Program-made: the position numbers and the translations under genes
Origin: Oscillospiraceae bacterium
GTDB taxonomy: Bacteria > Bacillota > Clostridia > Oscillospirales > CAG-272
NCBI GenBank assembly: GCA_015065385.1
Contig: SVQK01000056.1
Location: 363,264-427,263 of the forward strand
Direction: 5' to 3'
Length of the DNA stretch: 64,000 nt
In this document: positions 1 to 64,000 of the stretch, in pieces
How the letters are laid out: the number at the start of each line of letters is the position of its first letter
How positions within the stretch are numbered: position 1 is the stretch's first letter
Notes under the pieces: generated by a model
The model's input: the letters and a program-made list of their open reading frames with translations, nothing else
What the model was told of the DNA's origin: nothing
Databases searched by the model: none

Positions 1-886
1 GGACGTGACGATGCTCGTGAACGTGAACACCTCCGACGCCTCCATCACCGTCATGCAGATCCCGCGCGACACCCTCATCACGACGGGCGTATCCACCGAC
101 AAGATCAACGCGCAGTACGCCTCCCTCGTGGGGAACGCCTATCATCAGGGCTACAGCAATTCGTATATGAAAGCCCTGTCCGACTACGCGCGGATCCTCG
201 AGCAGAGCCTGTGCGTGAAGATCCATTACACGGTGCTCGTGGATCTGGAAGGCTTCCCGGCGATCGTGGACTCCGTCGGGCCGATCTCGGTGTTCGTGCC
301 CGGGCCGATGCACTACAGCGATCCCGAACAGGACCTGTACATCAACATCGACGAGGGATGGAACGAGCTGGACGGGAAGGCGGCCGAGGGATTCGTGCGG
401 TTCCGCTCCGGCTATGTGCAGGCCGACCTCGGACGGATGAACGCCCAGAAGATCTTCCTCACCGCCCTGTATCAGAAGGTGGTCTCCCTCTTGAAAAAGA
501 TGGAGATCGGCAAGATCACGGAGCTGGCGCAGGTCGTGTCGAACAACGTGACCACCGACATGAGCGTGTCCGATCTGGTGTTCTTCGCAAGGGCGTTCAT
601 GAACATCGGCATCGACAACGTGACCATGATGACCGCGCCCGGCGATATGGCGACCTCTACCCACTATGTGCTCAACCGCGCCGCGACGCTGCAGATCATC
701 AACGATCACTTCAACATCTACGAGAAGGCCATCGACGACAACATCTTCGACCGATACTGGACCTTCTGCTATAACTACGACGTCTATCTCAACGTGTACT
801 ACGCCCCTGTGACATCCGCCTACACATCCGAATATACAGGCGACGAGGTGGCCGGTGACGGCATCGCCATCCCGTTCCTGCACTGA
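1..886 (+). CDS. LCP (LytR-CpsA-Psr) family cell-wall polymer ligase, 5'-truncated by the window edge
   Basis: Motifs D-V-T-M-L, QIPRDT, KINAQY, FVRFR and DLGRMNAQ are typical of LCP. The frame is open to the window start. Confidence 0.9.
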   Translation, partial: DVTMLVNVNTSDASITVMQIPRDTLITTGVSTDKINAQYASLVGNAYHQGYSNSYMKALSDYARILEQSLCVKIHYTVLVDLEGFPAIVDSVGPISVFVPGPMHYSDPEQDLYINIDEGWNELDGKAAEGFVRFRSGYVQADLGRMNAQKIFLTALYQKVVSLLKKMEIGKITELAQVVSNNVTTDMSVSDLVFFARAFMNIGIDNVTMMTAPGDMATSTHYVLNRAATLQIINDHFNIYEKAIDDNIFDRYWTFCYNYDVYLNVYYAPVTSAYTSEYTGDEVAGDGIAIPFLH

Positions 887-908
887 AAATCAACTGACGG
901 AGGATCTT

Positions 909-1325
909 ATGGACAACGAAACCGGAAAGCTGCCGATCGAAGAAACCCTGACGGCGGAAGAGCTGAAGACCCCCGAGACCCTTGCGAAATTCATCGTATC
1001 CGTGCTTGACGCGAAGAAAGCGCGGGATATCCGCCTGCTCCATGTGGAGGACAGAACGATCATCGCGGACTATTTCGTCATTGCGACCGGTTCCTCCCGC
1101 ACGCAGATCCGGGCTCTCGCGGACGAGATCGAGTTCAGGCTCGAGCCTTACGGGATAAAGCCCCACCACGTCGAAGGCGCGGACACCGGCGTCTGGGTGC
1201 TGGAGGACTTCGGAGCCGTGATCGTCCACCTGTTCAACAGCGAGGGACGGGAATTCTACAACCTCGACAAGCTCTATCAGGACACCACCGAGCGGGATAT
1301 CTCCGCGCTCATAACCGAAGACTGA
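909..1325 (+). CDS. rsfS: Ribosome silencing factor RsfS (Iojap family)
   Basis: LDAKKARDI...IADYFVIATGSSRTQIRALADEI...WVLEDFGAVIVHLF...REFYNLDKL; GAGGA RBS before ATG 909. Confidence 0.95.
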   Translation: MDNETGKLPIEETLTAEELKTPETLAKFIVSVLDAKKARDIRLLHVEDRTIIADYFVIATGSSRTQIRALADEIEFRLEPYGIKPHHVEGADTGVWVLEDFGAVIVHLFNSEGREFYNLDKLYQDTTERDISALITED

Positions 1326-1358
1326 ACAATTCATTTTCAATAAAGAAGGACGTCAGCC

Positions 1359-3758
1359 ATGAAATACGATTTTGCCGCCATTGAGAAGAAATGGCAGGAC
1401 CGGTGGGACGAAGCCGGGATCTTCCGGGCTTCCGACGACCGTTCGAAGAAGAAGTTTTACGCGCTGGTCGAATTCCCCTATCCGAGCGGCGCGGGGATGC
1501 ACGTCGGCCACATCAAGGCCTATTCCGGACTTGAGGTCATCTCCCGGAAGAGAAGGATGGAAGGGTACAACGTGCTCTTCCCGATCGGCTTCGACGCGTT
1601 CGGCCTTCCGACGGAAAACTACGCCGTGAAGACCAACACCCATCCCCGGATCGTCACGGACCGCAACATCAAAAAGTTCACGTCCCAGCTGCGCCGGGTT
1701 GGCTTCTCCTTCGACTGGTCCCGGGTGGTGGACACTACGGACGAGGACTACTATAAGTGGACCCAGTGGATCTTCCGCAAGATGTTTGACGCGGGGCTGG
1801 TTTTCCGCGCCACGACGCTTGTGAACTACTGCCCGCACTGCCAGGTCGTCCTGTCCAACGAGGATTCCCAGGGCGGCAAATGCGATATCTGCCACAGCGA
1901 AGTGATCCAGAAATCGAAGGACGTCTGGTATCTGCGCATCACCGAATACGCCGACAAGCTGCTCGAAGGCCTCTCCAAGGTGGACTATCCCGCCAACGTG
2001 AAGGCCATGCAGGAGAACTGGATCGGCCGGTCCGAGGGCGCGTTCGCCAATTTCAAGCTGACGGGCTGCGACGACTCCCTCCGCATCTACACCACCCGTC
2101 CGGACACCATGTTCGGCGTGACCTTCATGGTCATCGCTCCGGAGCATCCCGTGATCGAGAAATACCGCGACAGGATCAAAAACATCGCAGAGCTTGACGC
2201 TTACCGCGAGGAATGCGCCAAGAAGACGGAGTTCGAGCGGACGCAGCTCGTGAAGGACAAAACGGGCGTCCGGATCGAGGGGATCGCGGCGGTCAATCCG
2301 GCGAACGGAAAGGAGATCCCGATCTATATCTCCGACTACGTTATGATGGGCTACGGCACGGGCGCGATCATGGCCGTTCCCGCGCACGACGAGCGCGACT
2401 ACGACTTTGCGAAGAAATTCGGCATCGATATCATCGAGGTCATCAAGGGCGGCGATATTTCGAAGGAAGCCTATACCGGCGACGGCGAGATGGTCAACTC
2501 CGCCTTCCTCGACGGGATCAAAACCAAGAAGGAAGCCATTGCGAAGATGCTCGGCTACCTGACGGAAAAGGGCATCGGCGAAAAGGGCGTTCAGTACAAG
2601 ATGAAGGACTGGGCGTTCAACCGCCAGCGGTACTGGGGCGAGCCGATCCCGATCGTCCACTGCCCGAAGTGCGGCATGGTCGGCGTACCCTACGAAGAGC
2701 TGCCGCTGAAGCTGCCGCCGGTGGAGAACTTCGAACCCGGAGAGGGCGGCGAGAGTCCTCTGGCAAAGATCGATTCCTTCGTGAACTGCTCCTGCCCGAA
2801 GTGCGGCGGCCCCGCCAGACGCGAGACCGACACCATGCCTCAGTGGGCGGGCTCCTCGTGGTACTTCCTCCGCTACACCGATCCGCACAATCCGGACGCC
2901 ATCGCTTCGAAGGAGGCGCTCGACTACTGGATGCCCGTGGACTGGTACAACGGCGGTATGGAACACGTCACCCGCCACATGATCTACTCCCGGTTCTGGC
3001 ACCGGTTCCTCTATGATATCGGGGCGGTTCCGTGCGAAGAACCGTACGCCAAGAGAACCGCGCAGGGCCTGATCCTCGGTCCGGACGGCGACAAGATGTC
3101 GAAGTCCAAGGGCAACGTGGTGGATCCCAACGACGTGGTGGACGTGTACGGCGCGGACGTTCTCCGGGTGTATGTGCTTTTCATGGGCGACTACGGCTCG
3201 GCGGCACCGTGGAACGACAGCTCCGTGAAGGGCTGCAAGCGGTTCCTCGACCGGGTGGCGTCCCTGCCCGAGATGGTATCCGGCACGGTTCATCCGAAGC
3301 TCGAGACGGCCTTCCACAAGACGGTGAAGAAAGTGACGGGCGACATCGACGAGATGAAATTCAACACCGCCATCGCCGCTCTCATGACCCTGCTCAACGA
3401 TATCACCGACGCGGGCAGCCTGACGAAGGATCAGCTCGTGACGTTCATCAAGCTCCTCAATCCCTTCGCCCCGCACCTGACGGAGGAGATCTGGGAGACC
3501 ATCGGCGGGGCGGGCTTCCTCTCCCTCGCCTCGTGGCCGGAGTATGACGAGGCGAAGACCGTGGACGACGAGATCGAGATCGCCGTGCAGATCATGGGCA
3601 AGCTGAAGGGAACCATCCTCATTCCGAAGGACGCCCCGAAGGAGGAGGCTGTCGCCGCGGCCAAGGCGGATCCGAAGATCGCGCCGTCCCTCGAAGGGAA
3701 GACCGTGGTGAAGGAAATCTACGTTCCCGGCAAGATCGTCAATCTGGTTGTAAAATAA
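1359..3758 (+). CDS. leuS: Leucine--tRNA ligase
   Basis: FPYPSGAGMHVGH (HIGH-like), KMSKS, TTRPDT, YGTGAIMAVPAHDERD editing motif; 799 aa. Confidence 0.98.
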   Translation: MKYDFAAIEKKWQDRWDEAGIFRASDDRSKKKFYALVEFPYPSGAGMHVGHIKAYSGLEVISRKRRMEGYNVLFPIGFDAFGLPTENYAVKTNTHPRIVTDRNIKKFTSQLRRVGFSFDWSRVVDTTDEDYYKWTQWIFRKMFDAGLVFRATTLVNYCPHCQVVLSNEDSQGGKCDICHSEVIQKSKDVWYLRITEYADKLLEGLSKVDYPANVKAMQENWIGRSEGAFANFKLTGCDDSLRIYTTRPDTMFGVTFMVIAPEHPVIEKYRDRIKNIAELDAYREECAKKTEFERTQLVKDKTGVRIEGIAAVNPANGKEIPIYISDYVMMGYGTGAIMAVPAHDERDYDFAKKFGIDIIEVIKGGDISKEAYTGDGEMVNSAFLDGIKTKKEAIAKMLGYLTEKGIGEKGVQYKMKDWAFNRQRYWGEPIPIVHCPKCGMVGVPYEELPLKLPPVENFEPGEGGESPLAKIDSFVNCSCPKCGGPARRETDTMPQWAGSSWYFLRYTDPHNPDAIASKEALDYWMPVDWYNGGMEHVTRHMIYSRFWHRFLYDIGAVPCEEPYAKRTAQGLILGPDGDKMSKSKGNVVDPNDVVDVYGADVLRVYVLFMGDYGSAAPWNDSSVKGCKRFLDRVASLPEMVSGTVHPKLETAFHKTVKKVTGDIDEMKFNTAIAALMTLLNDITDAGSLTKDQLVTFIKLLNPFAPHLTEEIWETIGGAGFLSLASWPEYDEAKTVDDEIEIAVQIMGKLKGTILIPKDAPKEEAVAAAKADPKIAPSLEGKTVVKEIYVPGKIVNLVVK

Positions 3759-3792
3759 TTTCGGCGAATTGCCTGAAATTACCGGAAAAGAC

Positions 3793-3821
3793 TTGACAAC
3801 GGACTTTGTTTCGTGTATAAT
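3793..3821 (+). promoter_or_regulatory. sigmaA promoter of rpsU
   Basis: TTGACA (3793-3798), 17 nt spacer, TATAAT (3816-3821). Confidence 0.85.
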
Positions 3822-3877
3822 AATTTAGAGGTAAACGCTTGTGTTGCCTTTGCTTAAAGCGAAGGGAGGGATATAGA

Positions 3878-4054
3878 GTGGCAGAAATCAGAGTGAAAGA
3901 GGGCGAGTCCCTGGACAGCGCGCTTCGCCGGTTCAAGAGACAGTGCCAGCGTTCCGGCATTCAGGCCGAGCTCCGCAAGAGAGAAGCTTACGAAAAGCCG
4001 AGCGTCAAGAGAAAGAAGAAGTCCGAAGCAGCCAGAAAGCGCAAGTACAAATAA
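3878..4054 (+). CDS. rpsU: 30S ribosomal protein bS21
   Basis: GTG start after [27 protein letters not shown]...[26 protein letters not shown]. Confidence 0.97.
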
Positions 4055-4077
4055 TTCGGACAAAGCATGAGAGAACA

Positions 4078-4111
4078 GGAACCGGGTTCGTTTGGGATCC
4101 GGTTCTTTTTT
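4078..4111 (+). terminator. Intrinsic terminator after rpsU
   Basis: GAACCGG...CCGGTTC stem followed by a T run. Confidence 0.75.
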
Positions 4112-4152
4112 GGTCTCAGGATAATATTTTTTCTAAAAAATCCCGGAAATTC

Positions 4153-4181
4153 TTGACTAAGTGTGTTCAGATTGCTATAAT
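4153..4181 (+). promoter_or_regulatory. sigmaA promoter with extended -10
   Basis: TTGACT, 17 nt spacer, TGcTATAAT. Confidence 0.8.
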
Positions 4182-4280
4182 AATCCCGGAAGGACGGATC
4201 AAAGCCCCCGTCCGGCTCGCGTACGATTCCGGTTTTTCCGGAGGCGCGGACAAACACCGATACAGAAACGGAGATTGATT

Positions 4281-5282
4281 ATGGCTACAACGAAGGTTGC
4301 CTTCATCGGCTGCGGCGGACGCAACGGCGCGCATGTGCAGAAGTGCATGGAGAATCTGGACAACATCGAGTATGTGGGATTCTGCGATATCGACGAATCC
4401 CGGGCCTACGGATACGCGGAGAGAACGAAGACCGATCCCGAGGGGAAGATCTTCCGCGACTACCGCGAAATGCTGAACAACACCAAGCCGGACGCGATCT
4501 TCATGGCGGTTCCCCCGCATGTTCACGGGGATATCGAGCCCGCCATCATCGAAAAGGGCATTCCGTTCCTGATCGAAAAGCCGGTCGCCCTCGACATGGC
4601 TACGGCGGAGCGGATCGAGAAGCTCATCAAGGAAAAGAATCTCATTACCGCGGCCGGATTCCAGGACCGTTACCAGAACCTGACCCAGATCATGAAGGAG
4701 TACATTCAGGGCAAGAAGGTTGGTCTTGTGACGGCTGCGTGGTACGGCGGCATCCCCGGCGTTTGGTGGTGGAGACAGATGGAGACCTCCGGCGGTCAGG
4801 TGGTCGAGCAGAATATCCACCTCTTCGACCAGGCCCGGTATCTCTTCGGCGAACCGCTGTATGTCAACTGCGCGGGCGCGAGAGGCATCGTCGATCCCGA
4901 GACCTACGGCGTTCCCGGCTACAACGTTCACGACTATTCCTCCGCGGTCATCAAGTTCAAGTCCGGCGTCATCGCCACCATTTTCACAGCCTGCTATCAG
5001 AGAGGCCCGGGCATGCAGAGCGGCATGAACATCTACTGCGACGACGCGGTGCTGGAATACGGCCTTCGCAGCTGGCTCAAGATCACCGATAAGGACGGCG
5101 TTCACGAGTACACCCGCGGCAAGGAGCAGACCGGCATTCAGGACGAGGCGTTCATCTATGCCGTCCGGACGGGAGACCGTTCCCGGATCCTCGCGGACTA
5201 CAGCGAAGCGGTGAAGTCCCTGAGACTGACCCTCGCCTGCAACGAGTCCATCGAGACGGGCAGAACGATCTTCTTCAACTGA
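4281..5282 (+). CDS. Gfo/Idh/MocA family NAD(P)-dependent oxidoreductase
   Basis: VAFIGCGG Rossmann start, EKP motif, SGGQVVEQNIHLFD. Confidence 0.9.
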   Translation: MATTKVAFIGCGGRNGAHVQKCMENLDNIEYVGFCDIDESRAYGYAERTKTDPEGKIFRDYREMLNNTKPDAIFMAVPPHVHGDIEPAIIEKGIPFLIEKPVALDMATAERIEKLIKEKNLITAAGFQDRYQNLTQIMKEYIQGKKVGLVTAAWYGGIPGVWWWRQMETSGGQVVEQNIHLFDQARYLFGEPLYVNCAGARGIVDPETYGVPGYNVHDYSSAVIKFKSGVIATIFTACYQRGPGMQSGMNIYCDDAVLEYGLRSWLKITDKDGVHEYTRGKEQTGIQDEAFIYAVRTGDRSRILADYSEAVKSLRLTLACNESIETGRTIFFN

Positions 5283-5310
5283 GCGGAAACAAAGCACAAC
5301 CCAGACATCC

Positions 5311-5345
5311 GAAAGGAGGAGCCGGTTATTCGGTTCCTCCTTTTC
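5311..5345 (+). terminator. Intrinsic terminator
   Basis: AAAGGAGGAGCCG / CGGTTCCTCCTTTT inverted repeat. Confidence 0.8.
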
Positions 5346-5502
5346 AGGAGTGCCGGGCATGGCACGGTCTGTGCGTGAAAGCCCCGTCACGGGTCTTTAT
5401 CGCCGACCTGAGATCCGATAAAGCCGAGCTCACGGAATTCGTGCTGTGAGCGGATTTCCGTATGCCGTGACGAATTTCCCCGTCCGGATAGATCGTTGGG
5501 AC

Positions 5503-5532
5503 TTGACCGCGGTTCGCTGGATATGGTATAAT
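5503..5532 (+). promoter_or_regulatory. Probable sigmaA promoter
   Basis: TTGACC, 18 nt spacer, TGgTATAAT. Confidence 0.6.
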
Positions 5533-5613
5533 AAGACCGGCATTCTTCCGTTCACACGCGGCGGACGAGCCGTCAGCGTTCGGGAACGCGGAAAGGAGGG
5601 GATCGCGCGCGGT

Positions 5614-6111
5614 ATGAAGAGACTGCTGCTTCTTTTGCTGATCCTTCCGATTCTTTGTTCCTGCCGCCACTATGAGATCGACCGGTACGATCCGCCGGGA
5701 CTGCTCGTGGTCACCGAGTCGGGCGAGTACACCGCCGTCCGCTTCGGCTACAGATGGGAACGGGAACGGAAAGAAGACGCGGTGGATTATGTGGATCCCC
5801 GCACTTACGATTACACACCTATCCTTATGAGCGAGGGCGAGACCTGCCATCTCCGCTTCGGCAGGGATTTCGCGCCCGAGATGTATATCATCCGGTTTTA
5901 TCCGGAGGACGGCGGCGATAAGCAGATCATCGACTATACCCTGAATCCCCGCGGAGGAGATCCCCGTTTCGAGGGGGCCTCGAGCGTACTTCTCCCCGTA
6001 ACGGAAAGCGGTATCTTTACGGTGGAGGCGGTGTGGCCGGAATGGGTGACGAACAGCGTCGTGACGGATGCGACATACGGATTTCATATCATCGTCTCTG
6101 ACAAACAATAA
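5614..6111 (+). CDS. Hypothetical lipoprotein
   Basis: MKRLLLLLLILPILCSC lipobox-like signal; AAGGAGG upstream; followed by a terminator. Confidence 0.75.
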   Translation: MKRLLLLLLILPILCSCRHYEIDRYDPPGLLVVTESGEYTAVRFGYRWERERKEDAVDYVDPRTYDYTPILMSEGETCHLRFGRDFAPEMYIIRFYPEDGGDKQIIDYTLNPRGGDPRFEGASSVLLPVTESGIFTVEAVWPEWVTNSVVTDATYGFHIIVSDKQ

Positions 6112-6114
6112 CGC

Positions 6115-6150
6115 CCGCCTGAGCAGGTTTCGCTCGGAGCGGGTTTTTTT
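6115..6150 (+). terminator. Intrinsic terminator
   Basis: CCCGC-CTGAGC...GCTCGG-A-GCGGG stem plus T7. Confidence 0.75.
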
Positions 6151-6278
6151 CATCCTCTGCGGCAGGGATGTTCCTGTTTTTCCGATCGTCCGTCTCTTCG
6201 GGCAGCTGCGGAAGGAATGGGCAGAGCGGCGGGCGGAGGACGGCCGGGAGGTTTTTCGGGCGTCCGTGAAAATTCTTC

Positions 6279-6307
6279 TTGCATCAAACGTCGAAATATG
6301 TTATGAT
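6279..6307 (+). promoter_or_regulatory. sigmaA promoter of the ECF sigma gene
   Basis: TTGCAT, 17 nt spacer, TGtTATGAT. Confidence 0.65.
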
Positions 6308-6338
6308 ATTGTCGAAGATCCAAGTCCCGGAGCGCACG

Positions 6339-6929
6339 ATGAACCAGAAATCCCCTCTTTCCAAAGAAAAGCTGACGACAGAAGCATACGATCAGATCTA
6401 CGCCTACTGCCTGCGCCGCCTTCCTGACCGGGAATCCGCGGAGGACACGGCGCAGGAGGTTTTTTGCGCGTTCTGGGAGGGGCCGGAGTTTACGGATGAA
6501 ATGGTCGCGCTCGGCTGGCTGTACCGGGTGGCGAAGAGCAAGGTCAGCGATTTCTACCGGGCGCGGGACCGCCGTTTGAAGAATGAAGCCGCGCTCTCTT
6601 TGGAGGATCTTCCCGACGAAGCGGTCCCGGCGGTGCAGGACGAAGCCCTGAGGAGAGCCGAGGCGGGCGAGTTCGGTCTGGACGGCTCACTCGGCGAGGT
6701 TGTCCGATCCCTGAGCGAAGAGGATCGCAGGCTGTTCCGGGACGTCTGGATCGACGGGTTCACCTACGCGGAGCTCTCCGAGAAGTACGGCTCGTCCGAA
6801 GGCGCGGTCCGCACGAAGGTCTCCCGGCTGAAAAAGAAGCTCACAAAGCTCCTGCGGGAGTATTTGTGGCCGGTTCTGTCCGCGGTTCTGATCAAAACGG
6901 TTTTTCATTTATTTTCGGGATGGGTGTAA
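6339..6929 (+). CDS. ECF-family RNA polymerase sigma-70 factor with a hydrophobic C-terminal extension
   Basis: Region 2 AEDTAQEVF...GWLYRVAKSKVSDFYR; region 4 LSEEDRRLF...GFTYAELSEKYGSSEGAVRTKVSR. Confidence 0.92.
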   Translation: MNQKSPLSKEKLTTEAYDQIYAYCLRRLPDRESAEDTAQEVFCAFWEGPEFTDEMVALGWLYRVAKSKVSDFYRARDRRLKNEAALSLEDLPDEAVPAVQDEALRRAEAGEFGLDGSLGEVVRSLSEEDRRLFRDVWIDGFTYAELSEKYGSSEGAVRTKVSRLKKKLTKLLREYLWPVLSAVLIKTVFHLFSGWV

Positions 6930-6956
6930 CAATGCACTCCTCTTTTCCGTCTTATA
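6925..6956 (+). promoter_or_regulatory. ECF-type promoter upstream of the anti-sigma gene
   Basis: TGTAAC (6925-6930), 17 nt spacer, CGTCTTATA; matches the AAC/CGT pattern of Bacillota ECF promoters. Confidence 0.65.
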
Positions 6957-6991
6957 CTATAGAGCAAACTTGAATTGGGAGGACTCAATCC

Positions 6992-7816
6992 ATGCGCAGA
7001 GCGAACAGACAGCCGGACACCCGGAACGCGCGGAAAGCGGCTCTTTTGGACGCGATGATCGACCGTGAGCTGTCCCGCCCGGATGAAGAGCAGGATCCGG
7101 AGAGCATCGCGGAGTGGAGCGGCATGATCGACGGGCTGACCGACGGCGCGTACAGACCGACGCGCGGAGAGAAGCGCAGACTGCTCAAAGCAATGAGAGC
7201 GCACAGGAAGGCGGAGCAGGGGGAGAAAAAGGGGAACAGACCACGCGCGGCTGCCGCAGTCGTGTGCGTCCTTCTGGCCCTTCTGCTCCTTCCCGCGGCG
7301 GCGTTTGCCGGAGAGATCCGCACCGCGCTTGACGATCTTCTCCTGCGCCTGAAACCGCGGCTCAACGAACTGGAAGACGGGGAGAGCCTCGTCGTTCATA
7401 CGGAGAACGCGGACTATCTCTTCATCAAGGGAGATCGCGCGAGCCTTCAGACCCCGGAAGAGCTCGCCGACTATCTCCGCGTCCCCGTGCTCTGGCCCGG
7501 CTGGCTTCCGGAGGGCGTCGAGGCGGGGGAGATCCTTTTGGGCATGGACTCGAACGACTGGATTATTCTCATTCCCCGTCAAAACGGATTCTCTTTCCAT
7601 ATCGATCTGCCGGGGATCCGGGATTCCTTCCCGGAGGCTGTGAACGTGACGGTGTGCGGGGAGGCGACGGAGCTTTTCTATTACCTGAACGGGGACGGCA
7701 GCGGCGGCGCGAACTTTTTCCACGGCGGGGTTCTGTATGTGATTCAATTTTCCTCGTTCAGCGACGCGCAGCGGTTTCTGGACGGGCTGACCGAGGTAAA
7801 AGGAGGGGGGCAATGA
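6992..7816 (+). CDS. Putative anti-sigma factor (single TM helix, DUF4367-like extracytoplasmic domain)
   Basis: Directly downstream of the ECF sigma; one hydrophobic segment AAAAVVCVLLALLLLPAAAFA; PGWLPEG motif. Confidence 0.7.
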   Translation: MRRANRQPDTRNARKAALLDAMIDRELSRPDEEQDPESIAEWSGMIDGLTDGAYRPTRGEKRRLLKAMRAHRKAEQGEKKGNRPRAAAAVVCVLLALLLLPAAAFAGEIRTALDDLLLRLKPRLNELEDGESLVVHTENADYLFIKGDRASLQTPEELADYLRVPVLWPGWLPEGVEAGEILLGMDSNDWIILIPRQNGFSFHIDLPGIRDSFPEAVNVTVCGEATELFYYLNGDGSGGANFFHGGVLYVIQFSSFSDAQRFLDGLTEVKGGGQ

Positions 7817-8515
7817 AGATGAAACGATTGACGGCATGGATTCTCATACTCACGGCGGTATTCGCTCTCAGCAGCTGTCAGAAAAAAGGCGGACGGGAGA
7901 ACGGGACGCAGAATCAGGGCAGATCCGACGTTTTTCAGGAAAGCGTCATTACGGCGGAGGACGGCTCGCGCTGGCTGACGCACATTTTCAAGTCCGCGCC
8001 CATGGAGCTCCCGGACGGCTGGGAGTTTGCGGCGTCCGGCGGGATCGAGTACGACGCACAGCGGGATGAATTCCGCGGACTGTCCTACCGGATGGAGGAG
8101 ATCGAAGGGGAGGACGGCGTCCTCAAAAGCGTCTTTGACCGCAAGATCGTCGTATGAGACGGTGAGGGGCACCTGAAATCGGAGCTTTCCCTGCTTGATC
8201 CGGAATACCGGTGGCGGTCGATGGGGCAGTCCTGCTTTGACGGGGACCTGCTCTAAGGAGGACAATCCCATTGAGGTGGCAAATCCGTACCCGGACAAGC
8301 CTGGAATCCGCCGCACCTTCGACGATGAAGAGGCGGAAAAGCTGAGAACCGTCTTTGACAGCGTCGGCGCACCTCATCTTCCCGGGATCAGCGAGGACGT
8401 CTCGGAGATCGTATCGGAAGAGCTGTCCGCCTTAAGTGCGGGGATGTCGTCTCCGGAAGACTGCGCGGCGAAGATCCAGTCCCGCGTGTCGATCTGGCTG
8501 GCGGAGAACCGGTAG
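7813..8515 (+). pseudogene. Decayed paralog of the downstream lipoprotein
   Basis: Lipoprotein signal and WLTHIF N-terminal motif; in-frame TGA at 8155-8157; frame change near 8255; C-terminus DCAAKIQSRVSIWLAENR nearly identical to that of 8546-10873. Confidence 0.8.
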
Positions 8516-8545
8516 ATCGGACACTCCGTGAGAAAGGAGAATACA

Positions 8546-10873
8546 ATGAAGAACCGTTCCAACTTTACAATTATCATATTGATTTTGTTGTCCATTGTTT
8601 TGTCCGGACTTCTGTTCGGATGCCGTGAAAAGACAGCACAGGCCGACAACCACGGCGACGGCTGGCTGACGCACGTTTTCCGGGGGACGGAGTTTTCTCT
8701 GCCAGGGAATTATTCCGTCATTGCCGCGGACTATGACCCGGAAAGGGCTGTGCTCCGGTGCGCCGTCCTGATCTGGCCGGAGGACGATCCCGCAGCTCCC
8801 TTGACCTATGCTTCCCTCGAAATGACGGAGGAGGGCATTTCAGCCTCGCTGCCCATCGACCTCGGGGATGGACACTCCGTCAAAAGCGCGGTCTATGTCG
8901 GCGACTCGCTCTTCATGATTTTGCCGGACGGCTCCGATGAAAAACTGAAACGGTTCGATCTCAAAACGGGCGAAACGGGTGAGGGGATCGGCTTGAAGGC
9001 GCTGTTCTCTCTTTCGGGCGGAGACTCCGTTTATACCCAGCACTTCACGGCGGATTCGAAGGGCAATCTCTATCTTTATACGTTTCCGCAAATCCTCATT
9101 CTTTCGCCGGAGGCTCAGCGTCTCGGGCTCGTACAGATCGAGAGCCTGAACGGGCTGTCGGCGGATGGCGAGGGGCGCGTCTGGGCTTGGGGACGGTTCA
9201 ATGAACGGCTGTCCATGGCGGAGGTAATCCCCGGAAACAGTCGAATCGGAGAACCGATCCCCCTTCCAAACGGCACGCGGAACATCTTCTTCGCGCCCGG
9301 ACACGGCCTCTATGTCATGACGGGCAGCGGGATCGACGGATATGCGTTTGACGAGAGCGGAAAACTGTCCGAAACAGGTGAGCCGGTCGTGAGCTTCGCC
9401 AATTCCGATATCGGACTGGCGACGACGGACGTCCTTTCGATTCTTTCGCCGGAGCTCTTCCTTGCGAAGGAAGGCATAGAGGATCTCAGCCTCACCCACC
9501 CCGTTCTGTACCGGCGTACGGAGGACATCGATCTCTCAAATATCACAACCGTGCGCGTCGCAGTATCCACGATGAACTCCACCGCAGACACCGTCCGCAT
9601 GAAAGCGGTGCTGTTCAACAAAAGCCACACGGACGTCCGCGCGGTGCTTGACAACTACTCCCCGACGGAGGACGGCCCGAATCTTTTGAACAACGAAAAA
9701 CGTCTCGCCCTCGAGCTCACGACAGGAACATACAAGCCCGATCTGGTGATCTGTATGCAGGACGGTCCGGTCTTCAAAATCGGAGCGGATCACGGTCTTT
9801 TCCGCGATCTCACTTCCTTCACCGAACGCCCCGGGATCCTCAACCGAGACAACCTCCTCGGCTGTGTGAAACGGATCTACACGGATAAGGACGGGCGTCT
9901 CTTTGCGCTGACGGATAGGCTTTATGAAATGGGGATCGAGACGATCCTCGCCGCGACGAAAATGCTGGGACAATACGCGGACAAGGGGTCGTGGACGCTC
10001 GGGGAATTCCTCGATTTCGCCGAAAGCCTTCCGGAAGACATGGTGCTGATGGAAAACCTCACAAGGGAATCCGCGCCGCAGAAACTGCTCGGAGCGGAGG
10101 GGTACGCCGCGTTCATCGACATGGAGAACGGAACCTGTTCCTTCGACGACGGGGTATTTACCCGGTATCTTCGGTTCCTTGCCTCTCTGCCGACGCGGGA
10201 GGAATACAGAGCGCATTCGCCCTATGATCTGGCCAGTCTCGGTAAGGCCGACAAATTCCCCTATTACCGGGACGGAAAAATCGTGCTCGCGTCGGTGAAT
10301 CTGTACAGTCTGCCCTCATTCATCGAGGTAGAAGCTATCCTCGGAACAAAGGACTGGGGGATCATCGGCAAGCCCGCAAGCTCCGGTTACGGAACGCCGA
10401 TCGAAGGGCGCGCGGTGTTTGCCGTGACGGCGGCGGACGAGGGACAGGCGGAGGCGGCGTGGGAGGTGTTGGAAGCACTCATGACCCCGGCTCGGATCGA
10501 CCGGTACAGCGGCGGCCTTCCTGCGTTCGTCGATGTGTTCGAATCCGATCTGAACGATCTTTTGGAGAAAAAGTTCTATATCGGATACGGCGGCAGCGGA
10601 ACAAGCACGGCGTCGAAGGATTATGAGTGGACGGAAGATTATAAGCGGAATAATCCCGGCTTCGAGACCGCTTTGACCGAAGAAGACGCCAACCGTCTGC
10701 GGGATCTCTTCGAGAACCGGCTCGGTGTTCCGTACGATCCGGCGGTGAGCGAGGATGTAGTGGAAATCGTAAATGAGGAGGTTTCCGCTTTCCTCGGCGG
10801 CGTCGGTTCGGCTGAGGACTGCGCGGAGAAGATTCAGTCCCGCGTGTCGATCTGGCTGGCTGAGAACCGGTAA
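8546..10873 (+). CDS. Large lipoprotein: N-terminal beta-propeller-like region plus extracellular solute-binding-protein-like domain
   Basis: LLFGC lipobox; FNKSHTDVRAVLDNY and WTLGEFLD are SBP-like; C-terminal KIQSRVSIWLAE. Confidence 0.75.
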   Translation: MKNRSNFTIIILILLSIVLSGLLFGCREKTAQADNHGDGWLTHVFRGTEFSLPGNYSVIAADYDPERAVLRCAVLIWPEDDPAAPLTYASLEMTEEGISASLPIDLGDGHSVKSAVYVGDSLFMILPDGSDEKLKRFDLKTGETGEGIGLKALFSLSGGDSVYTQHFTADSKGNLYLYTFPQILILSPEAQRLGLVQIESLNGLSADGEGRVWAWGRFNERLSMAEVIPGNSRIGEPIPLPNGTRNIFFAPGHGLYVMTGSGIDGYAFDESGKLSETGEPVVSFANSDIGLATTDVLSILSPELFLAKEGIEDLSLTHPVLYRRTEDIDLSNITTVRVAVSTMNSTADTVRMKAVLFNKSHTDVRAVLDNYSPTEDGPNLLNNEKRLALELTTGTYKPDLVICMQDGPVFKIGADHGLFRDLTSFTERPGILNRDNLLGCVKRIYTDKDGRLFALTDRLYEMGIETILAATKMLGQYADKGSWTLGEFLDFAESLPEDMVLMENLTRESAPQKLLGAEGYAAFIDMENGTCSFDDGVFTRYLRFLASLPTREEYRAHSPYDLASLGKADKFPYYRDGKIVLASVNLYSLPSFIEVEAILGTKDWGIIGKPASSGYGTPIEGRAVFAVTAADEGQAEAAWEVLEALMTPARIDRYSGGLPAFVDVFESDLNDLLEKKFYIGYGGSGTSTASKDYEWTEDYKRNNPGFETALTEEDANRLRDLFENRLGVPYDPAVSEDVVEIVNEEVSAFLGGVGSAEDCAEKIQSRVSIWLAENR

Positions 10874-10968
10874 CGGCCTCCTCCCCGTTATCCGTTTATC
10901 TCCGGACTTCCACACGGTCGGAGCATTCAGCGGGGAGTGGCAAAAATCATCTTTATTGCTCCCCGCTC

Positions 10969-10997
10969 TTGCATTTCCGGGCGAACTCCTGTAAAAT
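10969..10997 (+). promoter_or_regulatory. Probable sigmaA promoter
   Basis: TTGCAT, 17 nt spacer, TAAAAT. Confidence 0.55.
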
Positions 10998-11032
10998 AGA
11001 GGCAGAAATCACGATCTTGCGAGGAATCAGGT

Positions 11033-12064
11033 ATGACACAACGTGAAAACATGCTCCGCGTGATCCGCTTCGAGCGTCCCGACTATATTCCGATCGTTTT
11101 CGCCGTCAACGCTTCGGTATTCAGCCACTACGACCCGCGTGCCGTCGAAGAGCTGCTCGAATCCCATCCCATCATCGCGGGAAAAGACCGGATGCGCTGG
11201 GATCTCGTTCCGAAGGAAGGGGACAAGGTGGACGAGGACGTCGTCTATTACGACGAATTCGGCGTGGAGTGGAAGGGAGCCATCGACGGGATCCGCGGCG
11301 TGATCCAGAAGCACCCGCTCGAGGATTTTTCGAAAATCCGCGATTACAAATTCCCCGGGATTCCCGACTTTAACCTTGAAGCAGACCGGAAGAATGTCGC
11401 TGCCGCGAAGAACGGAGGTCACTTTACCGCTGCCAGTCTTCCGCACGGACATACCTTCCTCCGGCTCACCGATCTCTGCGGCTTCGAAAACGTCCTCATG
11501 GGCATGGCGGACGAAGACGAGGATCTTCTTTATCTGATCCACGAACTCGAGGAGTATAACGCCGCGTTCACCGATCACTGGGCGAAAGTAGGGTTCGACA
11601 TGATTTCCTATCCTGAGGATCTCGGCATGCAGATCGGGCCGATGATCTCGCCCGCCCTGTTCCGGAAGTTCATCAAGCCGTCGTATCAGCGGCTCATGAA
11701 GCCCGCCCGGGACGCCGGCGCCGTTATCCACATGCACTCAGACGGCGATATCCGGACTCTCGCGGACGATCTGATCGACGGCGGGGTGGATATATTGAAT
11801 ATTCAGGATCTTGTCAACGGGATCGACTGGATCCGGGAGAAGTTCTTCGGCAAATATGCCCTCGATCTGGATGTGGACCGGCAGAAGGTCACGGTGTTCG
11901 GAACGCCCGCGGAGGTGGACGCGCTGGTCCGGGAGGAGGTCGAAAAGCTGTCCTCCCCGGCGGGCGGGCTCATGATGATCTACGGATGGTACGCCGGAAC
12001 GCCGCTCGACAACGTCAAGGCCCTCATGGACGCGTTTGAAAAGTACATGTATTATTGGGACTGA
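11033..12064 (+). CDS. Uroporphyrinogen decarboxylase / MtaA-CmuA methyltransferase family protein
   Basis: DEFGVEW, EDLGMQIGPMISPALFRKFIKP, HMHSDG, GTPAEV, TPLDNV motifs. Confidence 0.85.
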   Translation: MTQRENMLRVIRFERPDYIPIVFAVNASVFSHYDPRAVEELLESHPIIAGKDRMRWDLVPKEGDKVDEDVVYYDEFGVEWKGAIDGIRGVIQKHPLEDFSKIRDYKFPGIPDFNLEADRKNVAAAKNGGHFTAASLPHGHTFLRLTDLCGFENVLMGMADEDEDLLYLIHELEEYNAAFTDHWAKVGFDMISYPEDLGMQIGPMISPALFRKFIKPSYQRLMKPARDAGAVIHMHSDGDIRTLADDLIDGGVDILNIQDLVNGIDWIREKFFGKYALDLDVDRQKVTVFGTPAEVDALVREEVEKLSSPAGGLMMIYGWYAGTPLDNVKALMDAFEKYMYYWD

Positions 12065-12174
12065 TCCGCGCGAAACGGACAGAAACCGCCGGTACAGACT
12101 CAGATCAAGGATTGTTTCGCCGGGGAGACCGCGCGCAATTTTGACGATGTTGTCTGTTCAACGCTTCGGATACC

Positions 12175-12203
12175 TTGACAGAGAGCCATTTTTGTGATAG
12201 AAT
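12175..12203 (+). promoter_or_regulatory. sigmaA promoter
   Basis: TTGACA, 17 nt spacer, TGaTAGAAT. Confidence 0.75.
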
Positions 12204-12264
12204 AATTCGCGCAGTTAAAAAACACTCTTCACAAAATGAATGACAGCAAGGAGAACGTTCACTT

Positions 12265-13779
12265 ATGAACAGAACCAGAATCACGGCCGGCGCGCTTGCC
12301 CTGCTGACGCTGGCGCAGCTTTCCCTCAGCGCGTGCTCGAACAAGGGAACGGGCGCCGAAGAGGAGCAGAAGAGCGAAGCGTCCAATCCCTCAGCTAACG
12401 TGAGTCAGGAAGAACAGGAGCAGGAGACGCGCATCGATCCGGGCCTTCCCGAAAAGGATTTCGGCGGCTACGACTTCCGCATGCTCGGCAAGGGGACCAG
12501 CAATTCCCACTGGAAAAGCATGGACCTCACCGCCGAGGAGCTCACCGGCGACGCCATCAACGACGCGGTGTTCCAGCGGAACGCCACCGTATCCGACCGC
12601 TACAACGTGAAATTCGTCGAGTACGCCGTGGGCGACTATTTCAATCAGGGCAAGGAATTCACGAACAGCGTCCTTTCCAACGCCGACGACTACGATATGG
12701 CCGCTCTGAAACCGGACGGAGTCGTCTCCTCCTTCATTTCCAACGGCTATGTCATCGAACTGGGGACGGTTCCTTACCTGAATCTCTCCCAGCCGTGGTA
12801 CGATCAGAACATGATCCGCCAGATGTCCCTCGACGGCAAGGTCTTCCTCGTCATGGGCGACATGCTGACGATGGACAACGACGCCATCGGCGCGGTCTTC
12901 TTCAACAAGAAGCTGGCGGGGAACTATAACCTCGAAAACCTCTATACCCTCGTGGACGAAGGACGCTGGACCATCGACAAGATGACCGAATTCTCCGAGG
13001 TTGCCGCTCAGGATATCAACGGCGACGGCGCGATGAAGCCTATGGACGACGTATGGGGCGCCCTGACCGAATACTCCACCACCTTCGCTCTGAACAGCGG
13101 CGCGGGCGTCACGATGATCTCGAAGGACGAGAACGACCTTCCGATCGTTTCCGCGGGCGACGAGCGGTACGCCAACATGTACGAAAAGGTCCTGAAGCTG
13201 CAGAACAACTGGGATATCGCGCTCTACGCGGAAGCCGTCGGCGGCTACAGCGACGTCTGGGCGGAGTGTCTCGACGTGATCTTCGAGTCCGACCGCGCGC
13301 TCTTCAATATCTGCTGGATGAACCGCGCGTCCCTCTTCCGCAACATGGAGACCGACTTCGGCATCATTCCGCTGCCCAAGTACGACGAGGGACAGGACAG
13401 CTATCACAGCTTCGTGTCCATGTACTGCGCGAACAGCATCGAGATCCCGAAGACCGCGCCCGACCTCGAGCGGACGGGCATCATCATCGAGGCACTGTCC
13501 TGCGAATCGAAATACCTGCTCACTCCCGCGTACTACGACAAGACTCTGAAGAGCAAGGAATCCCGCGATGAGGAATCCTCCCGGATGCTGGACGTCATCT
13601 TCGCCACGACGATCTATGACCTCGGCTATATGTTCAACTGGGGCGGGATCTGCTCCGCGGTTGGCAGCATGGTCGGAAAAGCCGGCGGGGATATCAGCGG
13701 ATACGCCTCCGCGCTCCAGAGAAGCAACAAGTCCATCACGAAGAACATCGAAAAGGATATGAAGGCCATCCGCGAATAA
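12265..13779 (+). CDS. Extracellular solute-binding lipoprotein (family 1-like, probably carbohydrate)
   Basis: LSLSAC lipobox; GDAINDAVFQRN, FFNKKL, GRWTID, DINGDG, FGIIPLPKYDE. Confidence 0.85.
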   Translation: MNRTRITAGALALLTLAQLSLSACSNKGTGAEEEQKSEASNPSANVSQEEQEQETRIDPGLPEKDFGGYDFRMLGKGTSNSHWKSMDLTAEELTGDAINDAVFQRNATVSDRYNVKFVEYAVGDYFNQGKEFTNSVLSNADDYDMAALKPDGVVSSFISNGYVIELGTVPYLNLSQPWYDQNMIRQMSLDGKVFLVMGDMLTMDNDAIGAVFFNKKLAGNYNLENLYTLVDEGRWTIDKMTEFSEVAAQDINGDGAMKPMDDVWGALTEYSTTFALNSGAGVTMISKDENDLPIVSAGDERYANMYEKVLKLQNNWDIALYAEAVGGYSDVWAECLDVIFESDRALFNICWMNRASLFRNMETDFGIIPLPKYDEGQDSYHSFVSMYCANSIEIPKTAPDLERTGIIIEALSCESKYLLTPAYYDKTLKSKESRDEESSRMLDVIFATTIYDLGYMFNWGGICSAVGSMVGKAGGDISGYASALQRSNKSITKNIEKDMKAIRE

Positions 13780-13820
13780 ATAGCGTCTGTCCGGGAACGG
13801 CGGGCAAACGCCGAAACGAC

Positions 13821-13852
13821 CCGCAGCTGATCGAGCGTCAACTGCGGTTTTT
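13821..13852 (+). terminator. Intrinsic terminator
   Basis: CCGCAG...CTGCGG stem plus TTTTT. Confidence 0.65.
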
Positions 13853-14071
13853 GTTGACCGGATCGCGGCAGAGCGGGGAAGTTTTTCTCTCTCCGCTCTC
13901 TTCCGATGCAGATTTGTTCATAAAAACCTGATACAATCATAGCGGAACAGGACCGTGCGGAGACCGGCAGGAGCGCGTTGCTTATCCGAACCCTTCCGCC
14001 TTCCCGCAAGTCCGCCGGGCACAGCAGGAAAACAATACTAAATCAAAAATAATTAAATGAGGTGTATCATC

Positions 14072-15838
14072 ATGACGATTCCGAGACCCGAGCATCCCCG
14101 TCCGCAGTTTGTCCGAGATACATGGGCGAATCTCAACGGAATCTGGGATTTTCTCTTTGACTTCGGCAACTCCGGCATGGACCGGGAGTTCTGGAAGGAC
14201 GAAGCGTTTGACGGGGCGATGAAGGATTCCCGCATGCCCACGTCCATCACCGTCCCGTTCTGCCCGGAGAGCCGCCTGTCCGGCATCGGCTATACCGACT
14301 GGATCGCGGCTGTCTGGTACCGCCGAACCTTTTCCCTGAACGAAGCGCAGACCGCAGGGCGCGTGCTCCTGCATTTCGGAGCGGTGGATTATCATTCCGT
14401 CGTGTGGATCAACGGAAGAAAAGCCGGGGAGCACAAGGGCGGCTATTCCTCCTTCTCCTTCGATATCACCGCGTTTGTGAATCAGGGAGAGAATACCGTG
14501 ACCGTGTACGCCGAGGACGACAACCGGAGCGGGAAGCAGCCCGTCGGCAAGCAGTCCACGAAATATCAGAGCCATGCGTGCAGCTACACGCGTACCACGG
14601 GGATCTGGCAGACGGTCTGGCTGGAGTTCACGCCGAAAAACGCGATTTCCTACGCGAAAATCACCCCGTACGTCCCCGCCCGCGCCGCGCTCATCGACGT
14701 CGAGGTCACCGGAGGCGCGAGCGTCACGGCGGAGGCGTTCTACGACGGACGGCTCGTGGGAAAAGCGTCCGCGAAACCGGTCTACGGGTTGGCGCATCTT
14801 GCGCTGCAGCTGGGCGAGCTACATCTCTGGGACGCCGGTCAGCCGGAGTTGTACGATCTCGTCCTCACGCTGGACGGCGCGGATACGGTGAAGAGCTATT
14901 TCGGCATGCGGTCTGTGGAGCTGGACAAGAACGGACTGCGGCTCAACGGGCGTCCCGTCTTCATGCGCACCGTGCTCGATCAGGGCTTCAATCCGGAAGG
15001 CGTTTACACGGCGCCGGACGACGAATTCCTGCGCCGCGATATCGAGCTCTCCATGGATCTCGGCATGAACGGAGCGCGCCTGCACCAGCGGGTTTTCGAG
15101 GAGCGGTTCCTCTATTGGGCGGATCATCTCGGGTATCTCGTCTGGGGCGAATACGCCGACGGGCACAGGCTGAACGACGCGGACGGGATTGCGAACTTTC
15201 TGCCTGAATGGATGGAGACGGTCCGGCGGGACTACTCCCATCCCGCGATCATCGGATGGTGCCCCGAGAACGAGTCTTACTGGTGCCATGACGTCAACCC
15301 GATCTGTCAGACCGCCTATTACGATGTGACGAAGGCGATGGATCCGACCCGCCCGGTGATCGACGCATCCGGCGGCGTGCATTTCAAAACGGATATGTTC
15401 GATATCCACGACTACGAGCAGGATCCGGTCCGCTTGAAGGCCAGCCTCGACAAGATGCTCGAGGATCCCATGTACGCCCACAATCCAATCCATCAGGAAC
15501 AGCTTCGCCTGCATGTGTACGAAGGCCAGCCGTACTGGATCTCCGAATACGGCGGGACCTTCTGGAACCCGGACGAACCCGGCGGATGGGGCTACGGCAA
15601 CGCGCCGAAAACCGAAGAGGAGTTCGCCGCGCGGTATGCCGGACTGACGGGCGTACTTTTGGACAATCCTCGGATCTGCGGCTTCTGCTACACTCAGCTG
15701 ACGGATATCGAGCAGGAGCAGAACGGACTGTACAAATACGACCGGAGCCGTAAATTCTCCGACGCGGTGTACGACGCCATCCGCGAGGCCAACGTCCGCC
15801 GCGCAGCGATGGAAACCGAAGAAGAGAGTGCGGAATAA
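14072..15838 (+). CDS. Glycoside hydrolase family 2 (beta-galactosidase/beta-glucuronidase-like)
   Basis: PRPEHPRPQF, LHFGAVDY, TGIWQTVWLE, HPAIIGWCPENE (acid/base), ISEYGG (nucleophile), YTQLTDIEQE. Confidence 0.92.
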   Translation: MTIPRPEHPRPQFVRDTWANLNGIWDFLFDFGNSGMDREFWKDEAFDGAMKDSRMPTSITVPFCPESRLSGIGYTDWIAAVWYRRTFSLNEAQTAGRVLLHFGAVDYHSVVWINGRKAGEHKGGYSSFSFDITAFVNQGENTVTVYAEDDNRSGKQPVGKQSTKYQSHACSYTRTTGIWQTVWLEFTPKNAISYAKITPYVPARAALIDVEVTGGASVTAEAFYDGRLVGKASAKPVYGLAHLALQLGELHLWDAGQPELYDLVLTLDGADTVKSYFGMRSVELDKNGLRLNGRPVFMRTVLDQGFNPEGVYTAPDDEFLRRDIELSMDLGMNGARLHQRVFEERFLYWADHLGYLVWGEYADGHRLNDADGIANFLPEWMETVRRDYSHPAIIGWCPENESYWCHDVNPICQTAYYDVTKAMDPTRPVIDASGGVHFKTDMFDIHDYEQDPVRLKASLDKMLEDPMYAHNPIHQEQLRLHVYEGQPYWISEYGGTFWNPDEPGGWGYGNAPKTEEEFAARYAGLTGVLLDNPRICGFCYTQLTDIEQEQNGLYKYDRSRKFSDAVYDAIREANVRRAAMETEEESAE

Positions 15839-15854
15839 GCGCAGATGAAACAAG

Positions 15855-15889
15855 AATCCCCCTGACCATCGTCTGGCCGGGGGGATTTT
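15855..15889. terminator. Bidirectional terminator between convergent genes
   Basis: AATCCCCC...GGGGGATT inverted repeat. Confidence 0.7.
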
Positions 15890-15917
15890 GAATGAAATCT
15901 GAGGTATAGAGCCGCGC

Positions 15918-17237
15918 TTACGCTTTCGTTTGGACAAGCTCGACCGTCTCCGGATCCGGGCAGAAGGTGGAGCCCATGTCCGGGAGAAGGGAACGGTAAC
16001 CGTCCGCGGCGTCGTTTTTTTCCGGATACAGCGTTCCATATTCCGCGCGCCATCCGCTTCCGTTCCGCAGTCCGGCGGCGGCGTTGCATTCGATAGCGTT
16101 GACAAGGTCTTCTTTTCGGCAGCTCTCGTTATATAAAACCGCCGTTTCTCCGCCCAGAAGGAGATTGGAGAAAACCCGGTTGTCCCGGCTCCGCTGAACC
16201 GCGATCCCGACGCTGTTGTCCGCAAGGGTGTTGTGATCGAAGGAGCAGGATTCGGTGAAGCCCAGATTCCGCGCGTATCCTCCGAAGCAGAGCCCCGCGA
16301 ACCCGTGACAGCCCGCGATCACGTTGTCGTGGACCCGGACGTCTGTGACCCGGAAGAGCGGGTTGTCGTCCGGGGAGTGTTCCGTCGCCACCTCGATGCC
16401 GATATCGCAGTCGAAGACGAAATTCCGGGCGATCTCGATCCGCTGGCCGCCGTCCACATAGATCCCGCCCGCGCACCGGTCGAATCCGCCGTCCCGGTAA
16501 TAGGCCATGTTGCCTTCGGTGCAGATACGGTACACGATGTTGTCCCTGCATACGCCGTTGCGCACGAAATCATTCTCGTACGGATTCACGCCTGATACAC
16601 TGTCTGGGTGCCGGGCGGTGCCTTCGAACCCGATCATGTCGATCCCGATGTTGTTGTTGTCGTGGATCCGGTTTCCCGCGATGAGGAATCCGTCGATGTT
16701 GCCGTTGATGACAACCGATTCGCTGGATCCGCACATGCAGTCGTACACATGACAGCCTTCAATCGTGAGGTCCCGGACGGGCAGGGTGTCTCGGCGGGCA
16801 TAGACGCAGATCCCGTGAACCCCGCGGACGCCGTGCACGGTGCAGTTTTTCAGCGTGATATGCGCAAGCGGCGCGTCCTCTGCCTCCCGGGTGCTCTCGT
16901 ACCGGATCCCGTGAGTGCCGCCTTCCGTTTCGAGTCCGTCAAGGACGATGTTTCCGACGTTGACAAGATGGATACAGGTGCCGCTCTCGCAGCGAATCAC
17001 GGCTTTCTCACCGTCCGCCGCCCGGATCACCGTGGGGGATTCCTCCGTGCCGGAACAGCGCGGGCCGAGCCGGATCCTGCCGTACGTCCCGCCGTGAACG
17101 AGAATCAGCGAGCCGGGGCAGGCTTCCGCGGCCTTTGACACCGTAGCGAAAGGCGCATCGGGCGCGCCGGTCCCGGTCGTGTCGCTGCCGGCGGGGGAAA
17201 CGTGGATATCAGGCTGTCGGAACGGGACATCCGTCAT
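15918..17237 (-). CDS. Right-handed parallel beta-helix (pectin lyase-like) protein, no obvious signal peptide
   Basis: HVSPAGSD...PFATVSKA N-cap; repeats HDNNNIGID, GGIYVDGG, DIGIEV. Confidence 0.82.
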   Translation of the reverse strand: MTDVPFRQPDIHVSPAGSDTTGTGAPDAPFATVSKAAEACPGSLILVHGGTYGRIRLGPRCSGTEESPTVIRAADGEKAVIRCESGTCIHLVNVGNIVLDGLETEGGTHGIRYESTREAEDAPLAHITLKNCTVHGVRGVHGICVYARRDTLPVRDLTIEGCHVYDCMCGSSESVVINGNIDGFLIAGNRIHDNNNIGIDMIGFEGTARHPDSVSGVNPYENDFVRNGVCRDNIVYRICTEGNMAYYRDGGFDRCAGGIYVDGGQRIEIARNFVFDCDIGIEVATEHSPDDNPLFRVTDVRVHDNVIAGCHGFAGLCFGGYARNLGFTESCSFDHNTLADNSVGIAVQRSRDNRVFSNLLLGGETAVLYNESCRKEDLVNAIECNAAAGLRNGSGWRAEYGTLYPEKNDAADGYRSLLPDMGSTFCPDPETVELVQTKA

Positions 17238-17287
17238 GACGCGCCTCCTGTGCGGTTGGGATTACAGGTCTTTTTATCTGTCTTGTT

Positions 17288-19063
17288 TTATCTTCTTCCG
17301 AAGAAATCGCTGAAGAAATCGAAGAAGCTGTTCATGTCGGGCGTCGATCCGGAGCTGTTTTCCTCGGGTTCCTCCTGTTCGGGTTCAGCTTCTGTGTCAA
17401 GGTCGTCCGGACGTTCGAACACCGTCACTTCAACCGCGATCAGCTTTCCGTCGCGGGAGACGCGGAAGTCGAGCTTGTCGCCCACCGAGGACTCCGCCAC
17501 GATGGATTTGACGTCGGAGACGGAGGTGATTTCCTCGCCGTTGATCGCCACGATCCGGTCTCCGGCTTCGAGAACCTTTTCATTGAAGCCTTCCGAGAGC
17601 GAGGCGATATACACGCCCTTCTTCATGTTCGAAGTACCGGAGGATTCCGTCAGAGAGACGCCGATATAGGGCTTCTTCTCCTCCTTCTTGTCGTCGGTCT
17701 TTTTCTCGTCTTTTTCTTTTTCGTCGTTTTCTGTCTTTGCGGATTCCTTCGCCGTCACGTCGGGCGTGCGCTCGAAGACGGTGACCTCGACTTCCATGAG
17801 CTTGTTTTCGCGGTAGAGCTGGAAGGTGATCTTGTCGCCGATGGCGGATGCCGAGACAATAGCCTTGATATCGTCGGAGGAGCTGATTTCCTCGCCGTTC
17901 ACCGCAATGACGCGGTCGCCTTCTTCAAGAACCTTGTCGTTCATGCCCTCGACCAGCTCTCTCACATACACGCCGGGCTTGACGTTCGAAGCCGCGCCGG
18001 AGCCGAATCCGAAGAAGGAGAGCCCGCTGTCGGATCCCACGTCCTCAAAGGAGACGCCGATCATCGGCTTGCCGGAGACATAGCCCTGCGTCAGAAGCTG
18101 TTCGGACACTTTCATCACCTGATTGACCGGGATCGCAAAGCCCAGACCCTCGATGCCCATGCCGGAGGACTTGGCGTTGACGATGCCGACCAACTCGCCC
18201 TTCATGTTGAACATGCCGCCGCCGGAGTTGCCGGGGTTGACCGCCGCGTTGGTCTGGATCAGGTGCATGGTCACGCCGCCCACCTGAATCTCGCGCTCCG
18301 TGGCGGAGACGATGCCGTTGGAGACGGAGCCGCCCAGCTTGCCGAGCGGGTTGCCGACGATGATCAGCTCTTCGCCCACGATCAGCTTGTCGCTGTCGCC
18401 GACCTGAGCGGGGAGAAGGTCTTTCGCGTCGATTTTGACGATGGCGATATCCTCGTCGGTGTCATAGGAAATCACCTCGGCGGGATATTCCGTGCCGTCC
18501 GTCAGTCTGACCGTCACCGTGTCGGCGGGAGTCTGCATGCTGCTGTCCAGAATGACGTGGGCGTTGGTGATGATATAGCCGTCGTCCGAGAGGATCACGC
18601 CGGAGCCCGCGCCGCCCGTGGTGTACTGGAACCAGGCGTTGCGCGTGGTGTATTCGGTGTTGATCTCCACGACGGAGTCCTTGACCATGGCCGCCACCTG
18701 CGCGTAGGTCATCGGTTCGCCGGACTTAGCGGTCGCGGAAACGGGCGTGCCCTGGGCGGATTTGTAAACGACAACCGAACGGTTGGACGATGAGGGTAGA
18801 GCTTCCTTCGTCTCGGCGGAAACCGCGCCGGATCCCGACAGGCGGTTGGCGAGCATCGTTCCGCCGAATCCGAAGGCGCCGGAGAGGACGACGCAGAGCG
18901 CGCACAGTCCCGCGGCGGCTTTCATGCTGACGAATTTATGAGGCTTTTGCGGCGCGTTTACCGGAGCCGGAGCGGATCCGGACACGCTGTACTGGTTCAT
19001 CGATGCGGAAATTCCCGTTTCGCTTTCAGTTTGATTGGTTGTAAAATCTGTGTATTTCATCAT
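17288..19063 (-). CDS. htrA: HtrA-family serine protease with N-terminal TM helix and two PDZ domains
   Basis: GSGVILSDDGYIITNAHV (His), DIAIVK (Asp), VNPGNSGG (Ser); two PDZ repeats. Confidence 0.93.
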   Translation of the reverse strand: MMKYTDFTTNQTESETGISASMNQYSVSGSAPAPVNAPQKPHKFVSMKAAAGLCALCVVLSGAFGFGGTMLANRLSGSGAVSAETKEALPSSSNRSVVVYKSAQGTPVSATAKSGEPMTYAQVAAMVKDSVVEINTEYTTRNAWFQYTTGGAGSGVILSDDGYIITNAHVILDSSMQTPADTVTVRLTDGTEYPAEVISYDTDEDIAIVKIDAKDLLPAQVGDSDKLIVGEELIIVGNPLGKLGGSVSNGIVSATEREIQVGGVTMHLIQTNAAVNPGNSGGGMFNMKGELVGIVNAKSSGMGIEGLGFAIPVNQVMKVSEQLLTQGYVSGKPMIGVSFEDVGSDSGLSFFGFGSGAASNVKPGVYVRELVEGMNDKVLEEGDRVIAVNGEEISSSDDIKAIVSASAIGDKITFQLYRENKLMEVEVTVFERTPDVTAKESAKTENDEKEKDEKKTDDKKEEKKPYIGVSLTESSGTSNMKKGVYIASLSEGFNEKVLEAGDRIVAINGEEITSVSDVKSIVAESSVGDKLDFRVSRDGKLIAVEVTVFERPDDLDTEAEPEQEEPEENSSGSTPDMNSFFDFFSDFFGRR

Positions 19064-19118
19064 GATTCCCTTTCTCCGGGGGAGGCGATCCGCCCGGTCT
19101 TCCTTGTTTGCATGGAGT

Positions 19119-19186
19119 ATTGTAATCCCCGAATGTGACGCTTATATGACGCCGTGTGAAAAAGCATCTGAAATGTGGTTTCACAT
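19119..19186 (-). promoter_or_regulatory. htrA promoter with tandem TCACA-like repeats
   Basis: Minus-strand TACAAT at 19119-19124; repeat hexamers at 19134, 19145, 19155 and 19167 (about 11 bp period), including TTTTCACA. Confidence 0.55.
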
Positions 19187-19256
19187 CGGAAAGAACGGAA
19201 AAAAGCCGCGATCCTCCGGATAAAGGAGAACCGCGGAAATACTGCGGGGTGGAAAG

Positions 19257-21134
19257 TCAGTCGAATTTCGTGTAATCGTCCACGAGCGCGATCTCGTCGA
19301 GCCAGACGGGATGCCCTTTCATCTCCGACGCGTTCAGGCAGTAGTAGAAGTAAACGCCCGTCACGCAGGAGGTGGATTTCAGCTGTTCGAGGGTCCCGCG
19401 CTTCAGCATGTTCTCGACCGGGAACGCGAGCCAGCCCTTGAATCCCCGGACGGAGCTGTCCTGCTGAGCGCCGAAGCATCCGTCGCCGCCGTGGCTCATC
19501 TTCCGCCACTCGGTCTGCCCCTCCGGAAGGATCCAGAACGGCGACGGCGTGTCCATGTCGTCCGTCCGGTAGGGCATGAGATTCATTTCGTTGACAACAA
19601 GGCCGAAGCAGGCTTTGCGGAAGTCGATCGGCGTCCCGTCCCCCGTCAGATCCATCCAGACTCTGAGATAGCCGAGGTCCCCGAGAAGACCGGACTGCGC
19701 GAGCGGGATCTTCACCTCGGCGTTGTTCGACGTTGTAGTATCTCCGAAGTTGAGCCGTCCGACGCCGAGGGCCTTCGAACCGTCCACACCGCGCCCGTCC
19801 GCGATCTCCACGGTGATTTTCTCCACCAGCGCGTCGTCGTTGTAGTTGTTGTCCCAGCCGCATTTCTCGATCTCGGGCTCGTAGGAATCGAAATCGAGAA
19901 CCACGCCGCCCGGGAGGGGATCGGCTTCGGCAAATTCCGCGGGCTCCGTCATCCGGTTCTCGTCCACATAGCTGATGTAGGTTTCAATGTCCTCCGGATT
20001 CTCCTCCCGGATCACAAAGACCCGCGCGCCGAGCATGTCCATGTCGCAGTAGCCGGTCTCGCTCACGGTGGAGCAGTAGCAGAGCTTGATCCCGCCGTAC
20101 TTCACCATGTAGTCGTTCACATGGTCGTGCCCGTTCACCACGGCTTTGACGTCGCCCCGCTCCAGCAGGACGGAGAACAGGCCGGAGTTGACCTCGGACG
20201 CGCAGACCGCCTCCCGCTTTTCCCCGGTGTGTTCGAGCGCTTCCCGGTTGACCCATGCCGCGTATGTCTCCTGCAGGGGAATGTGAAACGCCATCAGCCC
20301 GGGGATCTTCTCTCCGGCATAGGCCTCCATCGCCATGGACGTCTCCCGGTACCACGCGATCTGCGCGGGCTTGATGTAGTCGTACCCGCTGTTGGCGTAT
20401 CCCTGAAAGATGCTGCCCGCCGGTTCGAGCGACGCCCGTTCCCACTCGCTGAGGTACATCCCGGAGTCGAGCGCCCACACGTTGAAGCGGATTTTCGCGC
20501 CGTCCGAAGAATACACGGGCAGAACGTAGTTTCCGACGCCGGGCAGGGAAGGATCTCCCGACTGGGAGACGCACATGCCGAAGGACTCGTAGATCTGCTG
20601 CTGCTTTTCCTTCGGGACGTTGTTTCCCTCCGCGTCGTGATTGCCGTAGACGTGCGCCCACGGGATCTGCTTTTCCTCGAGAACCTCTGTCATGTCGCCC
20701 ACGCAGCTTTCCAGCGCGGCGGGGGAGGAGAGTCCCCATGTGTTGTCCCCGTCGAAGAGAACGAGGTCGGGATCCTCGCGCTCCACGAGCTTTGCGATAT
20801 TGGTCTTGGCCAGCGTCGAAATCTTCGGGCCGGGGCCGTGAATGTCGGAAAAGACGAGGATGTGAAACTCCCCGTTTTCATCGAACCGGAGCGGGTGACG
20901 GCTCTCCGTCCACGGGCTTGCCTCCTTCGCGGGATCGTCCGGAACAGCTCCGCCGCCGTCTGTTTTTTGTTCTTCCGTCGGAGCCGGAGCCGGATCGGGA
21001 GAGGAAACGGATTCCGTGAGGGGACCGGTCTCCACCTCCGTCGGCTTCGGCGTGCGGGAACAGGAAACAAGAGAAGTCAAAATCGTCAGGACCGCCAGTA
21101 CAAGAGCGGTCCGCGCGCGCACAGAATGAACCAT
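19257..21134 (-). CDS. Lipoprotein calcineurin-like metallophosphoesterase with a C-terminal beta-sandwich-like domain
   Basis: LVSC lipobox; SDIH, FDGDN, YGNHD, AFHIP, NGHDHVND motifs. Confidence 0.88.
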   Translation of the reverse strand: MVHSVRARTALVLAVLTILTSLVSCSRTPKPTEVETGPLTESVSSPDPAPAPTEEQKTDGGGAVPDDPAKEASPWTESRHPLRFDENGEFHILVFSDIHGPGPKISTLAKTNIAKLVEREDPDLVLFDGDNTWGLSSPAALESCVGDMTEVLEEKQIPWAHVYGNHDAEGNNVPKEKQQQIYESFGMCVSQSGDPSLPGVGNYVLPVYSSDGAKIRFNVWALDSGMYLSEWERASLEPAGSIFQGYANSGYDYIKPAQIAWYRETSMAMEAYAGEKIPGLMAFHIPLQETYAAWVNREALEHTGEKREAVCASEVNSGLFSVLLERGDVKAVVNGHDHVNDYMVKYGGIKLCYCSTVSETGYCDMDMLGARVFVIREENPEDIETYISYVDENRMTEPAEFAEADPLPGGVVLDFDSYEPEIEKCGWDNNYNDDALVEKITVEIADGRGVDGSKALGVGRLNFGDTTTSNNAEVKIPLAQSGLLGDLGYLRVWMDLTGDGTPIDFRKACFGLVVNEMNLMPYRTDDMDTPSPFWILPEGQTEWRKMSHGGDGCFGAQQDSSVRGFKGWLAFPVENMLKRGTLEQLKSTSCVTGVYFYYCLNASEMKGHPVWLDEIALVDDYTKFD

Positions 21135-21340
21135 CGCAAAGCTCCTTTCAAACGCGGAAATTCACCCGTATTATAGCACAACCGGAGCGCGGACGTCAAC
21201 GGATCGGGACGAAATCCGTGTTTTGGAATGAGGATCGTTCGGAAAGATTCGACGGAGGGTCGATTGTCAAGACAAAACCGGAGAGGTAAAATACAGTTGG
21301 AAGATCAGCGACAGATCCGGACCGGAAACAGGAGGACAGT

Positions 21341-23488
21341 ATGGACTACAGCATCACGGCGGAAATCATCCGAAAAGCGCGGATCCGCAGCGGAATCACT
21401 CAGAAAGAGCTCGCAGCCCGGCTCGGCGTGACGAATACCGCCGTTTCCAAATGGGAGCGCGGTCTCGGGATGCCGGACGTCTCCCTGCTTCTGCCCCTCT
21501 GCGACGCGCTCCGCATCACAGTCTCCGCTCTTTTGGGCAAGGAGGACGACGGCAGCGTGCCCGGAAGAACGGACTGCCTGACCGTGAATCAGATCGACAC
21601 GCCGACAGTCGGCGAAAGAAACGAGGAGAATGCCATGACATTTGAAATCGACACCGGGAGAACCATGAAGCTCTCCCCCTATGTCTTCGGACACAATCTC
21701 GAACACACCCGGTCCGCCGTAGCGGGAAGCGGGGGACTGTCCGCGCAGATGCTCCGCAACCGGAAATTCGCCGGAAAGTCCGGGAAAAACAGCGGCGTCG
21801 CTGCCGAGTGGCGCGGGATCGGAGACCGGGCGTTCTTCCAGCTCGGAGGACGTCCCTGCTATACCCGTCACATCGGATGCGAGCGGATGGTGCGCCGGGG
21901 CGAGCTCAACTCCCAGAGCGTTCAGAACGTCCACGGCGGGTTATGCGGGCTGACGCAGCGGGATCTTGCCATAGTATCCGGCAAACGGTACGAGATCCGC
22001 GCCGTCACGATGTGTTCCGTTCCCGTCGCGCTGGCGGTCGAGCTGACGGACCGGAAGGGAGAGACCGTCTATGCGCGGGCGGAGCTTTCCCTTGTTCCCG
22101 GAGACTGGGAGACGCACAAGGTCACCCTCGACCCGGATACGGACGACAGCGAGGCCGCGGTCCGCTTTGTCTTCACGGAGCGGGCGGAGGTCATCTTCGG
22201 CGCGCTGTCCATGATGCCGGAGGACAATTTCCACGGCATGCGGCTTGACGCGGTTCGCTGCCTGAAAGAGATCGGCCCGACGATCCTCCGCTGGCCGGGC
22301 GGCAATTTCGCCGGAGAATACCGCTGGAAGGACGGACTGCTTCCCTCCGATATGCGCGGCCCTCTTCAGGCGGCAATGGAGATCGAGAGCGAGCCGCACT
22401 CGCACGGATACGACTTTCATGAGATCTCGACGGACGATTTCGTCGCCCTGTGCAGGGAGATCGGCGCGGAGCCGTTTCTGACCATCAATCTCGTGTGGAA
22501 CAGCACGGAGGACAGCGCGGACTGGGTGGAATACTGCAACGGGTCCGCCGACACCGAATACGGAAGACGGCGCGTGGAAAACGGCTATCCCGACCCCTAC
22601 GGCGTCCGGTTCTGGTCCCTCGGCAACGAAATGGGATACAGCCACATGGAAGGTCCCCGCGGTCCCGAGGAATACGCAGCTCTGGCGGCGACCCATGTCG
22701 AAGCCATGAAGGCGGTCTCGCCCGATATCGAGCTTTTCTCCTCCGGCCCCTATCCGAACGACCAGTGGGCCGAAAAATCCGCCGCAAAGCTGGCCGCCGA
22801 CGTCAAGACCATCTCCCTCCACCATTACGCCCAGGCGGCGATGGACTACACGACCCCGGAAAAGATCGCGGATACCTACAAGAGCATCGTCGCCTCCGTT
22901 TCCGGCGCGGAAGATCTGGCGCGGTGGATGCGGCGTTCCCTCGACGCGACGGGTGAAAAACTGCTGATCTCCTTCGACGAGTGGAATTTCTGGTACGCGT
23001 GGTACCGTCCCTCCTGCGTGGGAGAGGGGATCTTCGCGGCGAAGATGCTTCACATGCTGCTTTCCGTTTCGAATGAACTCGACATTCCGTACTGCTGCTA
23101 CTTCCAGCCCGTCGGGGAAGGGGCGATCCTTATCGACGAGGACGGCGCGCGGCTGACGGCAAACGGACAGATGTTTGCCATGATGAAAGCGCACTGCGGC
23201 GGCAATCTCTGCGCGCTGACCGGAGCGGACCGGTATTCCGCGGTTGCTACGGAAAAGGACGGCGTTCTGACACTGACCCTGATCAACGACAGCTTCGATA
23301 CCGAGAAAGCGTTCTGCTTCAACCTCCCCGGAAAGGATCCGGAGGGTGAGCTGTACGCGTCGGAGGAGGTCACGCCGTACACCTGCTTTGAGAAGAGACC
23401 TCTTGACGTGAAGGCGGAAAACGGCCATGCAGCAGTCGTCCTGCCTCCTCACAGCGCGGCGAAGATCACCGTCCGGATCGGAAGGTGA
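21341..23488 (+). CDS. XRE helix-turn-helix fused in frame to a GH51 alpha-L-arabinofuranosidase
   Basis: N-terminal ITQKELAARLGVTNTAVSKWERG; then GHNLEH, LRWPGGNFA, WSLGNE, SFDEWN. Internal RBS and ATG at 21635. Confidence 0.88.
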   Translation: MDYSITAEIIRKARIRSGITQKELAARLGVTNTAVSKWERGLGMPDVSLLLPLCDALRITVSALLGKEDDGSVPGRTDCLTVNQIDTPTVGERNEENAMTFEIDTGRTMKLSPYVFGHNLEHTRSAVAGSGGLSAQMLRNRKFAGKSGKNSGVAAEWRGIGDRAFFQLGGRPCYTRHIGCERMVRRGELNSQSVQNVHGGLCGLTQRDLAIVSGKRYEIRAVTMCSVPVALAVELTDRKGETVYARAELSLVPGDWETHKVTLDPDTDDSEAAVRFVFTERAEVIFGALSMMPEDNFHGMRLDAVRCLKEIGPTILRWPGGNFAGEYRWKDGLLPSDMRGPLQAAMEIESEPHSHGYDFHEISTDDFVALCREIGAEPFLTINLVWNSTEDSADWVEYCNGSADTEYGRRRVENGYPDPYGVRFWSLGNEMGYSHMEGPRGPEEYAALAATHVEAMKAVSPDIELFSSGPYPNDQWAEKSAAKLAADVKTISLHHYAQAAMDYTTPEKIADTYKSIVASVSGAEDLARWMRRSLDATGEKLLISFDEWNFWYAWYRPSCVGEGIFAAKMLHMLLSVSNELDIPYCCYFQPVGEGAILIDEDGARLTANGQMFAMMKAHCGGNLCALTGADRYSAVATEKDGVLTLTLINDSFDTEKAFCFNLPGKDPEGELYASEEVTPYTCFEKRPLDVKAENGHAAVVLPPHSAAKITVRIGR

Positions 23489-23511
23489 CGGACGAACAGG
23501 AGGAATAAACC

Positions 23512-25027
23512 ATGAAGCAGAATCTGCGCAGAACTGCCGCTTTCATGCTTGCCATGCTGACGGCAGCTTCCCTGTACGCATGCGCCGGCGAAACCAAAGA
23601 CTCCGAAACAGACTCTCCCGGAATATCGGATGCGCCGTCCGTCACCCCCCGCCGACGATCCGTCCGCGGTCGAAACGGCTCCGGAAACGGAAGCACGGGT
23701 GGACGGCCCCGAAAAGACGGACCTCGGCGGATACGAACTCAAAATCGTGACTTCTACATGGTTCAACAACGACGGGATCATCCATCCGGAGGAGCTGACC
23801 GGAGAGGTCATCAACGACGCGGTCTACAACGCGAATCTCGGCGTCGCGGAGACCTACAACTGCGGGTTTGCCCCGATCATCCTTGATACCTATCCGGCCG
23901 TGACACAGGCCGTGGAGCTCGCCGTCAAATCGGGGATGGATGAGTATGATTTATCCTACAACCACGACAACCAAACCGTTGCGAACGCCATGAAAGGATA
24001 TTTTCTGAACATCCGGGGTTCGGACGTTTTCAACTTCGACGCCCCGTGGTGGACGAAGACCGCGGAGGACTTCACGGTCGGCGGCGGCCTGTATTTCGCG
24101 GCGAACTATGTGACCTACAGCCCGCTGTACTTCGGCTTCACCCTCGTCTACAACAAGGACATCGCGGCCAACTACGGGATCGAGATCCCCTACGACCGGA
24201 TCTTCGCCGGGGACTGGTATCTCGAGGACTTCATCGCCATGACGAAGGACACGAATCAGGATCTGGACGGGGACGGGGAAATGACCGTCGGCCGGGATCA
24301 GTACGGGTTCATGGCAAGCTCCCTCGGCCTTGTGAATTTCCAGGTGTCCCTCGGTATTTCCGTGCTCGGCAAGGACGAGGAGGGCTATCTCACCTTCTCC
24401 GTGGATCAGGAACGGCTCTCAAAGGCGCTTGACATGATCGGCAGGCTGATGGAGAACGGGATCAACAAGGACGACGTTCCGGGCGAGCCGTGGGGATACG
24501 GCACGAGCCATTTCGCCGACGGTCAGGTGCTGTTCAACTATCCGCAGATCGTCGATATCCCCGCGCAGATGCACGATACAGACGTGCGGTTCGGAACGCT
24601 CCCGCCGCCGAAGCTCGACGAGAACCAGAAGGACTATATTTCGGGCTGCTTCGATGTGTACTGGGCGATCCCGAAGACCGCGTACGAACGGGTGGACACC
24701 ATTGCCACCATCGTGGAGGGCATGGGCCACAACTGTTATTACGACGTCCTCCCCGCGGCCTACGAGACCACGCTTCAGGTACGGTTCTCCGACTCCCCGA
24801 ACGACGCGCGCGCTTTCGAGATCATCCGCGACTCCATGTGCGTGGACGTCGGATACGCGTTCAATGAACATTGCACCGCTCTGTCCGGGATCGTCCGAGC
24901 GTTCTCGACCATGACGTCCGGGACCATGGCTTCCGAAATCGCCAAGAACGAAACGATGCTGAAAAAACAGCTCAGCAAGACCAATGACAAGATCCGCAAG
25001 ATGAACGAGGAATGGGCAAGACCCTGA
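23512..25027 (+). pseudogene. Extracellular solute-binding lipoprotein split by a +1 frameshift in a C6 tract
   Basis: Signal peptide (LYAC) is in the frame starting at 23512; the SBP body (GEVINDAVY, DLDGDG, FGTLPPPKLDE) is in another frame. Removing one C at 23645-23650 joins them. Confidence 0.82.
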
Positions 25028-25047
25028 TCGAACCGGACGGATCGATG

Positions 25048-25084
25048 AAAACGCTTTCTTCCGCAATGGAAGGAGGCGTTTTTT
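25048..25084 (+). terminator. Intrinsic terminator
   Basis: AACGCTTTCTTCC-GCAAT-GGAAGGAGGCGTT plus T run. Confidence 0.8.
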
Positions 25085-25121
25085 CAGCCCTCGGCGCGGG
25101 ACTTTCAGACCGGCCGAAAAT

Positions 25122-25165
25122 GTCGCTTCTCAGGCGACCATTTGATCCCTCCGGTGTGGTATGAT
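25122..25165 (+). promoter_or_regulatory. Palindromic GTCGC-N7-GCGAC site plus extended -10 upstream of the vWA gene
   Basis: GTCGC 25122-25126 / GCGAC 25134-25138; TGgTATGAT at 25157-25165; poor -35. Confidence 0.5.
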
Positions 25166-25208
25166 GGGGGCACAGAGAAAAAACACTTCAAAAACGGAGG
25201 ATTTCAGC

Positions 25209-25841
25209 ATGAAAAAAGGACTGACCGAACTTGTATTCATTCTCGACCGGAGCGGATCGATGGCTCCCCTGACGGACGACACCATCGGCGGGTTCAACGC
25301 GATGATCGAGAAGCAGAAAAAAGAGGAAGGGGAGTGCCTCGTCTCCACGGTCCTCTTTGCAAACGACAGCCGGGTGATCCACGACCGCATACCGCTCTCC
25401 GAAGTGCCGGAGCTGACGGACCGGGAGTATTACGCCGGAGGATGCACCGCACTCCTTGACGCTGTGGGCGGAGCTGTCAAGCACATCTCGACCATCCACC
25501 GCTATGCGAGGGCGGAGGATGTCCCGGAAAAGACCCTCTTCGTCATCACCACCGACGGCATGGAAAACGCCAGTCACAAATACTCCGGAAAACAGGTCCG
25601 GGAGACGGTGGAGAATATGAAGAAGGAGCGCGGATGGGAATTCATTTTTCTCGCGGCCAACATCGACGCTGCGGAGGCTGCCTCGAAGATCGGCATTTCC
25701 CGGGAATGGGCGATGAACTACACCGCCGACGCGAAGGAGACCGCCCGCCTGTACCGCCGGATCGGACGCACCGTGGGAGCTGCCCGCGCCTGCGCCCCCG
25801 CCGCCGATCTGAACGCTGCCCTCCGGGACGACATCGACTGA
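25209..25841 (+). CDS. Stand-alone von Willebrand factor A domain protein
   Basis: MIDAS motif DRSGSM, GCTALLDA, VITTDGMENAS. Confidence 0.92.
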   Translation: MKKGLTELVFILDRSGSMAPLTDDTIGGFNAMIEKQKKEEGECLVSTVLFANDSRVIHDRIPLSEVPELTDREYYAGGCTALLDAVGGAVKHISTIHRYARAEDVPEKTLFVITTDGMENASHKYSGKQVRETVENMKKERGWEFIFLAANIDAAEAASKIGISREWAMNYTADAKETARLYRRIGRTVGAARACAPAADLNAALRDDID

Positions 25842-25849
25842 TTCCGCCG

Positions 25850-26926
25850 TCACGCTCCGATCTGCTTCTGGTCGAAGGCGTACAGCGCTTCGTTGATCTC
25901 AAAGACGTTGTAATTGCCCCGCTCGATGAAGTACTTCACGATCACGTCGAAGGGCGCGGATGGCGAGAGGGCATACCCTGCTTTGAGCAAAAGCTCCTCC
26001 GTCTCGGCGAGGGACAGCTCGAGCGCGATGGCGAAGGCGAGGGCCGTCGTCTTGCTTGGCCTGTATTGAGGATCGCTCCGGATCTTCGAGAACAGCTTCC
26101 GGTCCACGTTGGCACGCCGGTAGCACTCCGCGTCCTTCATCCCGCGTTCGTCGATCTTGCGCAGCAGCATTTCCGAAAAGCTCTCGTCGATCATCGAGAG
26201 GGCCTCTTCGAGCGAGACGGAATCCGCGGCTGTGTCCGGGAAAAAGCCCCCGGCGGAGGAAAGCGTCGGAGGGGCCGATTCCTCCTGCCTTTTGCACGCA
26301 TCCGCGCGGGGCGCTCGTTCGGCGAGAAATCCGACGCGGCGGAAGAGCCCTTTCTTCTTCTCCGGCGCGGCAGCGGAGCAGGGGTTTGCCTCGCGCGGGA
26401 ATCCGGTCAGCCCCTCGAGAGTCCGGTTCAGCTCTCCGTACGTCCCGCGCATGGATGCCGGCGGATCGAACAGAACCAGAAGGACGGTCATTTCGTCGTG
26501 TCCGTCCGCGAGAAACGCCCCGATCTCTTCCCCCGCGACCCGGAGCGCGATCGGGCGGGGCATTCCGTATGCTCCCGCGGAAACCAGAGGAAACGCAACG
26601 GACGCGCATCCCGATTCCGCGGCGAGATGGAGGGATCTGCGGTAGCAGGACGCGAGGATCTCCTCCTCACCCCGGCCTCCGCCCTCCCAGACGGGGCCGA
26701 CGGTGTGGATCACGAACCGCGCGGGCAGACCGTAGGCGGCGGTGCGTTTCGCCTCTCCGGGAGCGCATCCCCCGAGCGTTTCGCACTCCTTCCGCAATCC
26801 CGGGCCCGCCGCCCTGTGGATCGCGCCGTCTACGCCCCCGCCTCCGAGCAGGGAAGGATTGGCGGCGTTGACGATCGCGTCGGCTCGGATCTTCGTGATA
26901 TCCCCGTGAATCAGGTAGAAGGGCAT
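25850..26926 (-). CDS. Macrodomain (YmdB/MacroD-type) fused to a C-terminal XRE-like helix-turn-helix domain
   Basis: GDITK, IVNAANPSLLGGGGVDGAIH, IHTVGP, AFPLVSAGAYG; C-terminal CYRRANVDRKLFSKI...ALELSLAETEELLLKAGYAL. Confidence 0.9.
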   Translation of the reverse strand: MPFYLIHGDITKIRADAIVNAANPSLLGGGGVDGAIHRAAGPGLRKECETLGGCAPGEAKRTAAYGLPARFVIHTVGPVWEGGGRGEEEILASCYRRSLHLAAESGCASVAFPLVSAGAYGMPRPIALRVAGEEIGAFLADGHDEMTVLLVLFDPPASMRGTYGELNRTLEGLTGFPREANPCSAAAPEKKKGLFRRVGFLAERAPRADACKRQEESAPPTLSSAGGFFPDTAADSVSLEEALSMIDESFSEMLLRKIDERGMKDAECYRRANVDRKLFSKIRSDPQYRPSKTTALAFAIALELSLAETEELLLKAGYALSPSAPFDVIVKYFIERGNYNVFEINEALYAFDQKQIGA

Positions 26927-26970
26927 GGTCAAAGCTCCTTTCGCGTGCGGCATGGTCATCTTCCGCTCCT

Positions 26971-26999
26971 ATTATAGCAAAAATCCGCGGCTTTCGCAA
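26971..26999 (-). promoter_or_regulatory. sigmaA promoter of the macrodomain gene
   Basis: Minus strand TTGCGA, 17 nt spacer, TGcTATAAT. Confidence 0.65.
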
Positions 27000-27077
27000 G
27001 GGAGTACGGCAAATGGGGGAGAAACGGAGGCGTTGTGAAAAAACTTTCGGAAAAACGAAAAAATGCGCGATTTCCTC

Positions 27078-27106
27078 TTGACAGGCCGGACGGTGAGTGC
27101 TATAAT
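27078..27106 (+). promoter_or_regulatory. Consensus sigmaA promoter of the leader peptide/symporter transcript
   Basis: TTGACA (27078-27083), 17 nt spacer, TGcTATAAT (-10 at 27101-27106). Confidence 0.9.
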
Positions 27107-27134
27107 GTGTAAAAATTCAGCCAAGGGGAAAAAT

Positions 27135-27191
27135 ATGAACTCGTTCGTGTTTGCATACGCCTATTATTACTATTACTTCACTAAAAAGTAA
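27135..27191 (+). CDS. Tyr/Phe-rich attenuation leader peptide MNSFVFAYAYYYYYFTKK (18 aa, not in the ORF track)
   Basis: AAGGGGA RBS 5 nt before ATG; five consecutive Tyr codons (TAT TAT TAC TAT TAC); 6 Tyr and 3 Phe; tandem stops TAA TAG TGA. Confidence 0.85.
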   Translation: MNSFVFAYAYYYYYFTKK

Positions 27192-27236
27192 TAGTGATTT
27201 GTGATGCAAGCAGGAAGTTCGGACAGAATAAACATT

Positions 27237-27274
27237 CAGGCTGCACGGAATCACACCGTTCAGCCTGTTTTTTT
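27237..27274 (+). terminator. Attenuator terminator in the symporter 5' leader
   Basis: CAGGCTG-C-ACGG / CCGT-T-CAGCCTG stem plus T7, lying between the promoter and the symporter ATG. Confidence 0.85.
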
Positions 27275-27329
27275 GAGAAGTCCGGGGTTCCTTCCCATCC
27301 CCCGCGCGGAATAAACATACGGAGGCCAT

Positions 27330-28913
27330 ATGGTTATCAAAATCGCGTTCCTGCTCCTGTTCTTTGCCGTCATGATCGCGGTGGGGTTCGTCTGCCGTCG
27401 TCAGGCGGACAGCGTTCACGGATTCGTTCTGGGCGGACGAAACGTCGGCCCGTGGCTGACTGCCTTCGCCTACGGCACCTCCTATTTCTCCGCCGTCATC
27501 TTCATCGGGTACGCCGGTCAGTTCGGCTGGCGGTTCGGCATTTCGACCACATGGGTCGGCATCGGAAACGCCGTGATCGGATCGCTGCTCGCATGGGTGA
27601 TCCTCGGGCGGAGAACCAGACTGCTCACCCAGAAGCTCGACTCCAAGACCATGCCCGACTATTTCGGTTCCCGGTTCGGGTCCGGCGCGCTCCGGATCGC
27701 GGCCTCCGCCATCGTCTTCATCTTCCTGATTCCCTACACCGCGTCCCTGTACAACGGCCTGTCCCGGCTGTTTGAATCCGCGTTCGGCATCGACTATGTG
27801 TGGTGCGTGCTCATCATGTCCGTCCTGACCGGCGTGTACGTCATCGCGGGCGGCTACATGGCTACGGCGGTGAACGACTTCATTCAGGGCTTAATCATGC
27901 TCATCGGCATCGTGCTCGTCATCGGCGCGGTGCTCAAGGACAACGGCGGATTCATGGAAGCGATGAACTCCCTTTCCGTCCTCGAAGCTCCCTCCAATAC
28001 CGGATTGCACGGCGCGTTCTCGTCCTTCCTCGGTCCGGAACCGCTCACCCTTCTCGGCGTGGTGCTCCTGACCTCCCTCGGCACATGGGGCCTGCCCCAG
28101 ATGGTCGGTAAATTCTACGCCATCAAGAGCGAAAGCGACATCTCGAAGGGCACGCTGATCTCCACGATCTTCGCTATCATTGTGGCGGGCGGCTGTTACT
28201 TCCTCGGCGGGTTTGGACGTCTCTACGGGGATGTGATCGAATACGGCGCGAACGGAAATCCCGTGTATGACAGCATCGTTCCGAAGATGCTCGAAGGCCT
28301 TCCCACCGTCGTTGTGGCGATCGTGATCGTGCTGGTGCTCTCCGCCTCCATGTCCACGCTGTCCTCGCTCGTGCTGACCTCCTCCTCCACCCTGACCCTC
28401 GACATGATCCTGCCGATCCGCTCGAAGGGCGGAAAGAAGACCGAGCAGAAGACCCAGATGCTTCTGATCCGCTGCCTCATCGTGTTCTTCATCGTCGTCT
28501 CCGCGGTGATCGCCATCGTGCAGGTCAAGTCCTCCGTCACCTTCATCGCGCAGCTCATGGGTATTTCCTGGGGCGCTCTGGCCGGCGCGTTCCTCGCTCC
28601 CTTCCTCTACAGCCTCTACGGGAAATGGGTCACGAAGGCCTCCGTGTGGGTCAGCTTTATCTGCGGCGTCGGAATCATGGCCGCGGATATGTTCTGCAAC
28701 TTCACGGGCCGGGTGTTCATCAATTCCTTCTTCGCCTCTCCCATCAACGCGGGCGTTCTGGCGATGGTTGCCGGGCTTGTGCTTGTCCCGGTGGTCAGCC
28801 TCTTCACACCGAAGCCGGACGGGAAGAAGGTGGACGAGATGTTCTCCTGCTACGACCGGACCGTTGTGGTTCACGCCACGACCGCGCTCGGCGAAGAGCA
28901 GAAAGAGAACTGA
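27330..28913 (+). CDS. Sodium:solute symporter (SSS) family transporter
   Basis: FVLGGRNVGPW, TSYFSAVIFIGYAG, TMPDYFGSRF, GGYMATAVNDFIQG, LSASMSTLSS; many TM helices. Confidence 0.93.
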   Translation: MVIKIAFLLLFFAVMIAVGFVCRRQADSVHGFVLGGRNVGPWLTAFAYGTSYFSAVIFIGYAGQFGWRFGISTTWVGIGNAVIGSLLAWVILGRRTRLLTQKLDSKTMPDYFGSRFGSGALRIAASAIVFIFLIPYTASLYNGLSRLFESAFGIDYVWCVLIMSVLTGVYVIAGGYMATAVNDFIQGLIMLIGIVLVIGAVLKDNGGFMEAMNSLSVLEAPSNTGLHGAFSSFLGPEPLTLLGVVLLTSLGTWGLPQMVGKFYAIKSESDISKGTLISTIFAIIVAGGCYFLGGFGRLYGDVIEYGANGNPVYDSIVPKMLEGLPTVVVAIVIVLVLSASMSTLSSLVLTSSSTLTLDMILPIRSKGGKKTEQKTQMLLIRCLIVFFIVVSAVIAIVQVKSSVTFIAQLMGISWGALAGAFLAPFLYSLYGKWVTKASVWVSFICGVGIMAADMFCNFTGRVFINSFFASPINAGVLAMVAGLVLVPVVSLFTPKPDGKKVDEMFSCYDRTVVVHATTALGEEQKEN

Positions 28914-28933
28914 CCGGACAAACCGATATGCGG

Positions 28934-28965
28934 AAAGACGGGATCTTCGGATTCCGTCTTTTTTT
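28934..28965 (+). terminator. Intrinsic terminator with a UUCG tetraloop
   Basis: AAAGACGGGATC-TTCG-GATTCCGTCTTT plus T run. Confidence 0.88.
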
Positions 28966-28984
28966 GCGAATTCGTTGTTTCCCG

Positions 28985-29015
28985 GGAACTTTTTCCTTTT
29001 GCGGAACGTCTTATA
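28985..29015 (+). promoter_or_regulatory. ECF-type promoter
   Basis: GGAACT, 16 nt spacer, CGTCTTATA (same -10 9-mer as at 6948). Confidence 0.6.
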
Positions 29016-29083
29016 TCCGGAAAGAAGAAAAACGGACGGAGCCGGGCAGACTCCCGGAGGATCGGTCGAAAGGAGGCGTGACG

Positions 29084-29743
29084 ATGCAGAAAAGATGGTG
29101 GATCCCCCTCATGATCCTTGCCTGCCTGCTGTGGGCGGTGAGCTGCGCGCAGAAGGGAGCGGAGGAGGTCATGGGGATCGGTGTCCGTCCCGCGGCGTCG
29201 GGCACCGGCGAACTCGTCGTAGTCGAGGCACCCGAACCTGTATCCGGGGAACCCGAACAGGATTCCGGGATTCAGCCTGCCGAAGGACTCCGGCTTCATG
29301 TTGCCGGGGAAGGGAAGGATCTGTCGGTGTGTTCCCGCCCTCCTCAGCTGACCGTGGCGGGATGCGCGAACGCGATTCACCCGAGCTGCACATGGACGGC
29401 GGACGGTGCGACGATGATCGCCTGCGGAATGGCGCCGCTCGATATGCTGGATCTTTTGGAAACCGTTCCCTTTGACACCCCCGACGATCCGGTTCCGGAG
29501 CTTCTGTTCGAGGTCGAACCCGACCGGATTTCCCTCCGGTTCGCTCTGCTCGAATGGGATGAAAACGGGGAGCTTCTGACGGACTATGACGATTTCACGG
29601 AACTGACGCCCGACGGGAAAACCGGGGATTTCACCTTCCCGCCTGCGGACTCCGTCGTGGAGATCAACGCGGAATGGGACGAGCGGGACGGATTCGGCGG
29701 CCATGCCCTCTACGTCTTCTGCGCGGGCGGATCGGCAGAATAA
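29084..29743 (+). CDS. Hypothetical acidic lipoprotein
   Basis: AAGGAGG RBS; MQKRWWIPLMILACLLWAVSC lipobox. Confidence 0.75.
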   Translation: MQKRWWIPLMILACLLWAVSCAQKGAEEVMGIGVRPAASGTGELVVVEAPEPVSGEPEQDSGIQPAEGLRLHVAGEGKDLSVCSRPPQLTVAGCANAIHPSCTWTADGATMIACGMAPLDMLDLLETVPFDTPDDPVPELLFEVEPDRISLRFALLEWDENGELLTDYDDFTELTPDGKTGDFTFPPADSVVEINAEWDERDGFGGHALYVFCAGGSAE

Positions 29744-29897
29744 TAGCATGGAACCTCTGCTTTTTTTTGCGGAGGTTCTGTCTTTCCTCTCATCTATTTG
29801 TCATGCAGTTGTCCCGGCTTCACGGACGGTGAGCAGCACAAAAATGAACAAAACCGAAATAATATATGAATTAACAATGGATTCTCCGCTTTCACGC

Positions 29898-29926
29898 TTG
29901 AAAAGTGCGGAGGTCTGTGGTATAGT
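29898..29926 (+). promoter_or_regulatory. sigmaA promoter overlapped by an inverted repeat (29884-29912)
   Basis: TTGAAA, 17 nt spacer, TGgTATAGT; CTCCGC-TTTCA / TGAAA-agt-GCGGAG. Confidence 0.6.
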
Positions 29927-29958
29927 GACAGCAGGAATCGAATGAAAGGGAAAGGTTC

Positions 29959-31011
29959 ATGCTGATCCTTCACTCTCTCGCGCATCTCTTGGTGGACGCT
30001 CTCTGCGCGGCGACGCTGTTCGGTCCGGTGCGCGGCAATCCGGACATCGGGTTCATGGTCCTTTTGTACAATACGCTCGCCTTTTCCACCCAGTGTCTGG
30101 TCGGGCTTGCGGCGGACCGGATGAGAAAGCACGCCCCCGCCGCGGCTGTATCAATGCTGGCCGTCGTGCTCGGCTATCTTCTGCCCGTTCCGGATCTTGC
30201 CCGGGTGCTGCTCGCGGGATGCGGCAACAGCGTCTTCCATGTGGCGGGCGGCGCTTGGACGCTGGAGGAGAGCGGAGGAAAAGCCGGGAAGCTGGGGGTG
30301 TTCGTCGCGCCCGGAGCGATCGGTCTGACTCTCGGGACGCTGTGGCCCTCGCTCGGGGCGGTGTTCGCCGCACTTCTGGCTCTCGCCGCTCTGGCTGAGA
30401 TCCCGCTGTCCCATGTGTTCCGCTCCAAAGCGGATCCGGAACCGTGCGGCGTCGTCCCGGTGTCTCCGGTCGGGATGGGAAAGACCTTTCTTTGCGTCCT
30501 CTTGCTGACGGCGGCGGTGGCGACCCGTGCGGTCGGCGGTTCCGTGGTGGCCTTTCCGTGGAAGACCGGCGCGGTCCTCGGCCTGATCCTCACCCTGTCC
30601 GTCTGGGCGGGGAAGACGGCGGGCGGATTCCTCTGCGACCGGTACGGACCGTCCCGCGCGGCCCTTGTGTCCGTCCCCATTGCCGCGCTGTTCATCACCT
30701 TCTGCTCCGCCTGGATGCTCCCGTCCCTCTTCGGGCAGTTTGCCCTGAATCTGACCATGCCGATCACGCTCTGGCTGATGTTCCGCGCCATGCCGGACGC
30801 GCCGGGATTTGCGTTCGGGCTCGCGGCATCCGCGCTCTGGCCGGGAACCATCGCAGGCAAGCTCATCACGCTGACAGGACCCGCGGCAAAAGCGCTGACC
30901 GTTCTGACCTTCCTCTTCGGACTGGCGGCGATCCTGTATTCCGCCCGCGTCCTGCTGCCCCGCTCCGGTTCTGCGCCCGGATCCGCAACCCGCAGATTTA
31001 GATCGAAATGA
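29959..31011 (+). CDS. MFS-like polytopic membrane protein
   Basis: About 12 hydrophobic segments; GLAADRM and GGFLCDRYG resemble MFS motif A; GNSVFHVAG. Confidence 0.75.
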   Translation: MLILHSLAHLLVDALCAATLFGPVRGNPDIGFMVLLYNTLAFSTQCLVGLAADRMRKHAPAAAVSMLAVVLGYLLPVPDLARVLLAGCGNSVFHVAGGAWTLEESGGKAGKLGVFVAPGAIGLTLGTLWPSLGAVFAALLALAALAEIPLSHVFRSKADPEPCGVVPVSPVGMGKTFLCVLLLTAAVATRAVGGSVVAFPWKTGAVLGLILTLSVWAGKTAGGFLCDRYGPSRAALVSVPIAALFITFCSAWMLPSLFGQFALNLTMPITLWLMFRAMPDAPGFAFGLAASALWPGTIAGKLITLTGPAAKALTVLTFLFGLAAILYSARVLLPRSGSAPGSATRRFRSK

Positions 31012-31427
31012 AGAAAGGAATCGTGATTCCCATGAAAAAGAAAGCTGTTCTCGCGGCCCTTCTGACGCTGACCGCGCTGTTTGCCGCCGTGATTCCCGTC
31101 CGGGCCGACGTGATCGACCCCGACGTTTGGGATCCGTACAACACGAATTCGGGTTATATAGAAGAGGAACCGGTTGAGCCCGCGGAAGAGCCCGCCCCCT
31201 CCGAACCGGAAGAGGTTGAGGTGTCCGACACGGAGGCAACTCCCGCGTCTCCCGCTCCCGAACCCGCTCCGAACAATAACCGGGTCGATTCCGAGGCCAA
31301 ATCTCTTTCGACGACTGTGACGGCTCTCGCGGCGGGACTATTGATCATTGCGGTGGCCGCTCTGATCCGCGCCATCGTCCGGAATCACAGGGAAGCGAAA
31401 ATCGACAGGGAGATGAGCGCAAAATGA
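31008..31427 (+). CDS. Small surface protein: signal peptide, acidic Pro/Glu-rich stalk, C-terminal TM helix (alternative start 31032)
   Basis: ...PVRA|DVIDP; EEEPVEPAEEPAP; AALIRAIVRN. ATGA overlaps with both neighbours. Confidence 0.75.
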   Translation: MKKGIVIPMKKKAVLAALLTLTALFAAVIPVRADVIDPDVWDPYNTNSGYIEEEPVEPAEEPAPSEPEEVEVSDTEATPASPAPEPAPNNNRVDSEAKSLSTTVTALAAGLLIIAVAALIRAIVRNHREAKIDREMSAK

Positions 31428-31645
31428 AAAAGCTGTTTCTTTTGGGCGTCGTTCTGTTTGTTCTGACACTGACAGTCTGTCCGGTTTTCGCCGACGTCAT
31501 TGATTCTCCGCTGGATTCCATGTATTATTACTCCTCCGTGATCGTCGTTCTCGCGGCTGCCGTGGTGCTGATCGCCGCCGCGCTGATCGTCCGCGCGATC
31601 GTGAAGAACAAGCGCAAATCCGGCGGATCCCGGGAGAAGAAATGA
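31424..31645 (+). CDS. Minimal paralog: signal peptide, about 13-aa ectodomain, TM helix, basic tail
   Basis: ...PVFA|DVIDSP; AALIVRAIVKNKRK. Confidence 0.72.
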   Translation: MKKLFLLGVVLFVLTLTVCPVFADVIDSPLDSMYYYSSVIVVLAAAVVLIAAALIVRAIVKNKRKSGGSREKK

Positions 31646-31688
31646 GGGTGTCCGAGGGTCCCGGACTGCGGGGACGGGGGAGAAAAGA

Positions 31689-31997
31689 ATGAGCCTCTTT
31701 CTCGCCTGCGCGCTGACGGTGCTGATCGAAGTCCCGTTCCTCGCCCTCTTCGGATTCCGGAGCCGGTACGCCGTGACCGTAACGGTCTGCGCCAACGTCA
31801 TCACGAACCTGACGCTGAACCTCTGCTTGCGGTTTCTGCTCCCTCCTTCACTGTTGTCGCTCGCCTGCGGGGAAATCGCCGTTGTTCTCGCGGAATTTGC
31901 CCTGTACCGGATCGCGTTCGGAAAGAAGCGCGAGCTTTTCCTCCTGACTCTCGCCGCGAATGTTCTTTCCTGCGGGCTCGGGATGGTGGTTTTCTGA
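31689..31997 (+). CDS. Small hypothetical membrane protein (about 4 TM helices)
   Basis: LTVLIE, ANVITN, EIAVVLAE and ANVLS place polar residues inside hydrophobic helices; GGAG RBS. Confidence 0.75.
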   Translation: MSLFLACALTVLIEVPFLALFGFRSRYAVTVTVCANVITNLTLNLCLRFLLPPSLLSLACGEIAVVLAEFALYRIAFGKKRELFLLTLAANVLSCGLGMVVF

Positions 31998-32069
31998 CGC
32001 CGTCCACGGATAAACAAAAAAGCCGTCGTTCCCCTGAACCGGAGAGCGGCGGCGTTCTGTTTCGTTCGG

Positions 32070-33428
32070 TCAGCGGCGGGCTTTCTTCTCCGCCTCCGCG
32101 AGCACCTTCTTGTACGGCATGAGCATGCCCTCGGTCATTTTGCCGCCGATCTTCTTCCGGATGGCGGGGGAGGAGTTCATCGCGCCGACCGCGTACATGG
32201 CGAGCATGCGGAGGGGTTTCTTCTGGGGGAAATCGTACTGCCCGTGCTCCTTGTAGAAGCGATGATCGGCCTTCATCATGCCCTGCATCTGCCAGATCAG
32301 GTCCCGGAAGATCTTCATGCCTCCGACGCCCCAGAAATTGGCGGGACGCGTGTGACCGTACCGGAGCGCGTAGGCCAGTCTCAGGGCGACATCGGTGATC
32401 TCCCGGTCCGGGTCGGTCTGATCCGAAGCCGCGCCGCACCAGAAATTGCCTCCGGTTTCCGCCCGCGCCTCGAGCACCGTCCGTAGATTTTCCTCCGCCG
32501 GATAGTTCCCGGAGACGAGGACGGCGGCCGGCTTTCCCATCGTGACGGTTCGGTGTCCGTTGCAGAACTGCCGGTCGTCGTAGGTCTTGAAGAGGGAACC
32601 CATGCCGTGATCGCGGATCGAAAAGGCCGTGACGATGGCGTCCGCCGTCTGGATCCGCTCCCGGAGAAGATCGGAGAAGCCGTCCCTGTAGACGCAGACT
32701 CCGTCTGCCGCGCACCGGAAGCAGCCGAGGCATCCCCCGGAGAAACGGAAGTCCCGGAGATTCACAAGATCCGTCTCGTACGGGAAGACCGACCGGAACC
32801 GCGCGATCATAGCGGCAAGCGGACCGTCCTTGTCCGAAAGATCCGCCACGACGGCGACCCGTTTCGATCCGTCCTTCGGTCTGCCGGAATCCGGAACCGT
32901 GACGGGACGGTGCGCGGGGGAGGCGATCGGAGCGCGGGCGGGTTCCTTCACGCCGTATTTCATGCAGAAAAGCAGGTAGTCGAAGAACTTTTCCGCCTCG
33001 CTCCGCCCCTTTTCGGAGAGAAGATCCTCCATGTCGGCGGAGAGTCCGTCCACGAAGGAGAGACCGAGATCCCCGGAGAATTCCCGGACAAACCGGTGGG
33101 CGGTCATGTCGTAGAAATGCTTGGAGGTGGTGATCTGAGTGGCGTACTTGCCGTGAAGATCCACGCCGCTCTCCTCCATCGCCTCCATGAACCGCATGAG
33201 CTGGGAGGGGATGAGGAAGGTGTAGACCGGATAGCAGAAGATCAGGCAGTCTGCCGCCGCAGTCTGACGGGCGAATTCGGCGGTGTGGTCGAGAGGAAAG
33301 GTTGGCCGTCGCCCCGCGTCGATCACGGCGAACCGGTGCTCGGGATGGAGCTTTTCAAGGTACAGGGCCGTTTGGAGGGTGATGGAATCCTTTCCTTTCG
33401 GGGAACCGTTCAAAATCAGAAAATTCAT
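32070..33428 (-). CDS. Tandem flavodoxin-like NAD(P)H-dependent oxidoreductase / iron-sulfur flavoprotein-like
   Basis: LILNGSPKG, PVY motif; second domain GCLGCFRC...CVYRD. Confidence 0.82.
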   Translation of the reverse strand: MNFLILNGSPKGKDSITLQTALYLEKLHPEHRFAVIDAGRRPTFPLDHTAEFARQTAAADCLIFCYPVYTFLIPSQLMRFMEAMEESGVDLHGKYATQITTSKHFYDMTAHRFVREFSGDLGLSFVDGLSADMEDLLSEKGRSEAEKFFDYLLFCMKYGVKEPARAPIASPAHRPVTVPDSGRPKDGSKRVAVVADLSDKDGPLAAMIARFRSVFPYETDLVNLRDFRFSGGCLGCFRCAADGVCVYRDGFSDLLRERIQTADAIVTAFSIRDHGMGSLFKTYDDRQFCNGHRTVTMGKPAAVLVSGNYPAEENLRTVLEARAETGGNFWCGAASDQTDPDREITDVALRLAYALRYGHTRPANFWGVGGMKIFRDLIWQMQGMMKADHRFYKEHGQYDFPQKKPLRMLAMYAVGAMNSSPAIRKKIGGKMTEGMLMPYKKVLAEAEKKARR

Positions 33429-33584
33429 GCTGTCGTTCCTTTCAGGCGTCATGTATGTCCGGCTCCATTGTATCACAAATCGTCCGTTTTGTCGAGGATC
33501 GGGGAAAAAACAGTTGCAAAACCGCTCCGTTCTGTGTTATACTGAGCAAAACAGCGTTTACTGTCCACAGCTTGGGAGGCCAAC

Positions 33585-34607
33585 ATGAAAAAAGCCATAA
33601 AGACAGTTTTGAGGATTTTTCTGACTCTGCTGCTCGCGGCGGTCGGCATCGTCGTGCTGGCGGCGGCCACGCTGCTCGTTCTGCCTCTGACGGAAGGGGT
33701 GGATCGGACGGAAGTCCCCGGGTCCGCCGACTGGATGGCCGCCCTCGACGACGGGAAAGCCCTCGGATCGATCGTGATTCCGGGGACGCACAACAGCGGG
33801 GCGGAGTACGCGCAGCTCGCTTTCTTCTCCAAATGCCAGTCCATGAGCGTCCGGGAACAGCTCGAAGCCGGATACCGCTATCGGGACATCCGCCTTTCCG
33901 GCGATCCGGGGGACGAGGAACTGAGGCTGACGCACGGGTTCACCAACTGCAAGCCCACAGCCTTATCGAACCGCGCCCTCATGCTTAGTGACGTGCTCGA
34001 CGACTGTTACGCGTTCCTCGGGGATCATCCGACGGAAACCGTCCTGTTCTGCGCCAAGCACGAGGACGGGGATATTTCCGTGCGGGAGATCCAGACCATC
34101 CTCGCGGAAGAGATCGGAAAGCGGCGGGACAGCTGGCTTCTTGCGGAGTCCCTCCCGTCCCTCGGCGAAGCAAGGGGAAAGATCGTGCTGCTCCGCCGGT
34201 GGCAGGACGACGCGGGGCTCGGCGCGGATTCCGGCGTACCCTTCGGGTGGGCCGATCAGGGGGGAGTCCCCACGACTGTCGAAGATGTGGAAGCGAACTT
34301 CATAGGGGATCTGCTTCTCTGGGTGCAGGACCGGTATGAATACAATACCGAAGACAAATGGACGGCGTTTCTCTCGGGACTCGAGACGGGCGTCGGAGAG
34401 GACGAAGCCGCGGTCCACTTCCTCAGCACAAAGGGAACGCTCGCCTACGGCCATCCGTACTATTTCGCAAAACGACTCAATCCAATGCTTGAAAAGCTGT
34501 CTCTCTCCGAGATCGGCCTCCCCGAAGGCGCGTCCCTCGGCTGGATCGTCGTGGATTTCGGATCGGCAAAGCTCGCGGAACATATTTACGCGGAGAACTT
34601 CCGGTAA
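33585..34607 (+). CDS. Membrane-anchored phosphatidylinositol-specific phospholipase C (PI-PLC X domain)-like protein
   Basis: IPGTHNS, CQSMSVREQLEAGYRYRDIR, HPTETV, LGEARGKIVLLRR, VQDRY. Confidence 0.87.
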   Translation: MKKAIKTVLRIFLTLLLAAVGIVVLAAATLLVLPLTEGVDRTEVPGSADWMAALDDGKALGSIVIPGTHNSGAEYAQLAFFSKCQSMSVREQLEAGYRYRDIRLSGDPGDEELRLTHGFTNCKPTALSNRALMLSDVLDDCYAFLGDHPTETVLFCAKHEDGDISVREIQTILAEEIGKRRDSWLLAESLPSLGEARGKIVLLRRWQDDAGLGADSGVPFGWADQGGVPTTVEDVEANFIGDLLLWVQDRYEYNTEDKWTAFLSGLETGVGEDEAAVHFLSTKGTLAYGHPYYFAKRLNPMLEKLSLSEIGLPEGASLGWIVVDFGSAKLAEHIYAENFR

Positions 34608-34636
34608 AACGGAAATCCCCCGCGTTTTTTGATCAC

Positions 34637-35872
34637 TTATTTCCCGATCCGGTAGACCTTCATCTGTCCGGGAGCGAGCCAGTCGCCGCCGCAGAGCTCG
34701 GTGTCGGTCTCGTAGTAGCAGGCGTCCCATGAGGCGTCTTTCAGCCGGACGCATGTGCGATTCCATGTGAACCGCTCGAAGGTTTTGGTGTCCTTCGGCA
34801 CATGGAGGACGAAAAGGCCGCTCTCCTTCACGGAGTTGTTGACCACGGCGACGTATTTATCCCCACCTTCCCGGAAAAAGCCCACCACAGCGGCAAGTCC
34901 CTGATCGCAGGTCACGTCCGTCAGCACATCATCGGTCTTTCCTGCCTCAAAGAGCGGATAGCCTCCGTAGGATTTGACGGTGTGGAACGTCCCGAGGTGC
35001 TCCGCGCGGAGGAAGAGATCCCCGAACTGATGAAGGAAATGGCGGTTGACCCGGGACAGGCGCGCGAAGGTCTCTGTCCGCTCCCCGAATTCGTCGATGG
35101 GAGGCAGGCGGTAGTTGGATACCGGCTCCCGCTCATAGACGAAGAACCAGAGGATGCCCTTCATTCCGGAGGCGACCGCCGTGTTGAGCTGCCAGCGGAG
35201 ATCGTCCTCCGAGGGGACCCGGTACCGGAAATGCCCGACGGACAGAAGCGTCGTCCACGGCTCGATCCCCGCCGCCTCGGCTCCCGCGGCGAATTTGCGC
35301 AGATTCGTGAAGTACTGGTGCGTTCCCTCCTCTTCGGGATTCATCTGGACATAGCAGTCGTAGCAGAGGATCTTCAGCCCGGATTCGGCGGTGAACCGTT
35401 CCACCCAGTCCTCGAAGGTCGGAGCGTGCAGGATGCTCTCCTCCTGTCCCTGCCAGTAGGGAAGGAAGTTCAAATGCGGCGTCAGCTCCGGGGCGATTTT
35501 CAGCTGGATCCGGTTCGCGCGGGCCGCGGCCTCGAATTTCTCCGGCGTGGTCGGCTCGTCCCCGATGTGGAAGCCGAGCGTCGCGGGATGGCGTCCGAAG
35601 TCCTCATAAGCGGCTTTGAACTGCGCTTCGCATTCCTCCGCCGTCTCCCCGGACCACCAGCGCGCGCGGTGATCGCTGACGATGACCTTGATGTCCCGCT
35701 CCGCGCAGGCGTCGAGGATCCCGAGCATCGCCTCCTTGTCGCAGCCGTCGTAGTATTCCGGACTCAGGGCGAAGGTCATGCCGAGATCCGCCCAGTCCTT
35801 TACAGCCTCCGGACCGAGATCGCCGGTTCTGGTGTAGTTCCAGAATCCGATGGGGAATTTGTTCATGATCAT
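34637..35872 (-). CDS. Hypothetical protein, probable glycoside hydrolase-type TIM barrel
   Basis: HPATLGFHIGDEP, LCYDCY, GMKGILWFFVY resemble clan GH-A-like segments. Confidence 0.6.
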   Translation of the reverse strand: MIMNKFPIGFWNYTRTGDLGPEAVKDWADLGMTFALSPEYYDGCDKEAMLGILDACAERDIKVIVSDHRARWWSGETAEECEAQFKAAYEDFGRHPATLGFHIGDEPTTPEKFEAAARANRIQLKIAPELTPHLNFLPYWQGQEESILHAPTFEDWVERFTAESGLKILCYDCYVQMNPEEEGTHQYFTNLRKFAAGAEAAGIEPWTTLLSVGHFRYRVPSEDDLRWQLNTAVASGMKGILWFFVYEREPVSNYRLPPIDEFGERTETFARLSRVNRHFLHQFGDLFLRAEHLGTFHTVKSYGGYPLFEAGKTDDVLTDVTCDQGLAAVVGFFREGGDKYVAVVNNSVKESGLFVLHVPKDTKTFERFTWNRTCVRLKDASWDACYYETDTELCGGDWLAPGQMKVYRIGK

Positions 35873-37248
35873 GACGATTTCTCCTCCGTTGATGGGATCG
35901 ATTCTACATAGAAGCAGAAGTCCAAAATCACGCAGCCGTTTTCGTCGGGCGTCGTGAAGCGGGGGCAGAGGCCGTTCTCAAAGCTCGTGACGAATCCGTC
36001 CGCGTCCTTTTTCATGGTCATGCCCGCTTTCTCCACCTCGTCCGCGCATCCCGGGATCGCCCCGTGAACCTCATCCTCGGGCCCGTAGATCCAGACGGTT
36101 CCGAGCGATCCGGCGGGGAAGTCGAGACAGGAGAATCCCTCGGGAACCGGGGTCCCGGCGGGCGCGAACATGCCGATCCAGTAGGAGAACGGTTTTCCCT
36201 CCGCTCTCCGCTCGAGTCCGACGTAACCGCCTCCGTTTTCCCAGATCTTCAGAATGGCGTCGGGTCCTCCCATGGACTCCTCGATCAAATCGAACCAGCC
36301 GTTTGCGAACCAGTCTCCCCACCACGGGCCGAAATCCGGATATTCTTTTCCGATGAACCGCATGGCGGGAACCTCGTCCCGGAAAATCTTTTTGAATGTT
36401 GTCATGCTGTGCTCCTTCTGTCCTGTGGGCATTATATCTCCCCGGACCGTCAGCCGGTGGACGAAGCCGATCATGCCCTGGGACGCCGTGATCTGGCGTT
36501 TGCCGGGGATGATCTCCGTGTCGGAATAACCGTGAATGTGGCCGCAGAGGACCATCTTCACAGCCAGTGAGGTCTCGAGAAAGTTTACAAACCGCCTTCC
36601 GTTGTCGTCCTCCGTCTCCCGGTCGATCGAGAAATAGACGCCGAATCGCCGCATGAAGTCCCGGTCGGAGCGGGCGGCGACGGGGATGTGCGTGCAGACG
36701 ATCATGGGGACGCCCTCCTCAGCGAGCTCATCCAGCCGGTCGAGATCCTCCCTTGCGACGGTTCCGAGCCGGTCGTCCACCGCGGCAAGGCGGACCTCCC
36801 CGAAATCGAGGACATGTACCTCGGATTCCCAGACGCCGGGCAGTGACGCGCTCTCGTGGTTCCCCGGCACGCAGAGGAAGGGAAGACCGCAGTTCTCCAT
36901 CCGTCCGGCAAGAAACCGCTCTCCCGCCGGGTGCATCCATTCGAGGTTGTCCCCCGTGAGGATGAGGGCGTCGGGAGCTTCTTCACGGGCAAACGCGAGC
37001 AGCCTGTCAAATCCGGCGGCGGTGGTGATGCGCTGAGCGTCCGAGAAAGGTTCCCCGAAGCTCTTGGCGAAGTTCTCCTTCCCGACCATCCAGCGCTCGT
37101 CCCGGGCGATGGCCTCCGCCTTTTCCTCCTCCGTGCTCAAATCGTCCCAGACGCAGAGGTGGGTGTCGCTGATGTGCAGAAAGACGTGTTTCCCCTTCAT
37201 CCCGGGGAGGATCAGTTCGTTGTCGATGACGCGGATATAGGGATCCAT
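35869..37248 (-). CDS. Calcineurin-like metallophosphoesterase read through in frame into a GyrI-like small-molecule-binding domain
   Basis: SDTH, TGDN, PGNHE, THIP, CGHIH; then PAMRFIGKEY...YWIGMFAPAGTPVPEGF, with its own RBS and ATG at 36405. Confidence 0.78.
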   Translation of the reverse strand: MDPYIRVIDNELILPGMKGKHVFLHISDTHLCVWDDLSTEEEKAEAIARDERWMVGKENFAKSFGEPFSDAQRITTAAGFDRLLAFAREEAPDALILTGDNLEWMHPAGERFLAGRMENCGLPFLCVPGNHESASLPGVWESEVHVLDFGEVRLAAVDDRLGTVAREDLDRLDELAEEGVPMIVCTHIPVAARSDRDFMRRFGVYFSIDRETEDDNGRRFVNFLETSLAVKMVLCGHIHGYSDTEIIPGKRQITASQGMIGFVHRLTVRGDIMPTGQKEHSMTTFKKIFRDEVPAMRFIGKEYPDFGPWWGDWFANGWFDLIEESMGGPDAILKIWENGGGYVGLERRAEGKPFSYWIGMFAPAGTPVPEGFSCLDFPAGSLGTVWIYGPEDEVHGAIPGCADEVEKAGMTMKKDADGFVTSFENGLCPRFTTPDENGCVILDFCFYVESIPSTEEKSS

Positions 37249-37286
37249 GCTGTGGCCTCCTGTTTGGTTTTTCAATTGATTCCCGC

Positions 37287-37994
37287 TCAATACGGGCGGA
37301 TGTAGCGGTCCTTCCGGGACAGGCGGCGGATCGTCAGCCATGAGACGAGGAACAGCCCCGCCACGAAGACGGCGAAGAACCACGAATAGCCCACGGTCGC
37401 CGCGAAGTCGTAAACTCCGTGGAGCAGGGCGGCGCAAGAGAAGGCGAGGATCCGGCAGGCTTTGCTCTTCTTCGGTTCGCCGTAAAGATCGCACCGCTTG
37501 GCCAGACCGTACCACGCCCCCATGAACACCCCGAAACAGGCATGTCCCGGAACGGCGGTGACAGCCCGGATCAGCGCGGTTTCGAAGCCGTACATGGCGA
37601 CGTAGCCGATATTTTCCCACAGGGCGAATCCGAGCGAGACGAACACCGCGTACACCACGCCGTCGAACTGGCAGTTGAACTCCGGCTCTTTCCATGTGCG
37701 CCGTTTGAGCAGGAGGTATTTGAAGCCCTCCTCCGCCGGTCCGACCACGAGGAAGAAGAGCGCGGCGGCATAGGCTACGGTGTTTTCCTCGAAGAACAGC
37801 CCGACGAGGAAGGTTCCGGCCTCCTCCCCCAGAAGCGCGAGGGCTGTCGCTAAGATCCCGCCGATCACAAGGCGGATCAGCACCCGCGGGGACTCCGCCT
37901 CGAGCCGGTCCGCCCGCCGTACATAGATCAGCAGAACGAGTGCCGGGATGACCGCCGCCGCGATGAGGACGGGATGAACGCCGAAAAGGAACAT
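37287..37994 (-). CDS. prsW: PrsW-family glutamic intramembrane protease
   Basis: GPAEEGFK, DGVVYAVFVSLGFALWEN, PGHA, LHGVYD. Confidence 0.9.
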   Translation of the reverse strand: MFLFGVHPVLIAAAVIPALVLLIYVRRADRLEAESPRVLIRLVIGGILATALALLGEEAGTFLVGLFFEENTVAYAAALFFLVVGPAEEGFKYLLLKRRTWKEPEFNCQFDGVVYAVFVSLGFALWENIGYVAMYGFETALIRAVTAVPGHACFGVFMGAWYGLAKRCDLYGEPKKSKACRILAFSCAALLHGVYDFAATVGYSWFFAVFVAGLFLVSWLTIRRLSRKDRYIRPY

Positions 37995-38052
37995 GGGAAG
38001 AACCTCCGTTTCGAGAAAACCCGGAAAGATCGGGGAAAATCGTCCGATCCCC

Positions 38053-38081
38053 TTGCAAATCCGGGCCGGATCGGGTATGAT
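38053..38081 (+). promoter_or_regulatory. Probable sigmaA promoter of the sulfatase
   Basis: TTGCAA, 17 nt spacer, TATGAT. Confidence 0.6.
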
Positions 38082-38122
38082 GAAAGTAAGCGGAAACGAC
38101 GAGGACACCGGGAGGATTTGGG

Positions 38123-39451
38123 ATGAAGGAACAAAGGCCGAATATCGTATTTTTGTTTTCCGATCAGCAGCGGTATGACACCGTGAGCTGTTACGGCGCC
38201 GCGCCGGGAGCGGGATTCGGGCTGACGCCGCGGATCGACGGACTGGCGGAAGAAGGCGTGCGCTTCGATCTCGCCATGACCTGCCAGCCCGTGTGCGGAC
38301 CCGCCCGCGCCTGCCTCCAGACCGGTCTCTATCCCGCGGGGATCGGATGCGATGTCAACGACCGCGCCCTGCCCGCCGGGATCCCGACCGTTGCGGATTA
38401 TCTTCACGAAGCGGGGTACGAGACGGCGTATGTGGGCAAATGGCATCTCGCCTCCCAGCATTCGTTCGAGCCCTCAGCCCCGGATCACGCGGACTACAGG
38501 ACGAAACCGATCCCACCCGAGCGGCGCGGCGGCTGGCGGGACTATTGGATGGCAGCGGACGTTCTGGAATTCACCTCCCACGGCTACGGAGGGTATGTGT
38601 TCGACGGGGACGGGAACCGGGTGGATTTCGACGGCTACCGCGCGGATTTTCTGACGGACTGCGCCGTGGACTACATCCGCCGGGAAAAGAGCGGGCCATT
38701 CTGCCTCTTTGTTTCGTGGCTCGAGCCGCATTATCAGAACGACCGGGAGCACTGCGAGGCTCCGGCAGGCGAGCGGGAGCGGTACGAGAACTATGAGATA
38801 CCCGGGGATCTATCGGATACGGCGGGGGACTGGCGGCGCGAGATGCCCGACTACCTCGCCTGCTGCCGGAATCTTGACACGAACACGGGCCGGATCGCGG
38901 ACGCGCTGAAGGAGGCGGGGCTGTACGAGAACACGGTCATTGTCTACACCTCGGATCACGGGTGCCATTTCCGGACCCGGAACAGCGAGTACAAGCGATC
39001 CCCGCACGACGACAGCATCCATGTGCCGCTCGTGATCCGCGGCCCGGGCTTCACCGGAGGGATCCGGGTCCCGCATCTTTCCTCCCTGATCGACCTGCCT
39101 CCCACCGTTCTCCGCGCCGCCGGGATCCCGATTCCCGAAGCCTTCCCCGGGATCCCGCTTCAAAAGCTGGCTGCCGATCCCGAAACGCCTGTCCGGGACG
39201 AAGTTTATATTCAGATCAGCGAGGCGGGGGACGGACGCGCCATCCGCACCGAGGCTCACACATACTGCGCCATGTTCGACGGCGGGGAGTTGAAGGAGGC
39301 CTATGTTTACGACAATCTCGCCGATCCGTACCAGCGGCGCAATCTGGCGGGGCTGCCCGAATACGCGGATCTGAGACGGACGCTCAGAGAACGCCTCGAG
39401 CAGGTGATCCTGCGGGAGGAGGGAAGGGCGATCCCCGTTGCCGCGCTCTGA
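38123..39451 (+). CDS. Cys-type sulfatase (S1 family)
   Basis: RPNIVFLFSDQQR, CGPARACLQTG (CxPxR), GKWHL, TSDHG. Confidence 0.93.
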   Translation: MKEQRPNIVFLFSDQQRYDTVSCYGAAPGAGFGLTPRIDGLAEEGVRFDLAMTCQPVCGPARACLQTGLYPAGIGCDVNDRALPAGIPTVADYLHEAGYETAYVGKWHLASQHSFEPSAPDHADYRTKPIPPERRGGWRDYWMAADVLEFTSHGYGGYVFDGDGNRVDFDGYRADFLTDCAVDYIRREKSGPFCLFVSWLEPHYQNDREHCEAPAGERERYENYEIPGDLSDTAGDWRREMPDYLACCRNLDTNTGRIADALKEAGLYENTVIVYTSDHGCHFRTRNSEYKRSPHDDSIHVPLVIRGPGFTGGIRVPHLSSLIDLPPTVLRAAGIPIPEAFPGIPLQKLAADPETPVRDEVYIQISEAGDGRAIRTEAHTYCAMFDGGELKEAYVYDNLADPYQRRNLAGLPEYADLRRTLRERLEQVILREEGRAIPVAAL

Positions 39452-39599
39452 CCCGGATCGACCCCGATACGCCTATTGTACGGAAAACGCAGAGATCTGT
39501 CAAGGGAATCCGCGCAGTTTGCCCGATTTTTGTCTCCGGCAGCCGGTTTTCGAGGATCCGAATCAACTGAAATCAAACGAATAAAGGAGAGCCCAACCC

Positions 39600-40499
39600 A
39601 TGAAAGACAGAGCGTATTACGAAGCGAATCCGTGGGACAGGAGCGAAGACCAGTCCTTTCTGCGGATCTACGACACAGAGACGGACGAGGTGACGACGGC
39701 GGCGGAATATGACACGCTGATCGAAGCCCCGAACTGGACGCAGGACGGCCGCGCCCTGATTTTCAACCGGCACGGGCGGATGGCGCGGCTGGAGCTTGCG
39801 ACCGGGGAAGAGCGGGAGATCGAAACGGGATTTGCGGACAACTGCAACAACGACCATGTGCTCTCTCCGGACGGCAAATTCCTCGCCGTCAGCCACGGAA
39901 CGAGGGAGGACGGGCGGTCCCGGGTGTACGTTCTGCCGATCGGCGGAGGGATCCCGCGGCTCGTCACCCCGCTCGGACCGTCGTATCTGCACGGATGGTC
40001 CCCGGACGGAAAAACACTTGCCTACTGCGCCGAGCGGGGAGGCGAATTCGACGTCTATACGGTCCCGGCGGAGGGCGGCGTCGAGACGAGGCTGACGGAG
40101 TCCGAAGGGCTCAACGACGGGCCGGAATACGCGCCGGACGGTTCGATTTGGTTCAACTCCGTCCGCTCGGGGCTCATGCAGGTCTGGAAGATGAACGCCG
40201 ACGGCTCATCGCAGACGCAGATGACCTTCCACGGGGATCGGAACAGCTGGTTCCCCCACGTCTCGCCGGACGGGCGGAAGGTTTTGTATCTGAGCTACCG
40301 GTCGGGAGACGTAAAGCCCGGGGAGCATGTGCCGCACAAATGGGTGGATCTCTGCCTGATGAACACAGACGGATCGGGCTTTTCGATCCTGCGCACGCTG
40401 TTCGGCGGACAGGGAACCGTCAACGTGAACAGCTGGGCCCCCAACAGCCGCCGCTTCGCTTTCGTGGAATACCGGATCCGCGGGATCGGAACGCTGTGA
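39600..40499 (+). CDS. TolB-like PD40 repeat beta-propeller protein
   Basis: Repeats APNWTQDG, LSPDGK, WSPDGK, YAPDG, VSPDGR. Confidence 0.88.
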   Translation: MKDRAYYEANPWDRSEDQSFLRIYDTETDEVTTAAEYDTLIEAPNWTQDGRALIFNRHGRMARLELATGEEREIETGFADNCNNDHVLSPDGKFLAVSHGTREDGRSRVYVLPIGGGIPRLVTPLGPSYLHGWSPDGKTLAYCAERGGEFDVYTVPAEGGVETRLTESEGLNDGPEYAPDGSIWFNSVRSGLMQVWKMNADGSSQTQMTFHGDRNSWFPHVSPDGRKVLYLSYRSGDVKPGEHVPHKWVDLCLMNTDGSGFSILRTLFGGQGTVNVNSWAPNSRRFAFVEYRIRGIGTL

Positions 40500-40570
40500 A
40501 CAAAACATCCGCGCAGACTCATGAACGTACTCTGAGCCGCGCGGATTCTTTTTGCCAAAGAGGGTTTCCG

Positions 40571-41329
40571 TCAGATCAGAAGATCCCCGTAGCTCCGGAT
40601 CTCTCCGAGGACCTTGCGGACCGTCCGGGGAGCGGTCCGCTCGAGAGAGGGATTGTACTGCATCGCGTCGTCCGCGTAGTCGCATCGGTTGAAGTCCACC
40701 TCGATCACAGCGGGGAGCGTCACGCGGAAGGGGCGGAAGGTCCCGATCCTCAACACAGCGCGGCGGGCCGCCTCGAAAATTCTCCGTTCGGCTTCTTCCA
40801 CGGGGAGGCACTCCGCGCGGTTTCGTCCGATCGCGGTTTTGACGACGGCAACCTCCGGACGGTCGAACAGACAGAGGGCTTCTGCGCAGGCGGCAAAATC
40901 CCCGCTTACCATAACGAGGGGAACGCCGAACGCCCCCGCATACGCCGCGAGCTGACCGCTCTCTCCATAGTTGCGCCCGTTGATCCGGTAGTCGTGCCAG
41001 CGGACGGAATTCTGGGTGTGGTCGAGAAAGGCGTTCTGCGTTCCGGCCATCGCGTGCATCCCGATGATAAAACAGGCGTCGGCGCGGGCGGCTTCCGATT
41101 CCGTACCGGTTTCCGCCCGGGGATCCAGAAGCTCCGGGATGAAGTTGTGTCCTCCGCCGTGGCCGTCCAGCACGATCACCCGGTCCGCGCCTCCTTCGAA
41201 AGCGCCCCGCACCGCCGCGTTCGTGTCCGCCATCAGCCGCTCGCGCGCGTACCGGTCCGACTCCGCCACCATGGAGATGGTCGAGACACCGGAGATGCCC
41301 TCGAGATCCGTTTCGATGAAAATGGTCAT
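40571..41329 (-). CDS. M55 family D-aminopeptidase (DppA-like)
   Basis: IETDLEGISG, DGHG, GMHAMAG, LDHT, VSGD. Confidence 0.9.
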   Translation of the reverse strand: MTIFIETDLEGISGVSTISMVAESDRYARERLMADTNAAVRGAFEGGADRVIVLDGHGGGHNFIPELLDPRAETGTESEAARADACFIIGMHAMAGTQNAFLDHTQNSVRWHDYRINGRNYGESGQLAAYAGAFGVPLVMVSGDFAACAEALCLFDRPEVAVVKTAIGRNRAECLPVEEAERRIFEAARRAVLRIGTFRPFRVTLPAVIEVDFNRCDYADDAMQYNPSLERTAPRTVRKVLGEIRSYGDLLI

Positions 41330-41572
41330 GCCGTCCTCCTGAAACAGTTCTGATACTGCCATTTTATCACAACCAGACAGCGATTGCAAGGGGCGCGTTT
41401 CCATGGGCGGAATCGGCTCCTTGTGGATTTCTTCCAGTTCGGCGGCCTGGGAAGGGGGAAAAATCCACGATCCGCCCATTGTCCAAAACCATTGAATATG
41501 ATAGAATACTTCCGGAATCAAAACCGGTTTCACGCCGCGGAAAAGAGCGGAAACCGGCAGTTGGAGGAACCA

Positions 41573-42685
41573 ATGGATTTTAGCACCCACAAGCCCGTCC
41601 GCATTTTCACCGGTGAGAACTGCCTCTCCGCCCATCCGGAGGTATTCCGCGAAGCCGGACGCCGCGCCCTGATCGTGACGGGAGCGCACGGAGCCGACGC
41701 CTCGGGAGCCGTGGACGACATTCTCTCCGTCCTGAAACAGGCGGACTGTACCTATGTGCGTTTCAACCGCATCCCCGAGAATCCCCCCGCGCCCATGTGC
41801 TGCGAGGCGGGCCGGATCGCGCGGGAGGAAGGATGCGATTTTATCGTCGCGGCGGGAGGCGGATCCGCGCTTGACGCCGGAAAAGCCATCGCCGGATACG
41901 CCGCCAACCCGGACTGCGGACCGGACGACATTTTCAACGACACCGTCCGGACAAACCCCTGTCTTCCGATCATCGCTGTGCCCACGACCGCCGGAACCGG
42001 GAGCGAAGCCGTCCGCTATTCCGTCCTGACCATCGACGGCGGCGCGCGGAAAAAGACCTTCAAGCACCCCTCCGCGTATCCGAAGGCGTCCTTTGTCGAT
42101 CCGCGCTATACATACACCCTGTCGGACAAATACACCGCTTCGACCGCCCTCGACGCGCTGGCCCATGCCGTCGAGTCCTATCTCTCCCCGAAATCCTGCC
42201 CCGCCTCCGAAGAAGCGGCTCTGTACGCCGCGCGGGAGATCTGGGATATCCTGTTCCGTCAGAACAAAACGACCGGATGGACGAAGGAGGACCGGACGCG
42301 CCTCTCCTATGCCGCCTGTGCCGCCGGAGTCGCCATCGACTACACGGGAACCGGATTCCCCCATCCGCTCGGCTACTGCCTGACCCTGACCCGGGGAACT
42401 CCCCACGGAGAAGCCTGCGCGATCTTCGAAGGGGCGTACCTCTCCTACAACCGCCTGACCGACGCCGGAGCTGCCCGGATCGACGCCCTTGCCGAAACGA
42501 TCGGCGCGACTCCGGACGAAATGATCGAGCGGATCCCCGAAAAGAGCGGGATCCATCTCACCATCGGTCCGGAGGAGCGGGAATCGCTCATCGACCGGGT
42601 CGCCGGGGCGGGGAACTTTGCGAACTCCCCCTATGTGATCTCCCGCGGCGAAATGAGCGACATCTTCGCGCGGCTGTTCGGCTGA
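41573..42685 (+). CDS. Iron-containing alcohol dehydrogenase
   Basis: GGGSALDAGK, PTTAGTGSE, DALAHAVE, HPLGY, HGEAC. Confidence 0.92.
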   Translation: MDFSTHKPVRIFTGENCLSAHPEVFREAGRRALIVTGAHGADASGAVDDILSVLKQADCTYVRFNRIPENPPAPMCCEAGRIAREEGCDFIVAAGGGSALDAGKAIAGYAANPDCGPDDIFNDTVRTNPCLPIIAVPTTAGTGSEAVRYSVLTIDGGARKKTFKHPSAYPKASFVDPRYTYTLSDKYTASTALDALAHAVESYLSPKSCPASEEAALYAAREIWDILFRQNKTTGWTKEDRTRLSYAACAAGVAIDYTGTGFPHPLGYCLTLTRGTPHGEACAIFEGAYLSYNRLTDAGAARIDALAETIGATPDEMIERIPEKSGIHLTIGPEERESLIDRVAGAGNFANSPYVISRGEMSDIFARLFG

Positions 42686-42719
42686 TAAACCGAAGCAGGG
42701 TTCTTGTTCGAAACTGAAT

Positions 42720-42770
42720 AAAAAAACGCCGGTTTCCGCGTTCCGAAAAGGATGCGGAGACCGGTTTTCT
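42720..42770. terminator. Bidirectional terminator
   Basis: CCGGTTTCCGCGT...ATGCGGAGACCGG stem flanked by A and T runs. Confidence 0.7.
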
Positions 42771-42783
42771 GCGGTTTATTCCG

Positions 42784-43233
42784 TCATTCGGCAGTCTTTT
42801 TCCAGTGCGCGAGCTTCGGGAGCTCCGCCTCGAAATATGCCCGCGCCGCTTCGGGAGGCCAGTTCTCGCTGGACATATGCCCGGCCAGAAACGCGGCCAG
42901 CTCTTCCATCGAGCCGTAGACAAACTTCCCGTCCGCATAGCACCATTTGCAGTATTCCTCGTTGAAGGAACCGTCCGGCTCCCGGCTGAGCGTTCCGTCG
43001 TCGAGCGGCATTCCGCAGCACTGGCAGATCAGCTTGCGCGGCGAGCCGAGCAGGGTGTTGATGGAGACGTCGAAGAGAGCGGAGAGGAGCTTGAGCGTCT
43101 CCGTGTTCGGGATCGCTTCTCCCGTTTCCCAGCGGCTTACGGCCTGACGGGTGACGAACACTTTTCCGGCCACCTCCTCCTGACTCATTCCCCGCGCGGT
43201 GCGCAGATTCAAAAGCACGTCCTTTGTTTCCAT
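42784..43233 (-). CDS. XRE-family regulator with a C-terminal putative zinc ribbon
   Basis: VTRQAVSRWETGE; CQCCGMPL...EEYCKWCY. Own promoter TTGACA-17-TATACT at 43275-43303. Confidence 0.9.
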   Translation of the reverse strand: METKDVLLNLRTARGMSQEEVAGKVFVTRQAVSRWETGEAIPNTETLKLLSALFDVSINTLLGSPRKLICQCCGMPLDDGTLSREPDGSFNEEYCKWCYADGKFVYGSMEELAAFLAGHMSSENWPPEAARAYFEAELPKLAHWKKTAE

Positions 43234-43321
43234 TTTGTCCGCCTTTCCATATCGGATGGATTGTTTCCGCATCCAGTATAACGCCCGTGCGGGGATTTGT
43301 CAAGCAACTGCGGATTGCGGG

Positions 43322-44212
43322 TTATCCGATCGGCTTTTTCCGCCCGCCCCCGCCGCTGCGGAATCCCCTCCACCGGATCGAGCAGGCATAGGCCGAGGCG
43401 AGAAGCAGGGGAAGGAGCGTATCGCTCTGGCACCGGATCAGCGTTACCTCCTCCTCGTCGATCCGGTCCTCCCACACCCGAACAGTCCCTCCGCGGAGGT
43501 TTCTGAGCTTCTGCGTCACGTCCTCCCGCCGCTCTTCCGGGATGCCGGCCTCGTCAAACAGCGCGCCGTCCGTCCAGACCTTGTCCGTGCTCTTCAATAA
43601 GATGTTCAGGCACCGGCGGGCGAGGGGATCCCCCATGCTGTCGAAGATCGTCCCGACCTCCTCCCCGGTCAGAAGCTCCGCAAGCCCCGCGGCTTCCGGC
43701 TCCGGGAGAATGGCGGCGAAAGGGAACCTCTTCGATTCGAACACCTCGAGCCAGCCGAAATTCGACGCCCGCTGATGCCCGGTGCTGAAGATGTACTGTC
43801 CCATCTGCTCCGGCGGGGGATCGGAATCCGGATAGTCCTCTTTCCAGCGCACGTCCTCCGGCCTGCGCGGCTTCCACCATTCCCCGGACTCGATCCCGCC
43901 GTAGCAACATTTCACTGCGGCGACCACCAGCTCGTAGGCCGTGCGCGTGATGTCGGGGATCGGGTTCTCGTTCAGCTCCCGCGCCACAATCCGGGGAAGA
44001 TCCCGCCGGGGCGTGCCGCCGAAGAGATCGTCGATCGTGACCCCCAGCTCGTTCGCCAGATCCGGGAGCAGGGCCGCGTCGGGCAGGGTATCCGTGGTCT
44101 CCCACCGGCTCACCGCCTGCATGCTCACCGAAAGCGCTTCCGCCAGCTTTTCCTGCGTCAGTCCCGCCTTCTGTCTGTACTCTCTGAGATTTGCTCCGAA
44201 GTCCATCGTCAC
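43322..44212 (-). CDS. XRE-family regulator with a large uncharacterised C-terminal region
   Basis: LTQEKLAEALSVSMQAVSRWETTDTLPD; GTG start overlapping the upstream stop. Confidence 0.85.
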   Translation of the reverse strand: MTMDFGANLREYRQKAGLTQEKLAEALSVSMQAVSRWETTDTLPDAALLPDLANELGVTIDDLFGGTPRRDLPRIVARELNENPIPDITRTAYELVVAAVKCCYGGIESGEWWKPRRPEDVRWKEDYPDSDPPPEQMGQYIFSTGHQRASNFGWLEVFESKRFPFAAILPEPEAAGLAELLTGEEVGTIFDSMGDPLARRCLNILLKSTDKVWTDGALFDEAGIPEERREDVTQKLRNLRGGTVRVWEDRIDEEEVTLIRCQSDTLLPLLLASAYACSIRWRGFRSGGGGRKKPIG

Positions 44213-45105
44213 GCCTCCTCTTCGTCCGGGTCTTTTTCGGCCAAAACGGGGGAAACCTCGTCGGGGAAGATCGGATGGAAATCGCTGTTCAGCAGATTAC
44301 ATCCGCTCTGAGGGCGGAGATCCTCGTGCAGGGCCGTCAGCGCGGTCATGAGGTACGGCTTCCCCGTGAAGACGAACACGGCCCGCTCCCCGTTCGGGAA
44401 CACCACCGTCTCTTCCGGTCCGGCGAGAAACCGGAGCAGAGTCCGCGCGTCCTCGACCGTCGATCCGCATTTCTCCGCCGCGTATTCCGCGCTGATCCGC
44501 CGCGGCGCGCCCTTCGTGTGGAGGAACCGGACCAGCTTCATCATGCCCGGCTTCGAAAGGGCGGCGAGGAATGCGGAGAGCTTGTCCGTGTCCCCCTCGA
44601 GCCAGCCGTAGTTGTCCGGGTGCTGCATGAGTGTGACGCAGAGGGCCGCCTGCTCGTGCGACATCGCGTGGGAGAAGATTTCCGAGGTGGTGACGCCCGT
44701 CCGCTCGCCCCGGTTTCCGCGCCATAATACCCAGAGCGGCGGAAGGAGGGGCTTTCCGTCCTCGCCTTCCGGATCCTCGCCCGTCGGATACAGTCTATCC
44801 GTCGCAAAGGTGAAGGTCCGGCTCACCGTATCCGCGAAATAGGCCAGCGCGGCGGCACGGCTTCCCATCCCGGCATACGGATTCCCGATGTCCGGTTCCC
44901 CGGCCAGCAGGGCGTCGATGGAGACCCCGTAATGCTTCGCCAGCGACAGCACAAGATCCAGCCCGGGTTCGCTCTCGCCCGTCTCCCATTTGCTCACCGT
45001 CTTGTCGGAGATCCCGAGCGCGTCCCCGAGATCCCGCTGAGTCTCCCCGGCTTTCTTTCTCAGCTTGGCCAGATTTTCGGCAAATTTGGTTTTCATCTCT
45101 TCCAT
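44209..45105 (-). CDS. XRE-family regulator with a large uncharacterised C-terminal region
   Basis: ETQRDLGDALGISDKTVSKWETGESEP. Confidence 0.85.
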   Translation of the reverse strand: MEEMKTKFAENLAKLRKKAGETQRDLGDALGISDKTVSKWETGESEPGLDLVLSLAKHYGVSIDALLAGEPDIGNPYAGMGSRAAALAYFADTVSRTFTFATDRLYPTGEDPEGEDGKPLLPPLWVLWRGNRGERTGVTTSEIFSHAMSHEQAALCVTLMQHPDNYGWLEGDTDKLSAFLAALSKPGMMKLVRFLHTKGAPRRISAEYAAEKCGSTVEDARTLLRFLAGPEETVVFPNGERAVFVFTGKPYLMTALTALHEDLRPQSGCNLLNSDFHPIFPDEVSPVLAEKDPDEEEA

Positions 45106-45299
45106 AGAATTGCCTCTTTTCCGCTCCCATTATGCGGGAGCTGTCAGATTCAATCTCTGAAATCCGGATTTCTTTGATCTGTCCGCAGTATAACACAAAT
45201 CATACGGGAGGGCAATAAGCAAAAACGGGATTCTCTCTCGGATCGGGAGAGAAAAAGCCGGGACTCCACGGAGGAATCCCGGCGGATAAAGAGAACGGC

Positions 45300-47498
45300 T
45301 CAGAACGAAACGGACACCTTGACCGGCTTGCCGTCGCTCTCGAAGGTGAAATAGGAGGTTTCGCTGTCCGGCTCGTAGTCGAAGGGAAGATCCTTCGTTT
45401 CGCCGCCCGCGGTCACCTTCACCGATTTCGGCGGACGCTTCGTCCAGATTCTGGCCTGCGCCGTCATTTCGGAGGGGCCGCGGAAGGTGAATTTCAGGCT
45501 TCTCTGGGAAACCTCTGTCTTTTCGGCGCGTCCGGAGAGGGCGAGGATCGCGGCGGGTTCGGATTTGTCGATCCGCTTCACGTCGAGCCACAGCCCCACG
45601 GAGTCCGGTTTCAGCTCCGGATTTTCCACCACGGGCAGACCGTCGGCGAAGAGATCGATGAAGTCCCCTTCCAGCACGTCGCTTTCGTCGGAGACCTCGT
45701 CCATACGGGCGGTGATCCGGTAAACGCCCCGGCGCAGATCGAGGGTCGCGGTCGGCTCGGCGTTCCCGAGAAGGGCGAGGATCTTATCCCGGTAGTCGTC
45801 CGAGGCTTCCGCGTCAACGGCGAGCTTTGTCGGATGCACGTTCATCACGAGCACCCGGCCGCCTCCGACCTCGTAGAGTCCGTCGGCGGGGGATTTCCCG
45901 AGGCCGAGCGTCAGCGTCAGATGCTCCGTCGGCGTGTCATACCTGTTCGCGCCGCTGTTCCACCATTCGCGCACCTTGTGGAAGCCGTCGCTGCCGTCCC
46001 CGACCAGAATCAGCGTTCCTCCGCTCTTGACCCATCCGGACAGACCTTCGTTGATATCCGGGGAGGCGGGCTTCATGAACTCGTAGGACAGCACGAGCGT
46101 CTTGTAGGACTCGAGATAGGCGGGATAGCGGCGGATGTTGTCGAGCTGAACGGGCCGCGCGGCGATCCCGGCCTTGACCAGAGGAAGGGCAAGTCCGTAG
46201 AAGGGAGAGAACTCCAAGGCCCCGTTTGCCGAACCCGCGTCGATCGATCCGTAGCTTGTCTCCCCGGGGTAGATCCGCTGGAACATCGCGGAATCGGCCA
46301 GGGCAACGGCGACCTCGCGGCTGCCTCTCGGCCATTCGACGTCGTTCTGATCCGCCATATCCCGGAGCGTGTGCATGACGGTCAAAAGATTCGTCTTGTA
46401 TTCCGGCGGGATCCTCACCATGGTGTCATGGGAGGGCTTGAAGTCCTCGCGGCGTCCGCCCGCTTCCGTGAAGGCCTTGAATTCCGCGCGGCGGGCTTTC
46501 AGCGTTTCGTCCGTCGCCTCATGCCGTCCCTTCATGACCCGGCGCGGCCACGGCGAGACCTCGTAGTCGGAGATTTCCGGATGGAAGAGGGAAGCGACCA
46601 CCGTGCGGTAGTAGTTGGCCCGATAGTCCTGCCAGGAGAAGCGCGGATTGTCCTCGATGGGATCGGCCAGATACCACATCCTCCGTCCCGTTCCGCGGAC
46701 CAGTTCCTGCATGACGCCGTATTCGAGGAACGCCGTCTCGAAGGTGCGCTCCTTTCTCACGCCGCGGAAGTAGTTGCGCTCCCGGGAGGTGCCGGTCCAG
46801 ATCTGCGCGATGTAGCCGTCCACGGTGGGCAGGTCGATCAGGGCGGATTCCGGAGAGACGATCTTCCACTGAGTGTAGTTGATGAGGGAGTGCGTGGGGA
46901 CGTAGAACCGGAGCAGGCGGTCGTACTTCACCATGGCGTATTCCTTGAGCTCGGAGCAGAGGCGGTCGAGCGTGCGGGTGTAGAGATACTGCTTGAGCTT
47001 CGAGGCGCGGTACTGCGCGTCGCAGGAGGACTGCGGGTCCTGCCAGTCTTCCTTATAATAGATCTTCCACTCCCGCTTGAAGGCGTCGGAATAGCCGGTC
47101 TCCACCCAGAACTCCGGCTCCTCGAGGTGTATGGCCTCCACGCCGCAGTCCACCGCGTATTTCAGCCCGTCCGCCAGATAGTGCGCGAAGGCGTTGGAGG
47201 GGACCATGTAGGGCACGTCCGGACCGTGGGCGCGTTCTTCGCCGCTCGGGAGCTTCTGCCCCTCGTCCCGGTGGTTGATCCCGTCCCAGCGGGCGAACAG
47301 ATAATCCTGATAGTTGCCCCACGACACCCCGGTCATGAGGTGGATGACGTAACCGGCCTTCTTCCACTTTTTGATCCGGTTTTTCAGATCGTGGAAGCCG
47401 TAGACCATGACAAAGTCGGACTGTACGTCGAAAACGGGCTCGAAATCGCCGCTTTCCTGTACGCCCGTGCGTTCTTCGGTGCGGGGATAGTCTTTCAT
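45300..47498 (-). CDS. Large hypothetical protein, probable glycoside hydrolase-like (TIM barrel plus GATase-like domain)
   Basis: AIHLEEPEFW, IAQIWTGT, LVLSYEFMKP, WVKSGGTLILVGD; AAGGAG RBS. Confidence 0.6.
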   Translation of the reverse strand: MKDYPRTEERTGVQESGDFEPVFDVQSDFVMVYGFHDLKNRIKKWKKAGYVIHLMTGVSWGNYQDYLFARWDGINHRDEGQKLPSGEERAHGPDVPYMVPSNAFAHYLADGLKYAVDCGVEAIHLEEPEFWVETGYSDAFKREWKIYYKEDWQDPQSSCDAQYRASKLKQYLYTRTLDRLCSELKEYAMVKYDRLLRFYVPTHSLINYTQWKIVSPESALIDLPTVDGYIAQIWTGTSRERNYFRGVRKERTFETAFLEYGVMQELVRGTGRRMWYLADPIEDNPRFSWQDYRANYYRTVVASLFHPEISDYEVSPWPRRVMKGRHEATDETLKARRAEFKAFTEAGGRREDFKPSHDTMVRIPPEYKTNLLTVMHTLRDMADQNDVEWPRGSREVAVALADSAMFQRIYPGETSYGSIDAGSANGALEFSPFYGLALPLVKAGIAARPVQLDNIRRYPAYLESYKTLVLSYEFMKPASPDINEGLSGWVKSGGTLILVGDGSDGFHKVREWWNSGANRYDTPTEHLTLTLGLGKSPADGLYEVGGGRVLVMNVHPTKLAVDAEASDDYRDKILALLGNAEPTATLDLRRGVYRITARMDEVSDESDVLEGDFIDLFADGLPVVENPELKPDSVGLWLDVKRIDKSEPAAILALSGRAEKTEVSQRSLKFTFRGPSEMTAQARIWTKRPPKSVKVTAGGETKDLPFDYEPDSETSYFTFESDGKPVKVSVSF

Positions 47499-47518
47499 GG
47501 CTCTCTCCTTTTTATTCT

Positions 47519-48745
47519 TTATTTGCGGGGAATCGACGCGGATTTGCCGTCCTTTTCCACACGGATGCTCTCTCTGCCGACCGTCACGGCGCATCCGGGA
47601 TCCTCGACCGGCGACAGACCGATCTGTCCGGCGGGGACGGGAGGAAGATTGAAGGTTTCCGTTTTTCCGGAGCGGTACCGGAAGGTGAAGGTCCCGTCCT
47701 CTTCCGCCCGGATCTCTTCGACGTAGTCAAGGGAGGCGAAGTAGTCCCACCAGCTGTTCGAGTATCCGCCCTCATGCGTGACGCCGTCCGCGTGGGGCAT
47801 GCAGGAGAACCACCAGCGGTGATGGAGGCGGCAGGCGTGCTTCTCGCAGTCCATGCCGAGGGGAATGTAGACGGAAGGATCGAAGAGTTCCGCCTGTCCG
47901 GTGAGATCCGGATAGTTCTCCTGCCAGTCCCGCCATGTCGAGAGGACGGGATCCGGGTTCTTCCAGTCGTAGTCACGGACGGAGTTGGGGGAGAAGTGGA
48001 CGTTTCCGCAGGCCGCCGTCCCGTCGTAATTGCGCTTTGCCAGAATGAATTTCTGCCAGAGGTTCATCGAATCGTACTGTACTCCGTCCCATTCGTGTTC
48101 CGTGTAGCCGAAGCAGTCCGTTCCGCCCGTGAAGACGTGCATCATGACGTTCTCCATCATGTGGCCGAAGCACTCGAAATTGGCGTCCCGGCGGCTGACG
48201 GACACGTTCATGATCGCGGTGAGCGGGCAGTCCGCTTCGATGGGATCCCCGTTGATCCAGTAGGCGTTTTTCCCCATCATGCAGGCTTCGAAGCAGTAGA
48301 CCGGATCCTGATTGACCAGCAGGATCATGTCGAACTCGCTGTTTCTGCGGCGCTCGATCAGGTCGTGTTCCCGGATCAGCCGGTCGTAGTTGAAGGAAAA
48401 GCCGACGTTCTCCGGGCAGACCTCCTTCGTGAACCACTCGTTCGACCACCAGCCGTACCATCCCTTTTCAAAGAGGCGGCGGACGGTCTCCTCGTCGAGC
48501 GTTTTTGACATGCCGGAGGAAAGGTTGAAATCGATTTTATGGGCGGGAAATCCGTCATCCCGCTCCCAGGAGACGGTTTCGCAGGTCACAAGTCCGTGGG
48601 AACCGAAGCGGATATCGTCGTACAGCTCCAGTACGGAGGGCTCGATTTTGTCGGTCAGTCCCACAAGATCGGAAAGGCGGGAGCCGTCCGAAAACAGGGG
48701 ATTCTGCTCGATCACAAGGATTTTCAGACGGTGGCGTTTGGGCAT
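47519..48745 (-). CDS. Hypothetical protein, possible zincin-like metallopeptidase
   Basis: GGAGG RBS; promoter TTGACA-17-TACAAT at 48770-48798; ECFGHMME and CGNVHFSPNS...DYDW motifs. Confidence 0.6.
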   Translation of the reverse strand: MPKRHRLKILVIEQNPLFSDGSRLSDLVGLTDKIEPSVLELYDDIRFGSHGLVTCETVSWERDDGFPAHKIDFNLSSGMSKTLDEETVRRLFEKGWYGWWSNEWFTKEVCPENVGFSFNYDRLIREHDLIERRRNSEFDMILLVNQDPVYCFEACMMGKNAYWINGDPIEADCPLTAIMNVSVSRRDANFECFGHMMENVMMHVFTGGTDCFGYTEHEWDGVQYDSMNLWQKFILAKRNYDGTAACGNVHFSPNSVRDYDWKNPDPVLSTWRDWQENYPDLTGQAELFDPSVYIPLGMDCEKHACRLHHRWWFSCMPHADGVTHEGGYSNSWWDYFASLDYVEEIRAEEDGTFTFRYRSGKTETFNLPPVPAGQIGLSPVEDPGCAVTVGRESIRVEKDGKSASIPRK

Positions 48746-48845
48746 GGAATACGCACCTCCTTTGTCCCCATTGTACCAGAGGAAAGCCCTTTTGTCAACA
48801 AAAAAGATCGGAGCCGATGTGACTCCGATCCGTTTGGAGAGCATG

Positions 48846-49868
48846 TTATTCCGCCGGATAAATGTGGTGATAACCGCTCGATGTGGTGATGGACCACGGC
48901 GTCGCGGTGTTGGCGGTGTTGGAGGCCGACCCGGACCCCCGGATGGAGGTCTTTTCGCCGACAAGACTGCCCGTGACGTCCCCGCTCACGGTTTCGATAT
49001 TGAACTTTCCCGCGTCGGCGCGGAGAAAATGCACGTCCCCGCTGGTGGTTTTGATATAGCATTGTCCCTCGACGGTCAGGTCTCCGAGTAGAAGATCCCC
49101 GCTTGTGCTTTTCAGGCTTGCGAATCCGACGTTCGTGACGTCCGTTTTGAACTGTCCGGATACGGTTTCCAACGTCAGCGTCTCGGAGGCTGTGACGTTT
49201 TTGAACTCGATATCGCCGCTCGTGGTCTTGACGAACAGGTTGGATTCCGTCCCGCAGTCCCGGAGGAAGACGTCTCCGCTTGTGGAGTTGACCGTGATCC
49301 CGCCGCGGACAGAGCTGCCGATCACCGTGACGTCCCCGCTCGTCGTTTTGAACTTCAATTCATCCGCGGACGTGAGGATCCAAAAGATCTCTCCGGAGAG
49401 GGTCGTCACCTCTGCCGAGCCGAACGGAAACGTTGTGTTGCAGCGGAAATCCCCGCTCATGGATTCCGCGTGAAGGTCGGACAGCACATCCTGCGGCAGG
49501 TACAGCTCGACGGACGCGCCGCCTGTTTCGAAGAAGCCGATGCGCCGGTTCCACGGACGGGCGTCCTTCTGGGATACGGTCAGCACGCCGCGCTCCACGG
49601 TCAGGGTCACGGGCGCATCCTCCGCGGAGGTGACGACGGCGCGAACCTTGCCGTCCGGGAGGGGATTGGGATTCAGCGACAGAGAACAGTCGAGCAGCTT
49701 CGCGTCGATGGAGGAGAAGGGTTCCTCCACGGAGATCTCTTCCGTTCCGTATGTCCTGCCGCTGAATCTTCTCACGTCAAATCCGACCCGCGCGAGCGCG
49801 GTGAAGAAGAGCGCGGCTCCGGCGAGGATCAGAGCGGCCGCGGTGATGCAGAGATTCTTTTTCGTCAT
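48846..49868 (-). CDS. DUF4097 family beta-strand repeat (adhesin-like) membrane-anchored protein
   Basis: About nine (T/S)xSG(D/E/Q) repeats; N-terminal TM helix. Confidence 0.88.
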   Translation of the reverse strand: MTKKNLCITAAALILAGAALFFTALARVGFDVRRFSGRTYGTEEISVEEPFSSIDAKLLDCSLSLNPNPLPDGKVRAVVTSAEDAPVTLTVERGVLTVSQKDARPWNRRIGFFETGGASVELYLPQDVLSDLHAESMSGDFRCNTTFPFGSAEVTTLSGEIFWILTSADELKFKTTSGDVTVIGSSVRGGITVNSTSGDVFLRDCGTESNLFVKTTSGDIEFKNVTASETLTLETVSGQFKTDVTNVGFASLKSTSGDLLLGDLTVEGQCYIKTTSGDVHFLRADAGKFNIETVSGDVTGSLVGEKTSIRGSGSASNTANTATPWSITTSSGYHHIYPAE

Positions 49869-50515
49869 GATCTGCGCTCCTTTCGATCAAACAGGGAGAG
49901 GACGCCGCGAAGCGAGGACACGGTCAGCCGGGCGGCGAAACGGGTTGCGGCGATACAGAACAGGAAGAAGAAAATCGCCAGACCTATGGCGGCAAGTCCC
50001 ATCCCGAGGGACGCCATCGCCGCGGACAGACCGTTCTCCGCAAACAGGGGGACGGACGAGACGATGAGAAGCGCGCCTCCCCCCGCCAGCCCGGCAAACA
50101 CCGCCCAGGACGAGACGATGAGCGCCCAGAGAACAACATACAGACTGAATAAGACAGCTCCCGCCGCGATCAGCAGCGAAATCCAAACGGGGGAGGAGAC
50201 GATGAGCAGCGCGACGAGCCACGGTGAACGCTTTTTTCTCTCCGGTTCCGAGGCGACTGGATCCGGAGCGCGGGCTGCCCGGTCCGGCTCCGTCTTCGGG
50301 ATCGCGGACAGGGAGGCGAGAACGGCGCGGAACACGTCGTCCGGATGACCCACGGCGGCAACGGCCTCTTCCTCGCTCATGCCGTCCTCCATGCGGTCGT
50401 CGATCATTTCTTCGTAATAATTCAGCGCGCGGACGGCGTCGGAGGGCGAGATCCTTTCCGGCGTAAAGGATACGAGCTTTTCCGAGAGCGTCCGCAGAAA
50501 CACGGTTTTGGTCAT
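49865..50515 (-). CDS. DUF1700 (HAAS domain) membrane protein
   Basis: YYEEMIDDRMEDGMSEEEAVAAVGHP, followed by TM helices. Confidence 0.9.
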   Translation of the reverse strand: MTKTVFLRTLSEKLVSFTPERISPSDAVRALNYYEEMIDDRMEDGMSEEEAVAAVGHPDDVFRAVLASLSAIPKTEPDRAARAPDPVASEPERKKRSPWLVALLIVSSPVWISLLIAAGAVLFSLYVVLWALIVSSWAVFAGLAGGGALLIVSSVPLFAENGLSAAMASLGMGLAAIGLAIFFFLFCIAATRFAARLTVSSLRGVLSLFDRKERRS

Positions 50516-50865
50516 GGGATCCGATCTCCTTCCTTGACGGAATGGTTTTCTTCGGGAGAGGGCGGCCTTGTGATGAACCGGTAGACGGCGGTGAGCTCGC
50601 GCCATTCCTCTCGGAACTGACGGATGCGCTCCTCGCCCGCCGGTAAGATGTGATAGTACTTTCTCAGCCGTCCGTTGTGGGTCTCGTTCCGGACGGAGAG
50701 CGCGCCCGCGGCCTCCAGACGGCGCAGGATGGGGTAGAGCGTGGATTCCGAAATCGACACATAGGGTTTCATATCCTTGATGATCCTGTAGCCGTAGGAA
50801 TCACCGTCCCGGATCGCCGACAGCACGCAGACCTCGAGCAGCCCCCGTTTCATCTGTACGTCCAT
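50512..50865 (-). CDS. PadR-family transcriptional regulator
   Basis: DSYGYRI, ESTLYPILRRLE, GRLRKYYHI. Confidence 0.93.
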   Translation of the reverse strand: MDVQMKRGLLEVCVLSAIRDGDSYGYRIIKDMKPYVSISESTLYPILRRLEAAGALSVRNETHNGRLRKYYHILPAGEERIRQFREEWRELTAVYRFITRPPSPEENHSVKEGDRIP

Positions 50866-50884
50866 GCCATACCTCCTTTCGCAC

Positions 50885-50916
50885 AATATTATACGTTGCA
50901 TAGTATTCGCTGTCAA
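50885..50916 (-). promoter_or_regulatory. Consensus promoter with an overlapping palindrome (probable PadR operator)
   Basis: Minus strand TTGACA-17-TATAAT; AATATTAT-N7-ATAGTATT inverted repeat at 50885-50907. Confidence 0.75.
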
Positions 50917-50998
50917 GTGCCTCTCGTGTTTTTTCATCGATCTTTAATGAATCGAAAAACCGTCTCTTCGTATCATGGAAGGACGGTTGAAGGACACT

Positions 50999-51700
50999 TT
51001 ATTTTGATAATGGGCGGGTCGGTTTGCGCTCCCAGCTCAGGGCGTTTTCGTCGAGGAGGGAGCGGCCGCAGCGGCGCAGGGAATCGGTCTCGCGGATCAG
51101 GGCGTCCGCGGTCCGCTCGATCCACTCCTCCGCGAGCGCCGGGGTGAAGACGGAAAAATCCTCTTCCCGGGGAGAGCGTTCAGGCGGGTCGAAGTCGCGC
51201 TCCATGTCGGCGAAGAATCCCGCAATGTCCATGGAAAAACCGGCGAACAGCGGATCCCGGGCGGCTTCTGCGATCACGTCCGGAGAGGGGACGGCGTCGG
51301 AGCGGGTGAGCCCGTAGCGGGAGATGACGGACGGATTGAGCAGCCGGTAGTCCCGGTGAAGAGAGCGCACGGCGTCCCGGCTCACGGGATACCACCCGAT
51401 TTCCGTGTAGAACATCTTCCGGTGAAGCACATCCCCCGCGAGATGGAGGTAATAGCCGAACACCAGATCGTCGGAGAGCAGGCGGTCGGAGAACTTCGCG
51501 CGGAATCCGGAGAGATCGAGGGTTTTCCGCCTTCCGCCGTCGAGCAGCTTCGGGTAGTGGGCGATCTTCACGGGCGGATCCCCGGAGAGAAGCTCCGCGT
51601 CCGGCACGACCGATCCGATCCGAAGCCGCACGGGATCCCGGAAGGAAAACGCGCCGAGCAGCCGCTCCGTCACCGCGAGATGGAGAATGCGCGAGGGCAT
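50999..51700 (-). CDS. Zinc-dependent phospholipase C-like / metal-dependent hydrolase
   Basis: MPSRILHL, GSVVPD, AHY, GYYLHLAGD. Confidence 0.75.
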   Translation of the reverse strand: MPSRILHLAVTERLLGAFSFRDPVRLRIGSVVPDAELLSGDPPVKIAHYPKLLDGGRRKTLDLSGFRAKFSDRLLSDDLVFGYYLHLAGDVLHRKMFYTEIGWYPVSRDAVRSLHRDYRLLNPSVISRYGLTRSDAVPSPDVIAEAARDPLFAGFSMDIAGFFADMERDFDPPERSPREEDFSVFTPALAEEWIERTADALIRETDSLRRCGRSLLDENALSWERKPTRPLSK

Positions 51701-51701
51701 G

Positions 51702-52724
51702 TCAGACTCCCATCCACTTCCGCGCGGCGGCAAGGGCGGGGATCCGGGCGGTCAGGGCGCGGAGGGTGCCGGACACTTCGGACGCGCCGACCATGCGTGC
51801 ATGGGAACGATCGTGCGCACGGTCTGCGTGATCGTCGTCCTCGTCCCCGGATGCGCGGCGGATGTTGTAAGCCAGCCAGTCGAGCGGTCCCCGGAAGGAG
51901 GCGTCGAACACGGCGTCCCAGTCCTCGTCTTCGATCGAGCGGACGGCGCGGTAAGCGTCGAGCAGCGCGCGGAACAGCACCTCGTCCTCCCCTCCGGCGC
52001 CCTTGTCCGACCATGCCAGCAAAACGTCGGTCAGCTCCGAGGCGGGATCGGTCTCCCCGGCGGACTCCCAGTCGATGATGCGCGGAGCGGGCCCTTCCCA
52101 CAGGACGTTCTTCGGGTCGAGATCCCGGTGGCTGAGGACGGACGGCAAAAGACGCGCGGCGCGGGCTTTTTCCTCAAGCCCGTCGAGCAGGGGAACCGCG
52201 TCCCGGAGCGGATCGAGCCATGACGCGCCGGGGCAGGATCGGGCGGCCTCGTCGGCGATCTTCGCCCAATCGCGCTCGATGGGCTCCGATGAAGAGGGGG
52301 CGGGCGGAATCGTGCCGGAGGAAAAGAGCGCGGCTCCGGCTTCGTGCATCTTCCCGAGTACGTCTCCGACGGCAGCGGCGTGCCGGGCGTTCAGCTTCGG
52401 CGGGAAGATCGGGCGGCAGGCGAGCCACGGGTAGAGCATGACGTACTCCCCGCCGATGAGGGAGACGGGGGAGGAATCCTTTACGACGGCGGCGACGGCG
52501 GGAACAACCTCCGCCATGGCTCTTGCGATCGCCTCGGAGCGGATCATGTTGTCCATCGCCTCCGGTCTCTTCATGACAGCGGGATTGAGGATCTTCAGGG
52601 CGAAGGAGCCTTCCTCCGCGTCGAGACGGTAGGTGGTGTGGAGCAGGCCGCCGAGAACCGGGGAGGGGGCGGAGAGCAGGGAACCGATGCCGTAATGCGC
52701 GGCGATTTCACGGAAGTGGATCAT
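51702..52724 (-). CDS. Aminoglycoside phosphotransferase / choline kinase-like family protein
   Basis: GGLLH, ALK, SHRDLDPKNVL, IIDWE. Confidence 0.87.
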   Translation of the reverse strand: MIHFREIAAHYGIGSLLSAPSPVLGGLLHTTYRLDAEEGSFALKILNPAVMKRPEAMDNMIRSEAIARAMAEVVPAVAAVVKDSSPVSLIGGEYVMLYPWLACRPIFPPKLNARHAAAVGDVLGKMHEAGAALFSSGTIPPAPSSSEPIERDWAKIADEAARSCPGASWLDPLRDAVPLLDGLEEKARAARLLPSVLSHRDLDPKNVLWEGPAPRIIDWESAGETDPASELTDVLLAWSDKGAGGEDEVLFRALLDAYRAVRSIEDEDWDAVFDASFRGPLDWLAYNIRRASGDEDDDHADRAHDRSHARMVGASEVSGTLRALTARIPALAAARKWMGV

Positions 52725-52745
52725 TTGGGCGGACCTTCCTTTCTG

Positions 52746-53531
52746 TCAGTCTTTGTCTTTTTCAGCCCGTTTTGCCGCGAAACGGACGAAGTCTTCGATC
52801 ATGGGCGGATAGACGAGGGATCCGTCCGGACCTGCAGCGTAGTTGTAACCCGTGTGTCCGTAGCCCTTCATCTCCGTGAAGCGGACGCACTCCTCCGGCC
52901 ATCCGAAGTGGAGAAGCGTCCTTGCCATCATCCGGTTCTGTTCGGGCCGGTTGACCATATCCCCGTCCGCGACGATGAGAGCGACTGCAGGCAAGTGTTC
53001 CGGATCGGCCACGGGTCCGGCGAAATACACCGGAGCGGCTTCGTCCACCCGGATCAGTCTGGTGTCAAGCCCGCGCTCGCGCAGTACGTTGAAATGAACC
53101 GTCGGCTGGCCGCTGTCGCAGAAATACCCGGCGATCTGACGCCTGTCCTGACTGCGGATCCCGTGGGCGGCGAGATACCGCTCGTCCATCGCCAGCATCA
53201 TGGAGAGATAGCCTCCCGCGCTTGATCCGCCGACGCAGAGCGGGCCGTGAGGCAGATTGTCCTTCGCCCACGAAACGCACAGCGCGGCGTCCTGGATGAA
53301 GTCCGGAAAGCGGGCTGCGGGATAGAGGCGGTAATCGGCAGTGAGGACGCTGATCCCCCGGGCTTTCAGCTCCGAGAAGACGGGATCGGATCCGTTCCCC
53401 CGGTCGCCGCCCTCGAGTCCTCCGCCGTGGAAGAAGACGAGCAGGGGGGAAGAGGCGGGATCGTCCGCGGGATACCAGTCCGCGAGATGGACGGGATTCG
53501 GCCCGTAGGAAAGCGCGCGTTTTGTGTCCAT
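52746..53531 (-). CDS. Alpha/beta hydrolase (HSL-type esterase)
   Basis: FHGGG, DYRLYP, GSSAGG nucleophile elbow, GYGH. Confidence 0.9.
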   Translation of the reverse strand: MDTKRALSYGPNPVHLADWYPADDPASSPLLVFFHGGGLEGGDRGNGSDPVFSELKARGISVLTADYRLYPAARFPDFIQDAALCVSWAKDNLPHGPLCVGGSSAGGYLSMMLAMDERYLAAHGIRSQDRRQIAGYFCDSGQPTVHFNVLRERGLDTRLIRVDEAAPVYFAGPVADPEHLPAVALIVADGDMVNRPEQNRMMARTLLHFGWPEECVRFTEMKGYGHTGYNYAAGPDGSLVYPPMIEDFVRFAAKRAEKDKD

Positions 53532-53658
53532 GACAAATACCTCGGTTTCTCCGGATTTGCTTTTTCTCATTATATCGGAAAATCGGCAAAAATGCAACGG
53601 GATCCCGCAACCTTTTTCCCGGAATCGGCCTTCGGAGGACAAATTTACCGGAATCGAC

Positions 53659-53687
53659 TTGACATCCACCGGCAAGTTTTATATAAT
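53659..53687 (+). promoter_or_regulatory. Consensus sigmaA promoter of the xyloside operon
   Basis: TTGACA, 17 nt spacer, TATAAT. Confidence 0.85.
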
Positions 53688-53754
53688 GTGTTCAGTCAAC
53701 TTAAAAAACCGGTTTCCGGAGTTTATCCGGGCCGGACGAAAGGAATCCCCTGTT

Positions 53755-55179
53755 TTGAACAAACGCATTGCCGCGCTGATTTTGTCTTTCTGCCTCGCGC
53801 TCGCCGCCGTTCCGCTCTTCGCCTCTCCCGCGTCCGCTATCGGAGAAGTCATGAAAGCGGAGCGGGGAACGCCGTGGATCGACGGGGAGATCGACGCGAT
53901 CTGGAAACGGGCGAACCGCCAGAAGCTGACCCACAGGACCGGAGGGGAAGGGACGCGGGAGAATTCCCTGTGCCACGTCTCGGTGCTCTGGGACGACGAG
54001 GCGCTGTACTTCCTCTTTGAACTGACGGACAACGACTTCACCTTTGAAGCCGAGCCGGGATCCCCGCTCAACGACTGTGTTTACTTGTACATCGACGAGA
54101 AGGACGTGTTTGGAACGACGTGGAAGCCGGGCCAGACGAGGATCTGCCTGACGCCCGCCCCCGGACTCTCCCTCTATCCCATGGACGGCGACGCTCCGGC
54201 CGATTTCGAGATGGCCTACGCGATGGATATCGACGGCCACTGGAACATCGAATTCAAGTACGTCCCCCATACGCTGAATCTGGCGAAGGTCGAGCGGATC
54301 CTCATGGATTTCCAGTACTGCGACGCGAATCCGGACGGATTTGTCGAAAGCATCGTCAACTGGTCGGACGAGCAGGGCGAATGCGAAACCGACAGCGCGA
54401 GCTGGACTTACGTCACCATGAAGCGGACGGCATCCGGCACGAGCGGAGAGGGATTCGCCACGGTCGAAGAGGCGGCCGCTTCGATCAACCGCACGCCGGT
54501 CTATCCCCTGCGGTTTATCAGCGGAACGAACGGAAATCATAACGAGGGCGCGGCGAACATCTGGGACGGCAACGTCGGAACGAAGTTCTGCACCTCGGAG
54601 TTCTCCATGAAGTCCGTTGTGCGGATGAAGGGGCCGACCGTGCTCGACGGACTCATCATGGCGACGGCGAACGACAACTCCGCCTACAACGGCAGAAACC
54701 CCGACGAATGGAAGATTCAGGGTTCGAACAACTCGCAGGACTGGGAGGACATCGTCACCGGCGACGAGAGTTTCTTCGACGAAGTGGACTTCACCTATTT
54801 CGCCATGCGGGTGGAGAGCGACAAGGCATACCGGTTTTTCCGGTTCTATAACCGAAGCTGCAAATCCGGCTGCTGTCAGATCTCCGAGGTCGTGCTCTGT
54901 TCCACGGATCAGGCCGTGAAGGATCTGGACAACGTGACCGAAGAGGTCGAGCACGTTGACAAGGAAACCCTCGTGCAGTACGAAAATCCGGCGCGGCTTG
55001 CGGCGAGAGCGCCCGTATCCGCGGAGGAAGCCGTCAAGCCGGTCGAAACTGTGTCGGTTGCCGAAGAAAAGAAAGTCCGGAGCACGAGCGTTCTCCCCGG
55101 CGTGATCACGGTCTCCGTGATTCTTGTCGGACTCGGAGTCTTGGCCGTTCTCGCTCCGAAATTCAGAAAAGAGGATTGA
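53755..55179 (+). CDS. Surface protein: signal peptide, CBM9-like domain, discoidin/F5-8-like domain, C-terminal TM helix
   Basis: TTG start; TPWIDGEIDAIW...LWDDEALY; NIWDGNVGTKFC...TANDN...PDEWKIQGSN...QISEV; TM helix plus KFRK. Confidence 0.78.
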   Translation: MNKRIAALILSFCLALAAVPLFASPASAIGEVMKAERGTPWIDGEIDAIWKRANRQKLTHRTGGEGTRENSLCHVSVLWDDEALYFLFELTDNDFTFEAEPGSPLNDCVYLYIDEKDVFGTTWKPGQTRICLTPAPGLSLYPMDGDAPADFEMAYAMDIDGHWNIEFKYVPHTLNLAKVERILMDFQYCDANPDGFVESIVNWSDEQGECETDSASWTYVTMKRTASGTSGEGFATVEEAAASINRTPVYPLRFISGTNGNHNEGAANIWDGNVGTKFCTSEFSMKSVVRMKGPTVLDGLIMATANDNSAYNGRNPDEWKIQGSNNSQDWEDIVTGDESFFDEVDFTYFAMRVESDKAYRFFRFYNRSCKSGCCQISEVVLCSTDQAVKDLDNVTEEVEHVDKETLVQYENPARLAARAPVSAEEAVKPVETVSVAEEKKVRSTSVLPGVITVSVILVGLGVLAVLAPKFRKED

Positions 55180-55183
55180 CGCC

Positions 55184-57283
55184 ATGAACATGCAGGAAGC
55201 GAAACAGAGAGCGCGCGAGCTTGTGGAGAAAATGACCGTCGAAGAGCGGATCTCCCAGCTCCGGTACGCGTCCCCGGCCATCGAACGGCTCGGGATCCAC
55301 GAATACAACTGGTGGAACGAAGCGTCGCACGGCGTGGCGCGGTCCGGTATGGCGACGGTGTTCCCCCATGCCATCGCGCTCGCAGCCACCTTTGATCCGG
55401 AGCTGATCGGAAAGGTCGGCGAGGCGGTGTCCACGGAAGGGCGCGCCAAGTACAACAAGAGCGTGGAGTGGGGCGACCGGGATATCTACAAGGGCCTGAC
55501 CTACTGGACGCCGAACATCAACATTTTCCGCGATCCGCGCTGGGGACGGGGACAGGAGACCTACGGCGAGGATCCCTTCCTGACCGCGCAGATGGGCATG
55601 GAGTATATCCGCGGCATTCAGGGCGACGGGGAATTCCTCAAAGCCTCCGCCTGCTCCAAGCACTTCGCCGTCCATTCCGGACCGGAGCCGTCCCGCCACA
55701 CCTTCGACGCCGTCGTTTCGAAGCACGATCTGTGGGAGACCTATCTTCCCGCCTTCGAGTGGACGGTGAAGGAGGCGAAGGTCTCGGGCGTCATGGGCGC
55801 GTACAACCGGCTTTACGGATATCCCTGCTGCGCCATGCCCCTGATCCGGGACGTTCTCCGGGACAAGTGGGGCTTCGAGGGCTATTTCGTGTCCGACTGC
55901 GGGGCGATCAACGATATTTACGCCAACCATAAATTCTCCGCCTCCCTGCCCGAAGCCGCCGCCGCCGCGCTCAAAGCCGGGTGCAACCTGAACTGCGGCG
56001 AGGCCTACGAGCACCTGACCGAGGCGTGGGAAGAGGATCTGATCTCCGAGGAGGACATCACCGAGGCCGCCGTACAGGTCTACACCATCCGGTTCCTGCT
56101 CGGCGAATTCGAGGAAAACCGGCCTTATTCCGACATTCCCTTCTCGAAGCTGGACTGCCGGGAGCACCGGGATCTGAACCTGAAAGCGGCGAGAGAAGCC
56201 ATGGTGCTTCTGAAAAACGACGGCATCCTTCCGCTCGACCGCGACACGACCGAAACCATCGCCGTCATCGGCCCGAACGCGATGAATCAGATCGCGCTGG
56301 AGGGCAATTACAACGGCATGGCCTCCGAGTATGTCAATCCGGCAGACGGTTTCCGCAGAGTCTTTTCGAAGGCGGAGATCCGGGCGGCAAAGGGCTGCAA
56401 TATCTGGAACGAGCGTCTCTGCAGCTGGGCCGGATTTGAAAATATGCGTTCCGAAGGCGTCGCCTACGCCAAAGAAGCGGACACGGTGATCCTCTGCCTC
56501 GGGCTCGACTGCACCATCGAGGGCGAGGAAAACGGGACCCGGAACGAGTTCTTCGACGACGGCGACAAGAGGACGCTCCGCCTGCCCGACACGCAGATGA
56601 AGCTGGCGGAGGAGATCTGCTCCTGCTGCGAGAATGTGATCGTGCTGCTCATGGCCGGATCTGCGATCGACCTCGGCGAGATCGTCACGGAGAAGGCGCG
56701 GGCGATCGTCTGCGCGTGGTACCCCGGAGCCCTCGGCGGACTGGCGGCGGCGGAGCTCATGGCGGGCGTTTACTCTCCCTCCGGACGTCTTCCCGTCACC
56801 TTCTACCGCGATGGAGATCCGATGCCGGCCTTCACCGACTATGACATGAAGGGGCGGACCTACCGCTATCTCGAGACGGCTCCGCGCTATCCCTTCGGAT
56901 ACGGTCTCAGCTATACGGCTTTCGCCTACTCCGACGCGCGTCTGATTTCGGAGGACGATACCTCCTACCGGGCAGCGGCTGTCGTGACCAACACCGGAAA
57001 GACGGCGGGCAAGGAAAAGGCGCAGGTTTACGCAAGATATACGGACAGCAGAACGGTCACCCCGAACTTCCAGCTCTGCGGGCTGAAAACGCTGGAGCTT
57101 CTTCCCGGGGAGAGCCGCGAGGTTGTTTTCGACATTCCGAAATACTGGGTGTCCGCAGTTCTCGAGGACGGCACGAGAGCCGAACCGGACGGGGAGATCT
57201 CCCTCTGGATCGGCGGTCATCAGCCGGACGAAAGAAGCTGTGAGCTGACGGGCACCGAATGCAGAAAGGTGGTACTCCGATGA
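55184..57283 (+). CDS. Glycoside hydrolase family 3 (beta-xylosidase-like)
   Basis: WWNEASHGV, RDPRWGRGQETYGEDP, SKHFAVH, VSDCGA nucleophile, YPFGYGLSYT. Confidence 0.93.
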   Translation: MNMQEAKQRARELVEKMTVEERISQLRYASPAIERLGIHEYNWWNEASHGVARSGMATVFPHAIALAATFDPELIGKVGEAVSTEGRAKYNKSVEWGDRDIYKGLTYWTPNINIFRDPRWGRGQETYGEDPFLTAQMGMEYIRGIQGDGEFLKASACSKHFAVHSGPEPSRHTFDAVVSKHDLWETYLPAFEWTVKEAKVSGVMGAYNRLYGYPCCAMPLIRDVLRDKWGFEGYFVSDCGAINDIYANHKFSASLPEAAAAALKAGCNLNCGEAYEHLTEAWEEDLISEEDITEAAVQVYTIRFLLGEFEENRPYSDIPFSKLDCREHRDLNLKAAREAMVLLKNDGILPLDRDTTETIAVIGPNAMNQIALEGNYNGMASEYVNPADGFRRVFSKAEIRAAKGCNIWNERLCSWAGFENMRSEGVAYAKEADTVILCLGLDCTIEGEENGTRNEFFDDGDKRTLRLPDTQMKLAEEICSCCENVIVLLMAGSAIDLGEIVTEKARAIVCAWYPGALGGLAAAELMAGVYSPSGRLPVTFYRDGDPMPAFTDYDMKGRTYRYLETAPRYPFGYGLSYTAFAYSDARLISEDDTSYRAAAVVTNTGKTAGKEKAQVYARYTDSRTVTPNFQLCGLKTLELLPGESREVVFDIPKYWVSAVLEDGTRAEPDGEISLWIGGHQPDERSCELTGTECRKVVLR

Positions 57284-58806
57284 AGTATGTGATCGGCATC
57301 GACGTAGGCACGTCCGGGACGAAAACCGTCCTGTTCGACGAAAAGGGAAAGGTCATCGCGTCCGCGACCGTGGAATATCCCATGAGTCAGCCGCAGAACG
57401 GCTGGGCGGAGCAGGATCCCGCGGACTGGTGGAACGCTTCCGCGAAAACCGCGAAGACCGTCATCGGGAAATCCGGCGTCGATCCCTGTGACATCGCAGG
57501 CGTCGGCATCTCCGGACAGATGCACGGGCTTGTGATGCTGGACGAAAACAACGAGGTCCTCCGCCCCTCCATCATCTGGTGCGATCAGAGAACGGGCGAG
57601 GAATGCGAGGATATCGAGCGGCTTATCGGCGGGCGCGATCAGCTGATCCGGATCACCGCCAATCCCGCCCTCACCGGCTTCACCGCCTCGAAGATCATGT
57701 GGGTGAAGAAGCACGAGCCCGAGATCTACGCGAAATGCCGCCATATCCTTTTGCCGAAGGACTACATCCGCTTCATGCTCACCGGCGAGTACGCGACCGA
57801 GGTATCCGACGCCTCCGGCATGCAGCTGCTCGACGTTCCCGGACGGTGCTGGTCCGACGAGCTGCTGGCCGCGCTGGATATCGACAAGTCCCTGCTCGGC
57901 AAGGTCTACGAATCGCCGGAGATCACGGGCCGCGTGACGGAGAAGGCCTCCGCGCTGACCGGACTGGCTGTCGGAACGCCAGTGGTAGGCGGAGCGGGAG
58001 ACAACGCGGCGGCGGCGGTCGGCATGGGCGTTGTGTCGGACGGGCGCGCGTTCACCACCATCGGCACCTCCGGCGTGGTATTCGCCCACACGGACGGAAT
58101 CACGGTGGATCCGAAGGGAAGAGTACATACCTTCTGCTGCGCGGTTCCCGGGGCTTGGCACGTCATGGGCGTGACGCAGGCGGCCGGACTGTCCCTGCAG
58201 TGGTTCCGGAACAATTTCTGCGCTCCCGAGGTCGAGGAAGCGGCGAAGCAGGGCGTGGATCCCTATAAGATCATGGACGCGGAGGCGGCGGATTCCCCCA
58301 TCGGCGCGAACCGGCTTCTCTATATGCCCTACCTCATGGGAGAGCGGACGCCCCACCTCGATCCGAAGGTCCGCGGCGGATTTGTCGGCCTCTCCGGCAT
58401 GCACAAGCGGGGAGATTTGATCCGGGCGGTCATGGAGGGCGTGTCCTACTCCCTGAAAGACTGTCTCGGCGTTCTCGGCAGCATGGGCGTGGAGCTTGAC
58501 GATATGAGAATCTGCGGCGGCGGTGGGAAGAGCCCCTTCTGGCGTCAGATGCTGGCCGACGTCTACGGGATCCCCGTGACCCGGATCGAATCCGACGAAG
58601 GCCCGGCCCTCGGCGTTGCGATCCTCGCCATGGTCGGCGCCGGGATTTATCCCTCCGTCAGAGAAGCCTGCGACGCGATCGTGCGGCAGAAGGACGTGAC
58701 TCCCTGCGACGCGGAACGCAACGCCCGGTACGGCCAGTTCTACAAGGTTTACACCTCCCTCTATCCGCATCTCAAGGCCGACTTCGACGCGCTGGCTGAG
58801 CTGTGA
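57280..58806 (+). CDS. xylB: Xylulokinase (FGGY family)
   Basis: GIDVGTSGTK, ISGQMHG, LLPKDY, DASGM, GAGDNAA, GERTPH. Confidence 0.9.
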   Translation: MKYVIGIDVGTSGTKTVLFDEKGKVIASATVEYPMSQPQNGWAEQDPADWWNASAKTAKTVIGKSGVDPCDIAGVGISGQMHGLVMLDENNEVLRPSIIWCDQRTGEECEDIERLIGGRDQLIRITANPALTGFTASKIMWVKKHEPEIYAKCRHILLPKDYIRFMLTGEYATEVSDASGMQLLDVPGRCWSDELLAALDIDKSLLGKVYESPEITGRVTEKASALTGLAVGTPVVGGAGDNAAAAVGMGVVSDGRAFTTIGTSGVVFAHTDGITVDPKGRVHTFCCAVPGAWHVMGVTQAAGLSLQWFRNNFCAPEVEEAAKQGVDPYKIMDAEAADSPIGANRLLYMPYLMGERTPHLDPKVRGGFVGLSGMHKRGDLIRAVMEGVSYSLKDCLGVLGSMGVELDDMRICGGGGKSPFWRQMLADVYGIPVTRIESDEGPALGVAILAMVGAGIYPSVREACDAIVRQKDVTPCDAERNARYGQFYKVYTSLYPHLKADFDALAEL

Positions 58807-59717
58807 CGGACTTTGTCTCCCTTCATCTCATCGAAAAGGGCTGGTCCTCGGACCGGAAGTACAGAGCTGAAACCGCGTCCGGGGAAGTCTTCCTGCTCCG
58901 GGTGATGCCGGGGGCCGAGTACGATTCGTGGCTCCCCTGGTATGAGCGGCAGAAGGAATACGCCTCCCTCGGCGTTCCGATGTGCGACACCTACGAATTC
59001 GGACGCTGGCCTGAAGGCGGAGTCTACGCCGTGCAGCGGTGGATCGACGGGGAGGACGCCGAACCGGTTCTCGCCCGGCTCACGCCCGCGGAGCAGTACC
59101 GCGAAGGACTTGAAGCCGGGCGGATCCTGAGGGCGATCCAGTCCCTTCCGGTTCCGGACGGTCTTCCGGACTGGGAGGCGAAGTTCAACGCCAAAATCGA
59201 CCGGAAGATCCGGGGCTATCTCGACTGCCCGCTCCGGATCGAGGGGGACGGCGCGATCTTCCGCTATCTCGAGGAAAACCGGAGGTGGCTGAAAGGACGC
59301 CCGAACACCTGCCAGCACGGGGATTACCATGTCGGGAACATGATGTTCGAGCGGGACGGCACAAGCACCGGGCGGCTGACGATCATCGACTTCAACCGGG
59401 AGGATTTCGGCGACCCGTGGGAGGAGTTCAACCGGATCGTCTGGTGCGCGGGATGCTCGCCCGCCTTTGCCCGCGGACGGATCGACGGCTATTTCGACGG
59501 CCCGGTTCCGGAGCTTTTCTGGCGGCTGCTCTGTCTCTACATCGCCTCGAACACCCTCTCGTCGATCTTCTGGGCCGTGCCGTTCGGAGAGCGGGAGATC
59601 GCCACGATGACGAAGCAGGCCGCGGACGTGCTCCGGTGGTTCGACGATATGAAGAATCCCGTGCCGGAGTGGTATCGGGAAGCGGCTGGGAAGAACCGGG
59701 AGGAAAAGGCAGAATGA
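58803..59717 (+). CDS. Aminoglycoside phosphotransferase-like family protein
   Basis: KGWSSDRKY, QHGDYHVGNM, IIDFNR, GDPWEEFNR; GTGA overlap with xylB. Confidence 0.87.
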   Translation: MTDFVSLHLIEKGWSSDRKYRAETASGEVFLLRVMPGAEYDSWLPWYERQKEYASLGVPMCDTYEFGRWPEGGVYAVQRWIDGEDAEPVLARLTPAEQYREGLEAGRILRAIQSLPVPDGLPDWEAKFNAKIDRKIRGYLDCPLRIEGDGAIFRYLEENRRWLKGRPNTCQHGDYHVGNMMFERDGTSTGRLTIIDFNREDFGDPWEEFNRIVWCAGCSPAFARGRIDGYFDGPVPELFWRLLCLYIASNTLSSIFWAVPFGEREIATMTKQAADVLRWFDDMKNPVPEWYREAAGKNREEKAE

Positions 59718-59965
59718 AAAAGCTGAGACGGATTCTGTTCGGGCTTGAGATCGCCGCCGCGCTGGTGTTTTTCGCCGCATGGCTCTATTCGGCTTCGGAA
59801 ATCTTCGGCGGCGGAATGAATCCCGACCGGCTCCTCCCCGCGGCGTATGTCATGGCGGGGGCGTTCGTCGTGCTGGTTCCGTGCCTTGTATTCCGCATAT
59901 ATGTCAAATTTGACCGGAAATACCGGTCTGAACAAAAATCCAATCCAACGGAGGAGAAACAATGA
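59714..59965 (+). CDS. Small two-TM membrane protein
   Basis: ATGA overlaps on both sides; two hydrophobic helices. Confidence 0.7.
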   Translation: MKKLRRILFGLEIAAALVFFAAWLYSASEIFGGGMNPDRLLPAAYVMAGAFVVLVPCLVFRIYVKFDRKYRSEQKSNPTEEKQ

Positions 59966-60684
59966 GAAAAGTTCTGATTTTCCAGGGCGGCTGGGACGGA
60001 CACGAACCCCAGCTGACGTCCAAGCGGTTTGCCCGCCTTATGGAGGAAGAGGGCTATCAGGCGGAGATCTCCGACACCCTCGACTGCCTTCTGGACTACG
60101 ACAAGCTCCTTGAATACCACCTGCTCGTCGCCTGCTGGACCATGGGCTCGATCCCGTGGGAATGCTCGAAGAACATCGCCAGAGCGGTCGGCGCGGGCGT
60201 CGGGCTTGCGGGATGCCACGGCGGCATGTGCGACTCCTTCCGTCAGGACACGGAGTGGCAGTTCATGACCGGCGGCCAGTGGGTCAGCCATCCGGGCGGC
60301 GACGGCATCGAGTACACCGTCAACATCCGCCACGGCTCGTCCCCCATCGTGGAGGGGCTCGAGGACTTCAAGGTCTGCTCCGAGCACTACTATCTCCATG
60401 TGGACCCGTCCATCGAGGTGCTGGCCACGACCCGGTTCCCGCTCGTCACCTATTATCACGCCTCCAACAAGCCCGTCGATATGCCCGTGGCGTGGACCAA
60501 GTTCTGGGGACTCGGGCGCGTGTTCTACACCTCCCTCGGCCATCACGACGACGTGTTTGAGAAATCCCCGAACGCAGAGATCATGATGAAGCGCGGCATG
60601 CTCTGGGCTGCCGAGGGTCGTCAGGTCGTCCTCGACAAGGGACTCACCCCCGACCGCTTCCTCAACAACGCGAAGATGTACTGA
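59962..60684 (+). CDS. ThuA-like (class I glutamine amidotransferase-fold) protein
   Basis: GGWDGHEP, GCHGG, GGQWVSHP, GRVFYTSLGH. Confidence 0.9.
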   Translation: MRKVLIFQGGWDGHEPQLTSKRFARLMEEEGYQAEISDTLDCLLDYDKLLEYHLLVACWTMGSIPWECSKNIARAVGAGVGLAGCHGGMCDSFRQDTEWQFMTGGQWVSHPGGDGIEYTVNIRHGSSPIVEGLEDFKVCSEHYYLHVDPSIEVLATTRFPLVTYYHASNKPVDMPVAWTKFWGLGRVFYTSLGHHDDVFEKSPNAEIMMKRGMLWAAEGRQVVLDKGLTPDRFLNNAKMY

Positions 60685-60811
60685 TCCCACAGGGGATCCG
60701 AAGGCTTCTCCACGCAGCCGGGCAAGGAACCGTCGGCAGGGGAGCCGCTGCGCAACGACTCAACTTTGTACATTCTGAAAAATTCATTCCGGAAGGGATG
60801 GGAGGTACACT

Positions 60812-61924
60812 ATGGCAACTGTCAAGATCGGATTCGTGGGATGCGGCGCGATCAGCGGCATCTACCTCGAGAATATCACCAAGAGATTTAAGGAAATCGA
60901 GATCATCGGCGTCTGCGACCTGATTCCCGAGCGGGCGGAGAACGCGGTGAAGAAGTACAACATTCCGAAGCTCTACAAGGACATGTACGAGCTCTTCGCC
61001 GATCCCGAGGTCGATATCGTTCTGAACATCACCCGCCCCTATGAGCACTTCGACGTCACGATGGCGGCCCTGAACGCGGGCAAGCACGTCTATTCCGAAA
61101 AGCCCCTCGCCGCATCTCTCCCGGAAGGGAAGAAGATCATGGCTCTGGCGAAGGAAAAGGGCCTCTGGGTCGGCGGAGCGCCGGACACCTTCCTCGGCGC
61201 AGGCATCCAGACCTGCCGCAAGCTCATCGACGACGGCGTGATCGGCGACATCGTCGGCTGCGCGGGCTTCATGATCTGCCACGGCCACGAGACCTGGCAC
61301 CCGGATCCGGAGTTCTACTACAAGTACGGCGGCGGCCCCATGTTCGATATGGGTCCGTACTACCTGACCGCGCTTCTCAACCTCTGCGGCAACGTGGAGG
61401 CAGTCTCCGCCATGACCCGCACCACCTTCAAGGAGAGACTCATCACCAGCCAGCCCCACAACGGCGAGATCATCAAGGTGGATGTTCCCACGCTCTACGC
61501 CGGCAACATGCGCTTTGTGAACGGCGCGGTGGGCACGCTCTACACCACCTTCGACGTCTTCTATCCCGGACAGGCGCGGCTTGAGGTCTACGGCTCAAAG
61601 GGAACGCTCTTTGTTCCCGACCCGAACGGATTCGGCGGCCCGGTCAAGCTCTTCATTCCCGGCGAGGGCGTGAAGGATATTGACCTGATGTTCGATTATC
61701 CGGACAACAGCCGCGCCCTCGGCCTTGCGGATATGGCAAAGGCGCTCCAGACCGGACGGAAGTTCCGCGCCAACTCCGGTCAGACCTTCCACGTCCTCGA
61801 GATCATGGAGGGATTCGCCGAGAGCGGCCGCGTCGGTCACGAGATCCCGATCGAATCCCGTTACGATCTGCTCCCGCTGATGAATCCCACGATGGAACAC
61901 GGCGTCCTCGACGCGCAGTTCTGA
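60812..61924 (+). CDS. Gfo/Idh/MocA family oxidoreductase
   Basis: IGFVGCGAIS, SEKPLA, APDTFLG, GGPMFDMGPYY. Confidence 0.92.
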   Translation: MATVKIGFVGCGAISGIYLENITKRFKEIEIIGVCDLIPERAENAVKKYNIPKLYKDMYELFADPEVDIVLNITRPYEHFDVTMAALNAGKHVYSEKPLAASLPEGKKIMALAKEKGLWVGGAPDTFLGAGIQTCRKLIDDGVIGDIVGCAGFMICHGHETWHPDPEFYYKYGGGPMFDMGPYYLTALLNLCGNVEAVSAMTRTTFKERLITSQPHNGEIIKVDVPTLYAGNMRFVNGAVGTLYTTFDVFYPGQARLEVYGSKGTLFVPDPNGFGGPVKLFIPGEGVKDIDLMFDYPDNSRALGLADMAKALQTGRKFRANSGQTFHVLEIMEGFAESGRVGHEIPIESRYDLLPLMNPTMEHGVLDAQF

Positions 61925-61945
61925 GTCTTGATTCGACAATAAAAC

Positions 61946-61981
61946 AACCGCGTTCCCCCGTTTTTTGAGGGAGCGCGGTTA
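61946..61981. terminator. Bidirectional terminator
   Basis: AACCGCGTTCCC / GGGAGCGCGGTT inverted repeat. Confidence 0.72.
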
Positions 61982-62010
61982 TTTCGTTCTTTCAAAAATC
62001 GCGGTGTCCG

Positions 62011-63510
62011 TCAGTCGTCGATATACTTCTGGACGCCTTTCTCGAGGACCTTGATCGCTCCCTTGGCGTTCTTCTCATACCACGAGGAGAGTTCGCGGTT
62101 GGTATTGCCGATGAAGTTGACGAATTCGTTGGAGAACGTGCCGCTGAGATCGGAGTTGTAGTACCCCAGATCGAAGATCAGCGCGGATTTGATGATGTCC
62201 AGCATGCCGGCGGACTCGTTGTCCCGGGAGGCCTTGCCCTGGAGCGTCACCTCAAAGTAGGCGGGAAGCACCGTATGGGAGCCGATCCTCGCCATCGCCT
62301 CGAGGATGACGGAGGTGCGTTCCGGGTCGGATGCCGTGATGGGGACGATGAAGAGGTTGGTTCCAGCGTCCACGTTCGTGCAGTATTCGGAACCCTCGTC
62401 GTACTTGGGCCACGGGATCACGCCGAAGTCCGCCTCCATCGTGCGGAGCGTGATCACGTCGGTCATGTTCATATCGGTGTAGAGGGCGCGGTCCTCCTCG
62501 AAGATCCCGATGAAGCCGGAGGAATAGGACACGTCCGCCACGTCCACATAGGCGGCGTCGGAATCGATCAGATCGAAATAGCGGTCGAACACGTCCACGG
62601 TTTTCTCGCTGAAGAAGGACAGATAGGGAATGTCGTTTTCGTCCTTGGAGAGCACCCGCAGACCGCTCGTGGCGAACGCCTCCATGGGACCGACCCACTT
62701 CTGCGTCACATAGCCGAAGCGGTCGTTGTCTTCGTCGATCACGCCGTCGCCGTTCAGATCCGCTTTGGCTCCCACCACCTGCGTCTTCCACAGATCGAAG
62801 GTCCATTTGCCCTCGAGAACCGTTTCATACGGGAAATCGAGCCCGAGGTTCCGCATCAGATCCTTGTTGAACAGCATGACGTCCGCGGAGCCGAGGGAGT
62901 TGTAGCTCAAATCCCCGTTCATGACCAGCAGCTTTCCGGCGATGGAAAAGCTCTCCCGGGCGTCCTGGCTCCACCACGGGGCGTCGAGCGAGACATAAGG
63001 CAGGGCGGTGTTCCAGTTCAGACACAGCAGCTGATTGGCGTAGGTGAAGGCGGCGCGGCCGTGCGGGACTACCAGATCGTACGCGTCCTCGCCTGCCTTG
63101 ATGGAAGTGGCGGCGTCCGTCTCGATGTTGTAGTTGGAGGATTCCTGCATGGTGACGGCAACGTTGAAGTGATCCGAAATCGCCGTGTTCCGCTGGAAGA
63201 TGGCGTCGTTGATCACGTCGCCGTTCATCTCTTCGGCGTACATATCGGCGATCCAGCGCGGGTTGGCCCGGATCAGCATATGGAAATCGTGCCCTTCATA
63301 ATTGGCGGCGGGCAGGTTCTCCCACGGATCAAAGACCTCTTCCGGTTCCGGTTCGGTTTCCGCGGCTGAGGGGGTGTTCTGCCCGACCTCGGCTGAAGGA
63401 GCGTTCTCGCCCCCGGACGGAGTTTCGGGTTTTGCCTCGCCGCAGGATACGGCGGACAGCATCAGCAGACTGAGCAGGACGGACAAGGCGCGGCGGGAAA
63501 TATGTTTCAT
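62011..63510 (-). CDS. Extracellular solute-binding lipoprotein (paralog of 12265 and 23512)
   Basis: SAVSC lipobox; GDVINDAIFQRN, LFNKDL, GKWTFD, DLNGDG, FGVIPWPKYDE. Confidence 0.87.
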   Translation of the reverse strand: MKHISRRALSVLLSLLMLSAVSCGEAKPETPSGGENAPSAEVGQNTPSAAETEPEPEEVFDPWENLPAANYEGHDFHMLIRANPRWIADMYAEEMNGDVINDAIFQRNTAISDHFNVAVTMQESSNYNIETDAATSIKAGEDAYDLVVPHGRAAFTYANQLLCLNWNTALPYVSLDAPWWSQDARESFSIAGKLLVMNGDLSYNSLGSADVMLFNKDLMRNLGLDFPYETVLEGKWTFDLWKTQVVGAKADLNGDGVIDEDNDRFGYVTQKWVGPMEAFATSGLRVLSKDENDIPYLSFFSEKTVDVFDRYFDLIDSDAAYVDVADVSYSSGFIGIFEEDRALYTDMNMTDVITLRTMEADFGVIPWPKYDEGSEYCTNVDAGTNLFIVPITASDPERTSVILEAMARIGSHTVLPAYFEVTLQGKASRDNESAGMLDIIKSALIFDLGYYNSDLSGTFSNEFVNFIGNTNRELSSWYEKNAKGAIKVLEKGVQKYIDD

Positions 63511-63649
63511 GGGTCGCCTCCTGTGAAATTCCATGCGGTTTGCATCATTGTACCAAGAACTCGTTTGAATTGCAACGGGATTTTGTAAAAAATTCCGGTG
63601 ATAGGCGCACAGTCTGGGTAAGTCCGGCAAAATCGAAGAGGAAACCGGT

Positions 63650-64000
63650 TCAGCGGATCTTCCGGATGCGGATCCCGTCCATAATGAAATGGGAGACGGC
63701 TCCGCGCTCCAGATCCAGCCGGTCGTAGAGAAACAGATCGTCCGCGGAGGGCGTGAGAGGTTCGCCGGGATGGGAGTGGGCGGTGATCCAGCGGATCCGT
63801 GGCGGAAGCGGCGGAAGGTCGGAGCCTTTCCCGGCCGGATCGTCCTTCACGGCGTACGAGAGCTCCGTTTTCATCCGCCTCCCGGTGTCGAAGGGATCGA
63901 GCAGCAGCCAGAAGGCGAGGATCGCGGCTTCATCCTCGGAGCGGTAAGGTTCGTTCTCAAAGGATTCGAGCATCGCTTTCCGAACGATCTCCGTGAACAG
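63650..64000 (-). CDS. RadC-like JAB/MPN domain protein, 5'-truncated by the window edge
   Basis: AHSHPG...PSADD JAMM motif and SHFI; frame open to the window end. Confidence 0.6.
   Translation of the reverse strand: MFTEIVRKAMLESFENEPYRSEDEAAILAFWLLLDPFDTGRRMKTELSYAVKDDPAGKGSDLPPLPPRIRWITAHSHPGEPLTPSADDLFLYDRLDLERGAVSHFIMDGIRIRKIR

Follow-up and report, generated by a model that had tools for sequence, protein, structure and literature searches.

The sodium:solute symporter gene at the centre of this study is preceded by a leader that, judging from its sequence and from those of its relatives, is very probably a ribosome-mediated (leader-peptide) transcription attenuator sensing the supply of charged tRNA-Tyr. 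In this gut bacterium, the leader most likely allows a gene with a probable role in tyrosine uptake to be expressed when charged tRNA-Tyr is low. The gene lies in the window, which is the whole stretch of 64,000 nucleotides of Oscillospirales DNA that was analysed. Attenuators of this kind are known; tyrosine as the sensed amino acid is new, as far as we searched. The anatomy of the leader, its conservation, its reading frame, its alternative pairings and its tyrosine-related regulon were established by computation.

Table 1. Features of the leader and of the downstream gene, in positions of the window.
Feature	Position	Strand	Remarks
Promoter, sigma-70/sigmaA-type	27078..27106	+	TTGACA-17 nt-TATAAT, TG before the -10 element, 12/12 matches
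Shine-Dalgarno sequence of the leader ORF, AAGGGGA	27123..27129	+	By inspection
Leader ORF, 18 codons and stop, MNSFVFAYAYYYYYFTKK	27135..27191	+	ATG at 27135, TAA at 27189-27191
Run of five Tyr codons (TAT TAT TAC TAT TAC), proposed stall site	27162..27176	+	
Anti-antiterminator hairpin (1:2)	27148..27212	+	Inner helix 27166-27178/27186-27198, outer helix 27148-27160/27201-27212; minimum-energy fold
Segment 2 core, GUGAUUUGUG, antiterminator 5' strand, also within the 1:2 hairpin	27194..27203	+	
Segment 3 core, CACGGAAUCAC, antiterminator 3' strand, made up of part of the terminator 5' arm and the loop	27244..27254	+	
Intrinsic terminator (3:4)	27237..27274	+	Stem 27237-27267, U-tract (7) 27268-27274
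Sodium:solute symporter family transporter, 527 aa, predicted tyrosine importer	27330..28913	+	PF00474

The promoter, ribosome-binding site, 18-codon ORF and terminator were confirmed at the positions given in the original prediction. The leader ORF contains a sixth Tyr codon at 27156-27158. The terminator ends 55 nt before the symporter ATG (27330) and folds with an energy of -17.6 kcal/mol (z -2.9); a simple terminator scanner, which allows loops of 3-8 nt only, overlooked it. The whole leader folds with -58.3 kcal/mol (z -6.4), a value equalled by 0 of 200 shuffles. In the 1:2 hairpin, the inner helix consists of 13 pairs, formed by the Tyr codons at 27166-27178 with GUAAUAGUGAU at 27186-27198. 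A GUGAU in segment 2 is common to the 1:2 and 2:3 helices, which makes the two pairings mutually exclusive. The T-box model (RF00230) has no match up to E = 10 in 26900-27400, and it matches 11 sites elsewhere in the same genome. Rfam matches to the leader are all below threshold, the best being Thr_leader with 18.2 bits versus a gathering score of 55 (E 0.66).

These features suggest how the leader may work. From the strong promoter the leader would be transcribed, and its ORF translated. When tyrosine is plentiful, the ribosome would cross the five Tyr codons and reach the stop codon, where its footprint would cover GUGAUUUGUG; segment 3 would then pair with segment 4, and transcription would terminate before the transporter gene. 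On a leader devoid of ribosomes, the Tyr codons would pair with segment 2, and the terminator would form again. When charged tRNA-Tyr is scarce, the ribosome is predicted to stall in the Tyr run and to keep segment 1 single-stranded, leaving segment 2 free to pair with the 5' arm and loop of the terminator before its 3' arm exists. With 2:3 paired, RNA polymerase would read through into the symporter gene. What we infer from this arrangement is the ribosome's stalling and the kinetics of the switch, its response to tyrosine, and the substrate that the transporter carries. In Bacillus subtilis, RNA polymerase outruns ribosomes, according to the available text of PMC13323073; such runaway transcription, if it holds in this lineage, would work against a switch of this design.

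The leader is conserved together with the transporter gene. The transporter has a match at E <= 1e-60 in 32 of 36 genomes of the same genus, and the complete element is present at 24 of the 26 loci that encode a transporter of at least 74% identity (the window counted in); of the other two, one is truncated where its contig ends and the other is divergent. Specifically, a promoter with at least 10 of 12 matches stands in the same relative place in 21 of 25 related leaders and is perfect in 17; the other four leaders are cut by a contig end. Related leaders are kin and hence non-independent in all counts given here, and the 38 copies found by pattern (6 on genome contigs, the rest in metagenomes) share both core words by construction. 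By this pattern of conservation, the element is not a chance feature.

A Tyr-rich uORF conserved upstream of orthologous SSS genes, which the original prediction had proposed to look for, is borne out by the alignment. Among 58 unique elements, the frame that contains the Tyr run opens with ATG in 57, versus 4 and 0 for the other two frames, and with GTG in the remaining one. The in-frame ATG has an SD-like purine tract 4-16 nt upstream in 50 of the 58, while in most of the remaining eight the tract falls beyond the 72 nt examined. The number of consecutive Tyr codons is 4-8 (5 in 27 elements, 6 in 13, 7 in 14, 8 in 2 and 4 in 2), and Tyr accounts for 361 of 1057 leader residues. Outside the Tyr run the peptides differ in length and sequence, with an F/A/Y-rich N-terminal half that is fairly similar between elements; the Phe codons form no conserved run. 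Relative to the A at 27190, the stop codon lies between -9 and +2 in 54 of the 58 elements. It is found in all three phases with respect to the segment 2 core, whose conservation is therefore not that of a coding sequence. Taken by these counts, the Tyr frame is the translated frame. The ORF extends 27-42 nt beyond segment 2 in 4 of the 58 elements; in those, the masking of segment 2 by a ribosome at the stop codon would proceed differently.

The alignment supports the pairings of the terminated state. Across 24 leaders, 72.6% of cells pair in the terminated structure, versus 30-47% when the strands are slid, and the covariation score is 0.216 versus 0.129 +/- 0.009 for shuffled alignments, a score reached by 0 of 500. 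In these 24 species, changes on both sides of a pair occur in 7 of 10 pairs of the terminator stem and in 7 of 14 pairs of the outer 1:2 helix, and 94.6% of cells pair in the inner 1:2 helix. Compensated changes in the 1:2 hairpin are found in leaders L007 and L026/L027 and in the DAHPS group. Within the Tyr run itself, TAC to TAT is accompanied by G to A, TAC to TCC by U to G, and TAC to TGC by GUAAUAG to GCAAUAG.

The predicted antiterminator, formed by 27194-27203 and 27244-27254, pairs in 94.6% of cells versus 24-58% when slid. The segment 2 core is nearly invariant in the 24 leaders found through the protein. On the other strand, an invariant UCAC (27251-27254) lies in the terminator loop, and the two preceding bases vary only to wobble-compatible letters; the terminator stem covaries while these segment 3 loop bases stay fixed. 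Cognate 2:3 duplexes average -13.4 kcal/mol, versus -6.3 kcal/mol with shuffled segment 2. When partners are swapped between leaders, own partners pair with -13.4 kcal/mol and foreign partners with -12.2 kcal/mol, and a median of 41% of foreign partners pair better. With both of its strands nearly invariant, the 2:3 helix offers no covariation; what argues for the antiterminator is its conservation and its complementarity.

Folding with and without masked segments, likewise proposed in advance, produced the 2:3 helix upon masking. Specifically, when the Tyr run is masked and the transcript ends before the terminator 3' arm, 11-17 pairs form between segments 2 and 3 in all 25 leaders, and without masking such truncated transcripts have no 2:3 pairs in 22 of 25. 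The other three (L008, L016 and the 5'-cut L024) already contain 2:3 pairs unmasked. Truncated transcripts were used because equilibrium folds of the full-length leader never lost the terminator: with the Tyr run masked, it was kept in the minimum-energy fold of every leader among the folds listed. Read-through would thus need kinetic trapping of the 2:3 helix.

The alignment also corrects the pairing scheme that had been drawn from the window. The proposed 1:2 pairing of TGTTTGCAT with ATGCAAGCA is present in the minimum-energy fold and matches the covarying outer helix, but it is secondary, and the main helix had been missed. A further proposed pairing, GAACT with AGTTC, is present in the fold of the window but pairs in just 27% of cells across the 24 species and so is not conserved. 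TCACTA and TAGTGA pair only once the Tyr run is masked, in a small alternative hairpin. The 2:3 pairing of 27205-11 with 27240-45 does appear in the masked fold of the window; within the predicted antiterminator it forms the weaker half, which is not conserved. The conserved half is the one formed by the two cores in Table 1.

The genes behind the element point to tyrosine. The transporter of the window matches PF00474 with 185.9 bits (gathering score 22.8) over profile positions 1-404 of 406. Assignments as PutP (TIGR02121, 192.2 bits versus a cut-off of 515.5) and as PanF (TIGR02119, 136.7 bits versus 328) were rejected. In other Oscillospirales MAGs, the same element is found upstream of DAHP synthase (NF006421, 471-481 bits versus a cut-off of 335) and of prephenate dehydrogenase-like genes (E 1e-51). 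The 33 genuine metagenome copies include 14 before the transporter, 9 before DAHP synthase and 2 before TyrA.

Transporter orthologs occur in 51 of 130 other sampled genomes of the order. A T-box lies upstream of 7 of 34 orthologs from other families of the order (six exceed the Rfam cut-off), and in six of these seven T-boxes a UAC (Tyr) specifier follows the GAA or GGA of the specifier loop. In another family, transporter orthologs are preceded by a second type of leader, unrelated in RNA sequence, which again has a Tyr run. The presence of the element on DAHP synthase and prephenate dehydrogenase, together with the Tyr T-boxes on orthologs, indicates tyrosine as the signal and marks the transporter as a probable importer of this amino acid. 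Sensing of tyrosine, possibly with phenylalanine, had been proposed originally; the regulon and the T-boxes speak for a Tyr-specific leader, and the Phe part falls with the lack of a conserved Phe codon run.

The near-invariance of the RNA core goes beyond what base pairing demands, and the antiterminator shows no covariation. Both would also be expected if a protein or ligand responsive to tyrosine recognised the conserved hairpin (UAUUAC repeats with GUAAUAGUGAUUUGUG) and thereby chose between terminator and antiterminator, in the style of TRAP, PyrR or a riboswitch, with the ORF incidental or auxiliary. Protein- or RNA-mediated attenuation is common in Firmicutes. However, such a reading fits poorly with an ATG-opened Tyr frame that is kept along with its SD sequences, a Tyr codon number that varies, a stop position that is fixed in all three phases, and a second leader type that again has a Tyr run in an unrelated RNA sequence. 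Moreover, the leader matches no Rfam family. TRAP targets have nine to eleven (G/U)AG triplets, 2-3 nt apart; the repeats here are contiguous UAY codons, without a spaced GAG/UAG array, and TRAP-type attenuation was rejected. Altogether, we regard recognition by a protein or ligand as quite unlikely. The case for ribosome stalling under shortage of charged tRNA-Tyr has also to be weighed against an arrest peptide, in which the nascent poly-Tyr chain would respond to a small molecule, such as free tyrosine, in the way TnaC responds to tryptophan. Aromatic, hydrophobic peptides can act in the exit tunnel, and the similar N-terminal halves of the peptides would agree with such a role, but the rest of the peptide outside the Tyr run varies, and there would be no regulatory logic in free tyrosine inducing tyrA and DAHP synthase. 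Tyr T-boxes on orthologs respond to uncharged tRNA-Tyr, the same logic as stalling upon starvation, and an arrest peptide is accordingly very improbable.

Even less credence is due to an element that would gauge the speed of translation in general, or the modification of tRNA (queuosine in tRNA-Tyr), or to a small-protein gene that lies beside a terminator by accident. UAU and UAC are decoded by a queuosine-bearing tRNA in many bacteria, and the run does mix TAT and TAC codons. The regulon, however, consists of DAHP synthase, prephenate dehydrogenase and a transporter linked to Tyr T-boxes, not of queuosine genes, and the element is present in a single copy in each genome searched. A small-protein gene would not explain why the terminator and the alternative pairings are conserved jointly with the ORF. 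The original prediction of a trpL/pheL-type attenuator sensing tyrosine is supported, and every prediction tested at the level of sequence held: a conserved uORF in the Tyr frame, a covarying terminator stem, exclusive structures, a stop codon at which a terminating ribosome would cover segment 2, and a tyrosine regulon.

The leader is reminiscent of the attenuators of E. coli (trpL, pheL-pheA, hisL, thrL and leuL). In these too, a short leader is translated that contains consecutive codons for the amino acid being sensed, the 1:2, 2:3 and 3:4 pairings exclude one another, an intrinsic terminator precedes the first gene, and the stop codon is placed for the terminating ribosome to cover segment 2. 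Other than that, the leader of the window is unrelated in sequence, is predicted to sense tyrosine, belongs to Oscillospirales (Clostridia), and precedes a transporter gene rather than a biosynthetic operon. Ribosome-dependent attenuation is regarded as rare in Clostridia. Tyr T-boxes (RF00230) share with the leader the presumed signal (charging of tRNA-Tyr), the terminator/antiterminator output and the transporter target, but a T-box binds uncharged tRNA directly, without translation, and the leader has no T-box features.

Among leaders with aromatic codons, aroR before aroF of Corynebacterium glutamicum encodes a Phe-Tyr-Phe leader peptide and controls a DAHP synthase operon by ribosome stalling (PMC11802643); as far as the available text of this review goes, it responds to Phe limitation, not to Tyr availability. 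In that description aroR resembles the present element in its aromatic-codon leader peptide and its DAHP synthase target, and differs in having one Tyr codon and no run, and in its host (Actinobacteria). The uORFC-13-1 motif before aroF of Acholeplasma is a candidate uORF with a terminator and conserved Phe codons (a U run), according to the accessible part of PMC8632094. It likewise stands before DAHP synthase, in a relative of Firmicutes, but has Phe codons and a different RNA, and is itself only a candidate. In bacilli, histidine leader peptides precede hisS paralogs and hisZ where relatives carry a T-box (PMC2965389, in the portion available). As presented there, they are likewise Firmicutes leader peptides in the position of a T-box; histidine, their hosts (Bacilli) and their sequence and structure set them apart.

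The original prediction, in which a poly-Tyr leader was not known to have been characterised, agrees with our searches of the literature and of Rfam, which found none; the supplementary candidate lists of PMC2965389 and PMC8632094 might contain one. Literature searches on an SSS tyrosine transporter or on T-box-controlled transporters found nothing pertinent. We consider it likely that these leaders represent the first tyrosine-specific family of leader-peptide attenuators, in Clostridia (Oscillospirales), that at least two unrelated RNA designs precede the same transporter and are evolutionarily interchangeable with Tyr T-boxes, that they mark an SSS clade as tyrosine importers, and that ribosomes follow closely enough behind RNA polymerase in these bacteria for a switch of this design. 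If so, the known range of leader peptides would extend to tyrosine as a sensed amino acid, and the exchange of a T-box and a leader peptide before one orthologous gene would be a clean natural case. Tyrosine is thereby predicted as the substrate of SSS transporters that form a widespread, previously unassigned clade among the Clostridia of gut and rumen. Given the runaway transcription of Bacillus subtilis, as described in the part of PMC13323073 cited above, the leader could also serve as a simple reporter for transcription-translation coupling in Clostridia.

None of 400 other sampled genomes of the order contained the exact core pattern; 25 of them represent 14 other genera of the same family. 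This search covers a sample and the exact core only. A loose pattern scan of genome contigs gave at least 120 stretches. Most of these match by chance in AT-rich genomes, and nine genuine elements are among the matches listed, three of them on contigs already known. The genome of the window has no second copy of the element. Its tyrA and a DAHP synthase gene lie within an aro cluster, where other genes are directly upstream of tyrA, leaving no separate leader there, and the 50-nt intergenic region of tyrS has neither a T-box nor a leader. As a side observation, TAT makes up 38% of Tyr codon use in long ORFs of this genome, which is little informative. Parts of the locus occur in seven RNA-library runs; these libraries are available as contigs without transcript ends and so speak neither for nor against attenuation. 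One RNA-library contig covers 26700-27743, from the promoter to the start of the gene, and represents read-through or DNA. Contigs from three RNA runs and one DNA run are 100% identical to the locus.

The leader upstream of the symporter gene has the anatomy of the trpL, pheL and hisL attenuators, and the coordinates first proposed for its promoter, RBS, leader ORF and terminator, as well as for the symporter gene, are all correct. The whole leader folds at −58.3 kcal/mol (z −6.4), a value equalled by none of 200 shuffles. Three consecutive in-frame stops (TAA TAG TGA, 27189–27197), supplied by a conserved word, close the leader ORF in the window genome; in other species the stop occurs earlier and in a different phase.

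Features of the poly-Tyr leader and its symporter gene in the window
Feature	Position	Strand	Energy	Basis
Promoter TTGACA-17-TATAAT, perfect, with extended −10	27078–27106	+		
RBS, purine-rich	27123–27129	+		
Leader ORF, 18 codons, peptide MNSFVFAYAYYYYYFTKK	27135–27191	+		
1:2 hairpin, main helix	27166–27178 (Tyr codons) with 27186–27198	+		folding
1:2 hairpin, outer helix, extending the main helix	27148–27160 with 27201–27212	+		folding
Antiterminator (2:3)	GUGAUUUGUG 27194–27203 with CACGGAAUCAC 27244–27254	+		conservation/complementarity
Terminator (3:4), hairpin and seven U	27237–27274	+	−17.6 kcal/mol	
Symporter gene, 527 aa, ATG 55 nt past the terminator	27330–28913	+		

Orthologs were gathered by a protein search with the transporter and are therefore not biased by the leader RNA. 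The transporter has a match in 32 of 36 same-genus genomes, and the complete element is present at 24 of the 26 loci with a transporter of at least 74% identity (window included). At the other two, L024 is truncated by a contig end and retains the 3’ part, and L012 has a divergent leader. The element is absent at four more distant homologs (61–66% identity). Pattern scans yielded at least six additional copies in genome contigs and 33 genuine copies among 47 metagenome stretches; copies found in this way contain both core words by construction. The promoter is retained in 21 of 25 leaders, the remaining four being truncated by contig ends. The element is a real, conserved cis-regulatory element.

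As the original prediction anticipated, the leader ORF is conserved in the Tyr frame. Specifically, ATG opens the frame through a run of 4 to 8 Tyr codons in 57 of 58 unique elements (GTG in the remaining one), whereas the other two frames, reading Leu or Ile/Thr, are open in only 4 and 0. In 54/58 elements the leader stop codon falls at −9 to +2 relative to the conserved word AAUAGUGAUUU and occurs in all three phases relative to it, so the word is maintained as RNA and not as protein. In L012, an ortholog from the same genus, the divergent leader MIINDFVFVHYYRSFGQIQS has two Tyr codons only. It occupies a stretch ~130–230 nt 5’ of the gene start, which is at locus position 3060 on the minus strand; an AUGAUUU word complementary to its own terminator loop, AAAUCAU, sits within its ORF start.

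Covarying stems, the check proposed earlier, were found in a 24-sequence alignment. The terminated structure (1:2 hairpin plus terminator) is paired in 72.6% of cells versus 30–47% with partners slid, and its covariation score of 0.216 exceeds that of shuffled alignments (0.129 ± 0.009; reached by 0/500). Double changes occur at 7 of 10 terminator pairs and 7 of 14 pairs of the outer 1:2 helix. Compensated changes reach into the Tyr run: TAC to TAT with G to A (L007, L185 and L200), TAC to TCC with U to G (L026, L027, L176 and L195), and TAC to TGC with GUAAUAG to GCAAUAG (the DAHP synthase group). The pairings of the original prediction held only in part: the main 1:2 helix had been missed, and the outermost GAACU/AGUUC helix, paired in 27% of cells, is not conserved.

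The antiterminator is paired in 94.6% of cells versus 24–58% slid and does not covary, because both strands are nearly invariant; swapping its partners between elements gave no added support. Its 3’ strand comprises a portion of the terminator 5’ arm together with the terminator loop. Fixed loop bases are not otherwise expected in a terminator with a freely covarying stem, which argues for the predicted antiterminator.

Switching was modelled on transcripts ending just 5’ of the terminator 3’ arm, with the stretch under a ribosome stalled in the Tyr run masked. Masked transcripts form 11–17 segment 2:3 pairs in all 25 leaders. Unmasked transcripts form the 1:2 hairpin, with zero 2:3 pairs in 22 of 25; L008, L016 and the truncated L024 do contain some. 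With the full terminator included, the terminator persists in the minimum-energy fold under any mask (among the leaders listed), and read-through must therefore be kinetic, as in classical cases. When tyrosine is plentiful, a ribosome at stop codon 27189 would cover the segment 2 core, the condition for termination; its footprint presumably extends over 27194–27203.

The genes behind the element point to the amino acid sensed. The element is single-copy in each of six genomes searched. Among the matches listed, the gene that follows it is DAHP synthase in two Candidatus Flemingiibacterium MAGs (NF006421, 471 and 481 bits versus 335) and, in three MAGs of Acutalibacteraceae, a gene resembling prephenate dehydrogenase (best model NF006307, E 1e-51, 173–176 bits, under the cut-off of 295). 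The 33 metagenome copies precede the transporter (14), DAHP synthase (9) or TyrA (2); seven are too short to tell, and L178 begins TyrA-like, then breaks off. T-boxes sit directly upstream of transporter orthologs or homologs across several other families of the order. In an Rfam scan upstream of 34 orthologs outside the genus, six exceed the gathering score (L215, L225, L229, L238, L240 and L241), and L234 gives an additional match (69 bits, E 3e-13). We take the specifier codon to be the one following the GAA of the specifier loop. It is UAC in L215 (from the alignment) and in L225, L229, L238 and L241 (read from sequence). L234 has UAC after GGA, and L240, GAAUUACC, is ambiguous between UUA in register and UAC one base on. 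A UAC T-box likewise precedes L219, a more remote homolog at 42% identity. Judged from these sequences, the predicted signal is tyrosine.

The Tyr frame, the 2:3 pairing under masking and the tyrosine genes downstream uphold the proposed trpL/pheL/hisL-type reading, and the element is very probably a Tyr-sensing leader-peptide attenuator. No Rfam family matches it. A search of article full texts turned up no tyrosine-run leader peptide. The nearest published cases among those read are the Corynebacterium glutamicum aroR Phe-Tyr-Phe leader, said to respond to Phe and not Tyr (PMC11802643), a candidate Phe uORF upstream of Acholeplasma aroF (PMC8632094), and His leaders in place of T-boxes in bacilli (PMC2965389).

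Two orthologs from different genera of another family of the order, L231 and L250, have unrelated Tyr-rich leaders encoding MKHSHYCYYYICDCLFSLSKR and MNNMFTSYYYYYTVEAVCSHR, each followed by a terminator (gene starts at 1501 and about 1501, respectively). The ORF stretch just past the Tyr codons pairs with the terminator 5’ arm, giving a two-hairpin layout. Though few, the two second-type sequences suggest more than one origin of Tyr leaders ahead of the transporter gene. L223, L224 and L226, which belong to one genus, share a conserved promoter upstream of the gene, overlapped by an AT-rich inverted repeat (GAATAA...TTATTC); the arrangement resembles the operator of a DNA-binding regulator and would be a third control mode of the same gene. 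Upstream of more distant SSS paralogs (42–48% identity; L217, L218 and L220) the word GUAGUAUGG recurs, twice in L217 with one copy adjoining the RBS, and L233 has GGUAGAAUGGUAGAAUGG ahead of a terminator. These words, which have no Rfam match, may be unnamed regulatory RNA motifs. By eye, the ortholog lies directly 3’ of an AMP-dependent ligase-like gene in some families (L227, L232, L235, L239 and L208/L242) and 3’ of a gene with a TrpB-type PLP enzyme-like C-terminus in others (L210/L248 and L244–L246).

The symporter is a full-length PF00474 (sodium:solute symporter family) member (185.9 bits versus a cut-off of 22.8). It is frequent across the order, with a match at E ≤ 1e-150 in 51 of 130 other genomes. 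It scores far under the curated cut-offs of both PutP and PanF. The element predicts a tyrosine importer within the SSS family. The window genome (4.3 Mb, 59.6% G+C, 94% complete) has one copy of the element. Its tyrA and a DAHP synthase gene lie in an aro cluster and have no leader of their own, and tyrS (L201, G000:C56:1-1781), ~50 nt after the preceding gene, has neither T-box nor leader; the switch would therefore control only the transporter here. Eleven T-box matches lie elsewhere in the genome.

In three RNA-library runs, contigs end at 28932–28935, just past the transporter stop (28913), and new, far deeper contigs (29–65) start at 29033–29035, which hints weakly at a transcript boundary and at a highly represented neighbour. 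The divergent gene (25850–26999, minus strand) encodes a 369-aa Macro-domain protein with an O-acetyl-ADP-ribose deacetylase-like N-terminal half and has its own promoter-like site at 26999–26971.
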